From a virus (Duplodnaviria > Caudoviricetes): a stretch of 64,000 bases of DNA. The stretch lies in the IMG/VR virus record IMGVR_UViG_3300005611_000001; one strand, given 5' to 3'. Under the pieces are notes generated by a model. It worked only from the letters and a program-made list of their open reading frames with translations. It was not told where the DNA came from and ran no database searches. The translations under genes were made by a program, and so were the position numbers. Positions 1 through 64,000 of this stretch are shown here, one piece after another (the stretch's first letter is position 1; every line of letters begins with the position of its first letter).

Positions 1-801
1 AAGAATACCAATGACCTAAACGCTTTGAAAGAACTGCTCGGTCACTACATGGCAGAAGTTCGAATCATCGAAAAACCTACTGTCGTAGACTATGACGGCA
101 TGCCTATGGCTCTCGTTCCCTGGATCAATGACGAGAATGAGAAAGAAACTTACGAGTTTCTGTCAAAGTGTAAAGCGTCAATTGTTGGCGCGCATCTAGA
201 ACTAGAAGGCTTTGAAATGCAAGCAGGCATTCCATGTACGCATGGCATGAGTTCTGATATCTTCAAGCGATTCGACATGGTGCTGACTGGTCACTTCCAT
301 TCAAAGTCGAACATGGGCAACATTCACTATCTTGGTTCGCAGATGGAGTTTTTCTGGTCAGACGCGCACGAACCAAAATACTTCCATGTACTTGATACGA
401 ATACTCGCGAACTGACTGCAGTTCACAATCCCATCACATTGTTCCAGCGACTCTACTATGATGATACCGTAGAGAAAGCAGAGTATAAGTACCGCACTGG
501 GCAGCTACCAGATATCACTGACAAGTTTGTGAAAGTCGTGGTTGTTAACAAATCGAATCCTAAACTGTTTGATCATTGGCTAGACCGCATTCAATCAAAG
601 CGCATTCATGAGCTTAAGATTGCTGAGAACTTCGAAGAGTTTGTGGGTACATCAGTCGAAGATGAAAAAGTTTCTGTTGAATCTACAGAACAACTTCTCG
701 CTAGTTATATCGATGCAGTTGAAACACCGTTAGACAAAGCGCGTATCAAAAACATGATGCACGAATTAATGATTGAAGCACAGACAATGGATATTGTATG
801 A
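1..801 (+). CDS. gp47: Recombination endonuclease subunit (Mre11/SbcD-like), 5'-truncated by window edge
   Basis: Frame open from base 1; GAHLEL, LTGHFH, YLGS phosphoesterase motifs; upstream of gp46. Confidence 0.93.
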   Translation, partial: KNTNDLNALKELLGHYMAEVRIIEKPTVVDYDGMPMALVPWINDENEKETYEFLSKCKASIVGAHLELEGFEMQAGIPCTHGMSSDIFKRFDMVLTGHFHSKSNMGNIHYLGSQMEFFWSDAHEPKYFHVLDTNTRELTAVHNPITLFQRLYYDDTVEKAEYKYRTGQLPDITDKFVKVVVVNKSNPKLFDHWLDRIQSKRIHELKIAENFEEFVGTSVEDEKVSVESTEQLLASYIDAVETPLDKARIKNMMHELMIEAQTMDIV

Positions 802-1346
802 CATGGTATGACTCTAAGTTTCCAAAACCGGAAATGACTGAAGAAGAATTTCAATTTCTCACAGCAAACTTTACCAAAGACGATGTGGTAATCGAATACG
901 GTAGCGGGCATTCTACACCAAATTTAGCACCTCTAGTCGGTGAGCTTTGGACTGTTGATCATCACGAGCAATGGTACAACAAGGTAAAAGACATGTGTTC
1001 TGGTTTTACTAATGTCAGACACATCCATGTACCTTTCGACGCGCCACGCCGCCCACCAGCCGTCTGGCGACGCAATCCAGAGGCAGTGTACGGATTTCCT
1101 ACGCCCTTTGAGTGCGTCAAATCTTACTCAACCTGGATACTGACTCAAGAACAGAAGTTTGATAAAGTGTTTCTTGACGGTCGAGGAAGACAATGGGTGG
1201 CTCAGATGATTATTAACAATCTCAAAGAAGATCATGAACTGTTTGTACATGACTACATTGACCGCAAAAGATACTTTACAATTGAACGCTTCTATGATAA
1301 GATAGAGGTCGTTGGTTCTATGGCAAAGTTTAAGTGTAAAATATGA
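798..1346 (+). CDS. Putative class I SAM-dependent methyltransferase-like protein
   Basis: VIEYGSGHST (motif I), TVDHH, FDKVFLDGRGR, VHDY. Confidence 0.6.
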   Translation: MTWYDSKFPKPEMTEEEFQFLTANFTKDDVVIEYGSGHSTPNLAPLVGELWTVDHHEQWYNKVKDMCSGFTNVRHIHVPFDAPRRPPAVWRRNPEAVYGFPTPFECVKSYSTWILTQEQKFDKVFLDGRGRQWVAQMIINNLKEDHELFVHDYIDRKRYFTIERFYDKIEVVGSMAKFKCKI

Positions 1347-3058
1347 TCGTATTTAAAAATCTGCGGTACCGTAACTTTCTAAGTACGGGCGATAACTTCA
1401 CAGAAATTGCGCTGAACAAGTCCCGCTCTACGCTGATTATAGGTCAGAATGGTGCGGGCAAGTCAACCATGCTTGACGCGCTATCGTTCGCGTTATTTGG
1501 TAAAGCACACCGTAATATCAATAAGAACCAGTTGATCAACTCTATCAATAACAAAGCAATGCTTGTCGAAGTAGAGTTTGATATTGGTCCCGCTTCGTAT
1601 AAGATTGTGCGTGGTGTGAAGCCCAACAAGTTTGAGATTTGGAAAGATGGTAATCTGATTAATCAAGATAGCCACAATAAAGAATATCAAAAGGTTTTAG
1701 AGCAGAACATTTTAAAACTAAATCACAAATCGTTTCATCAGATTGTTGTATTGGGTAGCAGCAGTTTTATTCCGTTTATGCAACTGCCTGCACAGCACCG
1801 TCGCGAGGTGATCGAAGACCTACTAGACATCAATGTGTTCTCTAAGATGAATCAGATTCTCAAAGAGAAAGCATCGGTGCTCAAGGAGAATCTAAAACAA
1901 AATGAACACTTTATCGAACTTGTCGAAACAAGACTCCTCTCTCAATCTAAGTATCTCCGTGACATACAGGCGATCAATACGGCGCAGCGAGAAGAAAAGA
2001 GATCCGAAATTGCCAAGGCTCAAGAGGAGTGCGCGGCGCTCAGTGCTGAAGTTGAAATCTTGGAACAACAAGTACACCTCCTTCTACCAAGTGCCGAGGC
2101 TGCACTCAACTCCGCCCGAAAACAAATCGAAAAAATTAAAGAGTATGAAACGGCATTTAAAACAAAAGCAAAGTCTATTGCGAAAGAGGTCAAGTTTTTT
2201 GCGGAAAATACGGATTGTCCTACCTGCGGGCAGCATATCGAGGATTCGCTTCGTAGACAGAAGACTGATCTGGGTACCGAGAAAGCAAAGGAACTTAACG
2301 AAGCCATCGCCAAAGCGAGTGATGCGAAACGCGCTCTGGAAAATTCAGAAACCGAAGCGTTATCTGAGATCCAACAAGTATCTGATTGGCATAATCAGAC
2401 ACTGGTAAAGAATCAGGTCATTTCTAGACTGCAGAGCAGCGTGGCAAAACTGCAGAAAGAAATCGAAGAAATGGACAATACTGGTACTGATCTTGAAGAA
2501 GCGCAACGCCAGTTAGAGCAATTGCAAGAAGAAAAGAACAATCTTTTCGAAGCAAAGCATGAGCAAAACGAGCAGTTTTCTTATCACATGATTTGCTCTG
2601 AGTTGCTGAAAGATACGGGTATCAAGACCAAGATCATCAAGCAGTATCTACCTGTGATCAATAATCTTGTAAACAAGTATCTACAAGTGCTAGACTTCTA
2701 TGTGTCGTTTCATCTGGACGATACTTTCAAAGAGTCTATTCGCTCGCGCTATCGTGATGAGTTTTCATACGATTCGTTCAGCGAAGGTGAGAAACAGCGG
2801 ATTGACCTTGCGCTACTGTTTACATGGCGCATGGTAGCGAAGATGAAGAATAGCATTGCAACCAATCTGCTGATTCTTGACGAAACCTTTGATAGTAGTC
2901 TAGACGCTGATGGCGTGGACAATCTAACGAAAATTCTCGAAACACTTGATGATGAGACCCGCGTCTTTATAATTTCTCACAAAGGAGACTTGCTTGACGG
3001 TAAATTTGATGATAAGATAGAATTTGTGAAACACAAAAACTTTAGCAAAATTGCTTGA
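1343..3058 (+). CDS. gp46: Recombination endonuclease ATPase subunit (Rad50/SbcC-like)
   Basis: Walker A GQNGAGKST, CPTC zinc hook, signature FSEGEKQRIDLAL, Walker B LILDE. Confidence 0.97.
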   Translation: MIVFKNLRYRNFLSTGDNFTEIALNKSRSTLIIGQNGAGKSTMLDALSFALFGKAHRNINKNQLINSINNKAMLVEVEFDIGPASYKIVRGVKPNKFEIWKDGNLINQDSHNKEYQKVLEQNILKLNHKSFHQIVVLGSSSFIPFMQLPAQHRREVIEDLLDINVFSKMNQILKEKASVLKENLKQNEHFIELVETRLLSQSKYLRDIQAINTAQREEKRSEIAKAQEECAALSAEVEILEQQVHLLLPSAEAALNSARKQIEKIKEYETAFKTKAKSIAKEVKFFAENTDCPTCGQHIEDSLRRQKTDLGTEKAKELNEAIAKASDAKRALENSETEALSEIQQVSDWHNQTLVKNQVISRLQSSVAKLQKEIEEMDNTGTDLEEAQRQLEQLQEEKNNLFEAKHEQNEQFSYHMICSELLKDTGIKTKIIKQYLPVINNLVNKYLQVLDFYVSFHLDDTFKESIRSRYRDEFSYDSFSEGEKQRIDLALLFTWRMVAKMKNSIATNLLILDETFDSSLDADGVDNLTKILETLDDETRVFIISHKGDLLDGKFDDKIEFVKHKNFSKIA

Positions 3059-3083
3059 CTTAATGGGTACTTCGTGATACCTT
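3055..3083 (+). promoter_or_regulatory. Sigma70-like promoter upstream of gp45
   Basis: TTGACT-17-TACCTT with TG extension. Confidence 0.4.
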
Positions 3084-3118
3084 ATCTACACTTTATGTAA
3101 CTTGAAGGGTACATTATT

Positions 3119-3796
3119 ATGGAACTATCTGAAAAAGCGTCGACCGTTCTCAAGAACTTTGCGACGATCAATCCCAACATTGTACTTACCAAAGGCAACA
3201 CTATCAAGACCATCTCGGAAGCAAAGAATGTCCTTGCTACTGCGACCCTTGATGTTGAGTTTCCAAAGACTGTCGGTGTCTATGATCTGAACGAATTTCT
3301 TAGTGTTCTGTCTTTGATCGATAGCCCTACGCTGTCTTTCTCGGACGACAACTTTGTGACGATTAGCGATTCGTCTTTGCGTACTAATGTTAAGTACTTT
3401 TATTCTGATATAAGTATGCTTACTGTTCCTAACAAAGACATTGTAATGCCCGAAGCTGAAGTGACTTTTACTCTTGATCGTGATACACTTTCGCGCGTCA
3501 AGCGAGCCGCTTCTGTTCTTGGTCATACTGAAATGTCTCTGTCTGTAGTGGACGGTGCATTAGAACTGCGTGTCATTGATCATAATGATCCTACTTCGAA
3601 TGCATATTCGACTCTGGTTCAAGGCACGTTTAAAGATCCAAACTTCAACTTTGTTTTCAATATTTCAAACTTGAAGATGGTAGAAGGCGATTATCAAGTT
3701 GATATTTCGTCGAAGCTGATTTCTCAGTTCACCAATGAAACTGCAGGAATTAAATACTGGGTTGCACTTGAAAAAAACAGTAAATACGGAGAATAG
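3119..3796 (+). CDS. gp45: Sliding clamp
   Basis: MELSEKASTVLKNFATINPNI N-terminus, VYDLNEFLSVLSL, KYWVALE; synteny. Confidence 0.95.
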   Translation: MELSEKASTVLKNFATINPNIVLTKGNTIKTISEAKNVLATATLDVEFPKTVGVYDLNEFLSVLSLIDSPTLSFSDDNFVTISDSSLRTNVKYFYSDISMLTVPNKDIVMPEAEVTFTLDRDTLSRVKRAASVLGHTEMSLSVVDGALELRVIDHNDPTSNAYSTLVQGTFKDPNFNFVFNISNLKMVEGDYQVDISSKLISQFTNETAGIKYWVALEKNSKYGE

Positions 3797-3798
3797 TA

Positions 3799-3990
3799 AT
3801 GGCAAATAATGAAATGGTCGATCTGACAAATCGTGTTACGCGAAGCACGGTCGCTGTAATTGACACTGTAACTTCTCGTGGTGGTTTCCGCGGCGAAGAA
3901 CTTTCTACGATTGGGCAACTGCGTGATCAATGCATTCAATTAATCCAATTGGTTGAACAAGCACAATCCGAAGCTGAATCTGAGTCGTAA
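3799..3990 (+). CDS. Small hypothetical protein
   Basis: ORF with SD-like GGAG, tiled after gp45. Confidence 0.65.
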   Translation: MANNEMVDLTNRVTRSTVAVIDTVTSRGGFRGEELSTIGQLRDQCIQLIQLVEQAQSEAESES

Positions 3991-4010
3991 GTGTGATATA
4001 ATCTACTCCA

Positions 4011-4172
4011 ATGAAACGCATATGGACTGTATGGAAATATGCTATTGGCAGTTATAGCGACGAAAAAACTGCCGACTATGATGATGTAGTTGCGATTATT
4101 CGATCAGTATTTGTGACTGTGAACTTTGTGACATGTTTCTTTATTATGTCCAATATCATTCACAACTGGTAA
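4011..4172 (+). CDS. Small membrane protein, 53 aa (not in ORF track)
   Basis: Hand translation MKRIWTVWKYAIGSYSDEKTADYDDVVAIIRSVFVTVNFVTCFFIMSNIIHNW; hydrophobic C-half. Confidence 0.6.
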   Translation: MKRIWTVWKYAIGSYSDEKTADYDDVVAIIRSVFVTVNFVTCFFIMSNIIHNW

Positions 4173-4193
4173 CTTTATTATGTGGAGTAAATT

Positions 4194-5132
4194 ATGTCAA
4201 ACGATTTTCTGTGGGTCGAGAAGTATCGCCCGCGCAAGGTAGAAGATGCTATTCTACCGAAGCCTCTCAAAGAAGTCTTTACCAAGATCGTGCAGTCTGG
4301 TGAATTGCCTAACATGCTTTTCACTGGCACTGCAGGTCTTGGCAAGACTACAGTCGCGCGCGCTCTGTGTGACGAATTGGGATACGATTACATTGTGATC
4401 AATGGCTCTGAAGAGGGCAACATTGATACTTTGCGAGGCAAGATCAAGCGCTTCGCTTCTACTGTTTCTCTCAGTGGTGATCTGAAGGTTGTCATTCTAG
4501 ATGAAGCAGATTACTTGAATCCACAATCGACTCAGCCTGCTCTTCGTGGCTTCATCGAAGAGTTTTCGAACAACTGTCGGTTCATTCTGACCTGTAACTT
4601 CAAGAATCGTATCATTGAACCTCTACACTCTCGCTGTGGTGTGTACGAGTTTAATACGACCAAGAAAGAGATGCAGGCTCTCTGCGCAGATTTCTTTGTC
4701 CGTCTCATTCATATTCTTGAAAGTGAAGGCGTATCCTTTAATAAAGACCTGATCGCTCAATTGATCATGAAGCATGCGCCTGACTGGCGCCGTGTGATCA
4801 ATGAGTGTCAGCGCTACTCTATTGGCGGGCAACTAGAAACTACAGTTCTCAATAATGACGTTTCGGGCAACTATAGTGTTCTTTTCAAGGCTCTGAAAGA
4901 CAAAGACTTTAAAAAGATGCGTAGTTGGGTTGCGCAGAATGTTGATGTCGATGTTTCTGCAATTTTTCGACATATATACGATAGTATGTACGATTGTGTT
5001 TCACCTTCGTCCATACCACAGTTAATATTAATCCTTGCAGATTATCAGTACAAAAACGCATTTGTTGCTGATCACGAACTAAACGTGGTTGCGTGTATGA
5101 CTGAAATAATGGCAAATGTGGAGTTTACATGA
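4194..5132 (+). CDS. gp44: Clamp loader large subunit (AAA+)
   Basis: LWVEKYRP, GTAGLGKTT, VVILDEAD, RFILTCN, PLHSRC. Confidence 0.97.
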   Translation: MSNDFLWVEKYRPRKVEDAILPKPLKEVFTKIVQSGELPNMLFTGTAGLGKTTVARALCDELGYDYIVINGSEEGNIDTLRGKIKRFASTVSLSGDLKVVILDEADYLNPQSTQPALRGFIEEFSNNCRFILTCNFKNRIIEPLHSRCGVYEFNTTKKEMQALCADFFVRLIHILESEGVSFNKDLIAQLIMKHAPDWRRVINECQRYSIGGQLETTVLNNDVSGNYSVLFKALKDKDFKKMRSWVAQNVDVDVSAIFRHIYDSMYDCVSPSSIPQLILILADYQYKNAFVADHELNVVACMTEIMANVEFT

Positions 5133-5135
5133 CAA

Positions 5136-5930
5136 ATGTATCGCGACAATATTTTCTATTTTAATGGATATAGAAAAGAGTTTATAGATTTTAGAACTTG
5201 CCCAAAAAATGGATCAACTTCGATCAAAGAACTTTATTTAAAAACTTTGAGCCCTAAAGAATTGTATAATTATGAAAATTATGTAAAAACAAGCACGCAC
5301 GAGCCGCTGAATTGGAGACAAAGATTGATCTGGTTTTACGCTGATCAATTTGATATGCCTTTTCGCAAAAATTCAATTCGTTTTGCAATAAGAAGAGATC
5401 CTCTAGATAGATTTAAGTCCGCAGTTGAAATGTTACAGGCCCAATCAAAAATTGCAAAAGTTGATCCTGATATCAATGTCGATGGTTTTGACAAATCGTA
5501 TAAAGGCTATTCATCAGTAAAAGAAGTCTTAGACAAACTAGAATCAAATGAAATTGTAAATGCTCATTTTTGGACTCAGACATATTATATGGGTCATCCT
5601 TCTCAATATGATTATGTTTATGATATTTCAGAAATGGGCGCTTGTTTGACGCATGTGACGAATTTTGTTAGCTTGCGAGATTTACAGCTTGACAAATACC
5701 CAATCCACTTGCTGATGTCAAATAATTCTTCTGATGAAGATTTGGCAAAAGTAAAGTCGGAAGAATACAATTTTAAGAAGCGCATGGGTACACATTTTGA
5801 TTTTGTGAAAATATCAGAAGAAGAAAAAATAACAAGGCATATGACATCAATGGATTATGCAAGAGTCCGTAAACTTTACAAAATCGACTACGAAAATGGT
5901 TGGGGAATTCCCGCAAATGTATATCGTTGA
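5136..5930 (+). CDS. Sulfotransferase-family protein
   Basis: 5'-PSB-like CPKNGSTSIK, 3'-PB-like RRDPLDRFKSA, HFWTQ. Confidence 0.65.
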   Translation: MYRDNIFYFNGYRKEFIDFRTCPKNGSTSIKELYLKTLSPKELYNYENYVKTSTHEPLNWRQRLIWFYADQFDMPFRKNSIRFAIRRDPLDRFKSAVEMLQAQSKIAKVDPDINVDGFDKSYKGYSSVKEVLDKLESNEIVNAHFWTQTYYMGHPSQYDYVYDISEMGACLTHVTNFVSLRDLQLDKYPIHLLMSNNSSDEDLAKVKSEEYNFKKRMGTHFDFVKISEEEKITRHMTSMDYARVRKLYKIDYENGWGIPANVYR

Positions 5931-6540
5931 AAAAACAACTCCCTGGCCTCATTGGGTAATAGACGATTTTTTGCCCAAGCACGAATTTGAATATCTTCAG
6001 ATGCTCACAAAAAATTGGCCAAAACCTAGGGACACAATCGATAAGTTGAATTGCAGATTAGATTGGTTTAAATTCTATGATCAAACTTATAAATTCGATG
6101 ACGAAGCTATTGAAGTTCGAAAAATTTTAAAACGGTCTGCAAAAAGACTAGAAAAAAGATTCGATATAAAGAATAAGTACAAGTCTTTGCATCTTGAATA
6201 TGCAAACTGTGGGCGCGATTATTATTACAGGGTGCATGTTGATGCACAAACAAAGTTCATGAGCAATGTTCTTTATGTCTCTCCTGACGGTGATGGCACC
6301 AGACTTTTTTCAGATAAAAACATGAATGATGTTGTATATGTTGACTGGAAGCCAAATCGTTTAGTATCATTCTTGGTAGACGATTACAAATATCATGACT
6401 ATTACTCTACAGTTGATGATAGAATTACGTTTAATATTTGCTTTATGAATAGCAGTATAAACTCAAAAAATCCACCGAAAAGATTTGAAGGTGGTGATGT
6501 TTTAACTTTGAGGGACATCTATAATAATGAATCCATTTGA
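5917..6540 (+). CDS. 2OG-Fe(II) oxygenase-like protein
   Basis: HVD (HxD), distal YHDY, RITFN; start set at ATG 5917. Confidence 0.6.
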   Translation: MYIVEKTTPWPHWVIDDFLPKHEFEYLQMLTKNWPKPRDTIDKLNCRLDWFKFYDQTYKFDDEAIEVRKILKRSAKRLEKRFDIKNKYKSLHLEYANCGRDYYYRVHVDAQTKFMSNVLYVSPDGDGTRLFSDKNMNDVVYVDWKPNRLVSFLVDDYKYHDYYSTVDDRITFNICFMNSSINSKNPPKRFEGGDVLTLRDIYNNESI

Positions 6541-6904
6541 TTATGTAAACGCGATCAATTACGACAAAAAAGACATCATGAAAGACGATCTTGACGAAAA
6601 AGCATACAACACTTTTTTGACCAATCGTTCTCTATCTTATTTTCCTGACACCGTGGCTGCAGCCAATGCAATCAATCAGTATCATCATCTTGATAAAAAA
6701 CTGCAATTCCATTTTTTACTAAATATAGTAAGAAAGCGAAAGCGCTTCTCTAAATGGGAAAAGCCAGAAGTTTTCGATGATGTGACCGCGGTAAAGGAGT
6801 ATTATGGATACAGCAACGAAAAAGCACGTTCTGCTTTGTCCCTCCTTTCACCAGATCAAATAGAAGAATTAAAAAGAAGGATCTATAAAGGTGGAAGAAA
6901 ATAA
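6527..6904 (+). CDS. gp62: Clamp loader small subunit
   Basis: MNPFDYVNAIN, NRSLSYFPDT, KEYYGYSNEKA; upstream of regA. Confidence 0.9.
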   Translation: MNPFDYVNAINYDKKDIMKDDLDEKAYNTFLTNRSLSYFPDTVAAANAINQYHHLDKKLQFHFLLNIVRKRKRFSKWEKPEVFDDVTAVKEYYGYSNEKARSALSLLSPDQIEELKRRIYKGGRK

Positions 6905-7298
6905 AGTTTGGAAGTCTACAGATATGTTGGAGATCGTCTTGAACGAGCCAGACGATTTCCTAAAAGTGCGTGAAACGCTAACACGAATGGGCGTCGCTTC
7001 GCGCAGAGAAAATAAACTTTTTCAGTCCTGTCATATTTTACACAAACAAGGTCGATATTTTATCGTTCATTTTAAAGAGCTATTTCTCCTTGATGGTAAA
7101 AAATCTAATCTTGAAGAAGCTGATGTATTAAGAAGAAATACGATTGCTACTTTGCTTGCAGACTGGGGCTTGATAAAAATCATCGATAAAACAAAAGTGG
7201 CAGAATGTGCGCCATTGCGTCAAGTCAAGATCATTTCTCACAAAGAAAAAGATCAGTGGGAACTTTGCCCCAAATATAATATCGGTAATAAGTCTTGA
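6891..7298 (+). CDS. regA: Translational repressor RegA
   Basis: DDFLKVRETLTRMGVAS, LFQSCHILHKQGRYFIVHFKELF. Confidence 0.97.
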   Translation: MEENKVWKSTDMLEIVLNEPDDFLKVRETLTRMGVASRRENKLFQSCHILHKQGRYFIVHFKELFLLDGKKSNLEEADVLRRNTIATLLADWGLIKIIDKTKVAECAPLRQVKIISHKEKDQWELCPKYNIGNKS

Positions 7299-7317
7299 TA
7301 TTGTAGGTCATATAGTG

Positions 7318-7325
7318 TATAAATA
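7318..7325 (+). promoter_or_regulatory. T4-type late promoter upstream of hsp20
   Basis: Exact TATAAATA in intergenic position. Confidence 0.7.
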
Positions 7326-7386
7326 GATGTGCGATGCGGATGGTCCGGTCGCACTTCAATCTTGCTTAATTTAAGGAGATACACTC

Positions 7387-7818
7387 ATGACTACTCATGA
7401 AATCGTGCCTTTTGGCGCTGCACTGCCTCGTTTTGTTGGTTTCGATAATCTGTTCCGCGACATGGAGCTGTTGACGAAACCTTCGAATCAACAGAACTAT
7501 CCCCCTCATAATATCGTCAAGTACGACGATGAAACTTATCAATTAGAAATCGCTGCTGCTGGCTTTGCGAAAGACGAGCTAAAAGTTGAACATCACAATA
7601 CTGATCTAGTGGTCAGTGGTGAACAACACGGCGCTCGTGATGACGAGCCTTTGACATTCATTCACAAGGGTATTTCGTCTAAGAAGTTTCAGAAAGCGTT
7701 CAAGATTGCAGAGCATATGAATGTCGTCAGTGCTTCTTACACTGATGGTATTCTGTACATTCTTCTGAAGCTTGAACTTCCTGAAGAGAAAAAGCCAAAA
7801 GTGGTTTCGATTCAGTAA
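7387..7818 (+). CDS. hsp20: Small heat shock protein Hsp20
   Basis: VGFDNLF, NYPPHNIVK, LEIAAAGF, HKGISSKKF, YTDGIL. Confidence 0.95.
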   Translation: MTTHEIVPFGAALPRFVGFDNLFRDMELLTKPSNQQNYPPHNIVKYDDETYQLEIAAAGFAKDELKVEHHNTDLVVSGEQHGARDDEPLTFIHKGISSKKFQKAFKIAEHMNVVSASYTDGILYILLKLELPEEKKPKVVSIQ

Positions 7819-7869
7819 TAAATAAAAGGGTTCGCGGGCACCCTAAGCCCGCATTTAGAGGTAACGTGT

Positions 7870-8019
7870 ATGAACAGAAATCTTGTAAAGGGGTTTGCAG
7901 AAATGATCAAATTTATAGGCGACAAGGTAAAAGATTTCTTTATGGGTTTGACACATGTTCAAGCTGGCTGGGTCACAGTTGCTACTGTTTCCGTTATTGT
8001 GCTTCTAGCAATCGTTTAA
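7870..8019 (+). CDS. Small membrane protein, 49 aa (not in ORF track)
   Basis: SD GAGGT; C-terminal hydrophobic helix GWVTVATVSVIVLLAIV. Confidence 0.55.
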   Translation: MNRNLVKGFAEMIKFIGDKVKDFFMGLTHVQAGWVTVATVSVIVLLAIV

Positions 8020-8031
8020 AGAAATTTTGTT

Positions 8032-8763
8032 ATGATTAAAGCCATAATGCAAATTGATCTCAATAATGCTTTGGCTTTAAGATATCACGAAGTTGCATTA
8101 AAATCTTTTGAAAGAGTCTCAGACATATTTGAGATTGAAGTGGTGCAATGTGTTTTGCCCACCACTCTTCTTCCTGAACTAAAAGACATACCTAATGCAT
8201 TGACGAAAAGATCGCCGCAAGAGTTAGCATCACTACACTCTAATTATCGCATGGCAAAAAGAATTTCAGAAGGCGAAAGATTCTGGGTTCTTGAACATGA
8301 TGCGTATCTTCGCCCACAACACGAAGACGTTTTTCGCATGATTATGTCCAAGTGGCTCACAAAAGATTCTACTTTTCAACTAGGTATGGCAAACGAATTT
8401 TGGACTACCGTACCTGCAATTGCAAAGATGTATTGTGAGCAAGTGCAAAAAGGATGGGACATTGGCCCTATGTCGCTTTTGCATCGTGTCACAGACGCAT
8501 ACTGCAGAACAAAAAAACACAATCATCGAGACACCTATTGGCCCATGAATCGATTTAAAAATCCAGAATGGCGCAACAAAACAGGTGTAGACATTAACGT
8601 AAGTATAGCGTATAATAGACCCAGCATTGTCATTGACTCTCCTATCACTCAAATTTTGGATGAGAAATATGGCGGCACTGTACGCGACAGAAAACGCCCA
8701 AATAAAATATATGTCAGGGAAGCACACCCTGACGTTGAATGGATAAAACTTGATAACGAATGA
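8032..8763 (+). CDS. Glycosyltransferase family 25-like protein
   Basis: WVLEHDAY (cf. ILEDDA); resembles 60169-60801. Confidence 0.4.
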
Positions 8764-11195
8764 AATTCTATACTAATGTTCTTCGATATGGTAACAAAAT
8801 CCTCTATCGCGGCTACGAAGATGGCGTAGCAGTCGCGCGTAAAATTCCTTATGCTCCTACTCTCTTCGTAGAGAGCCCGAAAGCTACAGGCAAATATCAC
8901 ACACTCTTTGGCAAAGCTGTCGAGCCCATGAAGTTTGACAGCATGTCGGACGCTGCTGACTTCATGAAACAGTACGAAGGTGTGCCTAACTTCTCTGTTC
9001 ATGGGCAGACGAACTATGTGACTCAGTTTATTGGTGAAGCCTTTCCTCGTGATATCAAATTCAATCGTGATCAGATTAATGTCTGTACGATTGACATCGA
9101 GGTCGCTTCTGACGCTGGCTTTCCAAAGCCAAACGAAGCAAAGCATCCCGTAATCTCAATTGCCGTCAAGTCGAACCAGTCGATGCTCTATCATGTATGG
9201 GGCATGGGTGAGTACGATCCGACTCTGAACGATCACCACATTCAATACTATCACTGCTCAGACGAAGAGAATCTGCTGCAGTCTTTCATGTTCTGGTGGG
9301 CAAAGAACTATCCCGATGTGCTGACTGGCTGGAATAGCAAGATGTTCGATATTCCATATCTGGTCAATCGGGCTCAGCAAGTACTAGGCTTTGAAGCGAT
9401 CAAGAAGTTCTCGCCGTGGGGGCTCGTGCGCGAGCGCGAGATTCGTATGATCAACGGCACTGAAATTGCCTATGATCTTGAAGGCATTTCGCAATTAGAC
9501 TATCTGGATCTTTTCAAAAAGTTTGGTAAGCAGACCTGGGGCGAGCAAGAATCATATAAACTTGACCACATTGCACATGTTGTGCTGGGTGAGCGCAAGC
9601 TATCATATGATGAATACGGTTCGCTTCATTCTCTGTACAAGCATGATTTTCAAAAGTTTATTGACTATAACATCAAAGACGTTGAGTTAGTAGATCGTTT
9701 CGAAGAGAAGATGGGTCTGATTTCTCTAGCAATGACCATGGCGTATCAAGCGAAGACCAATTATCAAGAAACGTTTGGCACGACCGCAATCTGGGATTCT
9801 ATTATCTACAACCAGTTGATCCAAAAGAATATCGTGATCCCTGGTAAGCCACCGATTGATCACGATGCTGGTAAGATTGTCGGCGGCTATGTGAAAGACC
9901 CTATGGTCGGTGCACATGACTGGGTGCTTTCGTTTGACTTAAACTCTCTGTACCCAAACATCATCGTGCAATATAACATGTCGCCCGAGACGATGTGCTA
10001 TGAAGAGAATGCAGACACGACCAAGTGCGCGAATGGTGCTATGTTCCGAAAAGATTTCGAAGGCATTATTCCAAATGTCATTCGTAAGTTCTACGACGAC
10101 CGTGTAAGCATCAAGCGAAGCATGCTTGATGCCAAGCAGCAGTACGAGAATGCACCTACAAAGAAACTAGAGAATGAAATTGCTACGCTTGATAATCAGC
10201 AGATGGCAATTAAGATTCTTATGAACAGCCTCTACGGTGCGCTAGCGAACAAATACTTCCGCTACTTCGATCAGAAGATTGCTGAGGGTGTGACCACAAA
10301 CGGGCAGCGGGCGATCAAGGCTGCAGAGAAAGCAGTGAACGATGAAATGCAGGAGATTCTTGGCACCAAAGACGACTATGTGATTGCAATCGATACCGAT
10401 TCGGTATACATTAACTTCGCACCGCTAGTTACTCTGCACAAGCCAGCTAATCCTGTTAACTTTCTGAGTAAAGTCGCAGAACACTTTGAGCAAAAGATTG
10501 CCGACGCATATGCAAAGCTAGCGAAAGACACCAACGCATACGAGAATCGCATGGTGATGAAGCGAGAAGCAATCGCTGATCGTGGTATCTGGATGGCGAA
10601 GAAGCGCTACATTCTAAACGTCCACGATAACGAAGGCGTTCGCTATGCTACGCCTAAGCTGAAGATGATGGGCATTGAGGCGATCAAGTCGAGTACGCCT
10701 CAAGTTGTTCGTGATAAGTTCAAAGAGGTGTTCCAGGTTATCATCGAAGGCACCGAAGCAGATACTCAGAAGTTTATTGCAAACTTCAAGAGTGAGTTTA
10801 AGACTCTCACACCCGAAGACATTGCGTTTCCTCGGGGTGTCTCTGAGATTACGAAGTGGAAAGATCGACACACGATCTACAGCAAAGGCACTCCGATCCA
10901 TGTTCGTGGTTCTCTGCTATATAATCATTATGTAAAACAAGAAGCACTGCAAGATAAGTATGAATCGATTCAAGATGGCGAAAAGATTAAGTTTCTCTAT
11001 CTCAAGCAGCCAAATCGGATCAAAGAAAATGTTATCGCATTTCCTGGTCAGTTGCCAAAAGAGCTTGGCTTGCACAATGCTGTAGATTATGATAATATGT
11101 TCGTTAAGACATTTCTTGATCCATTAGAACCAATTCTTGCTGCTGTTGGCTGGTCAGCAGAACCTAGAGCATCACTTGAGGACTTTTTTGGATGA
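8760..11195 (+). CDS. gp43: DNA polymerase family B
   Basis: Exo [31 protein letters not shown]. Confidence 0.98.
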
Positions 11196-11815
11196 AACTA
11201 GATCATCTTTCTTTTCCTGATATTGGGTGGGGATATATGCCTGCCACAGAAGAAATATATTCTGCATTTAATTGGTGCCAAGAAAGAATTAACCCTAAGC
11301 ATGTTTTAGAAATCGGCTATCACATGGGACATTCTACGACATATCAATTAGAAATATTTAAAAACGCACACGTTCTTTCTATTTCTCCTTATAACGATCT
11401 TTCGGGTAGAAAAGCAGGTGATCGCGTTGATCAATCTGATCGACACAGAATGGCAATTACGTTAAAAGAAATATATGGTAATAGATGGGATTGGCTTCCG
11501 GGAAGAACAAAACATCTAAAAGATTGTCTTATAGAGTATAATGATCAGCAGAAAGTTAAATTTGATTTTGCATTAGTTGATGGAAATCATTCAGAAGCTA
11601 ATGCTACGCTTGATATACAAACATGTATTGATTTGGGAATCAGGTTTATGCTGATTGATAACCACGAACTTAAAACTGTTCAAAGAGCGGTCAAAAGTTT
11701 TTCAGAAATTGTTCCAGTTAAACCTTTTTATTATGAACAAACGTTTAAAGGCAAGAAAAATAATGGTGAAATTCTTTTAGCCCAGGTTAGAAATCCTCAA
11801 AAAAATATGCTATAA
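11192..11815 (+). CDS. Putative SAM-dependent methyltransferase
   Basis: [26 protein letters not shown]. Confidence 0.65.
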
Positions 11816-11825
11816 TATCTTCATT

Positions 11826-12752
11826 ATGAAAACTGAACTGACGATTTTCAAGAATCGATTCGACAACAAAACTCACAAGCAAGTCTCCCTGAAGTCATGG
11901 TCTGATTTCAAAGACTTGCTTTATTCGCTGTCGAAAATTCCTGAAACAAAAAAGACTGCTTCTCTAATCAGCCCAGCGATATATACTACTGGCACAACCC
12001 GTTCAAATGATAATGTTGAATATTGGGGCAAGTGGGCTGCTGTCGATGTAGATGATTTCGACACGGGAGGATATCCTCTAGATGAGCTACTTGTTTCTAA
12101 GTTTCACAATTATAATTATGTTTGTTATTCTACAGCAAGCAGTACAGTCGACCTACCGAAGTTTCGAATCGTCTTCGAACTTACACGCCGAGTTGAGAGA
12201 GAAGAGATACGACACTTCTGGCATGCCCTCAATACAGAACTTGGAGAAATCGGAGATCAACAAACTAAAGATTTATCACGAATGTATTATGTGCCTGCGG
12301 CGTACATTGACGCTCACAATTTTATCTTTTCTAACACTGGCGAGCCTGTTGATCCTGACTATCTAAAAGCAAAGCATCCTTACAAAGAAAAAGAAGGCAA
12401 GAACTTTCTTGATCGTCTGCCGCCCGAACTACAAGCAGCAGTGATTCAGCATCGTAAGGAATCGCTAGATAAGACTAACGTTTCTTGGACAGATTATACA
12501 AACTGCCCTTTCTGGCCAAGAATGTTGGCCGTTCAGTACAAGACTATTAGTGAAACTGGATGGTATCATAAGATGTATCAGATTATGGTTGCAACTGCGG
12601 GCAATGCAATAAAATGTGGATATCCAATCACAGCAAATCAAATTGCGGAACTTTGCAGAAAATTTGACATTGACAATGGAAATTGGTATACTAATCGTCC
12701 GTTAGAGAAAGAAGCGGACCGTGCAGTTGAATATGCTTATCGTAACATTTAG
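11826..12752 (+). CDS. Primase-polymerase-like (AEP superfamily) protein
   Basis: AAVDVDD, YSTASS..KFRIVF, DQQTKDLSRMYYVP, helical C-terminal domain. Confidence 0.55.
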   Translation: MKTELTIFKNRFDNKTHKQVSLKSWSDFKDLLYSLSKIPETKKTASLISPAIYTTGTTRSNDNVEYWGKWAAVDVDDFDTGGYPLDELLVSKFHNYNYVCYSTASSTVDLPKFRIVFELTRRVEREEIRHFWHALNTELGEIGDQQTKDLSRMYYVPAAYIDAHNFIFSNTGEPVDPDYLKAKHPYKEKEGKNFLDRLPPELQAAVIQHRKESLDKTNVSWTDYTNCPFWPRMLAVQYKTISETGWYHKMYQIMVATAGNAIKCGYPITANQIAELCRKFDIDNGNWYTNRPLEKEADRAVEYAYRNI

Positions 12753-12758
12753 GAGAAA

Positions 12759-13682
12759 ATGATGAGTGAAAAAGAAAAAGTGATTGAATTAGAGAATGCA
12801 AAGGTAATTCAACCTGACGATGCTGACTCTGAAAAACAATCTGCAGCACCACCTCCCGGCGCAGTTGCTAAGTTTCGTGTCGGAATTATTGGTGATAATG
12901 CACTAGGTCGTGCCGCTGATGTGGCTTTTAATACCAAGACGACCGAACGCAAAATGGTTTCCGGTTTTCAAGACGTTGATGAACTGATCGCATGGAAGCC
13001 TCAGATTGCAATTATCTGCGCTGACGTGCCTCTTCTGAAAAACGATACTCTTGATGACGCTGAGCTTCTTGATACCGTCAACAAGCTTATTCGTCAAATT
13101 GAGTGTGCTGTCTGCATTCGTTCGACGATGAATATCGAAACAATTGAGCGCATGATTCTTTCTATGGGTCCTCAAGCATTTGATGCTAAAGTGATCTACA
13201 TGCCCGAAGTTGCTGATCCCAACAATCTGGGAAGTGTTCTGTCTGCTGATTACGCTCTGATTGGTGGTGCAGAAAAAACAATTCCTGCATTTTTGAAGAT
13301 CATTCGTGATACAAGTCAGCTATCTGCACAAGAAGTTGTGGCGGGTACTGTTTTCGAAGTTGCGTATGCGAAGCTTGGTATCGCTGGTTTTAAAGCTGTA
13401 AAACAAACCTACTTTAATCAACTATATGATACGATTCTTGATGTTAAGAATGCTAATCCCATCAACGTTCGTCGCATGATGGAAAAGTCTTCTGAATTGA
13501 CTGATCGTACTACAATGGTGCCTACATTTATTCGTGCGCAGGCTGAAGAAGGTGTGACCTATAAGCAAGCGAGAGCTTACTCGGGCGAATATCTTAATGA
13601 TGATGCCCGACTACTTATCGGTATGACCGATAAACTGCCTGTTCTTGACGAGTGTGTTAACTTCAAAAACCTGAAGGACTAG
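12759..13682 (+). CDS. Degenerate UDP-glucose/GDP-mannose dehydrogenase-like protein
   Basis: Rossmann-like VGIIGDNALG, CIRST, YMPE, AKLGIAGFKAVKQTYFNQLYD; no GGHCFPKD motif. Confidence 0.5.
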   Translation: MMSEKEKVIELENAKVIQPDDADSEKQSAAPPPGAVAKFRVGIIGDNALGRAADVAFNTKTTERKMVSGFQDVDELIAWKPQIAIICADVPLLKNDTLDDAELLDTVNKLIRQIECAVCIRSTMNIETIERMILSMGPQAFDAKVIYMPEVADPNNLGSVLSADYALIGGAEKTIPAFLKIIRDTSQLSAQEVVAGTVFEVAYAKLGIAGFKAVKQTYFNQLYDTILDVKNANPINVRRMMEKSSELTDRTTMVPTFIRAQAEEGVTYKQARAYSGEYLNDDARLLIGMTDKLPVLDECVNFKNLKD

Positions 13683-13688
13683 TATAAT

Positions 13689-14738
13689 ATGTCTGTTATG
13701 AATAAACTCAAAAAGAATTCGAAAGTCAAGTTTACTGCTGTGCTTTCTGATTCTGAGTTTTTCCAAGAGCGCGAGATTACCAGAATGGACGTTCCCCTGC
13801 TGAATGTCGCGCTGTCTGGTAGTTTGAAAGGAGGGCTAGCATCTGGTCTGACAGTGCTAGCTGGTCCTTCGAAGCACTTCAAGACTTCGTTTGCGCTCAA
13901 GATGGCAGCAGAGTTTCTGAAGTCTGATCCAGAAGCTGTAATGTTGTTCTATGATTCTGAGTTTGGTTCGCCTCAAGCATACTTCGAAACATTTGGTATT
14001 GATGTGTCTCGTGTGCTGCACACACCTATCACCAATGTCGAAGAATTAAAGTTTGATCTGATTGGTCAGCTAGAGCAGCTAGACAAAGAAGACAAGGTAA
14101 TTATTGTCATTGACTCTATCGGCAATCTTGCGTCAAAGAAAGAGCTTGAAGACGCGCTAGACGAAAAGTCTGTGGCTGATATGTCACGAGCAAAAGCACT
14201 CAAGGGCTTGTTCCGTATGGCGACTCCATATCTGACCATGAAGAACATTCCTCTGCTTGCAATCAATCACACTTACAAAGAGATTGGTCTGTTTCCGAAA
14301 GATATCGTCGGTGGTGGTACTGGTATCTACTATTCTGCTGATAATATCTGGATTCTTGGTCGTCGTCAGAACAAGACTGGCACTGAGGTAACTGGTTATG
14401 ATTTCATCATCAATGTTGAGAAGTCTAGATTTGTTAAAGAGAAGTCTAAGATCCCTATTAGTGTTTCTTGGGACGGTGGCATTGAGCGTTTTAGCGGTTT
14501 ACTTGACATTGGCCTTGCTTCTGGTTTTGTTACTAAGCCTTCCAATGGTTGGTATCAGCGTGTTGACACTAGCACTGGCGAAGTCATTGGAAACAAAATC
14601 AGAGAAAAAGACACTCTGAGCGAAGACTTCTGGGCAGACATTCTGTCTGATGCTAGGTTTCAAGAGTTTGTTGAGAAGCAATACAAGATTGGTGCAGGCA
14701 GTACCGGCATTGAACTTGAACTTGAAATGGAAGAATAA
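13689..14738 (+). CDS. uvsX: RecA-like recombinase
   Basis: AGPSKHFKT, FYDSEFG, VIDSIGNLAS, GGGTGIYYSA. Confidence 0.97.
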   Translation: MSVMNKLKKNSKVKFTAVLSDSEFFQEREITRMDVPLLNVALSGSLKGGLASGLTVLAGPSKHFKTSFALKMAAEFLKSDPEAVMLFYDSEFGSPQAYFETFGIDVSRVLHTPITNVEELKFDLIGQLEQLDKEDKVIIVIDSIGNLASKKELEDALDEKSVADMSRAKALKGLFRMATPYLTMKNIPLLAINHTYKEIGLFPKDIVGGGTGIYYSADNIWILGRRQNKTGTEVTGYDFIINVEKSRFVKEKSKIPISVSWDGGIERFSGLLDIGLASGFVTKPSNGWYQRVDTSTGEVIGNKIREKDTLSEDFWADILSDARFQEFVEKQYKIGAGSTGIELELEMEE

Positions 14739-15055
14739 TGGATAGAATGATCGAAGGGCAAGACTACGCGCTGGTTCCGGCTAGCGCTGTAGAAAATGAT
14801 CAAGCTTGGGATGTGCGTATTCTTGAGGGCAATTTTGCAGAGACTGTAATTCGATTTGGTAACATTGCATTTGATGGAGAAAGCGATTGCTTGACATTCA
14901 ATTTTGTGATAGTATCAACTCCTGACGGTGAATTAACTACCGAATCTGTTGAACTGCAAAACCGTGCTGCTGATATTCTTGCAAGTGTGCTAGAAGAAGC
15001 AGCAGCATCTGGCTCTCTCGTATTAGGCGATCCCGAGGAAAAAAGTGAAGATTGA
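14738..15055 (+). CDS. Hypothetical acidic protein between uvsX and gp41
   Basis: Coupled ORF; no recognisable family. Confidence 0.65.
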   Translation: MDRMIEGQDYALVPASAVENDQAWDVRILEGNFAETVIRFGNIAFDGESDCLTFNFVIVSTPDGELTTESVELQNRAADILASVLEEAAASGSLVLGDPEEKSED

Positions 15056-16418
15056 TCTAGAACAAATCATTCTGCGTAATCTATTAACGAACGAGCCTTA
15101 CATGCGTAAGGTCGTTCCGTTTCTTAAGAAAGAATATTTTGAGGGTGTCTACCAACATATCTTTACCGAAGTAACTAAGTTTGTTCAGAAGTACAATAAA
15201 CTGCCTACGCTTGAAGCATTTAAAATTGAGATTGATCAGTCTGATCGAATCAGTGATCAGATGTACACTCATGCTATGGATATTCTCCCTAATATTTTCG
15301 AAAGAAAAGAAGAGAATGATCAATGGCTGCTTGATACTACAGAAAAGTGGTGTCAGGACCGCGCAGTCTATCGTGCAATCATGGAGTCTATCTCCATCAT
15401 TGACGGCAAGCACGAGAAGCTTACAAAGAATGCGCTGCCTGACATACTGCAGAATGCACTAGCCGTATCGTTTGATACCAACATCGGGCACGACTACCTT
15501 GAAAATGTTGATGAGCGATACGCTTTCTATCATGCACAAGAAGAGCGCATACCCTTTGATCTTGATTACTTCAATCGGATCACAAAAGGCGGGCTACCAA
15601 ATAAGACCCTTAATATTGCGCTCGCTGGTACAGGCGTCGGTAAGTCGCTGTTCATGTGCCACGTTGCGGCTAGTGCCCTATCGCAGGGTCGTAATGTTCT
15701 GTACATTACGATGGAGATGGCAGAGGAGCGCATTGCTGAACGCATTGACGCAAATCTGCTGAATGTGCCAATCGATCAGTTAGAGAATATGTCGAAAGAT
15801 ATGTTTTCGAACCGTGTGCGTAAGATTGCAGAAAGCACAAATGGTAAGCTGATCATCAAGGAGTACCCGACCGGGCAAGCACACTCTGGTCATTTTCGGG
15901 CGTTGCTAATGGAACTGAAGTTAAAGAAGAAGTTTGTTCCTGAATTGATATTCATTGATTATCTGAATATCTGTGCATCCTCGCGAATGAAATCCATGGG
16001 TGGTGCCATCAACTCTTACACCTATATCAAAGCGATTGCTGAAGAGCTTCGCGGTTTGGCTGTAGAGTTTGATGTTCCGATTGTGTCAGCGACACAGACT
16101 ACTCGGTCGGGGTATGGCAATTCTGATCCTGGGCTTGAAGACACTTCGGAGTCTTTCGGCCTTCCTGCAACCGCTGATCTGATGTTTGCTCTGGTGTCAA
16201 ACGATGAACTGAGCAGCCTTGGTCAGATTATGGTCAAGCAGCTAAAGAATCGCTATAACGATCCTAATGTTGATAAAAGATTCGTCATAGGGGTTGACAG
16301 GTCGAAGATGAAGCTGTATGATGTAGATGAGTCGCAGCAAGACCTTGTTGATGACGATGTGCCAGTCTTTGATAAATCGACTTCTGGCGAAAAGCTGAAA
16401 GGCATTAAAATCTTCTAG
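15045..16418 (+). CDS. gp41: Replicative DNA helicase
   Basis: AGTGVGKS, ITMEMAEE, IFIDYLNI, SATQTTR, KQLKNRY. Confidence 0.97.
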   Translation: MKIDLEQIILRNLLTNEPYMRKVVPFLKKEYFEGVYQHIFTEVTKFVQKYNKLPTLEAFKIEIDQSDRISDQMYTHAMDILPNIFERKEENDQWLLDTTEKWCQDRAVYRAIMESISIIDGKHEKLTKNALPDILQNALAVSFDTNIGHDYLENVDERYAFYHAQEERIPFDLDYFNRITKGGLPNKTLNIALAGTGVGKSLFMCHVAASALSQGRNVLYITMEMAEERIAERIDANLLNVPIDQLENMSKDMFSNRVRKIAESTNGKLIIKEYPTGQAHSGHFRALLMELKLKKKFVPELIFIDYLNICASSRMKSMGGAINSYTYIKAIAEELRGLAVEFDVPIVSATQTTRSGYGNSDPGLEDTSESFGLPATADLMFALVSNDELSSLGQIMVKQLKNRYNDPNVDKRFVIGVDRSKMKLYDVDESQQDLVDDDVPVFDKSTSGEKLKGIKIF

Positions 16419-16426
16419 GAATTGAC

Positions 16427-16630
16427 ATGGATGCAACTACGCATACAATTCTATCGACCGCTCTGCTCTTCGTAGCATACAAGGTCGGTAGACACTTTGG
16501 CTATCGTGACGGGCTTATCGATGTCTGGATTACGCTGCTGAATGTCTTCGATGCTAAGAAGATGATCATCAATGATAATGGCGAGTTGATTATTATAGAC
16601 AAAAATGGTAATGAGAGGAAAATTAATTGA
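16427..16630 (+). CDS. Small hypothetical protein, N-terminal hydrophobic helix
   Basis: Tiled ORF with AGGA SD. Confidence 0.55.
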   Translation: MDATTHTILSTALLFVAYKVGRHFGYRDGLIDVWITLLNVFDAKKMIINDNGELIIIDKNGNERKIN

Positions 16631-16905
16631 CAGTTAAGTATAAGTTTCGTGAAGACGAGTTGTTGAAAGAGTTTAAAGAATATATCGACTCTACCTATAG
16701 TGGTCATTATGGGCAAGGCGGGCTGCAGTCTGCTGAAGTCATTGTTGACCGTGGGCATGGTTTGGGATTCTTCTCTGGCAATGTCGATAAGTACAACGGT
16801 CGCTACGGCAAGAAAGGCGAGCCTAGCGAGCATCGCAAAGACATTCTGAAGATCATTCACTATGGGTTTCTCATGCTATATGAGCATGACAGGTTGCACA
16901 GCTAA
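16627..16905 (+). CDS. DUF3310-like hypothetical protein
   Basis: HY..., GNVDKYNGRYGKKG, DILKIIHY pattern. Confidence 0.55.
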   Translation: MTVKYKFREDELLKEFKEYIDSTYSGHYGQGGLQSAEVIVDRGHGLGFFSGNVDKYNGRYGKKGEPSEHRKDILKIIHYGFLMLYEHDRLHS

Positions 16906-17138
16906 TGGCTTTTAATGCGAAGATAGCAAAGACTGCTGTCAGCGACACCATAGTTGCAACACCGATCAATCTTGTGTTAAACTATGTTCTGTTGAAAATC
17001 TTTCTACCATTCGAACTGAGCGCAGAGGTGATGACAATCGTCTTTACCTCTGTGTTTTTTGTTGTAGCATGTGTAAGAAAATACATTGTGTTTTCGTATT
17101 TTACTAGGAAACAAAACAATGCAACTTTACGCAATTAA
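16905..17138 (+). CDS. Small two-helix membrane protein
   Basis: Two hydrophobic segments; coupled start. Confidence 0.55.
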   Translation: MAFNAKIAKTAVSDTIVATPINLVLNYVLLKIFLPFELSAEVMTIVFTSVFFVVACVRKYIVFSYFTRKQNNATLRN

Positions 17139-17745
17139 CAATAAAAAGATTCTTGACATATTAGAGGAAATTCGTTACACTTTTCTTGAAAAATATGACA
17201 TAGCTGAAATATTAAAACTTGAAGGCTATGAAAAATACAATGATCTTTGTACGTCTGATGATTATCTTAAAAAAATAATCTCTCTAAACAAAGATCATGT
17301 TGGATTACCAAATTTATTTTATGGGTATCAAGCAAAAACTTTCAAAGACAATAATTCAGAATATAAAAAAGATTTCTCAAATCTGACGAACAAAATGAGT
17401 GTTTTTCTTAATAGTGCTAGGTCTGCTTTATGGGCAATTTATCCTCCAAAAGGTTATATCGACTGGCATAATAATGCTAATGCCCCTGGTTATAATATTA
17501 TTTTTACATACAGCGAAACTGGAGAAGGATGTTTTAAATATTATCACGGAAGCGCAGAGCAAAAAGTAACTATTCATGATAAAAAAGGGTGGTCTTTTAA
17601 AGCAGGTTATTTTGGTAGTTATGAAGACAAAAAACCGCTGTATCATTGCGCTTCAACAGATTGTTGGAGAATCACAATTTCTCACGTTATAAAAGATGTT
17701 TCAACCTGGAACAAAATAATACAATTAATTAATCAAGGAGAGTAA
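17119..17745 (+). CDS. Cupin/2OG-Fe(II) oxygenase-like protein
   Basis: YPPKGYIDWHNN, YHCAST, RITIS; AT-rich; start set at ATG 17119. Confidence 0.5.
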   Translation: MQLYAINNKKILDILEEIRYTFLEKYDIAEILKLEGYEKYNDLCTSDDYLKKIISLNKDHVGLPNLFYGYQAKTFKDNNSEYKKDFSNLTNKMSVFLNSARSALWAIYPPKGYIDWHNNANAPGYNIIFTYSETGEGCFKYYHGSAEQKVTIHDKKGWSFKAGYFGSYEDKKPLYHCASTDCWRITISHVIKDVSTWNKIIQLINQGE

Positions 17746-17746
17746 A

Positions 17747-18277
17747 ATGAGTACGCATGAACCTGTTCCGTTTGTAACTTTTAAGACTCGCGTTCGCGAC
17801 GAGTCTGTCGGTGGCGATAATCCTTATCGCTGGCAAGATGTGACCACTGACGATCTGTTCAGTGGCAAGCGCGTGGTTGTCTTCTCGCTGCCTGGTGCGT
17901 TTACGCCTACCTGCTCTACTATGCAGCTGCCTGGCTTTGAAGAGAACGCACAGAAGTTCTATGACGCAGGCATTGACGAGATTTACTGCATTTCTGTTAA
18001 TGACTCGTTTGTGATGAACGCATGGGCGAAGGCTCAGAATCTTAAGCATGTTAAAGTGATTCCTGATGGTTCGGGTTACTTCACTGACGACATGGGCATG
18101 CTTGTCAATAAAGACAATCTCGGCTTTGGTAAGCGCTCTTGGCGCTATGCAATGGTCGTAGACAACGGCATCGTCGAAAAGTACTTTGTCGAGCCTGGGC
18201 GTAAAAATGATTGCGCCGATGATCCCTACGGCGAGACGACTCCCGAAAAAATCATGGCTTACTTAGGTATTGAATAA
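17747..18277 (+). CDS. Peroxiredoxin (Prx5-like)
   Basis: PGAFTPTCS, CISVNDSFVMNAW, RSWRYAMVV. Confidence 0.93.
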   Translation: MSTHEPVPFVTFKTRVRDESVGGDNPYRWQDVTTDDLFSGKRVVVFSLPGAFTPTCSTMQLPGFEENAQKFYDAGIDEIYCISVNDSFVMNAWAKAQNLKHVKVIPDGSGYFTDDMGMLVNKDNLGFGKRSWRYAMVVDNGIVEKYFVEPGRKNDCADDPYGETTPEKIMAYLGIE

Positions 18278-18594
18278 TGGCTGTTGAGCATGAGTTTATG
18301 CTGACCTGGGTCGAGCGTATCAAGCAGTGGCATCATGATCGCAACTTGATCGATGGTGCTACTGACAAAGATCAGGTCTGCAAGTTGATCCAAGAAGTTG
18401 GTGAGTTGAGCGATAATGTTTGCAAGAATCGTGACATCCGTGACGACATTGGGGACATTATCGTGGTCCTAATTAATATTGTTGAGAGGCACAATCTAAG
18501 CTTGACAGAGTGTCTTGAAGTAGCATATAATGATATCAAAGATCGGAAAGGTCGAATGGTCGACGGTATTTTTGTGAAAGAGGATGATTTATAA
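18277..18594 (+). CDS. mazG: MazG-like NTP pyrophosphohydrolase
   Basis: KLIQEVGEL, DDIGD, AYNDIKDRKG. Confidence 0.85.
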   Translation: MAVEHEFMLTWVERIKQWHHDRNLIDGATDKDQVCKLIQEVGELSDNVCKNRDIRDDIGDIIVVLINIVERHNLSLTECLEVAYNDIKDRKGRMVDGIFVKEDDL

Positions 18595-18863
18595 TGAGTA
18601 TGAAGGGCTTTCTCGCTGCTGCTCGCGCTGGCGTTGTGACTGTCGAGTTTCGTAAGGTCAAGACTGGTGAGTTTCGCCGTATGCCTTGCACTCTTAATAA
18701 TGTCTTAAGTGAAGGTAATGTTCCTGAAATTTTACCGAACGATCTAAACGAAGAAGGTTCACACTTCGCAGTGTGGGCAGTAGATGTCAAAGGTTGGCGT
18801 TCGTTCCGTCTTGATACGGTTGAGCGTTGGTATGTTGGCTACCCGGAGGTACAAGACGAATGA
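18594..18863 (+). CDS. WYL/Sm-like small protein
   Basis: VEFRKVKTGEFRRMPCTL ... WRSFRLDTV. Confidence 0.55.
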   Translation: MSMKGFLAAARAGVVTVEFRKVKTGEFRRMPCTLNNVLSEGNVPEILPNDLNEEGSHFAVWAVDVKGWRSFRLDTVERWYVGYPEVQDE

Positions 18864-19066
18864 AAGAGTTTAGAGACGAAATGCTTCAGGTTGCAAAGGC
18901 ACACTTCGAAGCACACATTCACAAGCATCGCATGAATATCGAAGTGTTTCTGAATAACACCGTTGGTGTTGCAGAGCATCCCGATATCATGGAAACGATT
19001 GAAAAAGAACTAAGTGAGATGGCACACTATCATGATCTTCTTGAGGCTCTTGAAACTTACTTCTAG
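18860..19066 (+). CDS. Small hypothetical protein
   Basis: SD GGAGG; GVAEHPDIMETIEKEL. Confidence 0.65.
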   Translation: MKEFRDEMLQVAKAHFEAHIHKHRMNIEVFLNNTVGVAEHPDIMETIEKELSEMAHYHDLLEALETYF

Positions 19067-19214
19067 TCTTGCTATACTTGCGGGCTGTACAAGTGTTCCA
19101 CCTGATGAGTGCGAGCAGGCTCTAGAATTTCCTCTAGAACTGACCGCCTACATACAAGGCATCGGCGGTATTGTCGATGCCGATATGTTACCCTCAATCT
19201 GTTTGGACAAGTGA
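19050..19214 (+). CDS. Possible small lipoprotein
   Basis: TTG start, LAILAGC lipobox; fills the gap between genes. Confidence 0.35.
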   Translation: MKLTSSLAILAGCTSVPPDECEQALEFPLELTAYIQGIGGIVDADMLPSICLDK

Positions 19215-19215
19215 T

Positions 19216-19419
19216 ATGTTTATTTCAAAACTTTGGAACAAGGCAATTGATTCTGCGAAGAGCGCAAACTACAAGCGTAGTTTGAAAGTCGCTCTTGTAC
19301 TAGCACCCTTGGTGGTCTGGGAAGTGTTCTTTTATCTTGTGCAGAAGCTGATGGCTGTTTCTGTTTTTGTTGATGATAAGATTGCGCAATTTCTGCGCGA
19401 TTTCGTGGAGAATAACTAA
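19216..19419 (+). CDS. Small membrane protein
   Basis: Hydrophobic segment; coupled to next gene. Confidence 0.5.
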   Translation: MFISKLWNKAIDSAKSANYKRSLKVALVLAPLVVWEVFFYLVQKLMAVSVFVDDKIAQFLRDFVENN

Positions 19420-20195
19420 TGACTACGATTGTAGTTGCGGGTCTTGGTCCTGTTGGTACTGCTGTATCTACAGCGCTTAAGAATCATCCCGATGTAGAAG
19501 TGTTTCTTGACGATCCCTACAAAGGGCATGCGTTTCCCGATGATCGCGTCGAGACTGTCGATGCTGTTGTGGTCTGTGTTGCTACTCCCATGGACGAAGA
19601 CGGCTCTTGTTATACTCAAAACATTTCTGATGTTTTTCGTAAGTATGGCAATGTGAAGTATCTGGTGAAGTCTACGACTAATCCGCTGTTCTTCCGCCAC
19701 TACAATCATCTTGATATCACCTTCAGCCCTGAGTATCTGCGTGGTACGACTGGTGCTGATCCGACTCAGGAGTTTATTCACTCTGAGTTTGCAGTGTATG
19801 GTGGCGGTTCTATGCGCTGGTGGCACGAAGTTTTCGTACCTGTGCTGCCTAATCTAAAAGATGTGCGCTTCATGACTGCAGAGCAGGCTGCGTTTGCAAA
19901 GTATTTCATGAACTGCTTCCTTGCGACTAAGGTGACTTTCTTTAACCAAGCATTTGAGATTTACTCTAAGTGCGGTGGCAAAGACTTCGATATTGTGATC
20001 GACGGGCTGTGTCTTGATCCTCGTGTGGGGCGTTCACATACGCAAGTGCCTGGTCCTGATGGCGCGTTTGGTTTTGGGGGTCACTGCTTTCCGAAAGACA
20101 TGAATGCTCTGATGCGTCTTGGCGAGAAAGCTGGTGCAAATGTTGACTTTATGAAAGCGACGCTTGAGACAAATGAACGACAGCGAAACTCGTAG
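19419..20195 (+). CDS. ugd: UDP-glucose 6-dehydrogenase (compact form)
   Basis: GLGPVG, VCVATP, LVKST, FSPEYLR, AKYFMNCFLATKVTFFN, catalytic GFGGHCFPKD. Confidence 0.85.
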   Translation: MTTIVVAGLGPVGTAVSTALKNHPDVEVFLDDPYKGHAFPDDRVETVDAVVVCVATPMDEDGSCYTQNISDVFRKYGNVKYLVKSTTNPLFFRHYNHLDITFSPEYLRGTTGADPTQEFIHSEFAVYGGGSMRWWHEVFVPVLPNLKDVRFMTAEQAAFAKYFMNCFLATKVTFFNQAFEIYSKCGGKDFDIVIDGLCLDPRVGRSHTQVPGPDGAFGFGGHCFPKDMNALMRLGEKAGANVDFMKATLETNERQRNS

Positions 20196-20343
20196 TTACA
20201 CTCTAGAAGTTCAAGAAGATTCTGACGGGCAATTTCTAGTTCTGCCCGAAGAAGAACTGAAAGCGCTTGACTGGAAAGAGGGTGATGAGATAGAATGGAT
20301 TGATAATTCAAACGGTACATGGACTCTTCGTAAAAAGGTATAA
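20173..20343 (+). CDS. AbrB/SpoVT-like small protein, 56 aa (not in ORF track)
   Basis: Hand translation contains FLVLPEEELKALDWKEGDEIEW. Confidence 0.65.
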   Translation: MNDSETRSYTLEVQEDSDGQFLVLPEEELKALDWKEGDEIEWIDNSNGTWTLRKKV

Positions 20344-20346
20344 GTT

Positions 20347-20571
20347 ATGAGCGATACAAGCGATTACAGTTTGAGAGTTACTTGGGATCAAGTTGATCAT
20401 ATTATCACCAGCGAACTTCGCTGGTCTTATGATAGCATGAAGGCCGATCTTGAAAGGCGTCGAGAAGGTGGAGGTACAGCGATCTTCCATACTGATCTTG
20501 AGCAAGATGTCAAAGCAATAGAAGAGCATGTTCATGCGCTGAAACTTATTCTTGATTGGTTTGGTGGTTAA
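20347..20571 (+). CDS. Hypothetical protein
   Basis: Tiled ORF. Confidence 0.6.
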   Translation: MSDTSDYSLRVTWDQVDHIITSELRWSYDSMKADLERRREGGGTAIFHTDLEQDVKAIEEHVHALKLILDWFGG

Positions 20572-20573
20572 AA

Positions 20574-20581
20574 TATAAATA
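20574..20581 (+). promoter_or_regulatory. T4-type late promoter
   Basis: Exact TATAAATA, followed by 9-bp hairpin 20581-20605 covering AAGG. Confidence 0.65.
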
Positions 20582-20610
20582 GTCTTAAGTTCTTCACTTA
20601 AGGCTGTTCT

Positions 20611-21201
20611 ATGTCTATTGCAGATTTTTTTGAAAAAAATAGATATGCTTATATCAAAAATGCCCTGCCTTTACATAAGTGTGATCAGTATGTAAAGGCA
20701 TTGTGGGCTTCAAAATCAATGAAAAATTGTGCTCAATGTCCAGGCTCTACATCATCATATACCGAGTGGCCGTTGGCTAGAGTACACTACAAAATGGTTC
20801 CTGAACTATCAAGCATTTTAGGCATTGATCTTGCACCAACATACGTTTTTTCTAGAATATATAAAAAGGGCTCTGATTTGGAAAAACACAAAGACCGCCC
20901 TTCTTGTGAGATATCTACAACTTTGACTTTGGGTGTTTCAAATCCAAATTCAAATTGGCCAATATACTTTCAAACAAAAGACGGCAACAAGGCATTTAAT
21001 ATTTCTGTCGGTGATATGGTCGCGTACAGAGGAGAAGAATTGTGGCATTGGCGCGATCCATTACAAGATGATTGGCAAGTACAAGTCTTTTTTCATTTCA
21101 TTGACAAGAACGGTCCTCATTATCCAAAATTTTTAAATGATCGAGGAAGAAACGATAGAATGTATGAATTGGTTGCTGAAAGTTTAAAATTAAATACTTG
21201 A
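20611..21201 (+). CDS. 2OG-Fe(II) oxygenase
   Basis: LEKHKDRPSCEIS (HxD), HWRDPL, QVFFHF. Confidence 0.75.
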   Translation: MSIADFFEKNRYAYIKNALPLHKCDQYVKALWASKSMKNCAQCPGSTSSYTEWPLARVHYKMVPELSSILGIDLAPTYVFSRIYKKGSDLEKHKDRPSCEISTTLTLGVSNPNSNWPIYFQTKDGNKAFNISVGDMVAYRGEELWHWRDPLQDDWQVQVFFHFIDKNGPHYPKFLNDRGRNDRMYELVAESLKLNT

Positions 21202-21217
21202 AAAGAGATGGATTGAT

Positions 21218-21475
21218 ATGGCGATTAGTGAACATGAAAGTGCAAATTATCATGCAATTACTGATGCGATAGTATCTCGTCGTTCTAAAATTAAATGGTT
21301 ATTAAAAATTCATAATGATAATGCATCGAAGTATTTTGATAGTCTTCTTTCTTATGAGTTTCGAAATGAGTTACAAGAGTACGCTGAAGAAATAAAAGAA
21401 TTAGAGATCCTTCTTTGGAAATTTGAATTGCCCTTACCTCCGGAAAAAATTAATCCAGTGGGATACGAAGCTTAA
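21218..21475 (+). CDS. Hypothetical protein
   Basis: AT-rich ORF with SD-like GGA. Confidence 0.5.
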   Translation: MAISEHESANYHAITDAIVSRRSKIKWLLKIHNDNASKYFDSLLSYEFRNELQEYAEEIKELEILLWKFELPLPPEKINPVGYEA

Positions 21476-21530
21476 TCTTTTTTAACATGGAAATAAATTA
21501 TGAAAGCAGGTAAAGTTTGGGGTACTACTG

Positions 21531-21800
21531 ATGACATTGTTCGGAGAACCGTTGGACAAAAAATCGATTGACTCTGATCTAAAAGCCCTGTACTCTTCTG
21601 TGCAGGGCAAAGTTGATCGTCATCTAGTCGAAGCGCTGGCTGATATTCGAAATGGTAAAGACCCCGAGGTTGTGCTGCGTAAGTTCAGCCGACTTGCAAC
21701 AAACACTCTTATTCATGGCCCCACAAAAGTAATTCGCGATCAAGACAATCCTGAACTGATCAAAAAAATCATAGGTATTGAAAATGAAGATAAATCATAG
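21531..21800 (+). CDS. Stand-alone glutamyl-tRNA reductase dimerisation-domain-like protein
   Basis: EALADIRNGKDPEVVLRKFSRLATNTLIHGPTKVIR resembles the HemA C-terminal A..L..G.D.E.VL.....LTNKLLH.PT pattern. Confidence 0.6.
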   Translation: MTLFGEPLDKKSIDSDLKALYSSVQGKVDRHLVEALADIRNGKDPEVVLRKFSRLATNTLIHGPTKVIRDQDNPELIKKIIGIENEDKS

Positions 21801-22077
21801 TAATGCAATTTTTGACCTTGAGCAAGAATTTATTAACTGCTGGGAAATCATCGATGATGTGAAAATGATTACAGATTACTTCACAGATGATCCGAAGTGG
21901 AAAGAGATGGATCCTGTTCTTGCAGATGCTCTGATGAATAAATACTATGGGCTTGCAGAAGTCTATGAACTTAGAATGCAGAAAGCATGGAACACCTTTG
22001 AAACTGTCTGCCGTGAATATCACGCAGCCAGACGCGCATCAAAACAAACTTACGGAGTCGAGCATGAAAGCGATTAA
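21784..22077 (+). CDS. Hypothetical protein
   Basis: Tiled ORF. Confidence 0.6.
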   Translation: MKINHSNAIFDLEQEFINCWEIIDDVKMITDYFTDDPKWKEMDPVLADALMNKYYGLAEVYELRMQKAWNTFETVCREYHAARRASKQTYGVEHESD

Positions 22078-22276
22078 GAACTATTTCAAGACCCTCTTTC
22101 TTGAAGAGTATCAGGTTGTCATTTGGAATGACGGCGCTGATGATCGCACCATTTATGCTCTGAAAAAGATTGAGAAGATCGATTCGAACAATCTGGTCGG
22201 CGTTCTCACCACCGGTGAAAGATTCGAAATGTGTGTCCAAACACCTTTCAATTTCACCGTTAAAAAGATTCATTGA
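22064..22276 (+). CDS. Hypothetical protein
   Basis: SD GGAG before ATG 22064. Confidence 0.55.
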   Translation: MKAIKNYFKTLFLEEYQVVIWNDGADDRTIYALKKIEKIDSNNLVGVLTTGERFEMCVQTPFNFTVKKIH

Positions 22277-22418
22277 TATCGATATATCAAAATATTCTAA
22301 ACTTTTTTATGAATATTTCATGAAAGTCTAAGACAACCTTTATACATAATTGCGTGTAGAAAAGTAACACTACACACCGCCATCCCCCACAAACAAATAT
22401 TTTTGGAGAATTTTTCAA

Positions 22419-22619
22419 ATGAAAAATCTAGTTGCGTTCGTCTGTCTTTTTGCCTCTGCTGGTGCTCTTGCTGTCACTGATTCTTATGTTGCTCGCCTGA
22501 ATGACCAAGGTGAGTACTGCGCTAAAATTAATGTTGGTATCGTTACCCCCTACTTCAAGACCAAGTGCTATACGCTTGAGCAGTGGGAAGAGAACGGTTT
22601 CACGGTCGAAGTTAAATAA
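22419..22619 (+). CDS. Small secreted protein
   Basis: Signal peptide MKNLVAFVCLFASAGALA; two Cys; SD GGAG. Confidence 0.65.
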   Translation: MKNLVAFVCLFASAGALAVTDSYVARLNDQGEYCAKINVGIVTPYFKTKCYTLEQWEENGFTVEVK

Positions 22620-22640
22620 GAGGTTGCGATCAGATAATCA

Positions 22641-22874
22641 ATGGCAAACACATTTAAGTTTTATCTTCCTTTAATAGTAATTTTTGCTCTTTGCGTTTTC
22701 GGTCTGTTCGCGCCTGTAATCTACAGCGATGTGTACGGTGAGATTCTGAACAACTCACCAACGCTTTACATGCCGATGGTGAATGTTGATTATCTGACCA
22801 ATGAAATGTGCAATGATCCCACCAAACTGCACTATGTTCTTTGCGGTCTTGATGACTTGAATACTGTAGCATAA
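22641..22874 (+). CDS. Small membrane protein
   Basis: N-terminal TM helix; SD GAGG. Confidence 0.55.
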   Translation: MANTFKFYLPLIVIFALCVFGLFAPVIYSDVYGEILNNSPTLYMPMVNVDYLTNEMCNDPTKLHYVLCGLDDLNTVA

Positions 22875-22886
22875 TCGGTTATACTA

Positions 22887-23272
22887 TATACTATAGAACG
22901 CACTGCTTTGATCTAGAAGTGGCAAAGGCTACAATCAGACTAAGATCCCTCCATTAGGAGGGTACGCGGGGGAGGATCCCGCAGGCAGTGCGTCTCTTTA
23001 GAGTATAGATTGGGCAGAGCGAACATAACTTGGAACATAAACTCGTTGCTTCCAAGTGACTGACCGATTCCTAAGCGAGGTGCGGAATCCTAGCAATCTA
23101 TAAAGTCCTAAGGATTTAAAATCCTGGGCAGATTAATCACCGTGCGTGAAACTCGTTTCGGTTTGATTAGCAGCGGGTGGAAGCCCCGCACCTTTTTAGA
23201 ATAGGCACTGAGTATGCTTAAGCATCAGTTAGTCCTGTAGAGTCGCAATCTTGGGCAACAGTGTCTGTTCTA
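22887..23272 (+). ncRNA. Cluster of unidentified structured RNA domains
   Basis: ORF-free; helices 22898-906/22985-993, 23004-012/23094-102, 23133-139/23164-170, 23197-210/23259-272 plus many inner hairpins. Confidence 0.6.
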
Positions 23273-23273
23273 A

Positions 23274-23580
23274 TTTATTCGATGAAGCGGAGAGAAAGGT
23301 GATCTGGACAGAGGTTCAACTCCTCTCACCTCCACCAAAAGCACATACGCTGGATATGCAGATAGCATATTGAGACATAAGAAACATCAGGTATGTGCTT
23401 TTGATGGGGGTGTACTGGTTTCGACAGGTGCTAAGTATCAAAGTGGAGAATCGTCAAGCGCTGACGCTAAACAGAGCAACCTAAAATAAACGCAAACGAT
23501 GACGTTTATACCGAGGACTTTGCGCTAGCAGCGTAAACCTCGCGGGGTTCGCCGGAGCCTTGTTACCCAAGTCCGGCACT
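23274..23580 (+). ncRNA. ssrA: Circularly permuted (two-piece) tmRNA
   Basis: T-arm AGAGG-TTCAACT-CCTCT and CACCTCC-ACCA (ends 23337) lie upstream of the GGGGGTG...TTCGAC 5' end (23406); acceptor stem has G3.U70 and A73; tag ORF 23492-23536 ANDDVYTEDFALAA*; outer boundaries approximate. Confidence 0.9.
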
Positions 23581-23929
23581 AATTCGGAGAAATCTACAAA
23601 TGAAACCATTCAGTCAATACATTACAGAGTATAATGATGAAACTCTTGTGAAGAAGATAAAGCACCCTAGTGGGACCGTTTTAATGATCTCTCGCTACAA
23701 GAACGGACCCGATGAAGGTAAGTACATTGTTCGTGTATCCAAGAGTAATTATGAACGTGGAAAGCAGAATCGCACGATGCGAGCTATACACGATAAGCCT
23801 CTCGATGCAGAAGCAGCCGTCGCCCTTTTTAATAAAAGAAAGAAATCGATCTGGAAGAAAAAATGAAATCATTTCGACAGTTCTTCGCCTGGCGGCGTAA
23901 ACTTCGCGGGGTCGGCACTAATTCGGAGA
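23531..23929 (+). repeat. Direct repeat of tmRNA-gene 3' end flanking one ORF
   Basis: 23531-48 vs 23895-912 (17/18 identical) and 23574-90 vs 23913-29 (17/17). Confidence 0.8.
23600..23866 (+). CDS. Hypothetical basic protein with capsid-targeting-like N-terminus
   Basis: MKPFSQYITE; SD GGAG. Confidence 0.6.
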   Translation: MKPFSQYITEYNDETLVKKIKHPSGTVLMISRYKNGPDEGKYIVRVSKSNYERGKQNRTMRAIHDKPLDAEAAVALFNKRKKSIWKKK

Positions 23930-23935
23930 GAGTGA

Positions 23936-24625
23936 GTGCGAACATTACTGATTAGTGATGTACATATTGGGTTCAAGTTTTCTAGAGCCAAAGATGCAGT
24001 GACTGTTCTTGAAAAAGAAAAGTTTGACAGACTGATATTAGTTGGTGACATTTTTGATATTCAAAATATGATGCATCGTGCATACTGGGATGAACATCAC
24101 ACTGCCTTCCTTAAGAAAATCCTCAAACTGGCTAAGAAAAAAGAAGTCATTTATGTAATTGGCAATCACGATTATCCTCTCTATCATCTACAAGAATACA
24201 CCAAGAAAATAGCAGGCATTCATCTATGCCGAGAGTACACTTACACTTCGGGTGACAAGACAATTCACTGTGTTCACGGTGACCAGTTTGATTCTGTCTC
24301 GCGCAAGATTCAAGTTCTTGGTGATTTCTTCTATAATATGCTTCTGCATCTAAATCGTTTGATTGGCAGAATTCAGACACTGTTCGGATTCAAGTATCGC
24401 TCTTTTAGCAAGTGGTGCAAAGACAAGGTTAAGAACACGATCAGCAAAGCATTCTCAATTGAAGAGAAACTGCATGCAATAGATAATGTTGATGTTGTGA
24501 TTTACGGGCATACTCATATGCCTTATATTAGCGACACTCTTATCAACACGGGCACCTTTGTTGAGATTGCAACTTATGTCATTGAAGAGAACGGTGTGTT
24601 CGAACTAAAGGATTTGGATAAATGA
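23936..24625 (+). CDS. PlcP/LpxH2-like metallophosphoesterase
   Basis: ISDVHIG, LVGDIFD, GNHD, VHGDQFD, SFSKWCKDKVK, YGHTH, INTG. Confidence 0.8.
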   Translation: MRTLLISDVHIGFKFSRAKDAVTVLEKEKFDRLILVGDIFDIQNMMHRAYWDEHHTAFLKKILKLAKKKEVIYVIGNHDYPLYHLQEYTKKIAGIHLCREYTYTSGDKTIHCVHGDQFDSVSRKIQVLGDFFYNMLLHLNRLIGRIQTLFGFKYRSFSKWCKDKVKNTISKAFSIEEKLHAIDNVDVVIYGHTHMPYISDTLINTGTFVEIATYVIEENGVFELKDLDK

Positions 24626-25335
24626 AAGATTTGGTGACTATTGTAGTCCCTTGTAAGAACGAAGAAAAGTATATTCAATACTTGCTGTGTCATTTAGCCT
24701 CACAAGAAGATGCAAAGGGTGTTCGGATTATCATTGCGGATGCTTCGACCGATTCTACGCGTAGAATCATAAAAGAGTACGGTAAACTGTACGAGTTGAA
24801 TTATGAGATTATCGAAGGCGGTCCTGTGTCTGTCGCGAAGAATAATGGTGCTGCGCTGGTCAAGACTCCATATACTTTGTTTATCGACGCTGATGTACAA
24901 TTCTTTTCAAGAACAGTAATCAAAGATACTATTGCTCAGATGATCGACGAAGACCTTGATTTAATTGGTCTGAATATCAAATGCTACGATAAAGACATTG
25001 TGGCTAAGATTGGATTCTTCTCTTTCAATATCGTCAATCGTATTATGTCGAACTTTATTCCGTTCGCAGTAGGCGCTTACTTTCTTACGAAAACATCAAA
25101 GTTCCGTGAACTAGGTGGATTCCCAAATAAGTATGTTACGAGCGAAGATTTCTTTTTAAGTAAGATGTACGATCATAAACGATTTAGAATCGCAAAACAT
25201 TATTTTGGGCAAGATAGTAGGCGATTCAAGAAGATGGGATATTTTGGTATGCTAGGATATCTTATCCAAAACTTCTTGAATCGCAACAATAAAAAGTATT
25301 GGGAAGAGAAAGACTTCTCTAAGTACTGGGACTAA
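24622..25335 (+). CDS. Glycosyltransferase family 2
   Basis: IVVPCKNEE, IIADAS, AKNNGA, FIDAD, LGGF, SEDF. Confidence 0.85.
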   Translation: MKDLVTIVVPCKNEEKYIQYLLCHLASQEDAKGVRIIIADASTDSTRRIIKEYGKLYELNYEIIEGGPVSVAKNNGAALVKTPYTLFIDADVQFFSRTVIKDTIAQMIDEDLDLIGLNIKCYDKDIVAKIGFFSFNIVNRIMSNFIPFAVGAYFLTKTSKFRELGGFPNKYVTSEDFFLSKMYDHKRFRIAKHYFGQDSRRFKKMGYFGMLGYLIQNFLNRNNKKYWEEKDFSKYWD

Positions 25336-25641
25336 CTATTTGAGATAAGTTACTTGCTCAACTCTACACATTTGAGTTTCGCCATTTACGCTCATTTCGA
25401 AATGTGCATTCTTATGAACTCTGCTTTGCTTAATGCCAAACTTCGTTCTTTCATCAAAAACGATTGACACAGAAGCACCTTCTAAGTTATGATTGTTGCA
25501 TGTATGATCAATTTCCCACGCAGCATTTCGATCCGAAACATATATCTTTTCTGATCCAACTTGCCAAGTTTGCGATTGTTTTACGGGAAAGTTTGCATAT
25601 GCGCACGGTGTTAAGAGTAATATAAGTAGTAATGCTTTCAT
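25336..25641 (-). CDS. Secreted protein, the only credible minus-strand gene
   Basis: Start reassigned to MKALLLILLLTPCAYA (signal peptide) with GGAG SD; two Cys in mature part. Confidence 0.55.
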   Translation of the reverse strand: MKALLLILLLTPCAYANFPVKQSQTWQVGSEKIYVSDRNAAWEIDHTCNNHNLEGASVSIVFDERTKFGIKQSRVHKNAHFEMSVNGETQMCRVEQVTYLK

Positions 25642-25699
25642 GGTTATACTCCATATTAACTGAGTGTATATAGTATATATACGAAATGAGACTTTCATA

Positions 25700-25855
25700 A
25701 TGCATAAAAAAGAAAAAAATGACCAATTACTGGTCAAGATCAATAAAGAGACGAAGAAGAAGTTTATCGAACTTTGTGAGAAAGACGATACTACTGCGAG
25801 CCGAGAAGTTCGAAAGTTTATCGAACGATACATTGAAGGCTTTATTGACGAATGA
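25700..25855 (+). CDS. Ribbon-helix-helix (CopG/Arc-like) DNA-binding protein
   Basis: QLLVKINKETKKKFIELCEKDDTTASREVRKFIERY. Confidence 0.6.
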   Translation: MHKKEKNDQLLVKINKETKKKFIELCEKDDTTASREVRKFIERYIEGFIDE

Positions 25856-26079
25856 CTTTAGAGCAACTGATCGAAATAGCCAAAGAAGTCGAGGTTGCTG
25901 ATCCCTTTGACTGGGCGGATGTGGCTATCGGCGAAGACGAAGCGTACCGTCTCATGGCGATGAATTTGATAGGCGAAGACTTGACACCAGAGATCATGCT
26001 TGCTACAATTGTGAAGTTGTGTGTTGAGAACCTTGTGCTGAATCTGAGACTGTTGCAAAATGAAACCAAAGTTCCTTAA
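25852..26079 (+). CDS. Hypothetical acidic protein
   Basis: Coupled ORF. Confidence 0.6.
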   Translation: MTLEQLIEIAKEVEVADPFDWADVAIGEDEAYRLMAMNLIGEDLTPEIMLATIVKLCVENLVLNLRLLQNETKVP

Positions 26080-26545
26080 TGCTTTTATGGATACCGCGCA
26101 TCGCTTTGCGCAACTGAGTACTGCTCGCCGCGCCAAAGTCGGCGCTATTATCGTCAAAGACTCTCGGATCATATCCATCGGCTACAACGGCATGCCTGCA
26201 GGCTGGGACAACAACTGCGAGCATGAAGACTGGCCAGACTGGATCGAAAACAACCCCAAAGCACTCCGTGACCCGGCTTACCTGCGTCTCCAGACGAAGG
26301 ACGAGGTACTTCATGCTGAGACTAATGCTATTGCAAAGGTAGCGCGTAGCGCTGAATCCTGTGAGGGTGCGACGATGTTCTGCACTCACCTACCCTGCAT
26401 TCAGTGTGCCAAACTGATCTACCAGAGCGGCATCGCATGTGTCTATTATGATAACGATTATCATTCAGCGGTAGGTGTCGGCAAAGAGTTTCTGCTACGC
26501 TCAGGCGTACGCACGATCCACTGGCCAATGAAATCAATGACTTAG
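26060..26545 (+). CDS. cd: dCMP deaminase
   Basis: KVGAIIVK, SIGYNG, LHAETNAI, PCIQCAK. Confidence 0.93.
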   Translation: MKPKFLNAFMDTAHRFAQLSTARRAKVGAIIVKDSRIISIGYNGMPAGWDNNCEHEDWPDWIENNPKALRDPAYLRLQTKDEVLHAETNAIAKVARSAESCEGATMFCTHLPCIQCAKLIYQSGIACVYYDNDYHSAVGVGKEFLLRSGVRTIHWPMKSMT

Positions 26546-26593
26546 CGGGCTGACGAACGGGCATTGACAATCCATGGTCGGATATGAGATAAT
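26532..26593 (+). promoter_or_regulatory. Early sigma70-like promoter with upstream IHF-consensus site
   Basis: AATCAATGACTTA 26532-44; TTGACA 26564; GATAAT 26588. Confidence 0.6.
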
Positions 26594-26620
26594 TCTCATG
26601 TATTTGGTCTGGAGATACCT

Positions 26621-27061
26621 ATGATCGATATCACCATTCAAGGTCGGATCAAGAACAAGTCTCTTGTCCGATTCTATATCGAATCCCTCATTCACGAGCT
26701 TGGCATGGGTAAGATGCGCAAGCCTGAGATTCTGGTCAAGTTTCGTACTAACGCTGGTGGCGCGTTCGGGCTGTGTGACGGCGCGAAGGGTGAGTACGCT
26801 GTCATCCACATCGCTCGTACCTGCCCTATCACTCAGCGCAAGCTTGGCTTTCTTGAAATGATGCAGACTCTCGCCCACGAAATGGTGCATGCGCGCCAGT
26901 TCATTCGTGGTGAGTTAAAGAACGAGTGTGGCTGGGCATGGAAGGGGCGCAGGGCTGACGGCTACAACTATGACAATCAGCCCTGGGAAAAAGAAGCGTT
27001 TCGTCTTGAAAAGAAACTATTCATGAAGTGCTTCCCTCACTTTGCAGACTTCACTAACTAA
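26621..27061 (+). CDS. HExxH metallopeptidase-like protein
   Basis: TLAHEMVHARQ, QPWEKEA. Confidence 0.65.
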   Translation: MIDITIQGRIKNKSLVRFYIESLIHELGMGKMRKPEILVKFRTNAGGAFGLCDGAKGEYAVIHIARTCPITQRKLGFLEMMQTLAHEMVHARQFIRGELKNECGWAWKGRRADGYNYDNQPWEKEAFRLEKKLFMKCFPHFADFTN

Positions 27062-27369
27062 TGCTCTATCACACCAACACCACCAGTTATGACTACAGCG
27101 GGCGTAAGCGTAAGAAGCGTAAAGCAAAGGGCGAAGTGTACGAGAAGTTCACACCGTCGTTTCGCCCTCTCACCAAGCCGCTGTACAGTTATCGTAGCAA
27201 TCGCGACCAGTATCAGTCGTTTGATAGTGGCAAAATGAATGTTGAAAAGAAAGAGAATACCAAGTATACTGGTACTCTAGTCAAGGGCATTTCGACTCTT
27301 CACAAGTCTAATGCTGTGCCCATCATTGATGAGCGAGAAGCAAAAGAACATGCAAGCATGCGGAGATAA
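27061..27369 (+). CDS. Basic hypothetical protein
   Basis: KYTGTLVKGISTLHKSNAVPI; tiled ORF. Confidence 0.65.
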   Translation: MLYHTNTTSYDYSGRKRKKRKAKGEVYEKFTPSFRPLTKPLYSYRSNRDQYQSFDSGKMNVEKKENTKYTGTLVKGISTLHKSNAVPIIDEREAKEHASMRR

Positions 27370-27371
27370 TT

Positions 27372-27617
27372 ATGGCTGAGCGATATCGTCAAGAAATTAC
27401 TGAGTGGGGCTGTGCGAATCACATATATATTACTGAAGGCCGAGTGCTTTTAGGCTATATACCGCGCGGTTCTAATCAAGAGATTCGATTCATGGCTCCC
27501 AAGAAGCAATGGTCTCCCTCTCATCGTAAGTTCCGCGATCTTTCTAAAACTGAAGTGAGACAGATTAAGGATACTTTCGATGTACGAATACAGGAGCAAA
27601 CTTTTAAAAGTAATTGA
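27372..27617 (+). CDS. Hypothetical protein
   Basis: Tiled ORF, SD GGAG. Confidence 0.55.
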   Translation: MAERYRQEITEWGCANHIYITEGRVLLGYIPRGSNQEIRFMAPKKQWSPSHRKFRDLSKTEVRQIKDTFDVRIQEQTFKSN

Positions 27618-28065
27618 CGGTGACACCGTTGATGTGGATATCGAACTAGGCTTTGGCATTGTTCTAGCCAATGAGCGCGTTCGAATCATGGGGATTGACA
27701 CACCCGAGTCTAGAACATCTGACAAGGTAGAGAAGCTGTTTGGGCTTGCTGCAAAGAATCGGCTCAAACAGCTTCTTGGGAAGAATCCCGTTCTCAAGAC
27801 GCAAATTGCTAAAGACGGCGAAGACATGAAGGGTAAGTTCGGGCGAGTGCTTGGTGACTTTGATGTCTATGACGCTAAGAATGACGCCTGGCGCCCAGTC
27901 ACGGATGTCATGATCGAAGAGGGTCACTGCGTACCTTACTTTGGCGGTAGCAAAGAAGAGGTTCAAGCGAAGCACATGGTGAATCGTGAGAAACTGCTCC
28001 GCGAAGGCGTGGTTGACCGTGCTGAGTACGACAAGGCTGTCGCTCTTCTGGAAAAGCGTAAGTGA
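27580..28065 (+). CDS. Thermonuclease (SNase-like)
   Basis: KVIDGDTVDV, RVRIMGIDTPE, GKFGRVLG. Confidence 0.88.
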   Translation: MYEYRSKLLKVIDGDTVDVDIELGFGIVLANERVRIMGIDTPESRTSDKVEKLFGLAAKNRLKQLLGKNPVLKTQIAKDGEDMKGKFGRVLGDFDVYDAKNDAWRPVTDVMIEEGHCVPYFGGSKEEVQAKHMVNREKLLREGVVDRAEYDKAVALLEKRK

Positions 28066-28129
28066 TTCAATAAGTTATAAGCTTATAACAAAATATTCTA
28101 AAAACGTTCTATTTTTTTCTCAAAACATC

Positions 28130-28180
28130 TTGTGGTCCTCTCTCGGCTGTGATACCATTGTATTGTAGCTGAGAGAGGAC
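28130..28180 (+). promoter_or_regulatory. Early promoter inside a 14-bp inverted repeat
   Basis: TTGTGG-17-TACCAT; arms 28135-48 and 28167-80. Confidence 0.5.
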
Positions 28181-28185
28181 ACTAC

Positions 28186-28788
28186 ATGAAAGACCATGTA
28201 CTTTACTCCAACTATCTAGTTCGCCATCGCCTCAAGCAAAACAGAGGTTCTCTCGGGCAACGCGATAGTGAAATGACCAAGACCTATCGTGCCGAGTGGG
28301 TTGCTCAAGCCGACATGCGTATGATGGATCTCTATCCCACCTTTTCTGATATCAAAGAAGCGCAGCGCTTCACGAAGAAAGTCTGTCGGTCCAAGACCTG
28401 GGCTAAACTCTACGAAGAGAATCGTGCTTCCAAGCCTACGAGTGAACTGCCCGTGCGTCTCAAGATGACGGGGCACGGTCGTAAGACTGCAGGCTTCACC
28501 AACGGGCGCCGTATTGTGCTTGACCCTCACTCTGGTATGAATGTCTATGTGCTGCTGCACGAGATGACTCACTGCCTTGGGCATATGCACCATGGTCGGT
28601 CGTTCCGCCGTGACCTGCTGAAGCTGGTGAGTCGCTTCATGGGTCGCCCTCAAGCGAATGCTCTGAAGAATGCATTCAAGGCACACAAGCTGCCCTGCGG
28701 CGATGCTCGCAAGCCTCTGACCTTCGAACAGTGGAAAGCGGCTCGTGATCGCATGGTAAATGCTCGCAAAAAAATGCTTGACTGTTAG
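28186..28788 (+). CDS. HExxH metallopeptidase-like (SprT-like) protein
   Basis: VLLHEMTHCLGHMHHGRSF. Confidence 0.6.
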   Translation: MKDHVLYSNYLVRHRLKQNRGSLGQRDSEMTKTYRAEWVAQADMRMMDLYPTFSDIKEAQRFTKKVCRSKTWAKLYEENRASKPTSELPVRLKMTGHGRKTAGFTNGRRIVLDPHSGMNVYVLLHEMTHCLGHMHHGRSFRRDLLKLVSRFMGRPQANALKNAFKAHKLPCGDARKPLTFEQWKAARDRMVNARKKMLDC

Positions 28789-28806
28789 ATTAAAATAGAT
28801 TAAGCT
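28778..28806 (+). promoter_or_regulatory. Sigma70-like promoter
   Basis: TTGACT-17-TAAGCT. Confidence 0.5.
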
Positions 28807-28894
28807 TTACTCGTAACGTTGTGTTACACCTAATCGAGGCGTTGATGCCTCACAACCAAGAGTCGTAGATGACTCACACTAAGGAGAAGTAACT

Positions 28895-30301
28895 ATGATT
28901 TTCAATACCGAAAAGAAGTACACCTACTCGTCCCTCCCTGGCGCTGAGCGTTCCGTCACTATCCGTGACTTTCTGTTCAACTATCTGCCTACCATTAATT
29001 GCATTCCCGAAGGTCAGCGCCTTGAGACTGAACCCAATATGATTGGTATCAGCCAGCCTTCGAAGGCGCAGGGCATCATCCAGTCTCTGTTTATGGGCAT
29101 GGATCTTGGTACTATCGTTCTTTGTCAGTCTCAGGACGGTAAATGGTCTTTTGATTCCGTAGACGGCGGTCACCGCAAGCGAGCCATCAAGGCGTTCATC
29201 AACAACGAATTTCCCATGTTCAGCGACGGTCGCTACTTCCGAGACCTGACTGAGGAAGAGCGAGCCCGTTTCCTTTCGTCCGAGCTAACCGTGATCGTCT
29301 ATGAAGGACTGACTCCCGAAGATATCGCCTTTATCTTCCAGTCCTTGAACAAGACTACTGACGTTAATCACATGGAGATGCTCAACTCATACAACGTGAT
29401 TCCCGTTGCAAAGATCATTCGCGAAACAGCGCGAGTAGTCTACGGCGTGAATAACGACTGCCATCCTCTCTTTGGAAATTACGAAAAGAATGGCACAGTC
29501 AAGTATGATTATCTCAACTTCGATAACGCTCGGTTGAAGATTGACAAGAAAGTGGCTCGTATCTTCTATCGCTACTATAATGGCGGCGGCCTTGGTCCGT
29601 GCGCTGAAGAAAATCTTGAAGAAATGTACAATGCATATCCTGACCTTCAGACTATGCTCAATCTGAAAAAGAAAGTAAACAAGTGTCTGTCTTTCATTCG
29701 CGATATGGCTGAGGTAGTCAACAAGACCTTGAGGCGTGGGCTGACAGAGAAAGAGTTTCGTATCTTCGAACGGCTCTACATGTTCATGGAAACTGAGTTT
29801 GGCGATTTTAAGATCAATGATAAGACTGAGTTCGGTAAAGCAGTCATTTCCGCTTACCTGCCGTTCTTCAAGATGCCGTACGATTCACAGATTCCAGCGC
29901 TTCTTAAGAAGAGCCCGTTCGACAGCACGAAGACCATCGGCAAGCAGTTTAATGATGCTCTGAACGTATACGACACTCTAGAACACGTTGAGTTTCCGAT
30001 TGTCGAATTGATCAAGCGTCCAGAACTGAAGATTGAGCAACTGATCACGATCAAAGACAAGAATCGCTTGTTCAGCCGTACTGATCGTGAAGCCAAGCTT
30101 GCTGAGCAGGGATTTGTCTGCGCCATCGATGGCAAGCCGCTGTCTTTCGAAGAAGCTGAAGCTGCACACATCATCGCACACAGCGTTGGCGGCCGTACCG
30201 TCTACAAGAACCTTGCGATGGTGCGAGCCAAGTACAATAAGATGATGGGCTCTATGTCAGTAGACGATTTTAAGAAAGTGTATATGCCTGTAGCTGCTTA
30301 G
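28895..30301 (+). CDS. DUF262 (ParB-like) + C-terminal HNH protein, GmrSD-like architecture
   Basis: SVDGGHRKRAI, IFQSLNK; AAHIIAHSVGGRTVYKNL...KYNKMMG. Confidence 0.7.
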   Translation: MIFNTEKKYTYSSLPGAERSVTIRDFLFNYLPTINCIPEGQRLETEPNMIGISQPSKAQGIIQSLFMGMDLGTIVLCQSQDGKWSFDSVDGGHRKRAIKAFINNEFPMFSDGRYFRDLTEEERARFLSSELTVIVYEGLTPEDIAFIFQSLNKTTDVNHMEMLNSYNVIPVAKIIRETARVVYGVNNDCHPLFGNYEKNGTVKYDYLNFDNARLKIDKKVARIFYRYYNGGGLGPCAEENLEEMYNAYPDLQTMLNLKKKVNKCLSFIRDMAEVVNKTLRRGLTEKEFRIFERLYMFMETEFGDFKINDKTEFGKAVISAYLPFFKMPYDSQIPALLKKSPFDSTKTIGKQFNDALNVYDTLEHVEFPIVELIKRPELKIEQLITIKDKNRLFSRTDREAKLAEQGFVCAIDGKPLSFEEAEAAHIIAHSVGGRTVYKNLAMVRAKYNKMMGSMSVDDFKKVYMPVAA

Positions 30302-30324
30302 AACAAAATGTTCTGAAAAAGTTC

Positions 30325-30387
30325 TTGTATTTTGTTTCGAAATCGTTTATTCTGGTACTTGTCAGGTGGGGAGAAGCGCTCCCCACC
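30325..30387 (+). promoter_or_regulatory. Early promoter and 5' leader hairpin
   Basis: TTGTAT-17-TATTCT; 9-bp hairpin 30365-73/30379-87. Confidence 0.55.
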
Positions 30388-30409
30388 ACTTCAAACTCGG
30401 AGATATATC

Positions 30410-31357
30410 ATGGCACATATGGTTGAAACGATGGCTTACGCAGGTGAGCTTCCCTGGCACGGTCTCGGTACGAAAGTGCCCGCTGACCTCACCCCTCGTC
30501 AGATGATGGACAAAGCTGGTGTTGACTGGCGCGTCAATCTGGTACCCACTTACGCTGATGTGAACGGGTCGAAAGTTTCGACTGGTCAGAAGGCTCTCGT
30601 GCGCGAGACTGACAATCGTGTACTGACCAACGTCGGTGGCAACTGGAACCCCGTGCAGAACGAAGAAGCGTTTGACTTCTTCACTGAGTACTGCCTTGCA
30701 GGTGATATGGAAATGCACACTGCTGGCTCTCTTGCTGACGGCAAGATCGTCTGGGCTCTCGCTAAAGTGAACGAGTCGTTTGATGTGCTTGGCGAAGACC
30801 GTGTAGACTCTTACCTGCTCTTCTCTAACCCGCACCAGTACGGCAAGTCGCTGAACGTGCGCTTCACGCCCATCCGTGTGGTGTGCAACAACACGCTGAC
30901 TCTCTCGCTGAGCCAGAGCGCTAAGAACGAGGTGACGCTGAATCACCGTCGGGCGTTCGATCCTCAGATGGTCAAAGATCAGCTTGGCATCGCCCACGAG
31001 AAGTTCGCTATGTACCGCGAAATGGCTCGGTTCCTGTCTAAGAAGCGCGCCAAGAATGGTGATGTGATTGCGTACTTCAACAATGTCTTCCCGCTGGCGA
31101 ACAGCAAGACCGAGGTGCGTGACTACGCTGACCTCTCTCGCACCGCTAAGCAAGCGTATGATGTGCTTGAGACGCAGCCTGGCGCTGACATGGCGATGGG
31201 CACGTGGTGGAACGCAGTGAACGCTGTGACCTACCTGACCGATCACCAGCTGGGTCGCTCTGCTGACACTCGGATGCAGTCTGCATGGTTCGGTGCGAAC
31301 CAAGCGAAGAAAGTCCGTGCAATGAACCTTGCTGTGGAGATGGCCGAAGCCGCGTAA
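30410..31357 (+). CDS. DUF932 family protein
   Basis: AYAGELPWHGLG, VQNEEAFDFF, AGSLADG, PIRVVCNNTL, WNAVNAVT; start set at ATG 30410. Confidence 0.85.
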   Translation: MAHMVETMAYAGELPWHGLGTKVPADLTPRQMMDKAGVDWRVNLVPTYADVNGSKVSTGQKALVRETDNRVLTNVGGNWNPVQNEEAFDFFTEYCLAGDMEMHTAGSLADGKIVWALAKVNESFDVLGEDRVDSYLLFSNPHQYGKSLNVRFTPIRVVCNNTLTLSLSQSAKNEVTLNHRRAFDPQMVKDQLGIAHEKFAMYREMARFLSKKRAKNGDVIAYFNNVFPLANSKTEVRDYADLSRTAKQAYDVLETQPGADMAMGTWWNAVNAVTYLTDHQLGRSADTRMQSAWFGANQAKKVRAMNLAVEMAEAA

Positions 31358-31365
31358 GCGGCTTC
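31346..31365 (+). other. GC-rich hairpin over DUF932 stop (stabiliser or weak terminator)
   Basis: GAAGCCGC-GTAA-GCGGCTTC; no U-tract. Confidence 0.45.
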
Positions 31366-31375
31366 ACCTCTTATA

Positions 31376-31447
31376 AATCAACCACTTAGCCGAGCCGACA
31401 GCCGGTAGTTTTTAGGGGTTGACAGTAGTGCTGGATCGTGGTATTAT
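31376..31447 (+). promoter_or_regulatory. Early promoter with IHF-consensus site and 21-bp repeat
   Basis: AATCAACCACTTA; AGCCGACAGCCGGTAGTTTTT (also at 35803); TTGACA-17-TATTAT. Confidence 0.65.
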
Positions 31448-31478
31448 ACGCTTGTCAACTGAGAAGAGAGATAGAAAT

Positions 31479-31847
31479 ATGGCTTATGTTACGCAAGAAG
31501 AGAAGAAAGAAATCGCTCCGGTCGTCAAAAGCATCCTCGCTGAGTACGGTCTCAAGGGTACGCTTGGCATCAACAACCACAGCACTCTTGTTCTCAAGAT
31601 CAAGAACGCTGTTGCGATGTTCGCCCCTTACTTCCGCGATGACTTCGACCGTAAGTGGGGTCTTGATGTCAATGAGTACTGGATTGACCGTGACTACGCT
31701 GACAATCCGACCATTGTCGAAATGCTGACCCGTGTGGCTGACGCCATGAAGGGCAAGAACTACTTCAACAACGATGATTTCATGACCGACTACTTCCATC
31801 GTAAGCACTACATCGACATCAAAGTTCTTGGTGAAGAGGGCAAGTAA
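31479..31847 (+). CDS. Hypothetical early protein
   Basis: ATG 31479 after promoter and AG-rich SD. Confidence 0.7.
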   Translation: MAYVTQEEKKEIAPVVKSILAEYGLKGTLGINNHSTLVLKIKNAVAMFAPYFRDDFDRKWGLDVNEYWIDRDYADNPTIVEMLTRVADAMKGKNYFNNDDFMTDYFHRKHYIDIKVLGEEGK

Positions 31848-31872
31848 AAGATAGACCTCAAAGCAGTACCTT

Positions 31873-31914
31873 TATAAATACCCATACATTAGTCATTCTT
31901 TTGTATGGGTATTT
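31873..31914 (+). promoter_or_regulatory. Late promoter overlapping a 13-bp RBS-occluding hairpin
   Basis: TATAAATA 31873-80; AAATACCCATACA/TGTATGGGTATTT. Confidence 0.7.
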
Positions 31915-31917
31915 GCT

Positions 31918-32466
31918 ATGCGTAAAATATTATTCTTTGCTTTGTTTGCACTGAGCTATGCTGCTCAAGCTGCTGAAGTGGGTCCGATCATCACTGAAGC
32001 AACCACTAACAGTACCGTCACCACGCAGTCTGATACGACGACCACTCTAAAGTCGCCGCCAGCGTCTGCCATTTCGCCTACCATCAACACTTCGAACTCT
32101 GATCTATGTACCTTCGGAGTTGCTGGCGCGATTCAGACGCAGATTCTCGGCATCTCAACGGGTACTCAGGTGACGGACGAGAACTGCGAGCGCCTGAAGC
32201 TAGCCAAGACGCTCTATGACATGGGTATGAAGGTGGCTGCAGTGTCCACCATGTGTCAAGACAAGCGCGTCTTTGACGCAATGATGAGCGCTGGTACGCC
32301 GTGCCCATACGATGGAATGATCGGCGAAGACGCTAAGGCTGCATGGGCTGTGAACGAAGACCAGCAACCAAATGCTAAGAAGCAACAGGAGGGGATCAGC
32401 GATGGGTCTAAGACGCTGCTGGGCGGCGCTGGCGTTGCTAGCCTGCTCTTCTTACTGCTACTCTGA
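31918..32466 (+). CDS. Exported protein with Cys-bracketed beta-hairpin and hydrophobic C-tail
   Basis: Signal peptide ..YAAQA; DLC-TFGVAGAIQTQILGISTGTQVT-DENC; tail LLGGAGVASLLFLLLL. Confidence 0.7.
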   Translation: MRKILFFALFALSYAAQAAEVGPIITEATTNSTVTTQSDTTTTLKSPPASAISPTINTSNSDLCTFGVAGAIQTQILGISTGTQVTDENCERLKLAKTLYDMGMKVAAVSTMCQDKRVFDAMMSAGTPCPYDGMIGEDAKAAWAVNEDQQPNAKKQQEGISDGSKTLLGGAGVASLLFLLLL

Positions 32467-33274
32467 AGAAGTCTTTGGTACGACTCAGAACGCAGCCTCG
32501 ACCGGGCTAAACTGGGTCATGACTGAGGTTCTACCGCAGCAAGCTGGCTTGACAGTCAATAGTGTCATCTATCGTTACACCAGTGTCAAGCAGACTGAAG
32601 ATGATATGCTGGTCCATGTGCAGAATCAGAACGCAGAAGCACCTGGATTCATCTTCCGAGAGACTGACGACTGGTCTGGTCTGCCTGGTAACACGATCAA
32701 CAAAGCAATCCCGGTTGCAAACATACCCATACAGTTATGGGGCGACGGGTCGATTGAAGTAGAAGGGAAGGGTGAAGTGACGAATGCTTCGGTGCTGTAT
32801 AGCTTTCAGTTCGACCCATGCTTCGATCCTCAGAGCAATCCGTCATGCCCTGGCTATGTCGATCCGTTTGAAATGCTAATGAGTGAGATCAGTGTGAAAG
32901 ATCCTCTCGACGATGATCTTCTGCAAGCAGAGTTAAGACGCAAATCGAATCTTGATGCACAAGAAGAAGATGAGGAAGAGCGCCAGCGCCGTAGAATGAA
33001 ATCAGATGATAAGGGAGACGACGACCGTCTTGAGGCTATCATGGGCATCGTCAACACTTCGCTACTCGCAACAGAAGCAGCAGCGAAGCATGCTGAGCTT
33101 GCAGCACTAAATAGCATACCACAAACCTATTTTGCGGTGATCCCAGATACTAAATACGAAGAGACAGTTGTATTAAAAGACGGGAGGTTGCCGGAAAATA
33201 AAAGAGCAAGACGGGTCGGATTTGCACAACAATTGCTTCATGAAAAAATGGTGTCTTCTCAGTATGAAAAATAG
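32402..33274 (+). CDS. Exported protein, beta-rich N-domain (adhesin-like)
   Basis: SD GGAGG before ATG 32402; signal peptide; CFDPQSNPSC; charged linker. Confidence 0.6.
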   Translation: MGLRRCWAALALLACSSYCYSEEVFGTTQNAASTGLNWVMTEVLPQQAGLTVNSVIYRYTSVKQTEDDMLVHVQNQNAEAPGFIFRETDDWSGLPGNTINKAIPVANIPIQLWGDGSIEVEGKGEVTNASVLYSFQFDPCFDPQSNPSCPGYVDPFEMLMSEISVKDPLDDDLLQAELRRKSNLDAQEEDEEERQRRRMKSDDKGDDDRLEAIMGIVNTSLLATEAAAKHAELAALNSIPQTYFAVIPDTKYEETVVLKDGRLPENKRARRVGFAQQLLHEKMVSSQYEK

Positions 33275-33310
33275 TCAAAAAATCGACACCACGATTAAGG
33301 AGAACAAGTA

Positions 33311-33811
33311 ATGTTCAAGAAATCCCTGGCTGTAGCAGCAGCCACACTTATCGGGATGAATGCTATAGCTGAAGATGTGACGATCACAGGGACAGTGGCT
33401 TCGAAGTGTGTAATCACAACAGACACTGTTGGTATTTACGGAAACCCTACTCCTAGTGAGCTTAGCACTGCACCTGCAGACGGTGGCGTTCTGCCCATCG
33501 TTCGCTATGATGTGCTTCAGGCCAACTTCTACAAAGCCCGCATCACTTATCCAGAGTCTTTCTCTGAGAGCCCTGCGCTTGATGATGTTGTGACATGGAC
33601 TGGTGATGTGACGGTTGCAGAAGTCACTGATGCTGGCATGTCCGCATATGACGCAGCAAAGGTTGAGTTTAACAATGTGACCGAAGTTGATCTAACGATT
33701 GCGGGCAGCACATGGTTCCAAGTTGAATCGACTGCAGACTATGGTGTGACAAAAGCATTTCCTGCAGGTACTTATCGCGCGATTGTAAGCGCAGACTGCA
33801 TCGCACTGTAA
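33311..33811 (+). CDS. Exported fimbrial/Csu-pilin-like protein
   Basis: Signal peptide ..NAIA; DVTITGTVASKCVI; C-terminal FPAGTYRAIVSADC. Confidence 0.55.
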   Translation: MFKKSLAVAAATLIGMNAIAEDVTITGTVASKCVITTDTVGIYGNPTPSELSTAPADGGVLPIVRYDVLQANFYKARITYPESFSESPALDDVVTWTGDVTVAEVTDAGMSAYDAAKVEFNNVTEVDLTIAGSTWFQVESTADYGVTKAFPAGTYRAIVSADCIAL

Positions 33812-33814
33812 TCC

Positions 33815-34189
33815 GTGCGCTATATTATGATGGCGGTGGTGATGTCGCTGAGTGGGTACGCGAGTGCCCACCAGTGGCTTCCTACTTACCCTAAGCTTGA
33901 GCCGTCTTATGTTTCGGGTGTGCTTAGAGTAAAGATGGAGCTATTTAATAGTCGAAGTGATGTACGATACTACGAGTTAAATGTTTACGATAAAGACTTT
34001 AGGTCGATAAAATTTGCAACACAAGAACGAATCATTGAAGTTGATCATTTGAAGCGAAAGAATGTTGAAATATACATTCGTGAACAGGACAAAGGCATTG
34101 CGACATATGTCTGTTCTAAATCTAAATTACTGAAGGGTACAGGCGGAGCGACACTCGTCTCTTCGCAGATATGCTCAAAAATAAAATGA
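33815..34189 (+). CDS. Exported Ig-like (PapD chaperone-like) protein
   Basis: GTG start, signal peptide ..YASA; alternating beta-strands KMELFNS..YYELNVYD. Confidence 0.5.
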   Translation: MRYIMMAVVMSLSGYASAHQWLPTYPKLEPSYVSGVLRVKMELFNSRSDVRYYELNVYDKDFRSIKFATQERIIEVDHLKRKNVEIYIREQDKGIATYVCSKSKLLKGTGGATLVSSQICSKIK

Positions 34190-34608
34190 GATTATTATTA
34201 GTTTTGTTATTGGTGATTTGTGGAAATGCATTTGCTCAGAGCAGTTTGAATCTTGCAATTCCACAAAGCCCACAAAGTTTCCAGCAAGACAGAGTTCGCG
34301 CTGGTGATCTTGAATGTTCAGCAGCAATTGGTTCGTCAACAAATGTTGAGTTTGGGGTTGTTGGAATATTAAATCAAAACAACCCATTTCAAAATCAGTT
34401 TGGTATTGATCCCATAACTGGGCAATACTCTGATAGATTTGTAAGGGATGTTGGTGTATATGGTCGAATTAACATACCGATCGGTGCACCTAAAGAGCGA
34501 TTAAATTGTAATTTACTTTATACTTTAGAATTAGAAAGGCGCAAACTTGAAGTGATGAAATTAAGGCAGGAGATCGCACAATTAAGACGACTTCAGTTTG
34601 AGGAATAG
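34186..34608 (+). CDS. Exported protein with amphipathic beta-strands and coiled coil
   Basis: Signal peptide ..NAFA; NVEFGVVG, DVGVYGRINIPIG; two Cys; C-terminal heptads. Confidence 0.6.
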   Translation: MRLLLVLLLVICGNAFAQSSLNLAIPQSPQSFQQDRVRAGDLECSAAIGSSTNVEFGVVGILNQNNPFQNQFGIDPITGQYSDRFVRDVGVYGRINIPIGAPKERLNCNLLYTLELERRKLEVMKLRQEIAQLRRLQFEE

Positions 34609-34610
34609 AA

Positions 34611-35156
34611 ATGTCTGACAAAGATTTAGGCGAGAGTCTAGAAAACTTTGAAGATGAAATAGAGAATTTAAAAAACACTAAGTTTACATTATTTGGTATT
34701 GCAATGACACCTACAACAATAGGTGCTGCATTTGCATTAATTGGTACAATACTTGGTACTCTCTATGGTGGGTTTGAAACATATAAAGCTTTTCAAGAAA
34801 TGGCTGAGAAGTTAGAAGTATTAGATATTGAGGCTGTTGAAGCCCGTAATGTTGCTATTGAAAGAAAACTTGATGATGCTATTGATTATACTCGTGATAT
34901 AAAGAATAGCCTTAAAGATGATATAATTAGAATTGAACAAGTAACAGAACGAACAAGTAATAGAGTTAAAACAGTACAAGATGAAATAGACCAGCGATTA
35001 AGATTATTATCTGATATTAATCGTGAAACAGAAAAAGATGTCCGAGATACTATGCGAGACACCGAGAATCGCATAGAGTCGAAGATGGAGAAGCTGGACA
35101 AAGACCTCCGTGAGACACTGCAAAAGGCTCTTGACAATCCTCTTGCTGACGGCTAG
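34611..35156 (+). CDS. Single-pass membrane coiled-coil protein
   Basis: TM IGAAFALIGTILGTLYGGF then long heptad region. Confidence 0.7.
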   Translation: MSDKDLGESLENFEDEIENLKNTKFTLFGIAMTPTTIGAAFALIGTILGTLYGGFETYKAFQEMAEKLEVLDIEAVEARNVAIERKLDDAIDYTRDIKNSLKDDIIRIEQVTERTSNRVKTVQDEIDQRLRLLSDINRETEKDVRDTMRDTENRIESKMEKLDKDLRETLQKALDNPLADG

Positions 35157-35325
35157 CGCTGGATGCGCTACGACTGACACGCTGGAGCAAGCTAGGAACG
35201 CGCAGGTGCGACACCTGCGCGAAGCCTGTATGAACCGTGCAGTCCAATCTACCCTTCCCTCACCGCTCGTCAGAGCGTCCACAGTGCACCAGTGCCACGC
35301 ATGGGCACGGTCTCAGGTGCAATAA
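35110..35325 (+). CDS. Putative lipoprotein overlapping the upstream gene
   Basis: MRHCKRLLTILLLTASAG|C lipobox; GTG start, weak SD. Confidence 0.45.
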   Translation: MRHCKRLLTILLLTASAGCATTDTLEQARNAQVRHLREACMNRAVQSTLPSPLVRASTVHQCHAWARSQVQ

Positions 35326-35363
35326 GAACCCCGTTTTTAGAACAAAATATTCTAACAAAACCG

Positions 35364-35392
35364 TTGACAGCACCTCGGATCCGTGAGACAAT
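35364..35392 (+). promoter_or_regulatory. Early promoter
   Basis: TTGACA-17-GACAAT; shares GATCCGTGAGACAATA with 35828 promoter. Confidence 0.6.
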
Positions 35393-35422
35393 ACTCGCGT
35401 TGATTGAGAGAGGTGACCACAC

Positions 35423-35635
35423 ATGGCTAAATTTCGACAGTTCTCTAACGATCCCTTTCAGCGAAAGATGAATCCTACCACTGGCTCTTGTTCTGCCAGC
35501 GCGCAAGTGTCTAAGATTCTCACTCCTTGGCGTAACAAAGACATAGAAGCTGCTGAGAAAGGCGACTGGTCACTTCTGCTGGCAAAGGCTGAAGCACAGA
35601 CTCGACGCTTTCGTAACGATTTTTACGCATATTAA
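35423..35635 (+). CDS. Small early protein
   Basis: SD GAGGTG. Confidence 0.6.
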   Translation: MAKFRQFSNDPFQRKMNPTTGSCSASAQVSKILTPWRNKDIEAAEKGDWSLLLAKAEAQTRRFRNDFYAY

Positions 35636-35659
35636 TCAATGACTTAAGAGGCTATTCTA

Positions 35660-35800
35660 ATGCGAAATCTTGATGATCTTTACAATGAGTTGGTCTGCCT
35701 CTGCGAAGTGCGAGGCGAGCTTTCGCCCGAAGATAATGCTCGTATCGAAGAGCGCATCGCAGAAATCCAGAAGCAAATCAATGAGTTGGAGAATAGCTAG
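35660..35800 (+). CDS. Small early protein, 46 aa (not in ORF track)
   Basis: MRNLDDLYNELVCLCEVRGEL...; SD GAGG. Confidence 0.55.
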   Translation: MRNLDDLYNELVCLCEVRGELSPEDNARIEERIAEIQKQINELENS

Positions 35801-35856
35801 TCAGCCGACAGCCGGTAGTTTTTTCGCTTGACAGATAGCCAGATCCGTGAGACAAT
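35776..35856 (+). promoter_or_regulatory. Early promoter with IHF-consensus site and 21-bp repeat
   Basis: AATCAATGAGTTG 35776-88; repeat 35803-23; TTGACA-17-GACAAT. Confidence 0.6.
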
Positions 35857-35887
35857 ATGCTTGTTGATTGAAAAGAGAGATAGAAAA

Positions 35888-36055
35888 ATGGCTGAAGAAA
35901 TTGCTAACTACATTGCCGCTTGCGACCTCAATATCGCCAAGTACGAGTTGATTGAAGACAAAGAGGAGCGTGAGCGCGCTCTGGAGGCGGCTTACGGCAT
36001 GAAGGCTGACTTCGAAGTGTTGCTCAATAACCTCAAACTTTCTGGCTTAGCGTAA
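35888..36055 (+). CDS. Small early protein
   Basis: ATG 35888 after promoter. Confidence 0.6.
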   Translation: MAEEIANYIAACDLNIAKYELIEDKEERERALEAAYGMKADFEVLLNNLKLSGLA

Positions 36056-36059
36056 GATT

Positions 36060-36308
36060 ATGAATAAGTTGAAAATCGGTGACAAGGTTCGGTGGCTCAG
36101 TTCTGGTGGCATGTCGACCGGGGTGATCAAGAATATTGACCTCAGCTTGAACGGACATCAAGAGCTAATTCCCTGGCTCTCAATTGACTGTGATGCTTGG
36201 CGCTGGGTCCTCGAAGGTGAAGGCACCAAACTCGTTTCTTGTAATCGTGATGTCCGTCTCTGTGGTACTCACGATTACCTGAAGAGAATGAAACTGGAGA
36301 TTATATGA
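36060..36308 (+). CDS. Small SH3-like hypothetical protein
   Basis: LKIGDKVRW...TGVIKNID. Confidence 0.55.
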   Translation: MNKLKIGDKVRWLSSGGMSTGVIKNIDLSLNGHQELIPWLSIDCDAWRWVLEGEGTKLVSCNRDVRLCGTHDYLKRMKLEII

Positions 36309-36613
36309 TCATTGCAGGTACTACGATTACTCGTCGGTTCTTCTCGGACCCCGGCCACGGCTGGCTCCGTGTCCCTCACTCTGACCTTGACGCGCTCGGT
36401 ATTCGCGACAAGATTACCATGTTCTCCTATTACAATGACCGCTTCGCTTACCTTGAAGAGGATTGCGACTTGTCCACTTACATGATCGCTCTTCGCGAGG
36501 CTGGTGTTAAGATCAACATCGCTGACAGCACTTCGAACAGCCCGTCTCACATCCGTCGGATGAAGCGTTTCGAAGGCATCACTGACTTCGACAACCTCTG
36601 GGAGGTGGCTTAA
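36305..36613 (+). CDS. Hypothetical protein
   Basis: SDPGHGWLRV, YLEEDCD. Confidence 0.65.
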   Translation: MIIAGTTITRRFFSDPGHGWLRVPHSDLDALGIRDKITMFSYYNDRFAYLEEDCDLSTYMIALREAGVKINIADSTSNSPSHIRRMKRFEGITDFDNLWEVA

Positions 36614-36615
36614 TC

Positions 36616-36978
36616 ATGTATAAAGATCATAGCGAAATCCCTGCTAAGTATCGCCGCTTGATTCTTGATGAGTTTATGGTCAAGCGAGTTTCGAAAGTTC
36701 CTCTGTCTGCTTGTAATGAGTTCATTCAAGAATGTCTTCGCGAAGAGACCGAGATGGAGAACCTCAAGAACTACGAGGTGATTGTCTTCCGAAACGGTGC
36801 TAAACGAGAGTATAAATTCAAAGATTCTGAGTCGGCTTTTGTTGCATTGGACCGTGAAATAGGATATGATGTACATGACTCGGCTTTGGTAGCCGTTCTC
36901 AAGCAAGCCGATCGAATCGTGCGGGCTTATGTTAAAGGGAAATGGATTGATGGACGAGAAAGCATTTACACTATTTGA
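36616..36978 (+). CDS. Hypothetical protein
   Basis: SD GGAGG; tiled ORF. Confidence 0.6.
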   Translation: MYKDHSEIPAKYRRLILDEFMVKRVSKVPLSACNEFIQECLREETEMENLKNYEVIVFRNGAKREYKFKDSESAFVALDREIGYDVHDSALVAVLKQADRIVRAYVKGKWIDGRESIYTI

Positions 36979-37483
36979 TGTGTACGAGTTCGCCCGAACT
37001 GCTCACGAAGGGCAGATTCGTAAGTACACCGGTGAGCCTTACATTAGCCACCCATTTGCGGTGGCTGAGTCTGTGGCAGATCATGTAGACGACAAGGTGG
37101 CGATTGCTGCTGCGGTTCTTCATGACACTGTTGAAGACACTGATGTTACTCTAGAGGAGATTGCTGAGAAGTTTGGTGACCGTGTTGCTGAGTATGTTTG
37201 GTATCTGACCAAGCCGCCTGCGTTCGTCGGTAATCGTGCTAGGCGTAAGTTACATGACCGCAACCGTCTCAAGGAAGCACCTGAGATTGTGCGCTTCATC
37301 AAGGTGATGGATGTGTGGCACAACTATCACGGTATTCGCGAGCATGATGCGAAATTCTATGAGACTTGGCGAGAAGAGGTTCGCGATCTATTATACATAA
37401 TGGATTCGCTGATCATTGTAAAGCAGTTTGCTGGCGACGATTTCGCCTATAACGAGTTTCTACCCTGGTTTGGAGACCTTTAA
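36950..37483 (+). CDS. HD-domain hydrolase, RelA/SpoT-hydrolase (Mesh1/SAH)-like
   Basis: AHEGQIRKYTGEPYISHP, LHDTVEDT, IAEKFG, LTK, IKVMDVWHN. Confidence 0.8.
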   Translation: MDEKAFTLFDVYEFARTAHEGQIRKYTGEPYISHPFAVAESVADHVDDKVAIAAAVLHDTVEDTDVTLEEIAEKFGDRVAEYVWYLTKPPAFVGNRARRKLHDRNRLKEAPEIVRFIKVMDVWHNYHGIREHDAKFYETWREEVRDLLYIMDSLIIVKQFAGDDFAYNEFLPWFGDL

Positions 37484-37755
37484 TGATTACTGTAGTTCGT
37501 ATGGAAAGCGCGCCTGATGATGTTGTGATCGATCAGATTGGTTGGTATGCAGACAAATACAAAATGAAACACATTTACAATTTTGTCAAGTTTCATGCCA
37601 CTTACATTGCCAAACAAGCGCCTAATTCGCTAGTTGAAATGAAAGAGTTTGAAGGGTTCCCTCATGCGTCTGTGTGGGTAGAGGATCGTGTTACTCACGA
37701 GATTTTTGCCACTGATGCTGAAGTGATGTATACAGCAAAAGAGTTGGCTGCGTGA
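37483..37755 (+). CDS. Hypothetical protein
   Basis: Coupled ORF. Confidence 0.55.
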   Translation: MITVVRMESAPDDVVIDQIGWYADKYKMKHIYNFVKFHATYIAKQAPNSLVEMKEFEGFPHASVWVEDRVTHEIFATDAEVMYTAKELAA

Positions 37756-37940
37756 GCGCTAAATATGCTGTGAAAACACCCTTTGAAGATGATTTGTTAT
37801 TTGTCACTGAGGGCGATTCTAAATTTCAACTACGAATCAAAACATTTAATACGGCTGAAGATGCACGAGATTTTGCCAAAGACTTTGGTGAAGGCTGTGT
37901 TGTTGTCGAATTAGATGACGACTACGAGTTACTACTATGA
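37752..37940 (+). CDS. Small hypothetical protein
   Basis: Coupled ORF. Confidence 0.55.
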   Translation: MSAKYAVKTPFEDDLLFVTEGDSKFQLRIKTFNTAEDARDFAKDFGEGCVVVELDDDYELLL

Positions 37941-38347
37941 TAAAAATGTTGTGGCGAATTGCTGGGTTGTTCTTTGTTGGTTGTGCGTACATTGGTGCAA
38001 TCGTGCCCGGTATTCCCACAACGGTCTTTCTAGTTCTTGCTCTGTGGTGCTTTAGTAAGAGTTCTGAAAAGTTACGACTCTGGATTTGGGAGCATCCTAT
38101 CTTCGGTTCGTATGTGCAAGACTGGTCACATAAAAGAATATACCCCACCCGAGCCAAGTATATCATGCTCAGTTGCTGCGCAGCGAGTTACACTTGGCTT
38201 CTATACATACAACTCAAACCCATTGCTCTGATCGGCATTGCAGCGTTCATGCTGTTCTGGCTATTTTGGGCATGGCGTTATCCAGGTTCGCACGAAGAGT
38301 ATGATCGCCGAGTAGCGCAAGGAGAAAAAATCGGATGGCTAAAGTGA
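37937..38347 (+). CDS. ybaN: YbaN/DUF454 inner-membrane protein
   Basis: IGAIVPGIPTTVFLVLALWCFSKSS, HPIFG, RAK. Confidence 0.8.
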   Translation: MIKMLWRIAGLFFVGCAYIGAIVPGIPTTVFLVLALWCFSKSSEKLRLWIWEHPIFGSYVQDWSHKRIYPTRAKYIMLSCCAASYTWLLYIQLKPIALIGIAAFMLFWLFWAWRYPGSHEEYDRRVAQGEKIGWLK

Positions 38348-38448
38348 AGACTTGCGCGCACTGCGGTAAGAAGTTTAGGGTTGTCATTGACCACCCGTCT
38401 GTGTTATACTGTTCGTATGAGTGCGGCAAGAAGGCAACGGGCGCCTAA
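38344..38448 (+). CDS. 34-aa zinc-finger-like peptide (not in ORF track)
   Basis: CAHC...YCSYEC; GTG overlapping the ybaN stop. Confidence 0.5.
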   Translation: MKTCAHCGKKFRVVIDHPSVLYCSYECGKKATGA

Positions 38449-38466
38449 ACTAAGAGGTAATATGTA

Positions 38467-38685
38467 ATGAGTGATTTTACTGAGAAGTATTTTGATAACT
38501 TGCTTGAACTGTGCAAGTACTGGATGATTGGCTTTGGTATGCTTACATATCCGCTTTGGATCATCAAAGCAGTCTCTCTATCTGACTGGGTTACTGTTGG
38601 TCTTATGGCGTTCACACCGGTGATGGTCGCGGCCTTCGCCTTTATCATGACTTTTCAACGTTACAAGGATCAGCAAAAAGGTTAA
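38467..38685 (+). CDS. Small membrane protein
   Basis: Two hydrophobic segments; SD GAGGT. Confidence 0.55.
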   Translation: MSDFTEKYFDNLLELCKYWMIGFGMLTYPLWIIKAVSLSDWVTVGLMAFTPVMVAAFAFIMTFQRYKDQQKG

Positions 38686-38688
38686 AAA

Positions 38689-39327
38689 ATGTATACAAGA
38701 GAAATAATGGTTTCGACCGACTTTCCTGAGTTCGATAAACTTTTCGATGCCTCTTATCCAAGTATCGAAACAGACACTTATGATTGGAACTATATGCCGT
38801 TTCCAGTTGGCGCAACATATGAAGATAAGAAGCAAGCGTTTCGTACACTAGCACAAGAATACATGGATAACCCGCTGGGGCGAGGGCTTCTTTGGAGAAA
38901 GAACGGAAAGGCGATTAACTTCTCTGTTGGTGTTGCTGACACTGGCAGACCAACTCATCTGAAATGGTTGTATGGTTTGTACGGTCCTGATTCGAACGGC
39001 TCTATGTCTTGGACTCATGATCCAGAATACCACACGACTAACATCGACTACTTTATCAATGTTTTGAAATTGACTAGTCATGAAATGCAGTGTTTAAAAG
39101 ACTCCCCTATTCATAAACACTTTTTGTATCTTCAAGACACCGAAGCGCATAAAGTGATCACTGTAATAGAAGCAGGCGATGCGTCACAAGATCCGATTTA
39201 TGGGCCAGATGGCTTTCAGCATTCAGACCCAGCCCTTGTTGCACTTGTAAAAAACACTGTCAGAGTTGTGCATACATATCCGTCGATTGATCCTGTTCTT
39301 GACAGTGCAACACCTCCACTTTTCTAA
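38689..39327 (+). CDS. Hypothetical protein
   Basis: 212-aa ORF, no recognised motif. Confidence 0.6.
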   Translation: MYTREIMVSTDFPEFDKLFDASYPSIETDTYDWNYMPFPVGATYEDKKQAFRTLAQEYMDNPLGRGLLWRKNGKAINFSVGVADTGRPTHLKWLYGLYGPDSNGSMSWTHDPEYHTTNIDYFINVLKLTSHEMQCLKDSPIHKHFLYLQDTEAHKVITVIEAGDASQDPIYGPDGFQHSDPALVALVKNTVRVVHTYPSIDPVLDSATPPLF

Positions 39328-39342
39328 GAGCATTTTCATTTC

Positions 39343-39370
39343 AAAGGCGCCTTCGGGCGCCTTTTTTTTT
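39343..39370 (+). terminator. Intrinsic terminator
   Basis: AAAGGCGCC-TTCG-GGCGCCTTT + T run. Confidence 0.9.
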
Positions 39371-39376
39371 ATTTCT

Positions 39377-39384
39377 TATAAATA
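39377..39384 (+). promoter_or_regulatory. T4-type late promoter
   Basis: TATAAATA directly after terminator. Confidence 0.75.
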
Positions 39385-39424
39385 ATTGAAACATTGTTTG
39401 TGTATCAAAGGCGTTCATCGATAA

Positions 39425-40357
39425 ATGGCTAATTTGTCGGGAAGAGAAATCTACAAATATCAGTTTCGTGTTGAAGTCTTTATTCAAAAGTACGAGACGA
39501 AATCTCCGTTTGAATTAGTAAGCGGAAAGAAGATCGAACTTGTAAAAGACAATAATGTTATTAAAGCATTAAAAGAACAGAGAATAGTTTCAACCTTAAA
39601 TTTGTTGGGTGTTGATGGTAATACATATAAGTTTAAAGACTTACTGAAATCTAGTGAGTTTGGGGGTAAAGGCGCTGGTGGTTCGACGATTAAGGAAGAT
39701 CGTGAACTTATGTCTTTACGCGATCAGTTAGAAGCGATAAAAAAAGAAATTAAAAGTGTGACAGTGCCTATTCAAATTGGAAATAAAACATATCATGCAG
39801 AAGGTGCTGAGTCAACACCAGGAACACCAAAGTCGGACTTTCACTTGTTGGACAAAGACGGTAAAGAAATAGTTTGGATATCACACAAAGACGGTAGTCG
39901 CCCAAACGACTTTCAACAATGGGGCGGTATATCAGAAAGAAAAGAACCTAAAATATTTAAACATCGTGAAACGCAGAAGTTCATTAACGATCTAAAAGAA
40001 ATGTATCCCGACGGTTTGCCAAGAGCAACTTCGCTGTACAGAAAAATTGAAGACAAGAATTTGAAAATGTTGTCTGTGTATGGTAATGAATACGGTGGGC
40101 GATTGAGTAGACAGAACTGTACGATACTGATTCAGGGGCCTGTAAAATTAGTAAAGAAAAACAAAGTGTATGTTTTCGAATCAAATCACATACACGCAAA
40201 TGGAGAGTCTGTAGACTCAGGTGGTTTTGAACCAGTTTTCATGGCAATCTACAAAGGCGATCGAAGTGACGCTGGTGTAAAAGGGACTCGTATCGTAATC
40301 ATGCCCATTCAAGGGCGTAAAGCGAAACAATTTACTAAAGACAAGATGGTAATCTAA
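39425..40357 (+). CDS. PD-(D/E)xK nuclease-like protein
   Basis: TPKSDF...VWISHKDG; AT-rich. Confidence 0.45.
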   Translation: MANLSGREIYKYQFRVEVFIQKYETKSPFELVSGKKIELVKDNNVIKALKEQRIVSTLNLLGVDGNTYKFKDLLKSSEFGGKGAGGSTIKEDRELMSLRDQLEAIKKEIKSVTVPIQIGNKTYHAEGAESTPGTPKSDFHLLDKDGKEIVWISHKDGSRPNDFQQWGGISERKEPKIFKHRETQKFINDLKEMYPDGLPRATSLYRKIEDKNLKMLSVYGNEYGGRLSRQNCTILIQGPVKLVKKNKVYVFESNHIHANGESVDSGGFEPVFMAIYKGDRSDAGVKGTRIVIMPIQGRKAKQFTKDKMVI

Positions 40358-40430
40358 TGAGTGATAATAAGACAACCCTTGCTGATTTTTTCAAAGCAAT
40401 TGCTGAAGAAAAAAGGAGGTTAAGCCGATT

Positions 40431-41657
40431 ATGTTTGATTCTTTTCAACAGTTCATAACAGAACAAAAAAATACTCATATGACACATATTGAGGATAAAG
40501 TTCTGTACGGCGGTGTTAACGGGACTCGTCAAGCAATTCTTGCTTTGCGTGAGTTGCGTGACATGCTAGCAGGTAGTAAACAGAGCAAAGTGTCTGTGAA
40601 GTGGGACGGAGCACCCGCCATCTTCGCAGGCACTGACCCTCGTGACGGTAAGTTCTTTGTAGCAAAGAAAGGCATCTTCAATAAGAATCCCAAAGTCTAT
40701 AAGACAGCCGCAGAAATTGACGCAGACACTTCGGGTGATCTTGCAACTAAACTGAAAGACGCTTTGACTTATCTTCCTGAACTTGGTATTAAGGGAGTGA
40801 TTCAGGGTGATTTTCTTTTTGGAAAAGGCGATCTTGCAAAAAAAAAGATCGACGGTAACACATATGTTACTTTCCATCCAAATACCATTGTATATGCAGT
40901 GCCTGTAGATCAAGCAAAAGATATTCTTCAAGCAAAGATCGGTATTGTATGGCACACTACATATACTGGTAACACTTTCGAAACTATGAAGGCTTCGTAT
41001 GGTGTGAATGTAAGACAACTTAAAGCTAGCAAAAATGTATGGTCGCAGGATGCAATGCTTCGCAATGTTCAGAATGCGACTTTGACTAAAAGTGAAACGG
41101 AGACAGTAAATGAATATCTTTCGCAAATTGGTAAACTTTTTAACTCCATCAGTGGCACAACCCTCAGAGCCCTTGAAGGAAATCCAACCCTCGCCCAGCA
41201 CATTGAGCAATACAACAACACCTTCGTCCGTGCCGGCACCGTCATTGGAAACTCCCAAGCCCACACCACAAAGCTCGTCCGCTGGATCAAAAACAAGTAC
41301 AAAGCCGAAATCGACAAGCGCAAAACCGCGAGCGGCAAAGCCACGCAGCAGAAAAAGCTCGACGACCTCCTCTCGTTCTTCTCAGAGGAAAACAAAGCAA
41401 ACCTCGTAAAAATGTTTGAGTTGCAAAAATTAATTGTTCTTGTCAAACTAAAACTTATAAATAAATTAAACCAGTTGAGTAATCTTGAAACTTTTGTTAA
41501 AACACGCAAGGGTTTCAAGGTTACTGGGCAAGAAGGTTATGTGGCTATTGACACACTTGGTGGTGACGCGGTGAAACTTGTTGATCGTATGGAGTTTTCA
41601 TACAACAACTTTTCACCTGATATTTTGAAGGGATGGGATAAACCAACGAGAAACTAG
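40431..41657 (+). CDS. Conserved T4-like protein with ligase-type nucleotidyltransferase motifs
   Basis: SVKWDG (KxDG), QGDFLF, QEGYV, VKLVDR; N-terminus MFDSFQQFITE. Confidence 0.55.
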   Translation: MFDSFQQFITEQKNTHMTHIEDKVLYGGVNGTRQAILALRELRDMLAGSKQSKVSVKWDGAPAIFAGTDPRDGKFFVAKKGIFNKNPKVYKTAAEIDADTSGDLATKLKDALTYLPELGIKGVIQGDFLFGKGDLAKKKIDGNTYVTFHPNTIVYAVPVDQAKDILQAKIGIVWHTTYTGNTFETMKASYGVNVRQLKASKNVWSQDAMLRNVQNATLTKSETETVNEYLSQIGKLFNSISGTTLRALEGNPTLAQHIEQYNNTFVRAGTVIGNSQAHTTKLVRWIKNKYKAEIDKRKTASGKATQQKKLDDLLSFFSEENKANLVKMFELQKLIVLVKLKLINKLNQLSNLETFVKTRKGFKVTGQEGYVAIDTLGGDAVKLVDRMEFSYNNFSPDILKGWDKPTRN

Positions 41658-41658
41658 T

Positions 41659-42108
41659 ATGCTAAGTTTTAAAGATTTTTTAACTGTTGATTATACTCCT
41701 GGTATGCCAGAAGAAATCTCTTATGCTGCTATGAAGCGTAAGCGAGGGCGTATTGGAGAAGAAGCAGAGCAGACAGACGAAGCGCTTAACTTTGCGCAGC
41801 GTCGCCAGCGCGCTCGTATCATGAAGAAGTATAAGACCAAGATTGCCATGGGGCGCAAGAAGGCTATGCGTCGCACTGCGGACACTGGTCGTATTAACAA
41901 GCGCGCAAGAAAGCAAGCAATTAATCAAATGTTTCTCAAACTGTCTAAGGGTGTACCTCGTGATGAACTACCAGCGTCTCGCCGTCAAGAAATTGAAAAG
42001 CGTCTTGAGAAGCTAAAGCCTCGTATTGAAAAGATTGCTCGTAAGCTGATGCCTCAGGTGCGTAAGAGAGAAAGAGAACGCAAGCAGAGTGCGCAGAGTC
42101 AGAAATGA
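41659..42108 (+). CDS. Basic putative internal head protein
   Basis: MLSFKDFL; TDEAL; Arg/Lys-rich. Confidence 0.55.
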   Translation: MLSFKDFLTVDYTPGMPEEISYAAMKRKRGRIGEEAEQTDEALNFAQRRQRARIMKKYKTKIAMGRKKAMRRTADTGRINKRARKQAINQMFLKLSKGVPRDELPASRRQEIEKRLEKLKPRIEKIARKLMPQVRKRERERKQSAQSQK

Positions 42109-43532
42109 GCTTTCCATCATTTAAACAATATCTCGTAGAAGAACAGCGAGAGGTATTCTTCACCTTTGGGCGAATGAATCCTCCGACGATTGGTCATGGC
42201 AAACTAATGTCTGTTCTTGCCACTAAAGCAGGCAAGAACCCTTACAAAGTTTATCTTTCTCAGTCTTTTGATCCCAAAAAGAATCCGCTCACATATGAGC
42301 AGAAAATCAAGCATGTGCGTAAGATGTTTCCCAAGCATGCGCGCAATGTTATTCTGAATAAGAAACTGCGCAATGTTTTTGAAGTAGCATCTGCGCTATA
42401 CGATCAAGGCTTCAACAAAATTACTATGGTTGTTGGTGCTGATCGTGTCACCGAGTTTAAGACTCTTCTAGAGAAATACAATGGCGAAAAAGGTCGTCAT
42501 GGTTTCTATAATTTCGAAAAAATTAATGTCGTCTCTGCGGGTGATCGTGATCCTGATGCAGAAGGCGTCGAAGGCATGTCCGCATCGAAACAGCGCGAGA
42601 ACGCGAAGAATAATGACTTTACCACATTCTCGCAAGGCGTGCCTAACACCATGTCGAACAAAGACGCAAAGCGTTTGTTCAATGATGTACGCGCGGGCAT
42701 GGGGCTGAAAGAAATGACCCAGTTCAAGAATCACATTGAACTAGAGCCTGTGTCTGAGACTCGTGAGAAGTTTGTTGAAGGTGAGTTGTTTAATGAAGGC
42801 GATAATGTTATAATAAAGAAAACTGGCGAGACTGGTTATATTCATCGTCTCGGCACCAACTATGTCATCATTGCACTAGAAGAAGGAAATATTTCGCGTC
42901 AGTGGATTGATGATGTAGAACTAGACGAAGCAGGTTATGGCGGCAGTGGTATTCTGCGTGATATCGCACCTGCACTAGATCGATTCCTTGACAAGACCAT
43001 CAACCGCAAGCAGTATGAGCGAGCGGTTCGTATGTTCCTTGATCTTCGCAAAAAGAATCCAAACGATGCGAGAAAAAATCTTGTCAAAGCAGCGCGGATC
43101 ACAAACACAGATGTTCGCACACTTGACAAACTATTCCGCAATCTAGTTAAGAAAGGTAAGATGCCTAAGCATCTACTCAACTACGAGCCTACATTTGTCG
43201 AAGAAGTTTCAAAAGAAAAGATCAATGCTCAGCCCAAGAAGCACACTGATCGCTGGTATAAAGATCAGCCTGAATGGGGTACTCCCGAGGCATCAAGAAA
43301 AGCAAAGAGCAAAGTTCCTGGTCAAGAAACTGCGCATGTCCACACCAAGTCTCCTATGAACGAAGATGAACTTGACAGTGCAATGCAGCGCATTCGAATA
43401 GACAAGCAGCAAGATCGTGAAGCAGAGCGCAGAGATCGCGAAAGAAGAGAGCGAGACTATGATCGTATTCTTGATCGCGCAAGGCTCGCTCGTGCAAGAC
43501 GCAAAAACCGTCAGACAACACCAAAAGTATAA
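42105..43532 (+). CDS. Cytidylyltransferase-like (HxGH nucleotidyltransferase) with C-terminal extensions
   Basis: FTFGRMNPPTIGH, VVGADR, GMSASK. Confidence 0.8.
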   Translation: MSFPSFKQYLVEEQREVFFTFGRMNPPTIGHGKLMSVLATKAGKNPYKVYLSQSFDPKKNPLTYEQKIKHVRKMFPKHARNVILNKKLRNVFEVASALYDQGFNKITMVVGADRVTEFKTLLEKYNGEKGRHGFYNFEKINVVSAGDRDPDAEGVEGMSASKQRENAKNNDFTTFSQGVPNTMSNKDAKRLFNDVRAGMGLKEMTQFKNHIELEPVSETREKFVEGELFNEGDNVIIKKTGETGYIHRLGTNYVIIALEEGNISRQWIDDVELDEAGYGGSGILRDIAPALDRFLDKTINRKQYERAVRMFLDLRKKNPNDARKNLVKAARITNTDVRTLDKLFRNLVKKGKMPKHLLNYEPTFVEEVSKEKINAQPKKHTDRWYKDQPEWGTPEASRKAKSKVPGQETAHVHTKSPMNEDELDSAMQRIRIDKQQDREAERRDRERRERDYDRILDRARLARARRKNRQTTPKV

Positions 43533-43535
43533 ATA
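43528..43535 (+). promoter_or_regulatory. T4-type late promoter
   Basis: TATAAATA overlapping stop codon. Confidence 0.7.
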
Positions 43536-43565
43536 CAATTATAACTTAGCAGGAGATTTTCTTTA

Positions 43566-44705
43566 GTGAAAACTTTTAAAGACCTTTCTGAAAAATTGAA
43601 AAAAGACAAGGACGATCCCTGCTGGAAGGGATATGTTCAGGTGGGCATGAAAAAGAAAGATGGCAAAGAAGTGCCTAACTGTGTGCCCAAAGAAGGCGTA
43701 GAAGAAGAAAAAGATACGCACAAGACGAAAGATGGGCGTACTGCTAAGAAAGGTCTTTGGTACAACATCAATCAAAAGAAGAAGCGCGGCGAAGCCCCTG
43801 CTAAGAAGGGTGATCCTGATTATCCCAAAACATTAAACATCGAATCTATTGAAGAAAAGGCTGTGTCGAAAGCACAGCAGCGTTTCATGGGTATGGTGCG
43901 CGCTAAGCAGAAGGGTGAAATGGACGACGCGTCTCCTGAAGTTGCTAAGGCTGCTGCATCTATGAGCAAGAAAGATGTAAAAGACTTTGCGAAGACTAAG
44001 CACAAAGGTCTGCCTGCTAAGAAAGAATCTGTAGAAGAAGCATTTTCTCCAAAAGAAGTTAAAATGGCTGTTGGTATTGCTTCTGATCCTCGCTACAAAA
44101 AAGGAAACTATACTGGTGCTGTTGAGAAAATTGAAAAGATTAAAAAAGGTCTTTCTAATCATTCTCAAGTGGCAGCAGTTCTCAAGCGCCAAAACGAAAA
44201 TGTTAATGAAGCAAAAGTATCTGTTGGTGATCGCGTTACTCTTAAGCCTAACAAGAGTGTTCTTGATCGTTCTCTCATCGGTAAAGCAGGCGTAATCACA
44301 AACATGCTTGACGGTGAAGCAATGGTTAAGTTTGCAAATGGTCGAACAATTGCAGTTTCACCAAGCCATCTAACAGTCAATGAAGAATCTATGAACTTCT
44401 TTCAATTCCGTGAAGCACTCAAAGAAGCGAAGGGTTCTAACTATCAAATTTATCACAAGACTTACAGCGCTGCTGTTCAACATGCTGTCAATCATGTCTT
44501 TGATAAGATGGGTTACGAAGTCGACTCGCAAGACTTTTTCAATAAGGTCTCAAGCGGACCTCGTAAACCATCACCGGGTAAGACCAACTCTTTCAGCATT
44601 GACCTGTTCGATAAAAGAACTGCAAAGCCTGTTCGTCAAAAACTTCACATGCAAGTTTATGGCATGGACAGTGGTAAATACGAACTGAACATGTATGTGG
44701 CATAA
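43566..44705 (+). CDS. Modular putative internal head protein
   Basis: MKTFKDLSE; modules separated by VEEE/IEE/VEEA/VNEA/LKEA; DPCWKGY motif. Confidence 0.6.
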   Translation: MKTFKDLSEKLKKDKDDPCWKGYVQVGMKKKDGKEVPNCVPKEGVEEEKDTHKTKDGRTAKKGLWYNINQKKKRGEAPAKKGDPDYPKTLNIESIEEKAVSKAQQRFMGMVRAKQKGEMDDASPEVAKAAASMSKKDVKDFAKTKHKGLPAKKESVEEAFSPKEVKMAVGIASDPRYKKGNYTGAVEKIEKIKKGLSNHSQVAAVLKRQNENVNEAKVSVGDRVTLKPNKSVLDRSLIGKAGVITNMLDGEAMVKFANGRTIAVSPSHLTVNEESMNFFQFREALKEAKGSNYQIYHKTYSAAVQHAVNHVFDKMGYEVDSQDFFNKVSSGPRKPSPGKTNSFSIDLFDKRTAKPVRQKLHMQVYGMDSGKYELNMYVA

Positions 44706-44980
44706 TGAAAACATTTAAATCTATTAGAGAACAGCGCGATAACGAAATGGAAAAGGCTGAGATGGCTGAGCAGCAACTCCATTTCATTTGCTATGCCGTA
44801 GACGAAATTCTTGAGTATGTTCAAGAAGGCGGTGAAATCGAAGAGTGGTATCAGAACAAACTGAGTAAAGTACACAGCGATGTAGAAGGGCTTTACTCTT
44901 ATGTGCAAGGCGAAAAGCATCGTATGAAAAATGACGATGAAGACGATGACGACGATATGGTGCCTGGAATGTATCGATGA
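44705..44980 (+). CDS. Small acidic late protein
   Basis: MKTFKSIRE; EEWYQNKL. Confidence 0.6.
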   Translation: MKTFKSIREQRDNEMEKAEMAEQQLHFICYAVDEILEYVQEGGEIEEWYQNKLSKVHSDVEGLYSYVQGEKHRMKNDDEDDDDDMVPGMYR

Positions 44981-45324
44981 AAAAATTTAGCGACCACAGA
45001 GCAGACGAAATCGATTGCGCTTGCGAATCAATGTATGAAGAATTGGTTTTCGAAGCAGCAGAGTATCAGGGTAAGAAAGTTACGCTGAACAATCCGTTTC
45101 GTACACCTGGTGGTCCTAAAAAGTTTTCTGTCTATGTCAAGAACGACAAGGGCAATGTAGTAAAAGTAAACTTCGGCGATCCTAATATGGAAATTAAGCG
45201 CGACGATCCCGGTAGAAGAAAGAATTTTAGAGCTAGGCACAACTGCGACAATCCTGGCCCTAAATGGAAAGCAAGGTATTGGTCTTGCTATCAATGGCGA
45301 AGCGGCGCCAAAGTAGACAACTAA
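44977..45324 (+). CDS. Conserved basic late protein
   Basis: KKFSVYVKN, VNFGDP, NFRARHNC, ARYWSC. Confidence 0.65.
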   Translation: MKKFSDHRADEIDCACESMYEELVFEAAEYQGKKVTLNNPFRTPGGPKKFSVYVKNDKGNVVKVNFGDPNMEIKRDDPGRRKNFRARHNCDNPGPKWKARYWSCYQWRSGAKVDN

Positions 45325-45345
45325 ATCGGATGGAGCGATTGACGC

Positions 45346-45636
45346 ATGGCAACACGAGAAACACAGTCGGCGCGACTAGATCGCATCGAAGGCAAAATCG
45401 ACAAAATGACGGACGCAATCATTCAACTTGCAAAGGTTGAAGAGAAGATTGCTGATCTAGAAGAGCGTCGAGAAGAGCAGCACGAGAGACTAAATAGATT
45501 ATCAGGTAAAATCGATAACATCGAAAACAGTGTGACTTCTCTTGTCGAAAAAGTTGCTGTCAATCAAAAGATTAGTTGGCTTGTGATCGGTGTATGTGTC
45601 GCCGCCCTTGCTGCCCAGTTTGGCATTTCAGTTTAA
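45346..45636 (+). CDS. Coiled-coil protein with C-terminal TM helix
   Basis: Heptads then ISWLVIGVCVAALAAQF. Confidence 0.65.
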   Translation: MATRETQSARLDRIEGKIDKMTDAIIQLAKVEEKIADLEERREEQHERLNRLSGKIDNIENSVTSLVEKVAVNQKISWLVIGVCVAALAAQFGISV

Positions 45637-45648
45637 ACGGAGAAAACA

Positions 45649-47391
45649 ATGAACTCTGAATACATCAAAAAAATTCAATCGCTTTGGCTAGAAGTGGTTG
45701 AAGGCAAAAAGAAGCTTGATCCTGTCGATTCGAAGGCTCTCAAGAAAGATTATGATGATCGTAAAGACAAAGACCTCGACAATGATGGCGACACGGATTC
45801 TTCTGACGAGTATCTTCACAATCGTCGTAAGACCATTGCCAAGGCGATGAAGAAAGAAGATACTGATCTTGAAGAAGCCACTGGCAAAGACATTGCTGCT
45901 AAGATGATGCGCAGCAAAACAATGAAGCCTTTTGCATCTAAAGTCGCTAAGATGGCTAAAGTTTCTGCTGGTGACCTTGAGAAAATGCTTCCTGATTATG
46001 TTTCGGGCGGTGAGATTCGCAAACTGTTTGAAGAGTCTGTAAACGAAGAAGTCTGGAAAGAAATTGAGACTTATGCTAAGAAGCATGGCGGCATTGACAA
46101 AAACGATATGATGAAAGTCGCAATGATGCTCAAGAAGGGTGACCGTAAAGGCGCTGTCAAGTATGCTCGTGGTCTAGACACTGATCCTCGCGATTGGCTT
46201 CTAGACAAAATGGACGAAGCTGTTGAACTTGATGAAGTCTCTGCCAAACTCGCTCGTAAGGCTGCTGCGTCAAGCGCAGCAAAAAGTTTTGAATACGGCA
46301 GTTCTGCGTATGGCCCTGGTTCTGACAAAGAGACTGATCGCCTAGACAAGAAGGCTGATAAAGCCCGCGCTCACGTTCAGAAGCGTCAAGGTGATAAAGG
46401 TGTCAAGAAAGTCGATAGAATGACTGGTAAACTGATCTATGGTAGAAACGAATCTGTAAACCTTGACGACCTGATTGATAACTTGAGCGAAGAACAACTT
46501 GACGAAATCTCTGCAAAGCTCGCTCGTAAAGCGGCTGCTGCTAGTCAAGCAAAAAGTTTTGAATACGGCAGTTCTGCATACGGTCCCGGCGCTGACAAAG
46601 AGACGGATCGTCTAGACAAGAAGGCTGACAAGGCTAGAGCGCATGTCCAGAAGCGTCAGGGCGACAAAGGCGTTAAAAAGGTCGACAGAATGACTGGTAA
46701 ACTGATCTATGGTAGAAACGAAGCAGTTGATATCTCCACCAAATCTGTAGATAAAGCACTGTCTCATGACTGCGCTAAGCATGTTGCTTCTGAGCAATGG
46801 GGCTTTGGTGAGTGCATCCCTGGTCAGCACACTCTAGTCGAGCAATCCGACGGTACTGCAATCGTGACTCACTACGATGTGATGTTTGAGCATGGTGTTG
46901 AGTTTGATGTGCCTGTCGAGGATCTGACCATTCTTGTGTCTGAGTCTCACAAGCACACTGCTAAGAAGATGAAAGAAGGCGATATGTCGAAAGACAAGGC
47001 TAGTCACGATACTGGCGGTTTTAGAATCTCTAATCAAGATGCTCAAGCAGCAAAGAAGCGCCTTGCTGATCGTCTGAAGCAGCGTCGTATGAAGAAAGAA
47101 GGCGTTGAAGAAGGCAAGACTTACGGTGAGCGTACTAAAGGTGCTGCTAAGGCAGAGACCATGAAAGATAAGTTCAAGGGCAAAGCAGCACTAGACATGG
47201 CGAAAGATGCGAACATGGACAACCCTGAACTTGCGGCTGATGATGCAAAGGGGCATGAAGATGCAACCAAAGCAGGTCGTGCAGTGAAAGGTCAAGCACC
47301 TATGCGCCCTGGTGAAACTCGCGTCGGCGATAAGAACATCGTAAACCCCGTTAAGGGTGCAGTAACCCGCACTACAGGTAAGGAGGGATAA
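45649..47391 (+). CDS. Large modular putative internal head protein with tandem duplication
   Basis: DxDNDGDxD motif, LEEA/LDEV/LDEI boundaries, two 75-aa repeats. Confidence 0.65.
   Translation: MNSEYIKKIQSLWLEVVEGKKKLDPVDSKALKKDYDDRKDKDLDNDGDTDSSDEYLHNRRKTIAKAMKKEDTDLEEATGKDIAAKMMRSKTMKPFASKVAKMAKVSAGDLEKMLPDYVSGGEIRKLFEESVNEEVWKEIETYAKKHGGIDKNDMMKVAMMLKKGDRKGAVKYARGLDTDPRDWLLDKMDEAVELDEVSAKLARKAAASSAAKSFEYGSSAYGPGSDKETDRLDKKADKARAHVQKRQGDKGVKKVDRMTGKLIYGRNESVNLDDLIDNLSEEQLDEISAKLARKAAAASQAKSFEYGSSAYGPGADKETDRLDKKADKARAHVQKRQGDKGVKKVDRMTGKLIYGRNEAVDISTKSVDKALSHDCAKHVASEQWGFGECIPGQHTLVEQSDGTAIVTHYDVMFEHGVEFDVPVEDLTILVSESHKHTAKKMKEGDMSKDKASHDTGGFRISNQDAQAAKKRLADRLKQRRMKKEGVEEGKTYGERTKGAAKAETMKDKFKGKAALDMAKDANMDNPELAADDAKGHEDATKAGRAVKGQAPMRPGETRVGDKNIVNPVKGAVTRTTGKEG
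46228..46722 (+). repeat. Two 225-nt direct repeats, period 270 nt
   Basis: 46228-46452 and 46498-46722 encode near-identical LDE(V/I)SAKLARKA...GKLIYGRNE. Confidence 0.9.
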
Positions 47392-47643
47392 ATGAAAGAG
47401 ATTCGTACGCCTCACTGGGCTCCAGCAGGGACATACCCAACCGAAAGAGGTTGGGTCACCCCTTGGGGCGAAGTGATTAAAAAGCAGAAGTTTACTGCTG
47501 AACAGATTGCTCACTGGCACGGCAACACTGCTCTGCCTAAGCAAACACTCCATGAAGCACCGGTCATTGAAACAGTAATTGAAAAAGAAGTTGAACACTT
47601 TCACTATGGAGACGATGAAGACCTAGAACCTGAAGAGGTCTAA
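47392..47643 (+). CDS. Hypothetical protein
   Basis: SD GGAGG; tiled ORF. Confidence 0.6.
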   Translation: MKEIRTPHWAPAGTYPTERGWVTPWGEVIKKQKFTAEQIAHWHGNTALPKQTLHEAPVIETVIEKEVEHFHYGDDEDLEPEEV

Positions 47644-47645
47644 TC

Positions 47646-47975
47646 ATGGCAGAAGAAGAAAAAAAAGAGAAGGGCTATCATCCCGCAGACACAAACGGTG
47701 ATGGTCATGTGTCTGAAGAAGAACACCGCATGTATATGGAGTTTAAGCGAAAAGAACTGGAGGATGCTGATGCGATGCGCGATGCGCAAAGAAATATGAC
47801 ATGGTTTGCGTTGTTTGGTTTGTTACTATATCCTTTTGCTGTTGTACTTGCAGACTGGATTGGGCTTGACAAAGCCTCTGAAATTCTAGGAGACATGGCT
47901 GCTACATACTTTGTTTCTGTTGCTGCTATTGTTGCTGCATTCTTTGGTGGGCAAGCGTACTCTGCTAAAAAGTAA
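47646..47975 (+). CDS. EF-hand + two-TM membrane protein (holin-like topology)
   Basis: DTNGDGHVSEEE loop; two hydrophobic helices. Confidence 0.6.
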   Translation: MAEEEKKEKGYHPADTNGDGHVSEEEHRMYMEFKRKELEDADAMRDAQRNMTWFALFGLLLYPFAVVLADWIGLDKASEILGDMAATYFVSVAAIVAAFFGGQAYSAKK

Positions 47976-47991
47976 AGTAGTTTGACCTAAG

Positions 47992-48021
47992 AAACCCGTC
48001 GAGCAATCGGCGGGTTTTTTT
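47992..48021 (+). terminator. Intrinsic terminator
   Basis: AAACCCGTCGA-GCAA-TCGGCGGGTTT + T run. Confidence 0.85.
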
Positions 48022-48028
48022 ATAAATA
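48021..48028 (+). promoter_or_regulatory. T4-type late promoter
   Basis: TATAAATA directly after terminator. Confidence 0.75.
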
Positions 48029-48056
48029 CAGAAAATATCTATTTGTTATAGGGACC

Positions 48057-48431
48057 ATGATGCTTTTATTTGATGAACTTAATGAAGATACTTTTCTTCT
48101 GTATGCAGCGCGAAGTTATTATAATCCCACTTGTATTGATGCAGAAGAATTCTACGAAGATGTTAATCGCTTCAAGTATCTCAAACGGCTTGTCAAACGA
48201 TACGAAGACGGCGGGAAGCTTTCTGTTAATCTCATACTAAATCATCTGGTTGTAATCTTTAATGTTTTTGGTATTGACACGGGATTGAGGATGTTAGAAT
48301 ATAAAGTATTTACTGAAGAAAATCTACCAATTCTCAAGCCCTTTCTCATATATTTGAACGTAATACCAAACGATAAATATACAGGCACAGCAATGGACGA
48401 AACTGTTGTTGAAGAACTGAGGAACATATAG
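48057..48431 (+). CDS. Conserved T4-like hypothetical protein
   Basis: YYNPTC..EEFYED..RFKYLKRL, LILNHL..FNVFG. Confidence 0.7.
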   Translation: MMLLFDELNEDTFLLYAARSYYNPTCIDAEEFYEDVNRFKYLKRLVKRYEDGGKLSVNLILNHLVVIFNVFGIDTGLRMLEYKVFTEENLPILKPFLIYLNVIPNDKYTGTAMDETVVEELRNI

Positions 48432-49012
48432 TGTCATTAGCATCAAGAGCAGGCGATCTTTATTATTCTTTTCGTTTTGTAAAACTTCTCACAACACCGT
48501 GGGAAGAAACTGACGCATACAAGCTTGGTATTATCGATGAAAATGGCAAGCGTGTCAAAGCTGTTAAGCTTGATAATGACGAAAAGAAATCCGCATACAC
48601 AACTTTCATTCGTTTAGTCTTCAACATCAAAAGACTGCTAGAGAAAGTTCCTGGTGGTAAAAGCACTCTAGCGTCTTATGCAGCAGCGCTGTTTCTTCTC
48701 AAAGAGAAATATTCTTTGAGTGATGCAACCGTTCACAAAATTTTAAAGCAATCAAACATCGATCCTCTTGATTTTCTTGAAGAAGGTTGTTACTGGTACG
48801 TTCTGGAGAGCAAGCAGTTGTCGCCTGGCATTTATCGTCTACGCGAAGAGCGTATTACAAATCTAGAAGAAATGACTTTATCAAAAGATCAGATTCGCGT
48901 CGAAGATGGCGCATATCCTGTTGGTTCAATTCTCGGTTTAGATATATATCAAGTGACTCATTTAAATACGAATCAACCAATGTATGTCACAGTGGGAGAG
49001 CTTTACAAGTGA
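48431..49012 (+). CDS. Conserved T4-like hypothetical protein
   Basis: RFVKLLTTPWEETDAYKLGIIDENG, SYAAALFLLKE. Confidence 0.7.
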   Translation: MSLASRAGDLYYSFRFVKLLTTPWEETDAYKLGIIDENGKRVKAVKLDNDEKKSAYTTFIRLVFNIKRLLEKVPGGKSTLASYAAALFLLKEKYSLSDATVHKILKQSNIDPLDFLEEGCYWYVLESKQLSPGIYRLREERITNLEEMTLSKDQIRVEDGAYPVGSILGLDIYQVTHLNTNQPMYVTVGELYK

Positions 49013-49182
49013 AATCGTTCAAGCAATTTGTTGAAGAGCCTACAATGACTACAGGTCCTGGCATTGCTGGTACTTCGAAAAACGATCCCGCAGACTGGAT
49101 GTACGGCAAGAAGAAGAAGCGTCGACCCCTCACCAGACGCTATATTGAAATCAACGGCAAGTTCAAAAAGCAGCAAAAATGA
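49009..49182 (+). CDS. Small basic protein with capsid-targeting-like N-terminus
   Basis: GTG 49009, MKSFKQFVEE. Confidence 0.6.
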   Translation: MKSFKQFVEEPTMTTGPGIAGTSKNDPADWMYGKKKKRRPLTRRYIEINGKFKKQQK

Positions 49183-49469
49183 TTCGTTTGCTGCCCGTTC
49201 TGCTATTGTCAGGATGTGCAGTTGCATGGTCGCCTGATATGATTCGCGACGAACAGCCCGACGAAACTTTTCTATATACATTAAGCATTACGGGAACATA
49301 TCCCAAGAAACAATTTATGAATGCGCAAGAAAGAGCAGCGTATACACAACTGCCTCCGCATGCGCAAGATAATATGATGAAGTATTATAAACAAAGAGAG
49401 AAAGACAGAGAGCGGTCGTCTGAATTACTTAATTGCTGGTTAAAAATACCACCGAATTTGGAGTGTTAA
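49179..49469 (+). CDS. Putative lipoprotein
   Basis: MIRLLPVLLLSG|C. Confidence 0.55.
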   Translation: MIRLLPVLLLSGCAVAWSPDMIRDEQPDETFLYTLSITGTYPKKQFMNAQERAAYTQLPPHAQDNMMKYYKQREKDRERSSELLNCWLKIPPNLEC

Positions 49470-49472
49470 ATT

Positions 49473-49919
49473 ATGTTTGCGTTTATTAAGATGTTGCCTT
49501 TGATTCTTTTGCTTGGTGGAGGCGCATATGCCTATCATACAACCAAAGTGAGTGAGTTGTCAAGTGTCATTTCACAAAAAGAAGCAGCAATCACCATTCT
49601 AGAAACAAATCAAGAAAAGTTGCTTGAAGCAGAAGCGAAGAATCGCAAAGCTCTTGAGACGATGCAGGCTGATCTAGAGAAGCAGCGTCAAGCATTCACT
49701 AATCTTTCTACCCAACATGCTCAACTTGCAAAAGAGCGTGATGAGTACATGTCTGTCTTTCGTAAACACGATCTGACTAAGCTTGCTAGACTCAAGCCAG
49801 GTCTAATCGAACCCCGTATTAATAAAGGCACTGAAGCAGTATTTCGACAAGTAGAACAAGATAGCCGTGAAGTAGACCAAGCTGATGATGAAGTGGAGGT
49901 TGCAAATGAAGAAGGTTAG
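49473..49919 (+). CDS. Inner-membrane spanin (Rz-like)
   Basis: N-terminal TM + long coiled coil; precedes overlapping lipoprotein gene. Confidence 0.7.
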   Translation: MFAFIKMLPLILLLGGGAYAYHTTKVSELSSVISQKEAAITILETNQEKLLEAEAKNRKALETMQADLEKQRQAFTNLSTQHAQLAKERDEYMSVFRKHDLTKLARLKPGLIEPRINKGTEAVFRQVEQDSREVDQADDEVEVANEEG

Positions 49920-50367
49920 TGTTATACTGCTCGCGTTGATTTTGTCTGGATGTTCTACATTCGGGCTGCCTAAGTTCGGTTTTGGTAAAAAGCCTGAACC
50001 CGAGCCTCTCCCCCCTAAGATTGTGACAGTGACTGAGACTGTGCCTCTGCGCATCTATCAGCCACCGCTACCTCAAGAAATCGCTCTTGAGAATGTGAAG
50101 TTCTTTGTGATTACTAAAGACAACTTAGAAGAACAAACTGCAAAGATTGAGAAAATTCTGGGTGGTGACTTGGTAGTGTTCGCTCTGACACCTCAGAGCT
50201 ATGAGAACATGGCGTTTAATCTGCAAGAGATTCGTCGCTATGTTCGCCAGCAGAAAGAGATTATTCTATACTACCGCGAAGCAACAACTGGTGATGAAGG
50301 CACTGACGCTGATGACTGGCTTGAAAAGAACAAAGAAGTAGTAGAAGAACAGCAAAAGCCTAATTGA
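49906..50367 (+). CDS. Outer-membrane spanin lipoprotein (Rz1-like)
   Basis: MKKVSVILLALILSG|C; Pro-rich N-part; overlaps i-spanin. Confidence 0.7.
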   Translation: MKKVSVILLALILSGCSTFGLPKFGFGKKPEPEPLPPKIVTVTETVPLRIYQPPLPQEIALENVKFFVITKDNLEEQTAKIEKILGGDLVVFALTPQSYENMAFNLQEIRRYVRQQKEIILYYREATTGDEGTDADDWLEKNKEVVEEQQKPN

Positions 50368-50392
50368 TCTTACACTAGATATAGTGTATCAT
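50364..50392 (+). promoter_or_regulatory. Sigma70-like promoter for nrdA
   Basis: TTGATC-17-TATCAT with TG extension. Confidence 0.45.
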
Positions 50393-50468
50393 AAATGATT
50401 CATAACACTATAAAATGATCCATATGTGGATCATTAGTACCCTTTACGCTTAAAAAAGAGAGAAACGA

Positions 50469-52451
50469 ATGTCAGTCACAATCGATTTATCGCGGGACGA
50501 ATTGCTAGAAGATTACGCGGTAGGAATGCTTAAAGATTTTTATCTGAACGAATATGAAAACTCACCACAAGAAGCATATGCTCGCGCTGCAAAGGCATGG
50601 GCAACATACAAAGACGAAATGGATGTGCAACTGGCTAAAAGACTTTACGAGTATGTTTCGAAAAAGTGGTTCATGTTCGCATCGCCTGTTTTGTCGAATG
50701 CACCCAACGGGCACGGCAAGGGCAAGGGAATGCCTATCTCGTGTTTTCTCACTTATGTGCCTGATACACTTGAAGGATTAATTGATCACTCTAGTGAACT
50801 GCGATGGCTTTCCGTGCTTGGTGGCGGCGTAGGCGGTCACTGGAGCGATGTTCGTACTGTATCTGACATTGCGCCTGGTCCAATTCCGTTTCTGCACACT
50901 GTAGACGCTGACATGATTGCGTATCGTCAAGGCAAGACTCGCAAGGGTTCTTATGCTGCGTACATGGATGTCTCTCATCCTGATATCGTAGAGTTTCTGA
51001 ATATGCGTATTCCTACAGGCGATGTGCAACGCAAAGCGTTGAATTTGCACAACGCCATCAACATCACTAATGAGTTTATGCAAGCAGTTGTTAGCAACAG
51101 CGATTTTGATTTAAGAGATCCAAAAGACGATGCAATCAAAGAAACGATCAATGCTCGTAAACTGTGGGAGCGTATTCTTGAGATTCGTTTTCGTACTGGC
51201 GAACCTTATCTAAACTTTATCGATACCGCAAACGATGCGCTACCTCAAAATCTCAAAGACCTTGGGCTTAAGATTCACGGTTCGAATCTTTGCAATGAGA
51301 TTCACTTGCCAACTTCGGCTGACAGAACTGCTGTGTGCTGCTTGTCTTCTCTCAATCTAGAGTATTATGATGAATGGAAAGATACGAATATTGTGCGTGA
51401 TCTTATTCGCATGCTTGACAATGTCCTGCAGTACTTTATCGACAACGCACCTGATTCTATCTCAAGGGCTAAGTACTCGGCTGAACGAGAAAGATCCATT
51501 GGCTTGGGCGCTATGGGATTCCACTCTCTCTTACAGAAACATGGAGTCGCATGGGAAAGTGAAACTGCGAAAGAGATCAATACGGTTGTCTTTGAGCGTA
51601 TCTCCAGCCAAGCAAACGAAGAGACTAGACTTCTCGCGCAAGAGCGAGGCGAATATCCTGACGGAGTGGGCACCGGTCGACGCAACGCACATTTGCTCGC
51701 TATCGCCCCAAATGCGTCCAGTGGTGTTATCTTGTCCACCTCGCCATCCATTGAGCCTATCAAAGCATGCGCATACACACACCGTACTCGCGCCGGTTCA
51801 TTCTTGGTGAAGAATAAGTATCTTGATAAACTGCTGACCGAGAAGGGCGAGAATAACGAATCAAACTGGACTTCAATCATCACCAACAAGGGTTCTGTTC
51901 AGCACCTGCCATTTTTGACTGAAGGTGAGAAAGCCATCTTCAAGACCGCACAAGAACTTGATCAAACCTGGGTTGTGCAACATGCTGCGGATCGTCAAAA
52001 GTATATCTGCCAAGGGCAATCTGTGAATCTATTCTTTCCCGCTGGTGCACCAAAATCGTATGTAAATAAAGTTCATATCAAGGCATGGAAAGAAGGGCTC
52101 AAGGGTCTGTATTATCTGCGCACCGAAGCCAAGTCTCGCGCAGAAAATGTGTCTGAGAAAGTCGAGCGCGTAGCACTGCAAGACGACAAAAGAAATATTG
52201 TCTATAGCAAAAAGAACTGCCCGTTCTGTGCAATGGCGATGGAAGAACTGAAGTTGCGTGGTATTCCATTCGACAAAATTGATCTAGAAGAAATTGGCAA
52301 GACCGCAGCAGAAGTGACTGGAAGAAAAGTGAGTACTGTTCCTCAAATTTATATTGGGGGTAATTATATTGGTGGTTATGAAGACCTTATGGCGTTTCTA
52401 AATAACGCACCTGTCGAAGAATCTGATGAATGCAAGGCTTGTGAGGGCTAA
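50469..52451 (+). CDS. nrdA: Ribonucleotide reductase class I alpha subunit with fused glutaredoxin domain
   Basis: ISC, SNLCNEI, AIAPNAS, LYYLR; CPFC...VPQIYI Grx domain; terminal CKACEG. Confidence 0.95.
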   Translation: MSVTIDLSRDELLEDYAVGMLKDFYLNEYENSPQEAYARAAKAWATYKDEMDVQLAKRLYEYVSKKWFMFASPVLSNAPNGHGKGKGMPISCFLTYVPDTLEGLIDHSSELRWLSVLGGGVGGHWSDVRTVSDIAPGPIPFLHTVDADMIAYRQGKTRKGSYAAYMDVSHPDIVEFLNMRIPTGDVQRKALNLHNAINITNEFMQAVVSNSDFDLRDPKDDAIKETINARKLWERILEIRFRTGEPYLNFIDTANDALPQNLKDLGLKIHGSNLCNEIHLPTSADRTAVCCLSSLNLEYYDEWKDTNIVRDLIRMLDNVLQYFIDNAPDSISRAKYSAERERSIGLGAMGFHSLLQKHGVAWESETAKEINTVVFERISSQANEETRLLAQERGEYPDGVGTGRRNAHLLAIAPNASSGVILSTSPSIEPIKACAYTHRTRAGSFLVKNKYLDKLLTEKGENNESNWTSIITNKGSVQHLPFLTEGEKAIFKTAQELDQTWVVQHAADRQKYICQGQSVNLFFPAGAPKSYVNKVHIKAWKEGLKGLYYLRTEAKSRAENVSEKVERVALQDDKRNIVYSKKNCPFCAMAMEELKLRGIPFDKIDLEEIGKTAAEVTGRKVSTVPQIYIGGNYIGGYEDLMAFLNNAPVEESDECKACEG

Positions 52452-52454
52452 ACT

Positions 52455-52946
52455 ATGAAATACTATATTATTGAACCAAAATTCAAGAAGTCGCTTGTCG
52501 AAGGCGAATGGTACGAGCGCGAAGACGGTGCTAGGATTCTAGTACAAACTCTTTGGAGAGGCGGGTCGTTTAAACTGTCCGTGCCTGAAACTGAGAGTGA
52601 AATGAAAGAACTTCTTGGCGACTCATACGACGAGGATGATGTCGAGTACTATACTTGGCTTCCTGAAGAAGACGATGATTATATCGAACTAGATGATTAT
52701 CAGTTTGAAATGCTTTCGACTTGGGATGGCTGCTCAGAAGACTACGAAATTTTTAAAGTTGAAGATGAAGACGAAGTTGAAGCAATCACCGAAGCACTTG
52801 ATGAGAATGGTATCAGTGGGCTGTGGGACGGTGAAGGCGCGCTTGAAGGATTTGATGCAGACTATTGTTATTACGAAATTCAAGGTGGATGTGTTCTTAC
52901 AGAGTGTGACGAAGATGGAGAGCCTTTAGAAAATGAAGATCAGTAA
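52455..52946 (+). CDS. Highly acidic hypothetical protein
   Basis: Asp/Glu-rich ORF. Confidence 0.65.
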   Translation: MKYYIIEPKFKKSLVEGEWYEREDGARILVQTLWRGGSFKLSVPETESEMKELLGDSYDEDDVEYYTWLPEEDDDYIELDDYQFEMLSTWDGCSEDYEIFKVEDEDEVEAITEALDENGISGLWDGEGALEGFDADYCYYEIQGGCVLTECDEDGEPLENEDQ

Positions 52947-53499
52947 GATTGATACTTATGAAGGCATAAGAACAAAACAATCAACTCATATATTTCAAAC
53001 TTTTCCTGTTCTTCTTGGGCAAGGCGGATTTTATAGAGTTATAGAGATTGGAACGTATGCGGGCGGTCTGTCACTGTTTATTAGCAAGATTGCTCCAAAC
53101 GTAGAATATCTTGGATATGAAATTGATCCAAACGTTATTCATCCAAATGCGTCCCATCTAAATATCAGAACTGTCAATTTCGCAGAAGAAAAAGAGTTCA
53201 TTCGCGAGTATATTTCTCGTGAAGGAAGATGCCTTGTTCTTTGCGATGGTGGTAATAAATTGTATGAATTTGCGACGCTTGCGCCGTTGATAAAACTCAA
53301 TGATGTTATCATGACACATGACTATCTTGATGATACAAAACACGATGTCTCTGTATATCAATCAGTCGAAAGGTTTCGAAAGCCAGAAACCACTAAAACG
53401 ATGCTGTTACCAATCGCAAAAGAAAACAATTTAACTGATGAATGCAATATAGATTTCACACACTCTCTATGGAGTCATTGGACTAAAAAGGAAGATTAA
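52933..53499 (+). CDS. Putative SAM-dependent methyltransferase
   Basis: VIEIGTYAGGLS, LCDGG, MTHDY. Confidence 0.6.
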   Translation: MKISKIDTYEGIRTKQSTHIFQTFPVLLGQGGFYRVIEIGTYAGGLSLFISKIAPNVEYLGYEIDPNVIHPNASHLNIRTVNFAEEKEFIREYISREGRCLVLCDGGNKLYEFATLAPLIKLNDVIMTHDYLDDTKHDVSVYQSVERFRKPETTKTMLLPIAKENNLTDECNIDFTHSLWSHWTKKED

Positions 53500-54461
53500 T
53501 GGCACTACTAGATTTTAGCACCACATACAAGCCCTTTCAATACCCCTGGGCTGTAGAGCTTTCGAAGAAGCACGAAGAAGTCCACTGGATCGAAGACGAA
53601 GCAGAACTGTCTGAAGATGTACAGGACTGGAAGACAAAGCTGAGCGAAGATGAGAAAGAGTTTATCACTCATATCCTTCGTCTGTTCACTCAGAGCGATG
53701 TGCAAGTCGGTGAGAACTACCACGAGCTTCTGATTCCGAAGTTTAAGAATAATGAAGTGCGTAATATGCTATCGTCGTTTGCAAGCCGTGAGGCGGTGCA
53801 CCAGCGCGCCTACGCGCTTTTAAACGATACCCTCGGTCTTCCTGACGAGGAATATCACAAGTTTCTAGAGTACAAGGAAATGGCTGATAAGGTCGACTTC
53901 ATGAAAGAAGGCGACATCACTACGCATACAGGCCTTGCGCTCGCGCTGGCTCAGTCGGTCTTTAACGAAGGGCTCGCCGTGTTTGCTTCGTTTGTCATGC
54001 TGCTCAACTTCCAACGTCATGGTAAGATGAAGGGCATGGGCACGATTGTCGAGTGGTCGATCCGTGACGAGACTCTGCATGTTCAAGGCAATGCAAAGCT
54101 GTTCCGCACTTTCTGTGAAGAGCGTCCGCGCATTGTAAATGATGAACTGAAGTCCAAGATTTACGAAATGGCAAGCACTGCAGTCAAGCTTGAAGATAAG
54201 TTTATCAATCTTGCATTCAAAGGCAATGATGTGCAGGGCTTGACCAAAGAAGAAGTGCGCGCATATATAAGACACATTGCTGACCGTCGCTTGCTGCAGC
54301 TTGGTCTCAAGACCAAGTTCAAGCAGAAAGACAATCCTCTACCTTGGCTTGATTGGGTGTTGAATGGTGCTTCTCACGATAATTTCTTTGAGAAGCGTGT
54401 CACCGAGTATTCTGTTGTCGGCATGGAAGGTGATTGGGGTTGGGACGAGGATGCTGCATAA
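53499..54461 (+). CDS. nrdB: Ribonucleotide reductase class I beta subunit
   Basis: FTQSD, EAVHQRAY, FNEGL, SIRDETLH, NFFE. Confidence 0.96.
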   Translation: MALLDFSTTYKPFQYPWAVELSKKHEEVHWIEDEAELSEDVQDWKTKLSEDEKEFITHILRLFTQSDVQVGENYHELLIPKFKNNEVRNMLSSFASREAVHQRAYALLNDTLGLPDEEYHKFLEYKEMADKVDFMKEGDITTHTGLALALAQSVFNEGLAVFASFVMLLNFQRHGKMKGMGTIVEWSIRDETLHVQGNAKLFRTFCEERPRIVNDELKSKIYEMASTAVKLEDKFINLAFKGNDVQGLTKEEVRAYIRHIADRRLLQLGLKTKFKQKDNPLPWLDWVLNGASHDNFFEKRVTEYSVVGMEGDWGWDEDAA

Positions 54462-54605
54462 ATGGAAGAATATCAATACGAAGTCAAATGTGTTTTATGC
54501 AGTACCGAGTTTACAATTATAATAGAAGACGAAGATGAAAAGCCAGTATATTGCCCAATGTGTGGTAGTGAGGCTATCGACGTTGAGCTTGTAGACTTCG
54601 ATTAG
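54462..54605 (+). CDS. 47-aa zinc-ribbon protein (not in ORF track)
   Basis: CVLC ... CPMC. Confidence 0.65.
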   Translation: MEEYQYEVKCVLCSTEFTIIIEDEDEKPVYCPMCGSEAIDVELVDFD

Positions 54606-54609
54606 TTTC

Positions 54610-55029
54610 ATGTGGTATTATAATAATAAAATCTTTGAGCCCACAGAAGACGAGATATCAGCCTATGTGGGCTTTGTTTATGTAATTACTGAACTAGATA
54701 CTAATAAGAAGTATATTGGTAAGAAGTTTTTCTGGGCGATTCGTAAGCTACCGCCACTCAAAGGGCAGAAACGCAAGCGCATCAAGAAAACGATGTCAGA
54801 CTGGAAAGACTACTATGGTAGTTCCGAAGAACTGAAGTCGCTTGTTGAATCAAAAGGTGGTGACGCATATCGTCGAGATATTTTAAAATTATGTAAAACA
54901 AAGGGCGAATGTTCGTATTACGAAGCTAAATATCAGTTTGAGAAGGATGTTTTATTGCGTGATGATTACTATAACGAGTTTATTGGTTGTAAGATTCACT
55001 CAAAACATCTGAAGACTCAAGATTTATAA
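54610..55029 (+). CDS. Free-standing GIY-YIG (Seg-like) endonuclease
   Basis: GFVYVIT..KKYIGKK, YYGSS, YNE. Confidence 0.8.
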   Translation: MWYYNNKIFEPTEDEISAYVGFVYVITELDTNKKYIGKKFFWAIRKLPPLKGQKRKRIKKTMSDWKDYYGSSEELKSLVESKGGDAYRRDILKLCKTKGECSYYEAKYQFEKDVLLRDDYYNEFIGCKIHSKHLKTQDL

Positions 55030-55032
55030 ATA
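55025..55032 (+). promoter_or_regulatory. T4-type late promoter
   Basis: TATAAATA overlapping stop codon. Confidence 0.7.
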
Positions 55033-55057
55033 ACTATATCACTCACTGAGATAAGAA

Positions 55058-55759
55058 ATGTCTCCTATGATTTTAAAATTCTCCTCTTGGATTCGTCATC
55101 TTGACGAAGGTGTCAATGATCCTGCAATCTTTAAAGCAGTGTTTCTTGCAGGTGGTCCTGGCTCTGGTAAATCGTTTATCGTTGGTAAGACTGGTCTGCC
55201 TGCAATGGGCTACAAAGTCGTAAACTCTGACGATGCTTTCGAAGCAGCGATGAAAAAAGCTGGTATGACAATGGATCCCGAGAATATCTTTTCTACTCAA
55301 GGGCAAGAGCTTCGCGGTAAAGCTAAGACTTTGACAGCAAAGAAGCAAGCGACATATATCACTGGTCGGCTTGGTATTGTCGTCGATGGCACTGGTAAAG
55401 ATCCCGACAAGATTGCAAAGCAAGCAATCAACATGCGCGCGCTCGGTTATGATGTGGCTATGATCTTCGTCAATACCGATCTGGAGACGGCTCTGGAGCG
55501 CAATAGAATGCGCGAACGCTCTCTACCCGATGCAGAAGTCGAAAAATACTGGAAAGCTGTTCAGCGCAATACTGGGCGTTTCCAGCAGATGTTTGGCAAG
55601 AATAACTTCCTTGTAGTTGATAACTCTCAAGGCAAAGACTATCAGAAAGAAACTCTTCGTGCTTATCGCGATGTTCAGAAATTCACTAACAAGCCGCCCG
55701 AGAATGAAAAGGCGAAGAAGTGGATTGATCAAGAAAGGCAGAAAGCAAGAAGAGATTGA
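55058..55759 (+). CDS. P-loop kinase (zeta-toxin/AAA_33-like)
   Basis: AGGPGSGKS, VNSD, VVDGTG, lid RNRMRER. Confidence 0.75.
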   Translation: MSPMILKFSSWIRHLDEGVNDPAIFKAVFLAGGPGSGKSFIVGKTGLPAMGYKVVNSDDAFEAAMKKAGMTMDPENIFSTQGQELRGKAKTLTAKKQATYITGRLGIVVDGTGKDPDKIAKQAINMRALGYDVAMIFVNTDLETALERNRMRERSLPDAEVEKYWKAVQRNTGRFQQMFGKNNFLVVDNSQGKDYQKETLRAYRDVQKFTNKPPENEKAKKWIDQERQKARRD

Positions 55760-55784
55760 CAAATCTCAAAATTCATGATAAAAT
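55756..55784 (+). promoter_or_regulatory. Sigma70-like promoter
   Basis: TTGACA-17-TAAAAT with TG extension. Confidence 0.6.
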
Positions 55785-55831
55785 AAAACTCCCCGCGTCA
55801 GGGAACAGAGTATATAATATAGGTGATCATT

Positions 55832-56269
55832 ATGGCAGTATCTGCAAGGAAACTAGAAGTATTCGAAATCTTGGAAAAAGTAGAGAATGCTAAAACAAAA
55901 AAAGACAAGATTGCAGTTCTACAAAAAAACGAAATCATGCCTCTTCTAGATGTTTTGAGAGGGACATTCGACGAAACCATCCAGTGGAATCTACCTGGTG
56001 GCACACCTCCCTACACACCTAATAACGAAGAATCTTATCCTTCGTCTCTTTTAAGACAGCACCGCAACTTTAAATATTTCGTAAAAGGTCTGCGCGAAAG
56101 CAGCAGGCTTAACCCTATTCGTCGCGAGCGTATGTTCATCGACATACTTGAGGCGATACACCCCAAAGATGCTGAACTATTAGTATCTATGATCAATAAA
56201 AAAAGCCCCATGAAAGGATTGACCAAGAGTCTAGTTAAGGAGGCATTTCCGCAGTTGATCCGAGACTAA
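55832..56269 (+). CDS. Conserved T4-like hypothetical protein
   Basis: WNLPGGTPPY, RERMFIDILEAIHPKDAELL, VKEAFP. Confidence 0.7.
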   Translation: MAVSARKLEVFEILEKVENAKTKKDKIAVLQKNEIMPLLDVLRGTFDETIQWNLPGGTPPYTPNNEESYPSSLLRQHRNFKYFVKGLRESSRLNPIRRERMFIDILEAIHPKDAELLVSMINKKSPMKGLTKSLVKEAFPQLIRD

Positions 56270-56313
56270 TTATGATCCAAGTAAAACAAACAGATGTATA
56301 GTAAGGAGCGCCT

Positions 56314-56484
56314 ATGGTCGAATCCAATCAAATTGAGCGATTGAAGAAAGATTCTAGAGAACTTGGACATTATATTCATAAACTGAACAAACGAGGTAAA
56401 ACTGAGATAGCACACAAGATTGCTAAACGACAATCATTTTTAGACGCAGCAATATCTCAGGTAGAATCTCGCGCAAGGGGGTGA
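56314..56484 (+). CDS. 56-aa basic protein (not in ORF track)
   Basis: SD AAGGAG; MVESNQIERLKKDSRELG... Confidence 0.6.
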   Translation: MVESNQIERLKKDSRELGHYIHKLNKRGKTEIAHKIAKRQSFLDAAISQVESRARG

Positions 56485-56497
56485 TCCACATCTAATG

Positions 56498-56528
56498 GTG
56501 AGCCTCGGTTTCGGGGCTCACTTTTTTT
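56498..56528 (+). terminator. Intrinsic terminator
   Basis: GTGAGCCTCG-GTTT-CGGGGCTCAC + T7. Confidence 0.85.
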
Positions 56529-56547
56529 GGATTTACAGGAAACTAAA

Positions 56548-56784
56548 ATGCCATTATATACAATGAGAAACAAGACAACAGGAGAAGTAGAAGACAAGAT
56601 GCTAAAGATTGCTGAAATGCAAGCACTTGTAGAATCAGGTGAATGGGAGCAAATCATTGGTGGCGCTGCTCTCGTTACACACACAGGCAATATTGTTAAT
56701 AAAACACCCGACAGTTGGAAAAGTCATTTGAAAAGCATAAAGAAATCAGCAGGTAGACAAGTCGCAAATACCATTAAGCTATGA
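56548..56784 (+). CDS. FmdB-like small protein without Cys ligands
   Basis: MPLYTMRNKTTGE; start set at ATG 56548. Confidence 0.55.
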   Translation: MPLYTMRNKTTGEVEDKMLKIAEMQALVESGEWEQIIGGAALVTHTGNIVNKTPDSWKSHLKSIKKSAGRQVANTIKL

Positions 56785-57485
56785 CGATGACTAGAAAACA
56801 ACAGAATGGCGAGTCGATGAACATTCGCATCGACGATCTAGTTACTATCGATCCTATCACCGAACATCAGAAAGAAGTATTTGATGCGTGGCGTGATGGT
56901 GATCACATGGCTCTTGTGGGTACAGCAGGTACAGGTAAGACTTTTCTTGGCATGTATCTTGCGCTTGAAGAAGTCATGGACAAAAGCACACCATACGAAT
57001 CACTTCGAATCATTCGCTCAGTCGTACCTACACGAGACGTAGGTTATTTGCCTGGTACGATTGAAGAAAAACTCAATGCATACACAAGCCCTTATCGTGC
57101 AATTGCTGCTGAACTATTTGAAGACGACCGAGCATATGACAAACTTATACATAATAAATATGTGACATTTGAGTCGACCTCGTACATTCGTGGCTTGACA
57201 TTTGATCACAGTATCATCCTTGTTGATGAAATGCAGAATCTAAACTTCCATGAGCTTGACTCTATCATCACACGAGTAGGTCAGGGTTCGAAGATTATCT
57301 TCTGCGGTGATTATCATCAGTCTGACTTCAAGACTGAGAACGATAAGAAAGGCATTAATCAATTTCTAGATATTCTAGAGCAACTTAGGAACTTCTCAAT
57401 TATTCATTTTACATGGGAAGACATTGTACGAAGTGGTCTTGTAAGAGACTACATCATGACAAAGGAATGGATGGGTTTACAATGA
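56781..57485 (+). CDS. phoH: PhoH-like ATPase
   Basis: GTAGTGKT, LPGTIEEK, YIRGLT, DEMQN, GDYHQSD, DIVRS. Confidence 0.93.
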   Translation: MTMTRKQQNGESMNIRIDDLVTIDPITEHQKEVFDAWRDGDHMALVGTAGTGKTFLGMYLALEEVMDKSTPYESLRIIRSVVPTRDVGYLPGTIEEKLNAYTSPYRAIAAELFEDDRAYDKLIHNKYVTFESTSYIRGLTFDHSIILVDEMQNLNFHELDSIITRVGQGSKIIFCGDYHQSDFKTENDKKGINQFLDILEQLRNFSIIHFTWEDIVRSGLVRDYIMTKEWMGLQ

Positions 57486-57928
57486 ACAGAGACGCAGTTT
57501 ACGAGCAACTTAAAATCGACGAAGGTGTAGTGTATGAAATCTACAATGATCACCTCGGCTACCCAACATTTGGAGTCGGTCATCTTATCACAGAAAGTGA
57601 CGAGGAATTCGGACAACCAGTTGGAACTCCAGTTAGTGAAGAAAGAGTCCGGGCGTGTTTTGACCGAGACCTTGAAACTGCCATCGGAGAGTGTCACACT
57701 CTATACGGAGAAGGGGCTTTTGGAGAATTCCCTGACGAAGTACAGCAGGTCTTGGTTAACATGATGTTTAACATGGGTCGCCCGCGCCTGAGCAAGTTCA
57801 AGAAGTTCAATGCTGCACTTGAAGCACACGATTGGGCAACTGCAGCAGTTGAAGGGCGCGACAGTTTGTGGTATAATCAAGTCACGAATCGAGCAGAACG
57901 CTTGATGGAGCGACTGGAGGCAGTATGA
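57482..57928 (+). CDS. T4-type lysozyme (GH24)
   Basis: DEG..YEIYNDHLGYPTFGVGHL (E-x8-D-x5-T), NMMFNMG, WYNQV..RAERL. Confidence 0.88.
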   Translation: MNRDAVYEQLKIDEGVVYEIYNDHLGYPTFGVGHLITESDEEFGQPVGTPVSEERVRACFDRDLETAIGECHTLYGEGAFGEFPDEVQQVLVNMMFNMGRPRLSKFKKFNAALEAHDWATAAVEGRDSLWYNQVTNRAERLMERLEAV

Positions 57929-58020
57929 AACTGAAGCATCCGATCTACAACTGTCAGTTCTGGTCTTATAAGACCAATTTTTTTCTACCCTACGATGAAT
58001 GGCTCAAGGAAACCTGGTAA
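57925..58020 (+). CDS. 31-aa peptide (not in ORF track)
   Basis: SD GGAGG; ATGA overlap with lysozyme stop. Confidence 0.45.
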   Translation: MKLKHPIYNCQFWSYKTNFFLPYDEWLKETW

Positions 58021-58026
58021 TTAATC

Positions 58027-58173
58027 ATGGCAAAAACAGTTAAGACGGGGCAACCTATTCGCCCCGAGCCTACTATCAAATCGACCTCAATTGGTCGAGG
58101 AATGATCAAAACTTCTTCGATGAATAAGAGTAAGCGTCGCAACTACAAAGCATACAGAGGGCAAGGTCGTTAG
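58027..58173 (+). CDS. 48-aa basic peptide (not in ORF track)
   Basis: Ends SSMNKSKRRNYKAYRGQGR. Confidence 0.55.
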   Translation: MAKTVKTGQPIRPEPTIKSTSIGRGMIKTSSMNKSKRRNYKAYRGQGR

Positions 58174-58175
58174 TT

Positions 58176-58346
58176 ATGGCAAAGTACAGTCGGTTTGATT
58201 CCCGAAACAAGAAGCGCAATAAGCATAAGAATCAATATCTTGACAGAGGCAGATCCAATGCCGATGTCAAGCGCCCAAAATATCTTGACGAAGATGAAAC
58301 ACTCTACGAGAAGTATAGGCTAGAAAAGCTATCAAATCTATATTGA
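58176..58346 (+). CDS. 56-aa basic peptide (not in ORF track)
   Basis: MAKYSRFDSRNKKRNKHK...; tiled. Confidence 0.55.
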   Translation: MAKYSRFDSRNKKRNKHKNQYLDRGRSNADVKRPKYLDEDETLYEKYRLEKLSNLY

Positions 58347-58347
58347 C

Positions 58348-59211
58348 ATGAAACTTGAACTATATCATGATCCTTTGAAAGGTCACCCTTATCTTTTTAC
58401 TTATGGAAATGAAGTAGATTGGAAAGGAACCGAAGGCGTAGGCGACATTCTTTTTGGAATGAATGCTGTACACATGATGACGCATTTGATTCGAAAGCGA
58501 AGATCGCTTAAGCAAATGCAGATGAATGTTTTCTGGCAGCATGATGATAAATTTCTTTTTCACTTCGAAGACCCAGAAACAATAGCTGAGCGTGGCGATT
58601 ATCTACATTCTTTCTATCACGATTCAGATGCTGTGCATATAAATCATATTTTTAATTCTACTGATTATGAAATAGCAAGGCTTCGTCACAGAGGATTTCA
58701 AAGACAAGTGGGTAACATGCAAGTGCTTGACGGAATACCAACGTGGGCGTTTCGTCGTGATGCATGGTGTCTCAATCCTAACCCAAAGAAAGTTGTGTTC
58801 TGGAGACCACTTTTCAATAAAGCACCGCCGTGGGGTTGGAAAAGATCGTTTGATGACAATGATTGGGAAAAAATATTAGATATTCTAGACAGCAAAGGCT
58901 TTACTCTGACAGAAATCACTTATCGAACTCCTGTCAGAGAAGCCTTTTATCATATTAACACCAGTAGATTTTGCATTTTTTATGATGGCATGTGGCAATA
59001 CATTGCGAAGAATTTGTGCAAGCCTGTAATTTCTTTAGGCGATAGCACAATCGCAAAAGTACACAGCCCACAGTGTTTACACTTTAAAAAAGCTGATGAC
59101 AAACGAGATAATCTCTTTGATTTCTTGATAGATATGCCAAACAGTCTGAAAAGACTTGACCACGTGGCGAATAAATATCGTAAATTCATTCTAAGTGAGT
59201 TGCAGTTATGA
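58348..59211 (+). CDS. Glycosyltransferase-like protein (GT-B/GT9-like)
   Basis: GVGDILF, FCIFYDGMWQYIAKNLCKPVISL. Confidence 0.45.
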   Translation: MKLELYHDPLKGHPYLFTYGNEVDWKGTEGVGDILFGMNAVHMMTHLIRKRRSLKQMQMNVFWQHDDKFLFHFEDPETIAERGDYLHSFYHDSDAVHINHIFNSTDYEIARLRHRGFQRQVGNMQVLDGIPTWAFRRDAWCLNPNPKKVVFWRPLFNKAPPWGWKRSFDDNDWEKILDILDSKGFTLTEITYRTPVREAFYHINTSRFCIFYDGMWQYIAKNLCKPVISLGDSTIAKVHSPQCLHFKKADDKRDNLFDFLIDMPNSLKRLDHVANKYRKFILSELQL

Positions 59212-60176
59212 AAATTGATAGAGCAGTAATTGAAATTCAAGGCGGTTGTAATTATTCTTGTAGCATGTGCCCTCAAGATATGAGAACTGGTGGTCGAGAA
59301 AAATCTTTCATTACCAAAATGTCGCTGATGGAATTTGAAGACAATGTGCGTGACTGCGCAAAGCACGGGCTGCGTGTTGTAAATCTAGAAGGCTCGGGCG
59401 AACCTACACTGAATCGCCAATTGTTCGAATATATTAAGATTGTCAAGAAGTACAATGCCAAAGCATTTGCATTCTCTAATGGGTTGCGTATGCACGGCGA
59501 CTATATGAAACAGTGCGTTGATGCAGGGTTAGACTTCTTTCGTTTTTCCTTTATTGGTTCAACGCCCGACGAATATAATCAATGGATGTATAACACAAAA
59601 GGTGGGAACTTCGAAACCATTTTTAATAACATTACCGAAATGCAAAAGTATGTAGAAGAGTCTGGCAGCGATTGTGTAGTTGCAACTTATCATTTGATTA
59701 CAGAAGAAGATGTGAATGCACAAGAACTGCAACTAAATAGGTACAAAGAATTAGTGGCTGCTCTTGGTGTGAAGACAGAAATTTGGAAACTTCACAACTG
59801 GAGTGGTGTATACAAACCTACTTACGAAAGAGAGGGTAAAGTAAAAACTTGTGGACGCCCATTTAGCCCTGATGTTGTTATTCGTGCTGGTGGTATTGAC
59901 GGCAAACGGGGTGCTGTTGCTCCTTGCTGTCAAGTTCTCGGCCGAGACTCAGAAGCAGTCCTTGGTCACACGAGCGAGTTATCCATTCAGGAAATTGTCG
60001 AAGGTCCAGAGTACGAAGCGCTAAGAGAAGGGCATCGTACAGGCAACTATCCTGACTATTGTAAATCGTGCGACTTTTTGATTGACGATCCTGAAGTGCT
60101 TGTGTATACGAATCATGAGCGCGATCTTTATAAAATGCATGGTACAGAATTCGATCTGAACGATTACCGTGTCTAA
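59208..60176 (+). CDS. Radical SAM / SPASM-twitch protein
   Basis: CNYSCSMC; GSGEPTL; C-terminal CGRPF, PCC, CKSC. Confidence 0.85.
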   Translation: MKIDRAVIEIQGGCNYSCSMCPQDMRTGGREKSFITKMSLMEFEDNVRDCAKHGLRVVNLEGSGEPTLNRQLFEYIKIVKKYNAKAFAFSNGLRMHGDYMKQCVDAGLDFFRFSFIGSTPDEYNQWMYNTKGGNFETIFNNITEMQKYVEESGSDCVVATYHLITEEDVNAQELQLNRYKELVAALGVKTEIWKLHNWSGVYKPTYEREGKVKTCGRPFSPDVVIRAGGIDGKRGAVAPCCQVLGRDSEAVLGHTSELSIQEIVEGPEYEALREGHRTGNYPDYCKSCDFLIDDPEVLVYTNHERDLYKMHGTEFDLNDYRV

Positions 60177-60801
60177 AGATATCGAACTACCAGAAGTTTG
60201 GATGATTGCTATTACTGGCAATCCGATTTCCGAATATTATAAAGTTCGAATGGCTCCTTACTGGGAGCGCGAAGGCTTCAAAGTAAATACATTTGAAGCT
60301 GTAGTTCCTGAAACTTTACACTTACAAAAAGATTTAGTTTTTGGAAGTAAGTTTTCTTTTAAGACTGAGAAGTATAGAAGGTTTACAAGAACTGAGCTTG
60401 CGATTTGGTACAGTCATTATAACACATGGAAAATGTGTTGGGAATTGCAGAAACCAATTATTGTGACGGAGCATGATGTAAGACCCTGTACAGAATATCA
60501 TTACAAAAAATTCCCTCATGAAGCAGTATATAAACACGATATCTGCTGCCTTGCTCATGATCATAGGGGATTTAAAAAAGGTGGAGAAAGAATATGGGCT
60601 AAATTAGCAGGTGGTGCATATTACATAACCCCAAATGGAGCTAGAGAGCTTTTAAAAGCTAGAAACATTCGCCCAAAAATACAGTACAACTCAGATGCAT
60701 GGATACATAGAACATGTGACAAATTTGGTCATTGGGCACCAGAAATCTGCACACAGTTTAAAAACCCTAAAGTTGGTTATACGATTGAGCATAAATCATG
60801 A
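60169..60801 (+). CDS. Glycosyltransferase family 25-like protein
   Basis: AIWYSHYNTW, IIVTEHD, GAYYITPNGA. Confidence 0.65.
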   Translation: MSKDIELPEVWMIAITGNPISEYYKVRMAPYWEREGFKVNTFEAVVPETLHLQKDLVFGSKFSFKTEKYRRFTRTELAIWYSHYNTWKMCWELQKPIIVTEHDVRPCTEYHYKKFPHEAVYKHDICCLAHDHRGFKKGGERIWAKLAGGAYYITPNGARELLKARNIRPKIQYNSDAWIHRTCDKFGHWAPEICTQFKNPKVGYTIEHKS

Positions 60802-61589
60802 AAAGACTAATCTATCAAGTATGTTTAGGTAATGCAAAAAATTCAAAGCTTTATAAAAAGTGTATTGAAAGTGTTGCACATTACAGTAAAAAGCACGGTT
60901 TCGATCATTATGTGCAACAAACTCCTATTTTAAAAATAAGGCCAGATATTTTTACGATGAATCGCAGTAAAGAATCGTTCGAAAAACATGGCGGTTATTT
61001 ACCCATCTACGAAAAAGAAAACGCCTTTGATCGTCTTGACGAGTATGATCAAATTGCTATCATTGACGCTGACATCTATATTCGACCAGATGCTCCTAAT
61101 ATTTTCGAAGACTTTGGTACACACAAAGCGTTTGGCGCAGTTGTTGAGCGCGAAATGCCAATCACGCAAGAATATAAAAGAAAGATCATTCAATACTCTG
61201 CGATGCAATATACACCTTTATACAAAAAAGTAGATTTCAAAAATAATTCGTTGGGCTTCGAATTTTTTAACATGGGCATGATTTTGATCAATAGCAAATT
61301 GTTCAAGCCATATCTAAATAATCAAACAGCAAAGCAGTTTATCGAACGGGCAGAATTTAAAGATTTTGTTGATGGTATAGGTGCATGGAAGTGGAGCACC
61401 GATCAAACACTATTGAACTATTTCATTAAGAAGTATAATGTACCAGTTAAGAAAATGCATTGGAAATGGAACGGTTTATACACAGCAAATTATCAAATTG
61501 AAGAATGTCATTTTGTTCATTTCTTTTTGAAAGATAAACTTCCAAATCGTGGTGAAAATGTCGAAGAACTTATGAAGGAAATCGAATGA
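60798..61589 (+). CDS. Glycosyltransferase family 8-like protein
   Basis: IIDAD, FFNMGMILIN, DQTLLNY, WKWN, FVHF. Confidence 0.75.
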   Translation: MKRLIYQVCLGNAKNSKLYKKCIESVAHYSKKHGFDHYVQQTPILKIRPDIFTMNRSKESFEKHGGYLPIYEKENAFDRLDEYDQIAIIDADIYIRPDAPNIFEDFGTHKAFGAVVEREMPITQEYKRKIIQYSAMQYTPLYKKVDFKNNSLGFEFFNMGMILINSKLFKPYLNNQTAKQFIERAEFKDFVDGIGAWKWSTDQTLLNYFIKKYNVPVKKMHWKWNGLYTANYQIEECHFVHFFLKDKLPNRGENVEELMKEIE

Positions 61590-62692
61590 CAAGTTACGAA
61601 GAGAAGACACAGAAGTACAGCACTTGGGGTGACAAATATCTTCAGCATACTGATGTGTTGTATTCTATTCAGTACGAAGATACTTTTAAGCCTATTAATG
61701 TGCAGTTGTGTCTTTGCGAAGTCTGTGACAGTGACTGCCCATTCTGTTCTGTGGCTGCACGACCACTAAAGAGCTACATTGAGTGGGGTAAATTAGTCAA
61801 GCTTCTAGAAGATTTTCGTTCGCTCGGAGCAAAAGCATTAGAGATTACTGGTGGTGGTAATCCAATGCTCTATCGTGACAAAGCAGCAAAAAAAGATATC
61901 AATGATGTTGTGAGACTTGCTGCACATTTAGGGTTCGATGTAGGTATTATCACAAATACGGAAAAGCTTGAGCGTCATTTAAAACCAGAAGTCTACGATT
62001 CTATCAATTGGATTCGCGTCAGTCTAATCAAGCTTGACGAAGGAAAAGCGCCTGAAGACTATGACTTTGGTTCTTTCCCGAAAGACAAGATTGGTCTTAG
62101 CTATATTATTTACGATAGCACAAATGGTGTGCCCGACGAACTGTCAAGAACAAACAAACCATATGTCGGTACAACCGTCGAGTCGATTCAAAGAATTGCT
62201 AAACTTATCGAACTGAATCCAGAAATCAAATTCTGTCGCATTGGTGGTAACGCGCTAGTCGAAGGATATCAAAGAGAAATTCAAAATAGATTTAGAAGTG
62301 TTGTCGAAGAAATTGATGTACAGTCTAAATTCTTTATTAAAGATGTTTGGGACAACTGCAAGCCGTTCGACGATGGCTGCTATGTAGGCTTGACTCGCCC
62401 ATATATTGCGCCGCATCCCGAAGGTGGTGATTATCAAGTGTATGTCTGTACGAGTCACGTTCTGGAAAAGCGCACATATGATCTAGAGTTTTCTCTAGGC
62501 AGCATCGATGATGTTATTGACATTTGGAAAAACTGCAACATCGAATATGCTAAAACTGGCATTCCGTATCGTATTCGAAACAGCGACGATGGCTGGACTA
62601 AAGCATGCCCTAATTGTTTCTATTATAACAACAACCGTTTGCTTCATACAGTTGCGCAACGCATGGACATAAATGATAGGAACTTTGCTTAA
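61586..62692 (+). CDS. Radical SAM protein
   Basis: CDSDCPFC, ITGGGNP, C-terminal CYVG..CTSH..CPNC. Confidence 0.8.
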   Translation: MTSYEEKTQKYSTWGDKYLQHTDVLYSIQYEDTFKPINVQLCLCEVCDSDCPFCSVAARPLKSYIEWGKLVKLLEDFRSLGAKALEITGGGNPMLYRDKAAKKDINDVVRLAAHLGFDVGIITNTEKLERHLKPEVYDSINWIRVSLIKLDEGKAPEDYDFGSFPKDKIGLSYIIYDSTNGVPDELSRTNKPYVGTTVESIQRIAKLIELNPEIKFCRIGGNALVEGYQREIQNRFRSVVEEIDVQSKFFIKDVWDNCKPFDDGCYVGLTRPYIAPHPEGGDYQVYVCTSHVLEKRTYDLEFSLGSIDDVIDIWKNCNIEYAKTGIPYRIRNSDDGWTKACPNCFYYNNNRLLHTVAQRMDINDRNFA

Positions 62693-63273
62693 TGTATAAT
62701 GAAGATTATTACAAAACAAATAACTATAAAGATTATTTGATTCGTGGTGAAGGTCCTCATTATAAAATTATGGCAGAAGAAATAACAAGTCTGCTCAAAA
62801 AACTTTGTCGCCCTCACGACACAATACTAGATTTCGGGTGTGCGGTTGGATTTTTTATGCAAGCAGTCGCTCCGTATGCAAAGACAGTTGACGGAGTTGA
62901 CTTGTCCAAATGGGCAAGGGGTGAATGTAAAAAGAAAGGATTCTCAGTGACAGAAGAAGTCATGTGGGAAAGAGAATATGATGTAGTATACGGGCTAGAT
63001 GTATTAGAGCATTTACCTGAAGATGAGCTTGTGAATTTTTTCGAAAACATAAAAGCAAAAACCGTCGTTTATAAAATTCCAGTTTGTAATGAAACTGAAG
63101 GCAAATATGTGTTAGAATGTGCAGAAGTAGATCCAACACACCTCATTCGTTGGACTAAAACTGACTGGAGAAAATTCTTCGAATATTATGGCTATTATTG
63201 TTTAGATGTAAATCTTGACAAAATATACTCAAGTGAAGGTGGTTTTTGTGGTATTGCGATCAAACAAACTTAA
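62692..63273 (+). CDS. Class I SAM-dependent methyltransferase
   Basis: ILDFGCAVG, DGVDLS, DVLEHL. Confidence 0.85.
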   Translation: MYNEDYYKTNNYKDYLIRGEGPHYKIMAEEITSLLKKLCRPHDTILDFGCAVGFFMQAVAPYAKTVDGVDLSKWARGECKKKGFSVTEEVMWEREYDVVYGLDVLEHLPEDELVNFFENIKAKTVVYKIPVCNETEGKYVLECAEVDPTHLIRWTKTDWRKFFEYYGYYCLDVNLDKIYSSEGGFCGIAIKQT

Positions 63274-64000
63274 AATTCATCCCACTGCAAAAATTGCAGA
63301 TGATGTAGTCATTGAGTGTGATGTCTTTGAACTAGGCGCTCATAGCTACATTGGTCCTGGTTGTAAAATTACATGTAAAGAATTTCGTGCAGGCGACTAT
63401 CTGTGGATGCCTGCAAACGTTGACGTTGGGCGTGGTGGCTGTACTGGTCCAAACTCAATCGTCCAAATCGGTAATAGCGTAGGCATCTTCGAAGGCTGTG
63501 TAATCAATCCTAGCGAAAGCGTCACTATTGGCTCAAACGTAGGTATTGGTGCAGAGTGTTTAATCTGGACTCATGGCGCGTGGCTAGATCCTCTACAAGG
63601 ATTTCCCTTTGCATTCGATGATGTGTCTATAGGTGATAATGTGTGGTTGCCTGCCAGATCAATTATGCTCCCGGGTACAAGTATTGGCAGTAATTGTGTA
63701 ATTGGAACAGGTTCTATTATTACGAAAGACATACCTGATGGCTCTCTTGCAATGGGTTCGCCGTGCAAAGTCATCAAAGAAAATGCTTATCCTATCGAAA
63801 GAACACAAGAAGAAAAAGATCAGATTCTACAAAAAATTGTTGACAAGTGGAATTATGATCTGCTGTCTCATAAAGGTTACGAACCAGTGCCTGCGTTTGT
63901 TGAAGACGGAAAAATATTTGTCGAAGCAGCTATACTAAATACGAACACATACACGGTCGAGGGCGAAGATTCGCTTTTAAGTGAAGACCTTAGGGATTAT
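63248..64000 (+). CDS. Hexapeptide-repeat (LbH) acyltransferase, 3'-truncated by window edge (not in ORF track)
   Basis: Hand translation: IHPTAKIADD, VTIGSNVGIG, IWTHG, VSIGDNVWL, IGSNCVIGTGSIITKDIP; open to the end. Confidence 0.85.
   Translation, partial: MVLRSNKLKIHPTAKIADDVVIECDVFELGAHSYIGPGCKITCKEFRAGDYLWMPANVDVGRGGCTGPNSIVQIGNSVGIFEGCVINPSESVTIGSNVGIGAECLIWTHGAWLDPLQGFPFAFDDVSIGDNVWLPARSIMLPGTSIGSNCVIGTGSIITKDIPDGSLAMGSPCKVIKENAYPIERTQEEKDQILQKIVDKWNYDLLSHKGYEPVPAFVEDGKIFVEAAILNTNTYTVEGEDSLLSEDLRDY

Follow-up and report, generated by a model that had tools for sequence, protein, structure and literature searches.

Why a phage would carry, as a gene of its own, what appears to be only the part of glutamyl-tRNA reductase (GluTR, HemA) through which that enzyme dimerises is the question raised by the locus considered here. 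The window, that is, the whole stretch of 64,000 nucleotides (64 kb) analysed, comes from an uncultured, aquatic T4-like phage; its PHROG matches include a gp46-like SbcC, the gp43 DNA polymerase, the gp41 helicase, NrdA and cytidyltransferases, and gp47 is also among its T4-like genes. The DNA polymerase is at most 56% identical to those in 50,697 phage records, the best match being Phage C48C1, followed by cyanomyophages at ~49%. The original prediction, which had picked out a peptide corresponding to residues 35-69 of an 89-aa open reading frame, proposed that the frame encodes a GluTR (HemA) dimerisation domain standing alone in a phage, and this proposal is borne out by Pfam, hhalign, tblastn and phage gene content.

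Identity and predicted structure of the domain

The reading frame of the domain gene (Table 1) opens at 21504, directly after a TGA, and its first ATG is at 21531, upstream of which no clear Shine-Dalgarno sequence was found in any of the copies compared at this site. Gene calls on other contigs start at the TTG codon and give 82-aa forms beginning MDKKS or MGKNS, and the true product of the domain gene is probably either 89 or 82 aa long.

Table 1. Positions of the domain gene and of features close to it in the window
Feature	Coordinates	Strand	Description and basis
Cupin remnant, 24 codons	21500..21574	+	First 10 and last 13 codons plus a junction codon; aligned with related loci L001 and L002
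Stand-alone GluTR dimerisation-domain homologue gene	21531..21800	+	89 aa from ATG 21531; ORF list and sequence
Possible alternative start of the domain gene	GGAG 21543-21546; TTG 21552-21554	+	GGAG, 5 nt, then TTG; 82-aa product
Downstream gene, 97-99 aa	21778..22077	+	ORF lists; 44% identity to L010
Next small gene, 74 aa	22052..22276	+	From ATG 22052; 76% identity to L010 copy
Permuted tmRNA	23245-23627		1.5 kb downstream of the domain gene; ARAGORN and Rfam; tag ANDDVYTEDFALAA

The HMM search by which the original prediction could be checked, with Pfam PF00745 (GlutR_dimer), gave the 89-aa protein 32.4 bits (E 1.2e-7, profile positions 13-84 of 99), above the gathering score of 22.9 bits, and GlutR_dimer is the sole Pfam family that the protein matches. 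Four other members of the phage family exceed the same cut-off independently, with 27-35 bits (P0001 scores 34.7, P0033 28.6 and P0023 27.3 bits), and P0004, a protein described below, scores 39.5 bits. Two bacterial HemA controls matched GlutR_N, Shikimate_DH and GlutR_dimer, with 68-81 bits for GlutR_dimer and 160-178 bits for GlutR_N. The match of the phage protein lies far beyond chance. It is also confined to one end of the enzyme: the NCBIfam hemA equivalog models are matched only at model positions ~333-403 of ~415, and a profile of the phage family aligned end to end by hhalign, over 86 columns, with a profile of 39 proteobacterial HemA C-termini (the last ~90 residues), at a probability of 99.1% and an E of 1.9e-18. 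When species-representative genomes were scanned with the pattern TN[TK]LIH[GKA]PT, 380 matches were confirmed, and in all 80 of those retained the match is C-terminal in an ORF 417-540 residues long, barring a few cut by contig ends.

With six full-length HemA proteins as tblastn queries against the whole 64-kb window, only residues ~330-445 matched, and only at 21537-21797, so that the domain stands alone. The catalytic domain GlutR_N (PF05201), which holds the nucleophilic Cys, is absent from the 89-aa protein by Pfam and from the 64-kb window by tblastn with the six HemA proteins; the NADPH-binding Rossmann domain Shikimate_DH (PF01488), present in the bacterial controls, is absent from the ORF by Pfam and from its flanks by tblastn. 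Lacking the catalytic and NADPH-binding parts, the phage protein is therefore unable to reduce Glu-tRNA, and the JGI automatic name of its close homologues, 'glutamyl-tRNA reductase', is misleading for these small proteins. Longer, fused relatives were not found among 5.8 billion proteins at E <= 0.001, which is weak evidence. The phage protein is a homologue of the C-terminal dimerisation domain of proteobacterial GluTR (HemA).

An AlphaFold2 model of the phage protein, built on a 47-sequence alignment (pLDDT 77), has helices at 10-40, 45-71 and 74-80 and a disordered stretch of nine residues at its start. For comparison we modelled the HemA of Microbulbifer, chosen as the best bacterial match, on an alignment of 40 HemA sequences (pLDDT 86); it has a spinal helix from ~296 to 363, the invariant Gly365 in a turn, a return helix at 368-396 with a kink at His385-x-Pro387, and a last helix at 400-410. 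Residue n of the phage protein corresponds to Microbulbifer residue n+323, and the spinal-helix stretch 337-363 lines up with phage helix 10-40. According to these models, the phage protein would span the final ~30 residues of the spinal helix, then the turn G-x-D-P-E, the return helix, which carries TN-x-LIH-x-PT, and a last helix that is shorter than in HemA.

Comparisons with experimental structures depended on the profile that was used. A HemA-dominated profile clearly matches PDB entries 1GPJ, 4N7R and 4YVQ, aligning the region to residues 319-402 of the M. kandleri GluTR 1GPJ and to the plant GluTR dimerisation domain, including 4YVQ. The phage-only profile reached 1GPJ at an E of 0.085 only, ranked below designed repeat proteins, and a single-sequence search of PDB chains with the phage protein gave no GluTR match. 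Foldseek against the PDB and VIA-align against 48,161 chains returned generic helical hairpins, with a best Z of 7.2 and no GluTR among the matches listed; the fold is too small for this outcome to be informative, and it neither supports nor contradicts a GluTR fold.

Relatives, selection and origin

The domain is not confined to the window. Twenty-four homologues of 81-91 aa, with 79-100% identity and the same boundaries, are present in JGI, ENA and Logan assemblies, and a HMMER search of 1.84 billion representatives found a diverged small relative, P0001, of 85 aa and 54% identity. DNA was recovered for eleven loci, of which L001 and L005 are one contig held in two collections; among these, the locus L010 represents a 54%-identity lineage in which the ends, the motif and the neighbours of the domain are the same as in the window. 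Between the window and L001 the domain gene differs by 14 synonymous and 7 non-synonymous changes (dS 0.33, dN 0.044), dN/dS is 0.1-0.2 among copies outside the region that overlaps the cupin gene described below, and synonymous exceed non-synonymous changes between more diverged copies as well. The domain gene is protein-coding and under purifying selection.

These data bear on whether the gene has a function at all, since the protein could be the decaying left-over of a captured hemA or a helical look-alike that arose by chance. The protein is short, its 32-bit Pfam score is far below the 68-81 bits of the bacterial domains, and the structure searches were non-specific, with PDB GluTR found by the phage-only profile at no better than the E of 0.085 already given. 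Against this, the hhalign match of 99.1% probability extends across the whole length, no hemA remnants flank the domain gene, dN/dS is low, synonymous changes outnumbering non-synonymous ones by up to 14 to 7, and two lineages at 54% identity have kept the same ends and motif. The low dN/dS and the ends, motif and neighbours shared with L010 indicate that the gene is not a decaying fragment, and we regard a functionless sequence as very improbable.

Several other small proteins found in the course of these searches proved to be of a different nature. The same HMMER search returned three 89-aa pieces that resemble HemA C-termini; P0005 (89 aa) was rejected as a small relative, being identical to the C-terminal end of a full-length HemA in an uncultured Pseudomonadales genome, as were P0008 and P0009, which resemble C-terminal HemA pieces and lie on contigs of 0.9-1.6 kb. 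The long hits P0002, P0003, P0006 and P0007 were repeat artefacts, each the sum of many ~5-bit matches. A second, unrelated-looking GlutR_dimer-only protein of 89 aa, P0004, lies on a 28.8-kb Logan/ENA contig and carries the full LTNKLIHAPT motif (PF00745 score as above). The 'phage' records that it matches either have a full hemA among their annotated genes or are not annotated at all, and are presumably host DNA in prophage-style records.

Within 50,697 phage records neither the domain protein nor the upstream cupin had a tblastn match, and the locus had none by megablast; in IMG/VR this clade is represented by two contigs only. The cassette is therefore specific to rarely sampled aquatic T4-like phages. 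A full-text literature search found no paper on a viral GlutR_dimer protein.

As to what the phage copies have kept of the bacterial domain, G42, T57, N58, L60, H62, P64 and T65 are invariant across the phage and bacterial sequences and L49 is nearly so, bearing in mind that the bacterial HemA set was chosen by a TNKLIH-motif pattern, so that invariance within the motif is partly by construction. The phage copies also keep E46 and V48 of the bacterial motif G-x-D-P-E-x-V-L ... L-T-N-K-L-(I/L)-H-x-P-T, while in every one of them the Leu of LTNK is A/T56 and its Lys is T59. At sites with 85% or more conservation in the HemA set and a different residue in the phage family, the changes fixed in both lineages are R to Y/F21, L to A/T56, K to T59, A to Q71 and G to E75. 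Eight residues are deleted before the last helix, and the phage domain lacks a Lys that never varies in the HemA set and an Arg that hardly ever does.

Overall, the phage domain is 25-36% identical to any bacterial HemA domain found. The closest bacterial sequences in this motif-selected set are from Microbulbifer, Halieaceae and other Pseudomonadales, Moritella, Vibrionaceae and Burkholderiaceae. Maximum-likelihood analysis places the phage clade alone on a branch of length 7.6, with no resolved sister, and no donor can be named on account of this very long branch. The domain was captured long ago from a hemA of gamma- or betaproteobacterial type and has diverged since.

Gene neighbourhood and host type

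Directly upstream of the domain gene, an intact cupin gene of 120/121 aa is present in 10/10 related loci, including the 54%-identity lineage, and in all ten the end of the cupin gene and the beginning of the domain gene share 41 nt, which are read in different frames, the domain frame being +1 relative to that of the cupin. The cupin scores 25.3 bits against Pfam Cupin_2, just below the cut-off of 27.2, and also matches phrog_7851. In the window the cupin gene has an in-frame deletion of ~291 bp between short CTGA repeats (compared with L001:7676-8041), which looks recent; the 3' end of the remnant overlaps the start of the domain gene, which is itself intact.

Downstream, the gene of 97-99 aa, whose first 17-23 nt lie within the domain gene, is syntenic in L010 and has no Pfam or PHROG assignment; beyond the 74-aa gene lie a 66-aa gene, signal-peptide-like, and then a 77-aa gene. 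These four downstream genes are syntenic in L010 with identities of 44-76%; the domain has 54% and the cupin 85%. The block as a whole consists of small genes on the + strand between a terminator-like hairpin at 19341-19364 and the RNA island that precedes the tmRNA, and in a scan for promoters and terminators sigma-70-like sites were not enriched.

This arrangement raises the possibility that the domain now serves phage proteins as a general module for pairing, which would form a homodimer or bind the cupin or the products of the downstream small genes, with no relation to GluTR or heme. The 41-nt overlap in all ten loci and in both lineages, the restriction of the cupin and domain genes alike to this phage clade, the synteny of the downstream genes and the loss from the phage domain of residues nearly invariant in HemA would all be in keeping with such a role. 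However, the window phage has deleted its cupin while its domain gene remains intact at 99% identity to cupin-bearing copies, from which it may be argued that the domain can act without the cupin; the cupin and the domain, conserved at 85% and 54%, are not evolving in step; and the HemA-specific TN-x-LIH-x-PT and the G-x-D-P-E turn are strictly kept, which would be unexpected if only generic helix packing counted. We consider a pairing module of this kind unlikely.

The surrounding region is a hotspot of gene exchange, to judge from the loci compared. L010 (3160-5896, compared with window 22880-27061) lacks the part of the window (~22880-25336) with its small-RNA island, its tmRNA and its genes for phosphoesterase and glycosyltransferase, and passes straight to the genes around dCMP deaminase that the two have in common. 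A block equivalent to window ~20340-21490 is replaced by other DNA in L002.

Other genes of the region were also inspected. The 196-aa gene at 20611-21201 was considered as a ferrochelatase, and hence as a link to heme, and was rejected, there being no Pfam ferrochelatase match. Its protein matches PHROGs labelled 'ferrochelatase', a label that cyanophage records bear too, and among named Atlas clusters the closest to it are those of 2OG-Fe(II) oxygenases, including one that is called 'putative ferrochelatase'; it has an H-x-D...H look. The 'ferrochelatase' label on this 2OG-oxygenase-like protein appears to be a propagated mis-annotation. The 258-aa protein encoded at 19419-20195 resembles UDP-glucose dehydrogenase; it contains a Rossmann motif and GFGGHCFPKD, the active-site cysteine motif, and ends after the central (dimerisation) domain, without the C-terminal UDP-binding domain (PHROG positions 72-295 of 382). 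Upstream of the small-gene block lie a peroxiredoxin-like (Redoxin) gene at 17747-18277 and, after it, a small MazG-like gene at 18277-18594 that is just under the Pfam cut-off; these two are further auxiliary-type genes.

With regard to the host, the permuted tmRNA scores 113.9 bits against Rfam RF04321 (tmRNA_permuted) and 81.9 bits against beta_tmRNA, just below the cut-off of 84. This near-threshold betaproteobacterial match is a possible clue to host type, and such an affinity would be consistent with a host dependent on the GluTR (C5) route. If the host were instead an alphaproteobacterium, with the Shemin pathway, there would be no GluTR for the phage protein to bind.

Possible action on host GluTR and comparison with known systems

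Moser et al. reportedly described GluTR in 2001 as a V-shaped dimer that is joined by the dimerisation domain, and are said to have proposed that it channels its unstable product to glutamate-1-semialdehyde (GSA) aminomutase. The phage protein may pair with the dimerisation domain of host GluTR in place of the second GluTR chain, and would then be a poison subunit of the 'microProtein' type. Mixed pairing would break the V-shaped dimer that is proposed to pass glutamate-1-semialdehyde to GSA aminomutase; less 5-aminolevulinate (ALA) and heme would be made, and phage production could draw on the Glu-tRNA(Glu) and NADPH that are saved. The decoy or modulator function put forward in the original prediction is plausible, and the anatomy of the protein would fit it, with no catalytic parts, a helical core that is kept and changes that are fixed in the lineage. 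The domain gene also sits among small overlapping genes typical of T4-like host-takeover regions. In contrast, with an identity of 25-36%, a long branch and the loss of the Lys and Arg, its fit to the host GluTR interface would not be assured.

Taken as a whole, the chain in which the phage domain replaces one GluTR chain and lowers ALA synthesis is our tentative reading, held at somewhat under an even chance. A further possibility, although a rather doubtful one, is that the virus governs the first committed step of bacterial tetrapyrrole synthesis by means of a piece captured from the target itself and not by an enzyme: mixed dimers of the free domain and host GluTR would decide, in the infected cell, whether Glu-tRNA(Glu) goes to heme or to translation. 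Published work gives these steps some precedent. The plant inhibitor FLU acts via the GluTR dimerisation domain, and the isolated domain is stable and has been crystallised with FLU (PDB 4YVQ; PMC4726326). Fragments of bacterial proteins are able, by way of native interfaces, to inhibit in vivo the proteins from which they derive (PMC11831152). It has also been hypothesised that phages gain by diverting Glu-tRNA from tetrapyrrole synthesis to translation (PMC11480375).

The effect on the enzyme could also be of the opposite sign. The protein might bind host GluTR or a docking factor and so protect or activate GluTR, the phage domain blocking a negative regulator or the proteolysis of the enzyme, and thereby keep up the supply of ALA and heme for heme-using enzymes of the phage. 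The exchange of one catalytic chain of a dimer is more simply inhibitory, and to our knowledge no bacterial regulator docks on the GluTR dimerisation domain, which counts against activation. On the other side, phage tetrapyrrole genes such as those for ALA synthase, heme oxygenase and bilin reductases have been read as keeping up tetrapyrrole flux (PMC11480375), and the plant dimerisation domain is a docking site for FLU, a factor of the kind that a free copy of the domain could soak up (PMC4726326). We regard activation or protection as distinctly unlikely; as to the direction of effect, inhibition is preferred and seems roughly twice as probable as stabilisation or activation.

Compared with the GluTR dimerisation domain itself (PF00745; 1GPJ, 4N7R, 4YVQ), the phage protein is colinear over ~86 residues, shares in its predicted structure the three-helix layout and the return helix with its H-x-P kink, and has the G-x-D-P-E turn and TN-x-LIH-x-PT. 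It differs in being free-standing and phage-encoded, and in its five fixed substitutions, its 8-residue deletion and its identity of 25-36%. The microProteins and other dominant-negative proteins, exemplified by the plant LITTLE ZIPPER and the animal Id proteins and, among fragments, by the inhibitory ones studied in E. coli (PMC11831152), offer a second comparison: the phage protein is likewise small (82-89 aa) and single-domain (PF00745 only), the parent proteins have 417-540 aa, and non-productive dimers would be expected. However, those examples mostly hit transcription factors or were made in the laboratory, while here a virus carries the fragment, a metabolic enzyme is the parent and the binding is putative. 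If our reading is true, no viral 'microProtein' before this one would have had a metabolic enzyme as its target; the protein would also be, if GluTR is bound, a ready-made natural inhibitor or probe of an enzyme that is absent from animals.

FLU resembles the phage protein in that ALA synthesis is controlled via the GluTR dimerisation domain, which shows this domain to be a regulatory handle (PMC4726326); it differs in being a TPR membrane protein of unrelated sequence that binds the outside of the dimerisation domain and replaces no subunit. The phage tetrapyrrole genes (vAlaS, heme oxygenase, PcyA/PcyX/PebS; PMC11480375) likewise come from the host tetrapyrrole pathway and are found in aquatic phages, and the benefit proposed here for the phage domain, control of ALA supply and sparing of Glu-tRNA, is the one discussed for vAlaS (PMC11480375). 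Unlike these, which are complete active enzymes, the phage domain is non-catalytic and could have an effect only by binding. Should our reading hold, phages would have a second route by which to steer the tetrapyrrole pathway, a host-derived fragment acting by binding where the known phage genes are whole enzymes, and the idea that Glu-tRNA is spared for translation would become directly testable with one 89-residue protein.

The cyanophage CP12 and the T4 proteins Srd and Srh, the latter two resembling parts of sigma factors, are small proteins made early by phages, and they redirect the machinery of the host through binding and not through catalysis. They differ from the phage domain in their targets and folds, and none of them concerns tetrapyrrole synthesis. 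Host-derived phage genes that steer host metabolism and small binding proteins are thus both known already; what would be new is a free dimerisation domain of a metabolic enzyme used in this way.

Follow-up and report, generated by a model that had tools for sequence, protein, structure and literature searches.

Small stable RNAs have been known in phage tRNA clusters since species 1 and species 2 of phage T4, and to our knowledge they remain unexplained, a puzzle now 50 years old. Both are encoded in the T4 tRNA cluster, species 1 by rnaC and species 2 by rnaD. In the T4 sequence, rnaD lies 1 nt behind tRNA-Arg and rnaC 6 nt behind rnaD, and rnaC folds into a closing helix, a long arm, a hairpin and a canonical T-arm.

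Structured RNAs have also been described in comparable settings. HDV-like theta ribozymes in the tRNA arrays of gut phages process the neighbouring tRNA (PMC10879173), and GOLLD and ROOL are phage RNAs that are often found near tRNA islands (bioRxiv 10.1101/2024.12.08.627333). The bacterial RNA YrlA is cut by RNase P only with a 7 bp acceptor stem (PMC4201824). Precursors of permuted tmRNAs are cleaved by tRNA-processing enzymes, and an intact tRNA-Ala within an intervening segment has been reported in one case (PMC11915505).

Results

A structured island upstream of a permuted tmRNA

The window analysed here is a 64-kb stretch of DNA from an aquatic T4-like phage. Between a σ70-type promoter and a permuted tmRNA it contains an ORF-free island (22895–23274) with four modules, D1 to D4:

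22857–22885, + strand: σ70-type promoter, TTGAAT-N17-TATACT, found by consensus scan
22895–22997 (22898–22993 across the closing helix), + strand: D1, tRNA-shaped four-way junction; fold z-score and homologue alignment
23004–23102, + strand: D2, three-way junction with a 9 bp closing helix; fold z-score and near-identical copies
23102–23197, + strand: D3, three tandem hairpins; covariance model and homologues
23196–23273, + strand: D4, three-way junction; fold z-score and alignment A4
23277–23337, + strand: tmRNA acceptor piece; RF04321, CCA end at 23337
23338–23405, + strand: tmRNA intervening segment; hairpin with a 13 bp closing helix, AAAGCACAUAC/GUAUGUGCUUU, z = −5.99
23406–23595, + strand: tmRNA coding piece; ARAGORN, with the beta_tmRNA alignment reaching 23595

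The original prediction described four abutting closed domains without an ORF, directly upstream of the tmRNA. All four lie where they were claimed to be, and 4 nt separate the end of D4 from the start of the tmRNA model at 23277. No plus-strand ORF of at least 30 aa lies within the island, and the only minus-strand ORFs that overlap it are three of 32–33 aa, a size compatible with chance. Transcription is predicted to start at about 22890–22895, 3–8 nt 5ʹ of D1. At the head of the array in seven relatives (L001, L137, L160, L169, L177, L178 and L186) the promoter is kept as TTGACT or TTGAAT, N17 and TATACT or TATAAT, whichever module comes first. Contigs from metatranscriptome runs contain ORF-promoter-D1, with or without D2, and also a D1-D2-tmRNA variant; such contigs show neither transcription nor its ends or strand, and since the upstream ORF is covered too, they may reflect carry-over of DNA.

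As a whole, the stretch folds better than its shuffled counterparts (z = −5.09; none of 100 shuffles was equally good). The z-scores of the single domains are −4.74 for D1, −2.10 for D2, −1.67 for D3 and −3.78 for D4, and folding energy alone is therefore convincing for D1 and D4 only. The strongest evidence against chance is comparative, and comes from the relatives of D1, D3 and D4: covarying pairs, whose absence, together with that of a transcript, the original prediction had named as refuting it, are found among the homologues of all three. The junctions between modules are AU-rich.

Searches for known RNA classes

The domains had been said to match no known RNA class, and the Rfam scan suggested as a check bears this out: Rfam 15 identified no family on the island, neither with the gathering threshold as cut-off nor with E values up to 10 allowed. 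Sub-threshold scores there (whalefall-1, 17.6 bits against a gathering threshold of 37; a group II fragment, 12 bits) are at noise level. Over the window, tmRNA_permuted alone passes its gathering threshold (RF04321, 113.9 bits, 23277–23536). ARAGORN, run over the 64 kb, reports the tmRNA only, as a permuted tmRNA with the tag ANDDVYTEDFALAA; the 3ʹ tail of the coding piece includes the ribosome-binding site of the next ORF. RF01850 reaches 23201, through unpaired 5ʹ flank only, and scores 81.9 bits against a gathering threshold of 84. On the island, there was no match to the Rfam tRNA model (RF00005) at E up to 10, to the self-cleaving ribozyme families (hammerhead, twister, pistol, hatchet and HDV-like) under the same E limit and permissive filters, or to the GOLLD and ROOL models. 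None of the ten ORFs around the island encodes a TROVE domain.

The island region gave no BLAST match (1e-5) among 50,697 GenBank phage records; the D3 core alone later matched two Aeromonas phages. For 185,579 prokaryote species, the representative genomes contain neither the D1 nor the D3 core motif, and a limited full-text search (T4 species 1 RNA, tRNA-array ncRNAs) found no description of these RNA families. The recurrence of GTCC..GGGCA, also noted originally, is real (23105 and 23232); across about 1.5 Mb of loci compared, the motif occurs near a tmRNA in a comparable context in this phage group only.

D1, a tRNA-shaped module

D1 consists of three hairpins enclosed, as the original prediction had it, by the helix ACGCACTGC/GCAGTGCGT (22898–22906 with 22985–22993). 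Its homologues comprise 12 distinct variants. The closing helix is 9–11 bp long, or 9–14 bp in the comparison with the 7 bp acceptor stem of tRNA. The long arm, AUCUAGAAGUGGCAAAGGC...ACUAAGAU, is invariant in sequence; the other arms are a short variable hairpin and a T-arm-like hairpin of 5 bp with a 7 nt loop. In alignment A3, 93.1% of cells are paired, compared with 28–42% when partners are slid, and 10 pairs have changed on both sides. Compensatory changes include internal hairpins 2 and 3. The loop-proximal GG/CC pairs of the T-arm-like hairpin are invariant, and positions 1 and 5 of its loop covary as U..A or G..G. Thus D1 has the features by which tRNA-like structures are recognized, namely a four-way junction, linkers of tRNA-like length (2–4, 0, 3–4 and 0–2 nt) and a T-arm with a loop-closing G-C pair. 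There is no anticodon loop, the corresponding loop being 3–5 nt long, and no CCA. D1 is tRNA-like in design, with a predicted T-loop fold, and is not a tRNA. RNase P and RNase Z measure a 12 bp stack; the closing helix and T-stem of D1 together amount to 14–19 bp, which exceeds that length.

The additional matches of the D1 model, R1, are weak, and all of them are real tRNAs or a tRNA-like element. BLAST of D1 against GenBank phage records gave no match. In a 16-mer search for D1, about half of the matches were due to chance, in coding DNA, and were left out.

Among the loci compared, D1 always shares a transcription unit with a tmRNA or a tRNA array. Its positions are boundaries between pieces: the 5ʹ end of the transcript, the site before the acceptor piece (about 5 nt 5ʹ of it in L129-type lineages), or the site between CCA and the 5ʹ GGGG. 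In L149, L151, L179 and L183, D1 lies inside the intervening segment of the tmRNA. This placement, exactly at a piece boundary, would be expected if the modules were leader or spacer elements acting in cis only, which punctuate and protect the neighbouring tmRNA or tRNAs and are then degraded. They would do so as 5ʹ end structures that block 5ʹ-end-dependent decay, as cleavage sites for RNase P, Z or E, or as folding insulators. Furthermore, the conserved acceptor-piece start is preceded, at a distance of 2–5 nt, by the end of a closed helix, whatever the upstream module, and theta ribozymes provide a precedent for processing of a neighbouring tRNA in phage arrays (PMC10879173). However, close relatives (L169, L072 and L177) show that D2–D4 are not needed for the same tmRNA. 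Moreover, 36 nt of D1 arm 1 are invariant across lineages with differing tmRNA tags, and the D3 core is invariant across T4-like phages and Aeromonas phages of about 46 kb, which is not what a mere spacer would show. We therefore consider a role in cis alone to be rather unlikely. Pairing of D1 arm 1 with the tmRNA tag region was also considered, and was rejected because the complementarity is not kept in L129.

D2 and D4, two three-way junctions

The helix TATAGATTG/CAATCTATA (23004–23012 with 23094–23102) closes D2 as a three-way junction, in agreement with the original description. In relatives, the closing helix is 16 bp long, and the outer helix UUUAGAAUA/UAUUCUAAA is intact there; this 9 bp outer helix is common to D2 and D4. 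Copies of D2 that are 95–98% identical occur in L137, L160, L177, L072, L186 and L187. Among about four substitutions, one keeps a pair, one creates a C.A mismatch in the main helix of one lineage, and one breaks a proposed loop-loop pairing. Such variation is too small to judge the structure, and D2 is best described as a predicted fold without covariation support. The loops of its two hairpins are partly complementary; a kissing-loop interaction was rejected, as it is broken in one relative.

D4 has the long helix described originally, of 14–15 bp (23196–23210 with 23259–23273), around two hairpins: AUGC-UUAA-GCAU, with a tetraloop, and GUCC..GGGC, with an inner AGA/UCU stem. In alignment A4, 99.3% of cells are paired and 8 pairs have changed on both sides. 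Both internal hairpins carry compensatory changes; most of the two-sided changes in the outer helix represent one helix swap (L186) and not stepwise compensation. D4 lies 1 nt 3ʹ of tRNA-Tyr in L187, and in L186 its core, with another outer helix, lies inside the tmRNA intervening segment.

D3, a tRNA-sized module shared with cultured phages

The GTCC..GGGC hairpin, the GTGAAAC-loop arm and the GCGGG-TGGAAGC-CCCGC hairpin assigned to the third domain are all present in D3, whose family comprises 16 distinct cores. Hairpin 1 is formed by a G-C pair, a bulged U, CC/GG and a variable stem, of which five different versions occur among members. Helix 2 is an invariant UUAAUCACC/GGUUUGAUUAG with a UU bulge, and its tip carries a 14-nt extension in the window and a GNRA tetraloop in most members. 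Since the search pattern fixed helix 2, its invariance is partly a matter of ascertainment; helix 2 is also kept in the Aeromonas phages, which BLAST found. Hairpin 3 is T-loop-like (5 bp, loop UGRAANC), contains three covarying pairs and is followed by ACC and a U/A-rich tail. The D3 model, R3, scores 89–102 bits in 19 viral loci and 75–79 bits in two cultured Aeromonas phages of about 46 kb, phiA005 and 4_L372X, in which D3 is unannotated and has no adjacent tmRNA.

D3 fills a tRNA-sized slot in phage tRNA arrays. In several arrays it starts, with an invariant AAGUCC, 2–4 nt 3ʹ of the CCA that ends the preceding tRNA, and it ends 0–1 nt 5ʹ of a tRNA in 11 of the 12 contexts outside the window. 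The position behind a CCA is that of the theta ribozymes (PMC10879173), and the D3 core is invariant in sequence where a plain helix could vary. At least one module, D3 especially, could on this basis be a new self-cleaving or otherwise catalytic RNA, trimming the trailer of the tRNA that lies upstream. We think this very unlikely. No known ribozyme family is matched at E up to 10; the three hairpins are unnested and, by inspection, incompatible with an HDV-like fold, since nothing lies between the 5ʹ strand of hairpin 1 and the inner stem and a nested double pseudoknot is impossible; and in the window D3 follows D2, not a tRNA. Two other candidates were rejected: a degenerate type-II tRNA (the topology does not fit and the acceptor stem is missing) and a role for hairpin 1 as an 11-nt GNRA receptor (not kept in L001 and L191).

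Hairpin 3 and the adjoining ACCUUUUU match a terminator pattern in the window, so that some transcripts may end there, short of D4 and the tmRNA. In many family members the tail is ACCAAUUU, ACCCAAUG or A-rich, with tRNA genes 0–1 nt downstream. Because the tails vary and tRNA genes follow at once, termination is unlikely to be the conserved role of D3.

A mosaic of modules among relatives

The order of the modules differs between the window and its relatives:

Window: D1-D2-D3-D4-tmRNA
L137: D1-D2-copy of the intervening-segment hairpin-D3-D4-tmRNA
L177: D1-..-X-D2-X-tmRNA
L169: D1-..-X-tmRNA
L186: D2-D3-X-tmRNA, with D4 in the intervening segment
L187: tRNA-Tyr-D4-D2-hairpin-D3-tRNA-Met, then more tRNAs
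L001: other modules, then D4, a 90-nt module and the tmRNA
L072: D2, a small ORF and the tmRNA

The tmRNA is 98% identical in genomes that have differing modules or an ORF before it (L001, L169, L177, L178 and L072). D3 and D4 also lie 0–4 nt from tRNA ends in arrays of 10–28 tRNAs. The slot of the intervening segment is occupied by D1 in L149 and by D4 in L186, and a copy of the hairpin that fills it in the window lies between D2 and D3 in L137 and L176. Loci that share the downstream metallophosphoesterase gene (L002–L016) have no tmRNA and no island and were set aside. The island region also swaps small ORF cassettes, which are flanked by tmRNA-tail repeats.

One reading in the original prediction was a novel large noncoding RNA, that is, one RNA of about 390 nt acting as a unit. 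The island is indeed contiguous, free of ORFs and strongly structured (z = −5.09), and GOLLD and ROOL are examples of such RNAs near phage tRNA islands (bioRxiv 10.1101/2024.12.08.627333). The mosaic contradicts this reading: the domains are found singly and reordered in relatives, matches to the models for D1, D3 and D4 never occur together outside the window lineage, and the island matches neither GOLLD and ROOL nor any other Rfam family. A single large RNA is thus highly improbable.

An expanded tmRNA acceptor piece had been proposed as well. D4, and perhaps D3 to D1, would stay on the acceptor piece and replace the ring of pseudoknots PK2–PK4. PK4 of a one-piece tmRNA sits at the 5ʹ end of the acceptor piece, and the topology here fits that position, D4 ending 4 nt before the tmRNA model. 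However, near-identical tmRNAs in relatives are directly preceded by X, by the 90-nt module, by 12 nt after D2 or by an overlapping ORF. D1 and D4 are also found in the intervening segment, which is removed from the mature tmRNA. Furthermore, tRNA arrays at a distance from any tmRNA contain D3 and D4, and D3 occurs in Aeromonas phages with no tmRNA beside it. The chance that the island belongs to the tmRNA is accordingly slim. These arrangements show D1–D4 to be independent cassettes, neither one RNA nor part of the tmRNA.

Could the cassettes be selfish or neutral mobile elements that recombine into harmless slots, with no benefit to the phage, their folds reflecting terminal inverted repeats or needs of the cassette itself? 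Presence and absence vary among genomes with 98% identical tmRNA, module X and the hairpin of the intervening segment each occur twice in a single array, the 9 bp outer helix common to D2 and D4 resembles an adaptor, and the small ORF cassettes with tmRNA-tail repeats are swapped in the same region. Nonetheless, compensatory changes also affect internal hairpins (2 and 3 of D1, both of D4, and 1 and 3 of D3). Each model has one full-length match in the 64-kb window, the only extra being a weak R3 match at 24002–24055 (15.2 bits, E 0.17), and D1, D3 and D4 are never repeated within a contig among the loci compared. Purely selfish or neutral cassettes therefore seem unlikely.

Discussion

At least three of the four modules (D1, D3 and D4) appear to be previously undescribed, conserved phage RNA families, and the locus defines at least three new small-RNA families with covariation support in uncultured aquatic T4-like phages. 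Two aspects are seemingly new, as far as a limited full-text search can tell: the same modules have moved among the spacers of tRNA arrays, the leaders of tmRNAs and the intervening segment that is excised from permuted ones, and one module of tRNA shape, D1, is linked specifically to phage tmRNA. The occurrence of D3 in cultured Aeromonas phages makes bench work possible.

The modular anatomy, the compensatory changes in D1, D3 and D4, the sharing of slots, the conserved promoter and the apparent restriction of the D1 and D3 motifs to phages are consistent with an explanation that we hold with moderate confidence: the modules are probably small stable RNAs that travel as passengers in a stable-RNA operon and are released through processing of the tRNA type. 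Among the readings of the original prediction was an array of such RNAs, comparable to T4 RnaC and RnaD, and it is supported by the independent shuffling of the domains, by D3 and D4 in tRNA-array slots and by the similar design of T4 rnaC. The island would be the front of a polycistronic stable-RNA precursor that starts at an early σ70-type promoter and reads on into the permuted tmRNA. D1–D4 would come from a pool of phage-borne RNA modules whose places are the "harmless" slots of stable-RNA operons: leaders, spacers of tRNA arrays and intervening segments of tmRNA genes. Since tRNA-type processing sites bound every slot, we infer that the modules are excised as discrete small RNAs. RNase P would cut at the 5ʹ boundary of the tRNA or tmRNA piece that follows, and endonucleolytic or exonucleolytic trimming would occur behind the CCA end. 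The architecture of the modules leads us to expect tRNA-like stability: a terminal helix pairs both ends in D1, D2 and D4, D1 and D3 have T-loop-like hairpins, and D1 is a cloverleaf. Co-transcription, excision by host RNases and stability are thus predictions of this explanation. Points that count against it are the D1 stack, longer than the one RNase P and RNase Z measure, together with the 7 bp requirement seen for YrlA; the missing covariation and the C.A mismatch of D2; the single helix swap behind most two-sided changes in the D4 outer helix; the ascertainment in helix 2 of D3; and the terminator pattern at the 3ʹ end of D3.

What might such passenger RNAs do? It is possible, and we propose it tentatively as the likeliest activity, that D1 and D3 act as tRNA mimics, either as substrates for punctuation of the RNase P or RNase Z type or as ligands or decoys for host factors that bind the tRNA elbow. 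A more speculative idea, to which we give less credence, is that the modules belong to a shared and exchangeable pool of "slot RNAs", in which tRNA mimicry leads to excision by host enzymes and then to action in trans on host translation or RNA processing, or on tRNA-directed defence. The mimicry would reside in the cloverleaf, the T-loop hairpins and the ACC(A)-like tails; D1 would be dedicated to tmRNA, and D3 might be a new processing ribozyme or an enzyme ligand. If this idea is right, the modules represent an unrecognised class of phage effector RNAs and offer a function for the puzzling rnaC and rnaD of T4. More generally, if the modules are processed and active, phage tRNA and tmRNA operons are carriers of further effector RNAs, and the intervening segment is a cargo bay rather than a mere linker.

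Comparison with known systems

The closest parallel is with rnaC and rnaD. In each case, a T4-type phage encodes non-tRNA RNAs of about 80–140 nt that follow tRNA genes at a distance of 1–6 nt and belong to their transcription unit. D3 and D4 occupy the same kind of slot, that of a non-tRNA RNA within a tRNA transcription unit, with predicted stability, and the arrangement proposed for the modules is that of rnaC and rnaD behind tRNA-Arg. The design of rnaC, with its closing helix, arms and T-arm, is also that of D1. However, there is no detectable homology. With filters off, R1 weakly matched tRNA-Leu and tRNA-Thr (11.8 and 10 bits) and 20 nt of the rnaC T-arm (5.9 bits) in T4 69000–74000, and R3 gave no match in this region. 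The T-loop of rnaC is the canonical UUCGAAU, whereas those of D1 and D3 are of the UGNGA/UGRAA type. The partner gene also differs: rnaC and rnaD lie beside tRNAs, whereas the partner here is a permuted tmRNA, with modules also in its intervening segment.

D1 resembles the YrlA-type Y RNAs of bacteria and phages, which are tRNA mimics (PMC4201824), in being a non-decoding RNA with a tRNA-like body that includes a T-arm, a D-like arm and a truncated anticodon arm. Unlike YrlA (RF02553), it has no Rfam match and is linked to tmRNA, not to rsr. The theta ribozymes are likewise structured non-tRNA RNAs a few nucleotides from tRNA ends in phage arrays, but D3 consists of three unnested hairpins in which we identified no catalytic-cytosine context, and the habitats and phage groups differ. 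GOLLD and ROOL share with the modules that they are encoded by phages beside tRNA islands; they are single RNAs of 500–800 nt with Rfam models of their own, whereas the modules are about 80–100 nt long and mutually independent.

With regard to the intervening segment, D1 (in the L149 group) and D4 (in L186) parallel the reported tRNA-Ala as structured cargo in an excised segment, and D1 is tRNA-shaped. In contrast to that cargo, D1 and D4 are not tRNAs: an anticodon loop and a CCA are missing, and neither ARAGORN nor Rfam gives a match. They also differ from the tRNA-Ala in that leaders and tRNA arrays, which are not part of the tmRNA gene, contain the same cargo.

The phage and its RNA island

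The window is a genome piece of an uncultured aquatic T4-type phage. Its genes include an SbcC-like nuclease, a gp43-type DNA polymerase, a DnaB-like helicase and ribonucleotide reductase, and every listed ORF with a family match lies on the plus strand. The DNA polymerase is at most 56% identical to those of GenBank phages, and no close GenBank relative of the window sequence was found at the nucleotide level. ARAGORN called no tRNA genes in the 64 kb; a permuted tmRNA was its sole call.

Features of the island and its surroundings
22857-22885, plus strand: sigma70-type promoter, TTGAAT-N17-TATACT, 10 nt 5ʹ of D1
22898-22993, plus strand: D1, closed domain, supported by covariation
23004-23102, plus strand: D2, closed domain, predicted fold
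23102-23197, plus strand: D3, pattern-retrieved family, covariance model R3
23196-23273, plus strand: D4, five versions, supported by covariation
23277-23536, plus strand: permuted tmRNA (Rfam RF04321, 113.9 bits; also ARAGORN)

Since the promoter precedes D1, and the ribosome-binding site of the ORF downstream of the tmRNA sits within the tmRNA tail, the island and the tmRNA seem to share a single early transcription unit with the genes that follow. Early promoters directly precede the tmRNAs of marine myophages (PMC9004378). The island (22887-23272) holds no plus-strand ORF of at least 30 aa, and its four closed domains lie exactly where they had been placed. The whole island folds far better than shuffled sequence (z = -5.09). 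Folded alone, D1, D2, D3 and D4 give z-scores of -4.74, -2.10, -1.67 and -3.78, and the hairpin of the tmRNA intervening segment, which is excised from the mature tmRNA, gives -5.99.

Two ORFs lie nearby. In one of 89 aa (21531-21800), the match is confined to the dimerisation domain of glutamyl-tRNA reductase (PF00745, E 1.2e-7), without the catalytic domain. The other, of 88 aa (23600-23866), is bordered by a repeat of the tmRNA 3ʹ tail that has diverged slightly (region 23516-23955; 23883-23930 resembles 23530-23590). In the closest relative, L001, the entire insert with this ORF is absent and the tmRNA tail runs straight into a metallophosphoesterase gene. A gene cassette thus seems to have been inserted next to the tail.

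A mosaic of independent modules

IMG/VR and JGI metagenomes were scanned for relatives with patterns and protein anchors (L-numbers denote the loci retrieved). Their tmRNAs are up to 98% identical to that of the window. The promoter is present in all of them, but the content of the interval from there to the tmRNA varies.

Module content of the window and its relatives
Window: D1-D2-D3-D4 between promoter and tmRNA
L137/L176: D1-D2-D3-D4, D2 and D3 being separated by a copy of the tmRNA intervening hairpin
L177: D1 and palindromic elements, followed by module X, D2 and a second module X
L169: D1, then a palindrome and X
L178: in addition, a small ORF and another module
L186: D2-D3-X; D4 within the tmRNA intervening segment
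L001: D4, preceded by about 250 nt of other modules and followed by a 90-nt closed module
L072: D2 and, after it, a small membrane ORF overlapping the tmRNA start
L187 and L160: modules within a 23-tRNA array (tRNA-Tyr, D4, D2, hairpin, D3, tRNA-Met, more tRNAs)

This mosaic rules out two readings that had been entertained for the island, a single RNA of 390 nt and an expanded tmRNA acceptor piece in the sense of an obligatory tmRNA extension. D1-D4 are instead independent cassettes, the units of inheritance, and their habitats are the leader, the spacers between tRNAs and the tmRNA intervening segment. The D2-to-tmRNA junction is 12 nt in one metatranscriptome contig (assembled contigs only, which may include DNA). 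The core motifs of D1 and D3 were not found in representative prokaryote genomes.

Sequence comparison indicates that structure is under selection in three modules, from small alignments of 5 to 14 sequences. The homologue sets were gathered with exact-match patterns, which biases which parts look invariant.

Two further elements recur among the relatives. Module X, another candidate RNA family, is a hairpin whose stem is CCCUCC/GGAGGG and whose 24-nt loop, AAGCCUCUUAACAAUGCUCAAAYC, is conserved. It occurs in L160, L169, L177 (two copies), L178 (two copies) and L186, with a variant in L001 (about 225-345), is often directly 5ʹ of the tmRNA, and is absent from the window. In L160, L169, L177 and L178, D1 is separated from the next module by perfect palindromes of the type TTATTATGCGCATAATAA, which are repeated in some cases and could be protein-binding sites or recombination hotspots.

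D1 resembles a tRNA without an anticodon loop

A 16-mer from the first arm, then a 30-position pattern, retrieved 12 distinct versions of D1. In their alignment (A3), 93.1% of cells are paired, versus 28-42% with partners slid, and both partners change in 10 pairs, of which six belong to the closing helix, three to hairpin 3 and one to hairpin 2. The sequence of arm 1 (~36 nt) does not vary, and hairpin 2 is exchanged wholesale (CCUCC/GGAGG, ACCG/CGGU, CCCGC/GCGGG). The closing helix of 9-14 bp, the linkers of 2-4, 0, 3-4 and 0-2 nt, and the hairpin adjoining the 3ʹ strand, with its 5 bp stem, 7-nt loop, conserved GG/CC at the loop end and covarying loop positions 1 and 5 (U..A or G..G; UGAGAAU, UGGGAAU, GGAGGAU, GGCGGAU, GGUGGAU), together indicate the layout of a tRNA cloverleaf lacking anticodon loop and CCA.

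Beyond true members, matches of the D1 covariance model (R1) are confined to real tRNAs and a single tRNA-like element, which has a canonical T-arm and precedes the tmRNA of another phage. That element, in L110, has a 9 bp closing helix and scores 29.9 bits; it belongs to a stretch of ~700 nt upstream of the permuted tmRNA (reverse complement, about 5361-6060) that by eye looks non-coding and structured, which suggests that RNA islands before phage tmRNAs are not confined to the window lineage.

At every locus with enough flank, a permuted tmRNA lies 84-700 nt 3ʹ of D1, except in L160, where D1 is the first element of a tRNA array. Seven variants have D1 ending ~5 nt 5ʹ of the acceptor piece. 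The intervening segment of the L149 group is D1 itself, placed between CCACCA and the 5ʹ GGGG, and its closing helix is that segment's usual AAGCACA/UGUGCUU helix.

D3 occupies a tRNA-sized slot

Two patterns retrieved 16 distinct D3 cores, which R3 scores at 89-102 bits; two cultured Aeromonas phages, phiA005 and 4_L372X, also have stretches, left unannotated, that R3 scores at 75-79 bits. The family starts with a conserved AAGUCC. Hairpin 1 has a G-C pair, a bulged U and CC/GG, above which five unrelated stem versions are carried. The helix UUAAUCACC/GGUUUGAUUAG, with a UU bulge, is invariant; most members cap it with a GNRA tetraloop, the window lineage with a 14-nt extension. Hairpin 3 (5 bp, three covarying pairs) has the loop UGRAANC and is followed by a conserved ACC. 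This loop would fit U-N-N-R-A, the pattern of T-loop motifs. The U-tract after hairpin 3, terminator-like in the window, is not conserved across the family.

In arrays of 10-28 tRNAs, D3 occupies a tRNA-sized slot, 2-4 nt 3ʹ of the CCA of tRNA-Tyr or tRNA-Ala and 0-1 nt 5ʹ of tRNA-Asp, Ala, Arg, Gly or Met, so RNase P cleavage of the next tRNA would define its 3ʹ end.

Both Aeromonas phage stretches lie upstream of tRNA genes. The ORF-free ~460 nt of phiA005 (OM033133.1, 1182-1642) contain the D3 homologue, a canonical T-arm fragment (GAGAGUUCGAAUCUCUC) and another element starting with AAGUCC; in 4_L372X only the D3 match was examined. Two kinds of odd tRNA were also seen. In its array, L187 has an ARAGORN tRNA with a four-base anticodon (cagt; 4504-4588, minus strand), perhaps a tRNA of the frameshift-suppressor kind, perhaps a slot RNA called in error. 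In several phage arrays, oversized tRNA-Ile(UAU) genes of 92-95 nt (L193, 2905-2999; L196, 1645-1738; L201, 4495-4586; L202, 12394-12488) suggest an insertion, intron or long extra arm.

D4 and D2

Across the five D4 versions, 99.3% of cells are paired and eight pairs change on both sides; in the tetraloop hairpin, for instance, AUGC/GCAU becomes ACGC/GCGU, and in the second hairpin AGA/UCU becomes AGG/CCU. In L186 the core sits in the tmRNA intervening segment with its outer helix replaced by that segment's own; thus, most outer-helix changes are one swap rather than stepwise compensation. In L187, D4 is 1 nt 3ʹ of tRNA-Tyr.

In relatives, D2 and D4 have the 9 bp outer helix UUUAGAAUA/UAUUCUAAA in common; D2 has lost the 3ʹ half at the D3 junction in the window and L186. 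Copies of D2 are 95-98% identical throughout, and among the few changes are one kept pair (U-A to U.G) and, in the main hairpin, one C.A mismatch. D2 behaves as a cassette with a predicted fold. A proposed loop-loop pairing is broken by one change among the copies.

Possible functions and comparison with known systems

What might these modules do? Their leader, inter-tRNA and intervening-segment positions are all bounded by tRNA-type processing sites, and tRNA-processing enzymes cut permuted tmRNA precursors (PMC11915505), which leads us to infer that processing frees D1-D4 as individual small RNAs. Their terminal helices and compact folds would protect them. One intact tRNA has been recorded in an intervening segment (PMC11915505). 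Our best guess for module activity is tRNA mimicry: RNase P/Z-type enzymes may use D1 as a punctuation substrate at the boundaries of tmRNA pieces, and factors that recognise the tRNA elbow may have D1 and D3 as ligands or decoys. Easy cleavage of D1 by RNase P is disfavoured by its stack of more than 12 bp; YrlA is cut by RNase P only with a 7 bp acceptor stem (PMC4201824).

The closest known systems are T4 rnaC and rnaD, which lie behind tRNA-Arg and to which released, protected D1-D4 can be likened, tmRNA intervening-segment cargo, YrlA-type tRNA mimics, theta ribozymes in phage tRNA arrays (PMC10879173), and GOLLD/ROOL near tRNA islands. Model searches (Rfam, R1, R3) detected homology to none of them. 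Phage small RNAs riding in tRNA operons are an already known kind; as far as could be checked, the RNA families, their link to permuted tmRNA and the sharing of slots are new.

Follow-up and report, generated by a model that had tools for sequence, protein, structure and literature searches.

The window analyzed here is a 64,000-nucleotide stretch of viral DNA. Identification of gp43, UvsX, gp41 and RNR confirmed its T4-like setting, and the genes under study lie in an accessory region of this T4-like genome. There, six densely spaced genes on the plus strand, designated A to F, span positions 31918–35156. The features of the locus are as follows.

31873–31880, plus strand: T4-type late promoter motif, TATAAATA, 38 nt 5' of gene A
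31918–32466, plus strand: gene A, 182 aa; signal peptide, Thr/Ser-rich stretch, SPPPSAISP motif, four-Cys helical core and C-terminal hydrophobic anchor
32372–33274 (start at 32372 or 32402), plus strand: gene B, 290–300 aa; signal peptide, beta-rich head, C..CPGY motif, acidic linker and invariant C-terminal AQQLLHEKM..QY
33311–33811, plus strand: gene C, 166 aa; fimbrial-subunit-like beta-sandwich, conserved unpacked mature N-terminus V.I.G.V..C and C-terminal G.Y....C strand
33815–34189, plus strand: gene D, 124 aa; small exported beta protein; invariant His at the start of the mature N-terminus and a conserved Cys pair; predicted partner of C
34171–34608 (start at 34171 or 34186), plus strand: gene E, 140–145 aa; signal peptide, Cys-bracketed Gly-rich beta-prone segment and amphipathic C-terminal helix
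34611–35156, plus strand: gene F, 181 aa; N-in inner-membrane anchor, periplasmic coiled coil of ~130 aa and invariant C-terminal L.DNPL motif
35110–35325, plus strand: ORF G, GTG start; atypical lipobox with Ser at −3; probably not a gene

The first-pass annotation described seven tightly packed genes forming a late operon. Its late character is borne out by the promoter: TATAAATA occurs eight times in the window against a chance expectation of 1.75, always on the plus strand, and 11 of the 37 related loci likewise have a copy within 120 nt 5' of A. Metatranscriptome contigs from three studies span 31930–35144 and leave the upstream gene uncovered, which is weak evidence for a late unit. The best reading is that A to F constitute a single late transcription unit. 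Six of the seven genes were confirmed; the seventh, ORF G, is absent from all related loci, even those with F at 90% and 83% identity. In two loci (L001 and L003) the sequence diverges immediately 3' of the F stop codon, and in the window this region is a GC-rich structured spacer with strong RNA folding (z −2.74). ORF G is probably neither a gene nor a member of the operon, and the lipoprotein once suspected there, neither conserved nor equipped with a typical lipobox, falls away with it.

None of the six proteins matched a family in Pfam or NCBIfam. The five Sec signal peptides predicted for A to E proved to be conserved: signal-peptide-like hydrophobic N-termini with AXA-like sites were found in homologs of A (36 of 38), B (28 of 39), C (29 of 29), D (31 of 31) and E (25 of 27). 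F is, as described previously, the one transmembrane coiled-coil protein, with an N-in transmembrane segment at approximately residues 26–50. The late promoter is of the kind that virion genes have, and one could imagine virion or cytoplasmic proteins with N-termini that merely resemble signal peptides. However, these features are kept in five families, the mature N-termini are conserved immediately past the AXA sites, the conserved Cys pairs are of a kind typically seen in periplasmic proteins and no match to structural-protein PHROGs was found for A to F. We therefore regard a virion or cytoplasmic location as extremely improbable. The best reading, and one that agrees with the export to the envelope originally proposed, is that A to F are a Sec-exported set residing in the cell envelope, neither parts of the virion nor the spanin of this phage.

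The six families are common in aquatic viromes, and none has been named or assigned a function. Relatives of A alone number at least 8000 at 90% clustering, and cultured phages infecting SAR11, Roseobacter and Ralstonia encode A-like proteins, while an E-like trio is present in cultured phages of Vibrio. Conservation of gene order had been suggested as a check on the operon, and A to F indeed keep the same order in 42 complete IMG/VR loci, plus 7 further loci truncated at contig ends. Given this colinearity, the arrangement is not due to chance. The module is also found in contigs of metagenome-assembled genomes (MAGs), but these matches are spread over unrelated bins and thus indicate no host.

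Comparison of related loci revealed what the first-pass annotation had missed: the operon combines two cassettes, a frame (A-B-F) and a trio (C-D-E), each mobile on its own. The frame is found without the trio in pelagiphages, roseophages and others, mostly adjoining holin or endolysin genes, and one T4-like relative has the order F-C-D-E. In Vibrio phage PS14A.1, E-like, C-like and D-like genes follow a fibre gene in the same order as here. E-like matches were obtained from 182 Vibrio phage records, in which the trio stands alone behind a large fibre-like gene. E is homologous to the Vibrio phage protein (hhalign probability 97.9%) and C probably so (74.5%), while the D-like gene is syntenic with D and has a matching Cys pair.

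The position of the trio directly behind a fibre-like gene raises the question of whether these proteins serve lytic conversion or superinfection exclusion. Without building any fibre, the exported proteins could mask or change the receptor or entry route, such that competitors, and the phage's own progeny on debris, can neither adsorb nor inject. Receptor masking of this kind is the exclusion role of the Llp protein of phage T5. When translation is taken from an upstream ATG, the E-like protein of the Vibrio phages does contain a lipobox, and the location of our module in an accessory region also fits. On the other hand, exclusion genes are usually expressed early, in contrast to the late promoter here, six proteins are a good deal of machinery for masking, and A, B and F are strongly conserved among phages of very different hosts, which is unexpected for a receptor-specific blocker. 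We consider this explanation quite unlikely.

Within the frame, A contains a conserved Cys pair flanking a Gly-rich segment, followed by a helix, and ends in a hydrophobic tail (residues 164–182). Its model was of low confidence and matched none of 48,161 PDB chains. E shares the conserved Cys pair around a Gly-rich segment with a helix after it, so the Cys-flanked segments plus helices first noticed in A and E are real features of both families. Profile comparison did not support A and E as paralogs (hhalign probability 9.6%), nor C and D (19.6%). For B, a feature search of a protein atlas returned nothing useful; in 10 loci with longer B' proteins, tblastn similarity is confined to the C-terminal 60–110 aa of B. 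Mosig, HTVC115P and Baldr encode F-like proteins.

F is laid out like an i-spanin, with an N-in transmembrane segment followed by a periplasmic coiled coil, but it matched no spanin PHROG. An Rz-like spanin pair is located elsewhere in the window, at 49473–49919 and 49885–50367 (phrog_739, 2e-10; phrog_812, 1.1e-12), and a complete 173-kb relative (G004) possesses both the module and an Rz-like pair. Because of the separate pair at 49473–50367, A to F are not the spanin of this phage. F and the ORF at 35110 were also considered as an overlapping i-/o-spanin pair. This was rejected given the Rz-like pair, the lack of conservation of the ORF and the outcome of lipobox scans, which returned no conserved lipoprotein partner for F among embedded, overlapping or adjacent frames. 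The same observations, together with G004, weaken the case for the whole module as a spanin equivalent.

A broader role in lysis was also considered. Here the frame, with or without the trio, would form a periplasm-spanning device alongside the holin, endolysin and spanin that aids breakage or detachment of the outer membrane or peptidoglycan, or that times lysis in the manner of T4 RI, which acts in lysis inhibition. The late promoter and the topology of F are compatible with such a device, and much of its support comes from gene neighborhoods. Five loci (L021, L027, L035, L078 and L080) have the order TM-coiled-coil gene, A to F, EF-hand/2TM gene, GTA_holin_3TM (5.6e-24) and GH19 endolysin. 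The EF-hand/2TM gene is found near the module in 27 viral and 8 MAG loci, and in two loci of the A-B'-F form (L087 and L091) it lies directly 5' of F. SleB-like hydrolase genes are close by in 8 viral and 3 MAG loci, a holin gene precedes A' in Mosig, and lysozyme genes occur near A' in CRP-810 and MW202481; in CRP-810, A' is also fused to an OmpA-family protein. In Baldr, A'-B'-F' sits immediately ahead of terL, the position that the lysis genes occupy in T7. However, the usual late order in podophages is fibres, module and then lysis genes, and therefore the adjacency may reflect late timing only. The canonical Rz-like pairs in the window and in the complete relative, the lack of a spanin PHROG match or conserved lipoprotein partner for F, and the trio standing alone beside fibre genes in Vibrio phages also argue against a lysis accessory, which we think possible but rather doubtful.

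The model of C is a confident beta-sandwich (pLDDT 87.6). In Foldseek searches its top PDB match was CfaB, chaperone-usher subunits made up most of the top 30 Swiss-Prot models, and its protein-language features scored 0.95 for SCPU and 0.93 for CS1. The residues I25, G27 and V29 of the mature N-terminus are conserved, even though they are unpacked in the monomer model. Together these predictions support a fimbrial-subunit-like C and strengthen the pilin-like character first ascribed to it. C matched no fimbrial family of Pfam or NCBIfam (Fimbrial, SCPU, Fimbrial_CS1 and similar) at E ≤ 1, and when A, C, D and E were searched as profiles against PDB sequences, nothing useful was returned. The C family appears to be phage-restricted: only 120 clusters at 50% identity matched, and the few with readable context adjoin phage genes. 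Its distant full-length relatives lie on short contigs or beside phage genes, with no bacterial chaperone-usher operon among them.

D had been proposed as a lone chaperone. Complex prediction, which covered the pair of C with D plus controls, gave ipSAE values of 0.52, 0.55 and 0.52 against 0.00 for the best control, with at least 89% of contacts shared between runs and a pLDDT of 85 for D itself; the verdict of the tool was 'weak support'. D is thus weakly predicted to bind C. Its likeness to a chaperone is less convincing, as the PapD_N feature score was only 0.81, no Pfam family matched, and the mature protein of ~105 aa is a single domain rather than a two-domain PapD-type chaperone. The absence of a classical usher, already remarked upon, held throughout: there is no ORF of usher size (~800 aa), none in the operon exceeds 300 aa, and no usher-sized frame interrupts A to F in any of the 42 complete loci. 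Nor does the operon encode a recognized outer-membrane pore.

We tentatively favor the reading that A to F are an usher-less set of subunit and chaperone type on an inner-membrane-anchored frame that, at a late stage of infection, builds an envelope or surface structure. A would be tail-anchored in the inner membrane with its four-Cys domain facing the periplasm, and F, from its N-in anchor, may reach across the periplasm through its coiled coil of ~130 residues to the invariant LDNPLA motif. B is predicted to be a soluble protein whose head is a beta-sandwich and whose C-terminal helix is invariant. The free N-terminal strand of C has the alternating V.I.G.V pattern seen in a donor strand, and D could be a small Ig-like partner that grips C as the first domain of a pilus chaperone does. 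E, a putative disulfide-stapled hairpin with a coiled-coil helix, is probably associated with the outer membrane. Without needing a classical usher, the set may then assemble a pilin-based structure on or in the envelope, and the surface of the infected cell could be altered around the time of lysis, either for adhesion or aggregation or as a block on further phage adsorption.

In weighing this reading we counted in its favor the late promoter, conserved export, co-conservation, the pilin-like C, the C-D pair, the autonomous trio and frame, the separate spanin and the precedent of curli. Counted against it were the lack of an usher or pore and of a Pfam fimbrial family, the weak chaperone likeness of D, the 'weak support' verdict for C-D, the two inner-membrane-anchored proteins, which are foreign to any chaperone-usher system, and the podophage module abutting holin and endolysin genes, which is equally compatible with a role in lysis. 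The surface-fibre interpretation of the first-pass annotation is thus partly supported. A bolder version, which we judge unlikely, is an usher-independent donor-strand (pilin-type) fibre or trans-envelope structure of an undescribed kind in Gram-negative cells. The small, disulfide-stapled hairpin-helix proteins E and/or A would provide passage through the outer membrane, the inner-membrane-anchored coiled coils of F and A would serve as the base, and shortly before lysis the phage would thereby change how the infected cell behaves, as in aggregation or the exclusion of other phages.

If the pilin-like reading is true, this would be a second kind of phage surface-appendage system beside the curli of pelagiphages, with fimbrial-type subunits and no usher. 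If the lysis reading is true, the module would be a missing lysis component in phages that infect the most abundant bacteria of the ocean. Either way, clear experimental targets are provided by the division into two cassettes and by the invariant motifs at the C-termini of B and F.

Among known systems, the chaperone-usher pili (class 5 CfaB/CooA of the CFA/I-CS1 group and archaic Csu/SCPU) are closest to C, which shares with them a predicted beta-sandwich and a precursor layout of signal peptide, short conserved N-terminal strand and C-terminal G.Y...C strand. A further likeness is the small beta protein D, adjacent to C and predicted to bind it. In contrast to those systems, the operon has no usher, two-domain PapD-type chaperone, Pfam membership or recognized tip adhesin; A, B, E and F have no counterpart there, two of these four being anchored in the inner membrane; and the C family is apparently confined to phages.

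Two-component spanins (lambda Rz/Rz1 and T4 PseT.3/PseT.2) resemble F in its N-in orientation and periplasmic coiled coil, and relatives of the module are located inside lysis cassettes. F differs in having neither a spanin family match nor a conserved lipoprotein partner, in a phage that has its own Rz-like pair. T5 Llp is a small, early-expressed outer-membrane lipoprotein encoded beside the receptor-binding protein gene. E of the window, by contrast, has an ordinary signal peptide and a late promoter; a lipobox and a neighboring fibre gene are found only in its Vibrio phage relative. The trio of the Vibrio phages has the same gene order, a homologous E, a probably homologous C and a syntenic D, but those phages have it on its own behind fibre genes, and in the window it is embedded in the A-B-F frame and preceded by a T4 late promoter.

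The last comparison is with pelagiphages, whose curli (type VIII secretion, T8SS) modules travel between myo- and podophages (PMC9599517). Unlike the curli subunit, C is modeled as an Ig-like beta-sandwich and not an amyloid repeat, and searches of Pfam and NCBIfam detected no CsgG, CsgF or curlin repeat in the operon. Otherwise the pelagiphage system (CsgG, CsgF, CsgA/B) and this module have much in common (PMC9599517, PMC9004378). Each is a block of several genes for exported proteins found in aquatic myo- and podophages, each is swapped among phage families, and the two take up a similar share of a podophage genome. In both, the host would gain an envelope structure that it otherwise lacks, as predicted here from the genes.

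The window covers the region of a T4-like phage that holds its replication and accessory genes, encoding gp43 polymerase, UvsX, gp41 helicase and RNR, and all of its large ORFs lie on the + strand. Six tightly packed or overlapping genes, A to F, occupy 31918-35156.

Features of the operon
31873-31880, + strand, TATAAATA motif, 38 nt 5' of A
31918-32466, + strand, gene A
32372 or 32402 (two possible starts) to 33274, + strand, gene B
33311-33811, + strand, gene C
33815-34189, + strand, gene D
34171 or 34186 (two possible starts) to 34608, + strand, gene E
34611-35156, + strand, gene F

Motifs of the TATAAATA type number eight in the window, every one on the + strand, against 1.75 expected. Given this count and the motif preceding A, it is plausible that A-F form a late operon. 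Metatranscriptome contigs from four runs in three studies tile 31930-35144 in pieces at 90-99% identity, and none of them covers the gene upstream of the operon; this coverage is weak evidence, because such contigs cannot prove transcription. The DNA is also present in freshwater, salt-marsh and marine metagenomes. Just 5' of the operon, 28895-31357 holds two genes, one DUF262/HNH (GmrSD-like) and one DUF932 (8e-40); DUF932 is also found near the module in several related loci (L001, L003, L007-L009). The window additionally encodes a permuted (two-piece) tmRNA at 23277-23536 (Rfam RF04321, 113.9 bits, E 1.9e-21).

The first-pass annotation had proposed seven genes, of which A-F were retained and the last, an ORF at 35110-35325 with a GTG start and a lipobox bearing Ser at position -3, was not counted as an operon member. 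None of the related loci carries a homologue of it, and in the closest relatives (F 90% and 83% identical) the sequence departs directly 3' of the F stop codon. Beneath it lies a GC-rich, strongly folding spacer of 266 nt (35157-35422; -101.9 kcal/mol, z -2.74), which contains a 10-bp GC hairpin and is missing from close relatives. A sigma70-like promoter is located at 35364-35392, and related locus L003 carries a tRNA-like sequence in place of the spacer.

Scanning IMG/VR with B as the query returned 59 loci. The anticipated co-conservation of the genes was borne out, as all six are colinear in the order A-B-C-D-E-F in 42 of these loci (identity 29-92%); 7 further loci end at contig edges. 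In ten loci (L050-L059) C-D-E is absent and A is accompanied by F and by a B' much longer than B; by tblastn B' has only its C-terminal 60-110 residues in common with B. Both forms were also seen in MAG contigs. The signal-peptide features of A-E are kept across homologues, with mature N-termini conserved immediately past AXA-type sites. Because the flanking genes vary from locus to locus, we infer that the block is mobile. In one A-B'-F locus (L053 3448-9474), A and a SleB-like cell-wall hydrolase gene are divergently oriented, the 541-aa B' repeats C..CPGY units, and between B' and F come genes for a beta protein of 107 aa, a class-3 lipase (1.2e-20) and a TM protein.

The core of A is found in the cultured pelagiphage podophages HTVC115P, 023P, 033P, 202P and Baldr, in pelagimyophage Mosig and Ralstonia phage RSP15, and in roseophages CRP-207 and CRP-810, in the latter within an OmpA-family protein. 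Mosig, HTVC115P and Baldr encode, after A', first a long B'-like protein and then an F-like protein whose C-terminus reads NPL(A/S). The CRP-810 core (L062 3606-4579) lies in gp53, annotated as OmpA family; an unannotated 86-aa lipoprotein ORF precedes the gene and a lysozyme gene lies two genes after it. Relatives of E occur in 182 Vibrio phage records, and tblastn with A and F found no Vibrio phage record. In Vibrio phage PS14A.1, behind a fibre-like gene of 818 aa come C-like (hhalign 74.5% to C, full length), D-like (syntenic, with a matching Cys pair, at a probability of only 4%) and E-like (hhalign 97.9%) genes. One T4-like relative has the order F-C-D-E. Since A-B-F and C-D-E each occur alone, the window operon is a C-D-E trio inserted into an A-B-F frame. 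The annotated start of the PS14A.1 E-like gene (L103 4420-4809), at 4522, leaves it without a signal peptide; reading from the in-frame ATG at 4420 gives it both a signal peptide and an LAAC lipobox, which makes an error in the deposited start probable.

None of the six proteins matched Pfam or NCBIfam, and PHROG matches were weak and to families of unknown function. The pilin-like fold suggested earlier for C was supported by structure prediction, which gave a confident beta-sandwich over residues 33-166 (pLDDT 87.6, pTM 0.75). In the PDB, Foldseek ranks the CFA/I subunit CfaB first (E 6e-4), ahead of FimG, the PapG pilin domain and CsuA/B; chaperone-usher subunits make up the majority of the top 30 Swiss-Prot models. 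Matches among AFDB clusters were DUF4402, SCPU and fimbrial-type adhesion domains, and the best non-self match in the Atlas was DUF4402 (TM 0.54). Protein-language-feature neighbours were likewise SCPU (0.95), CS1 (0.93), DUF4402, and the EcpA and SEF14 fimbrial subunits. The mature N-terminus of C (V23, I25, G27, V29) is conserved yet unpacked in the model, and its alternating hydrophobics and Gly presumably resemble the donor strand of Fim/Pap subunits.

D is a small beta protein with a conserved Cys pair, whose mature N-terminus opens with an invariant His and whose only named feature neighbour is PapD_N (0.81, weak). Partner binding between C and D likewise stands as a prediction: when C(22-166) was modelled together with D(19-124), ipSAE reached 0.52, 0.55 and 0.52, compared to 0.00 for three controls, with at least 89% of contacts shared between runs and a pLDDT of 85 for D (tool verdict, 'weak support').

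A starts with a signal peptide, a Thr/Ser-rich stretch and an SPPPSAISP motif, continues with a 4-Cys core that is nearly invariant and ends in a hydrophobic tail. It has at least 8000 relatives in metagenomes, every one labelled hypothetical. Its AF2 model has a helical core (pLDDT about 80) and a disordered, Cys-bracketed Gly-rich segment. Across homologues its mature N-terminus (31978-32010) reads D/E-(P/T)-I-V-T-(E/D)-S, which we take to resemble a TonB box. In B, a C..CPGY motif and an acidic linker come after the beta-rich head, and the AQQLLHEKM..QY motif at the C-terminus is invariant; in E, an amphipathic helix comes after a beta-prone segment bracketed by Cys residues. F sits N-in in the membrane, and its periplasmic coiled coil varies in length; the L.DNPL motif at its C-terminus is invariant. 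Homology was detectable neither between A and E nor between C and D.

Lysis genes are frequent neighbours of the module. Five podophage-type contigs (L021, L027, L035, L078, L080) carry, in this order, tail-fibre genes, a small TM-coiled-coil gene, A-F, an EF-hand/2TM gene, GTA_holin_3TM (5.6e-24) and a GH19 endolysin (4.3e-8). The EF-hand/2TM gene may encode a holin or lysis regulator; it lies close to the module in 27 viral loci and 8 MAG loci, and a GTA-type holin often comes immediately after it. Its window homologue at 47646-47975, near the spanin pair, encodes 109 aa with two TM segments and an EF-hand-like loop. SleB-like hydrolase genes are near the module in 8 viral and 3 MAG loci, Mosig has a holin gene 5' of A', and CRP-810 and MW202481 have lysozyme genes near A'. 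These neighbours made a spanin-like role attractive. The window, however, has a canonical lysis set of its own at 49179-50367.

Lysis genes of the window
49179-49469, 96-aa lipoprotein
49473-49919, Rz-like i-spanin (phrog_739, 2e-10)
49885-50367, lipoprotein o-spanin, overlapping the i-spanin gene (phrog_812, 1.1e-12)

A complete 173-kb relative also has both the module and the Rz-like pair, and the module is therefore not the phage's spanin. That it assists lysis as an accessory is, in our estimate, rather unlikely. In related locus L016, both lipoproteins have homologues encoded about 2 kb 3' of F.

The anatomy is well supported: a late unit of exported proteins, composed of two cassettes, with a fimbrial-subunit-like C, its predicted partner D and two inner-membrane-anchored coiled-coil/helical proteins. 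From the first-pass proposal of a surface fibre, we keep the pilin-like fold, the predicted C-D binding, the co-conservation and the missing usher. Our first choice, held tentatively, is that the module could be an usher-less subunit/chaperone-type assembly which, late in infection, builds a structure in the envelope or on the cell surface. A fibre-independent role, by masking receptors or excluding superinfection, seems less probable still than a lysis accessory; the three readings partly overlap, since exclusion or aggregation could be the very purpose of a fibre. Widespread and uncharacterised, the module merits experimental follow-up. In concept, its nearest precedent is the pelagiphage curli T8SS module, which passes between myo- and podophages (PMC9599517, PMC9004378); exchange between phage families is common to both, whereas the A-F operon has no curli protein.
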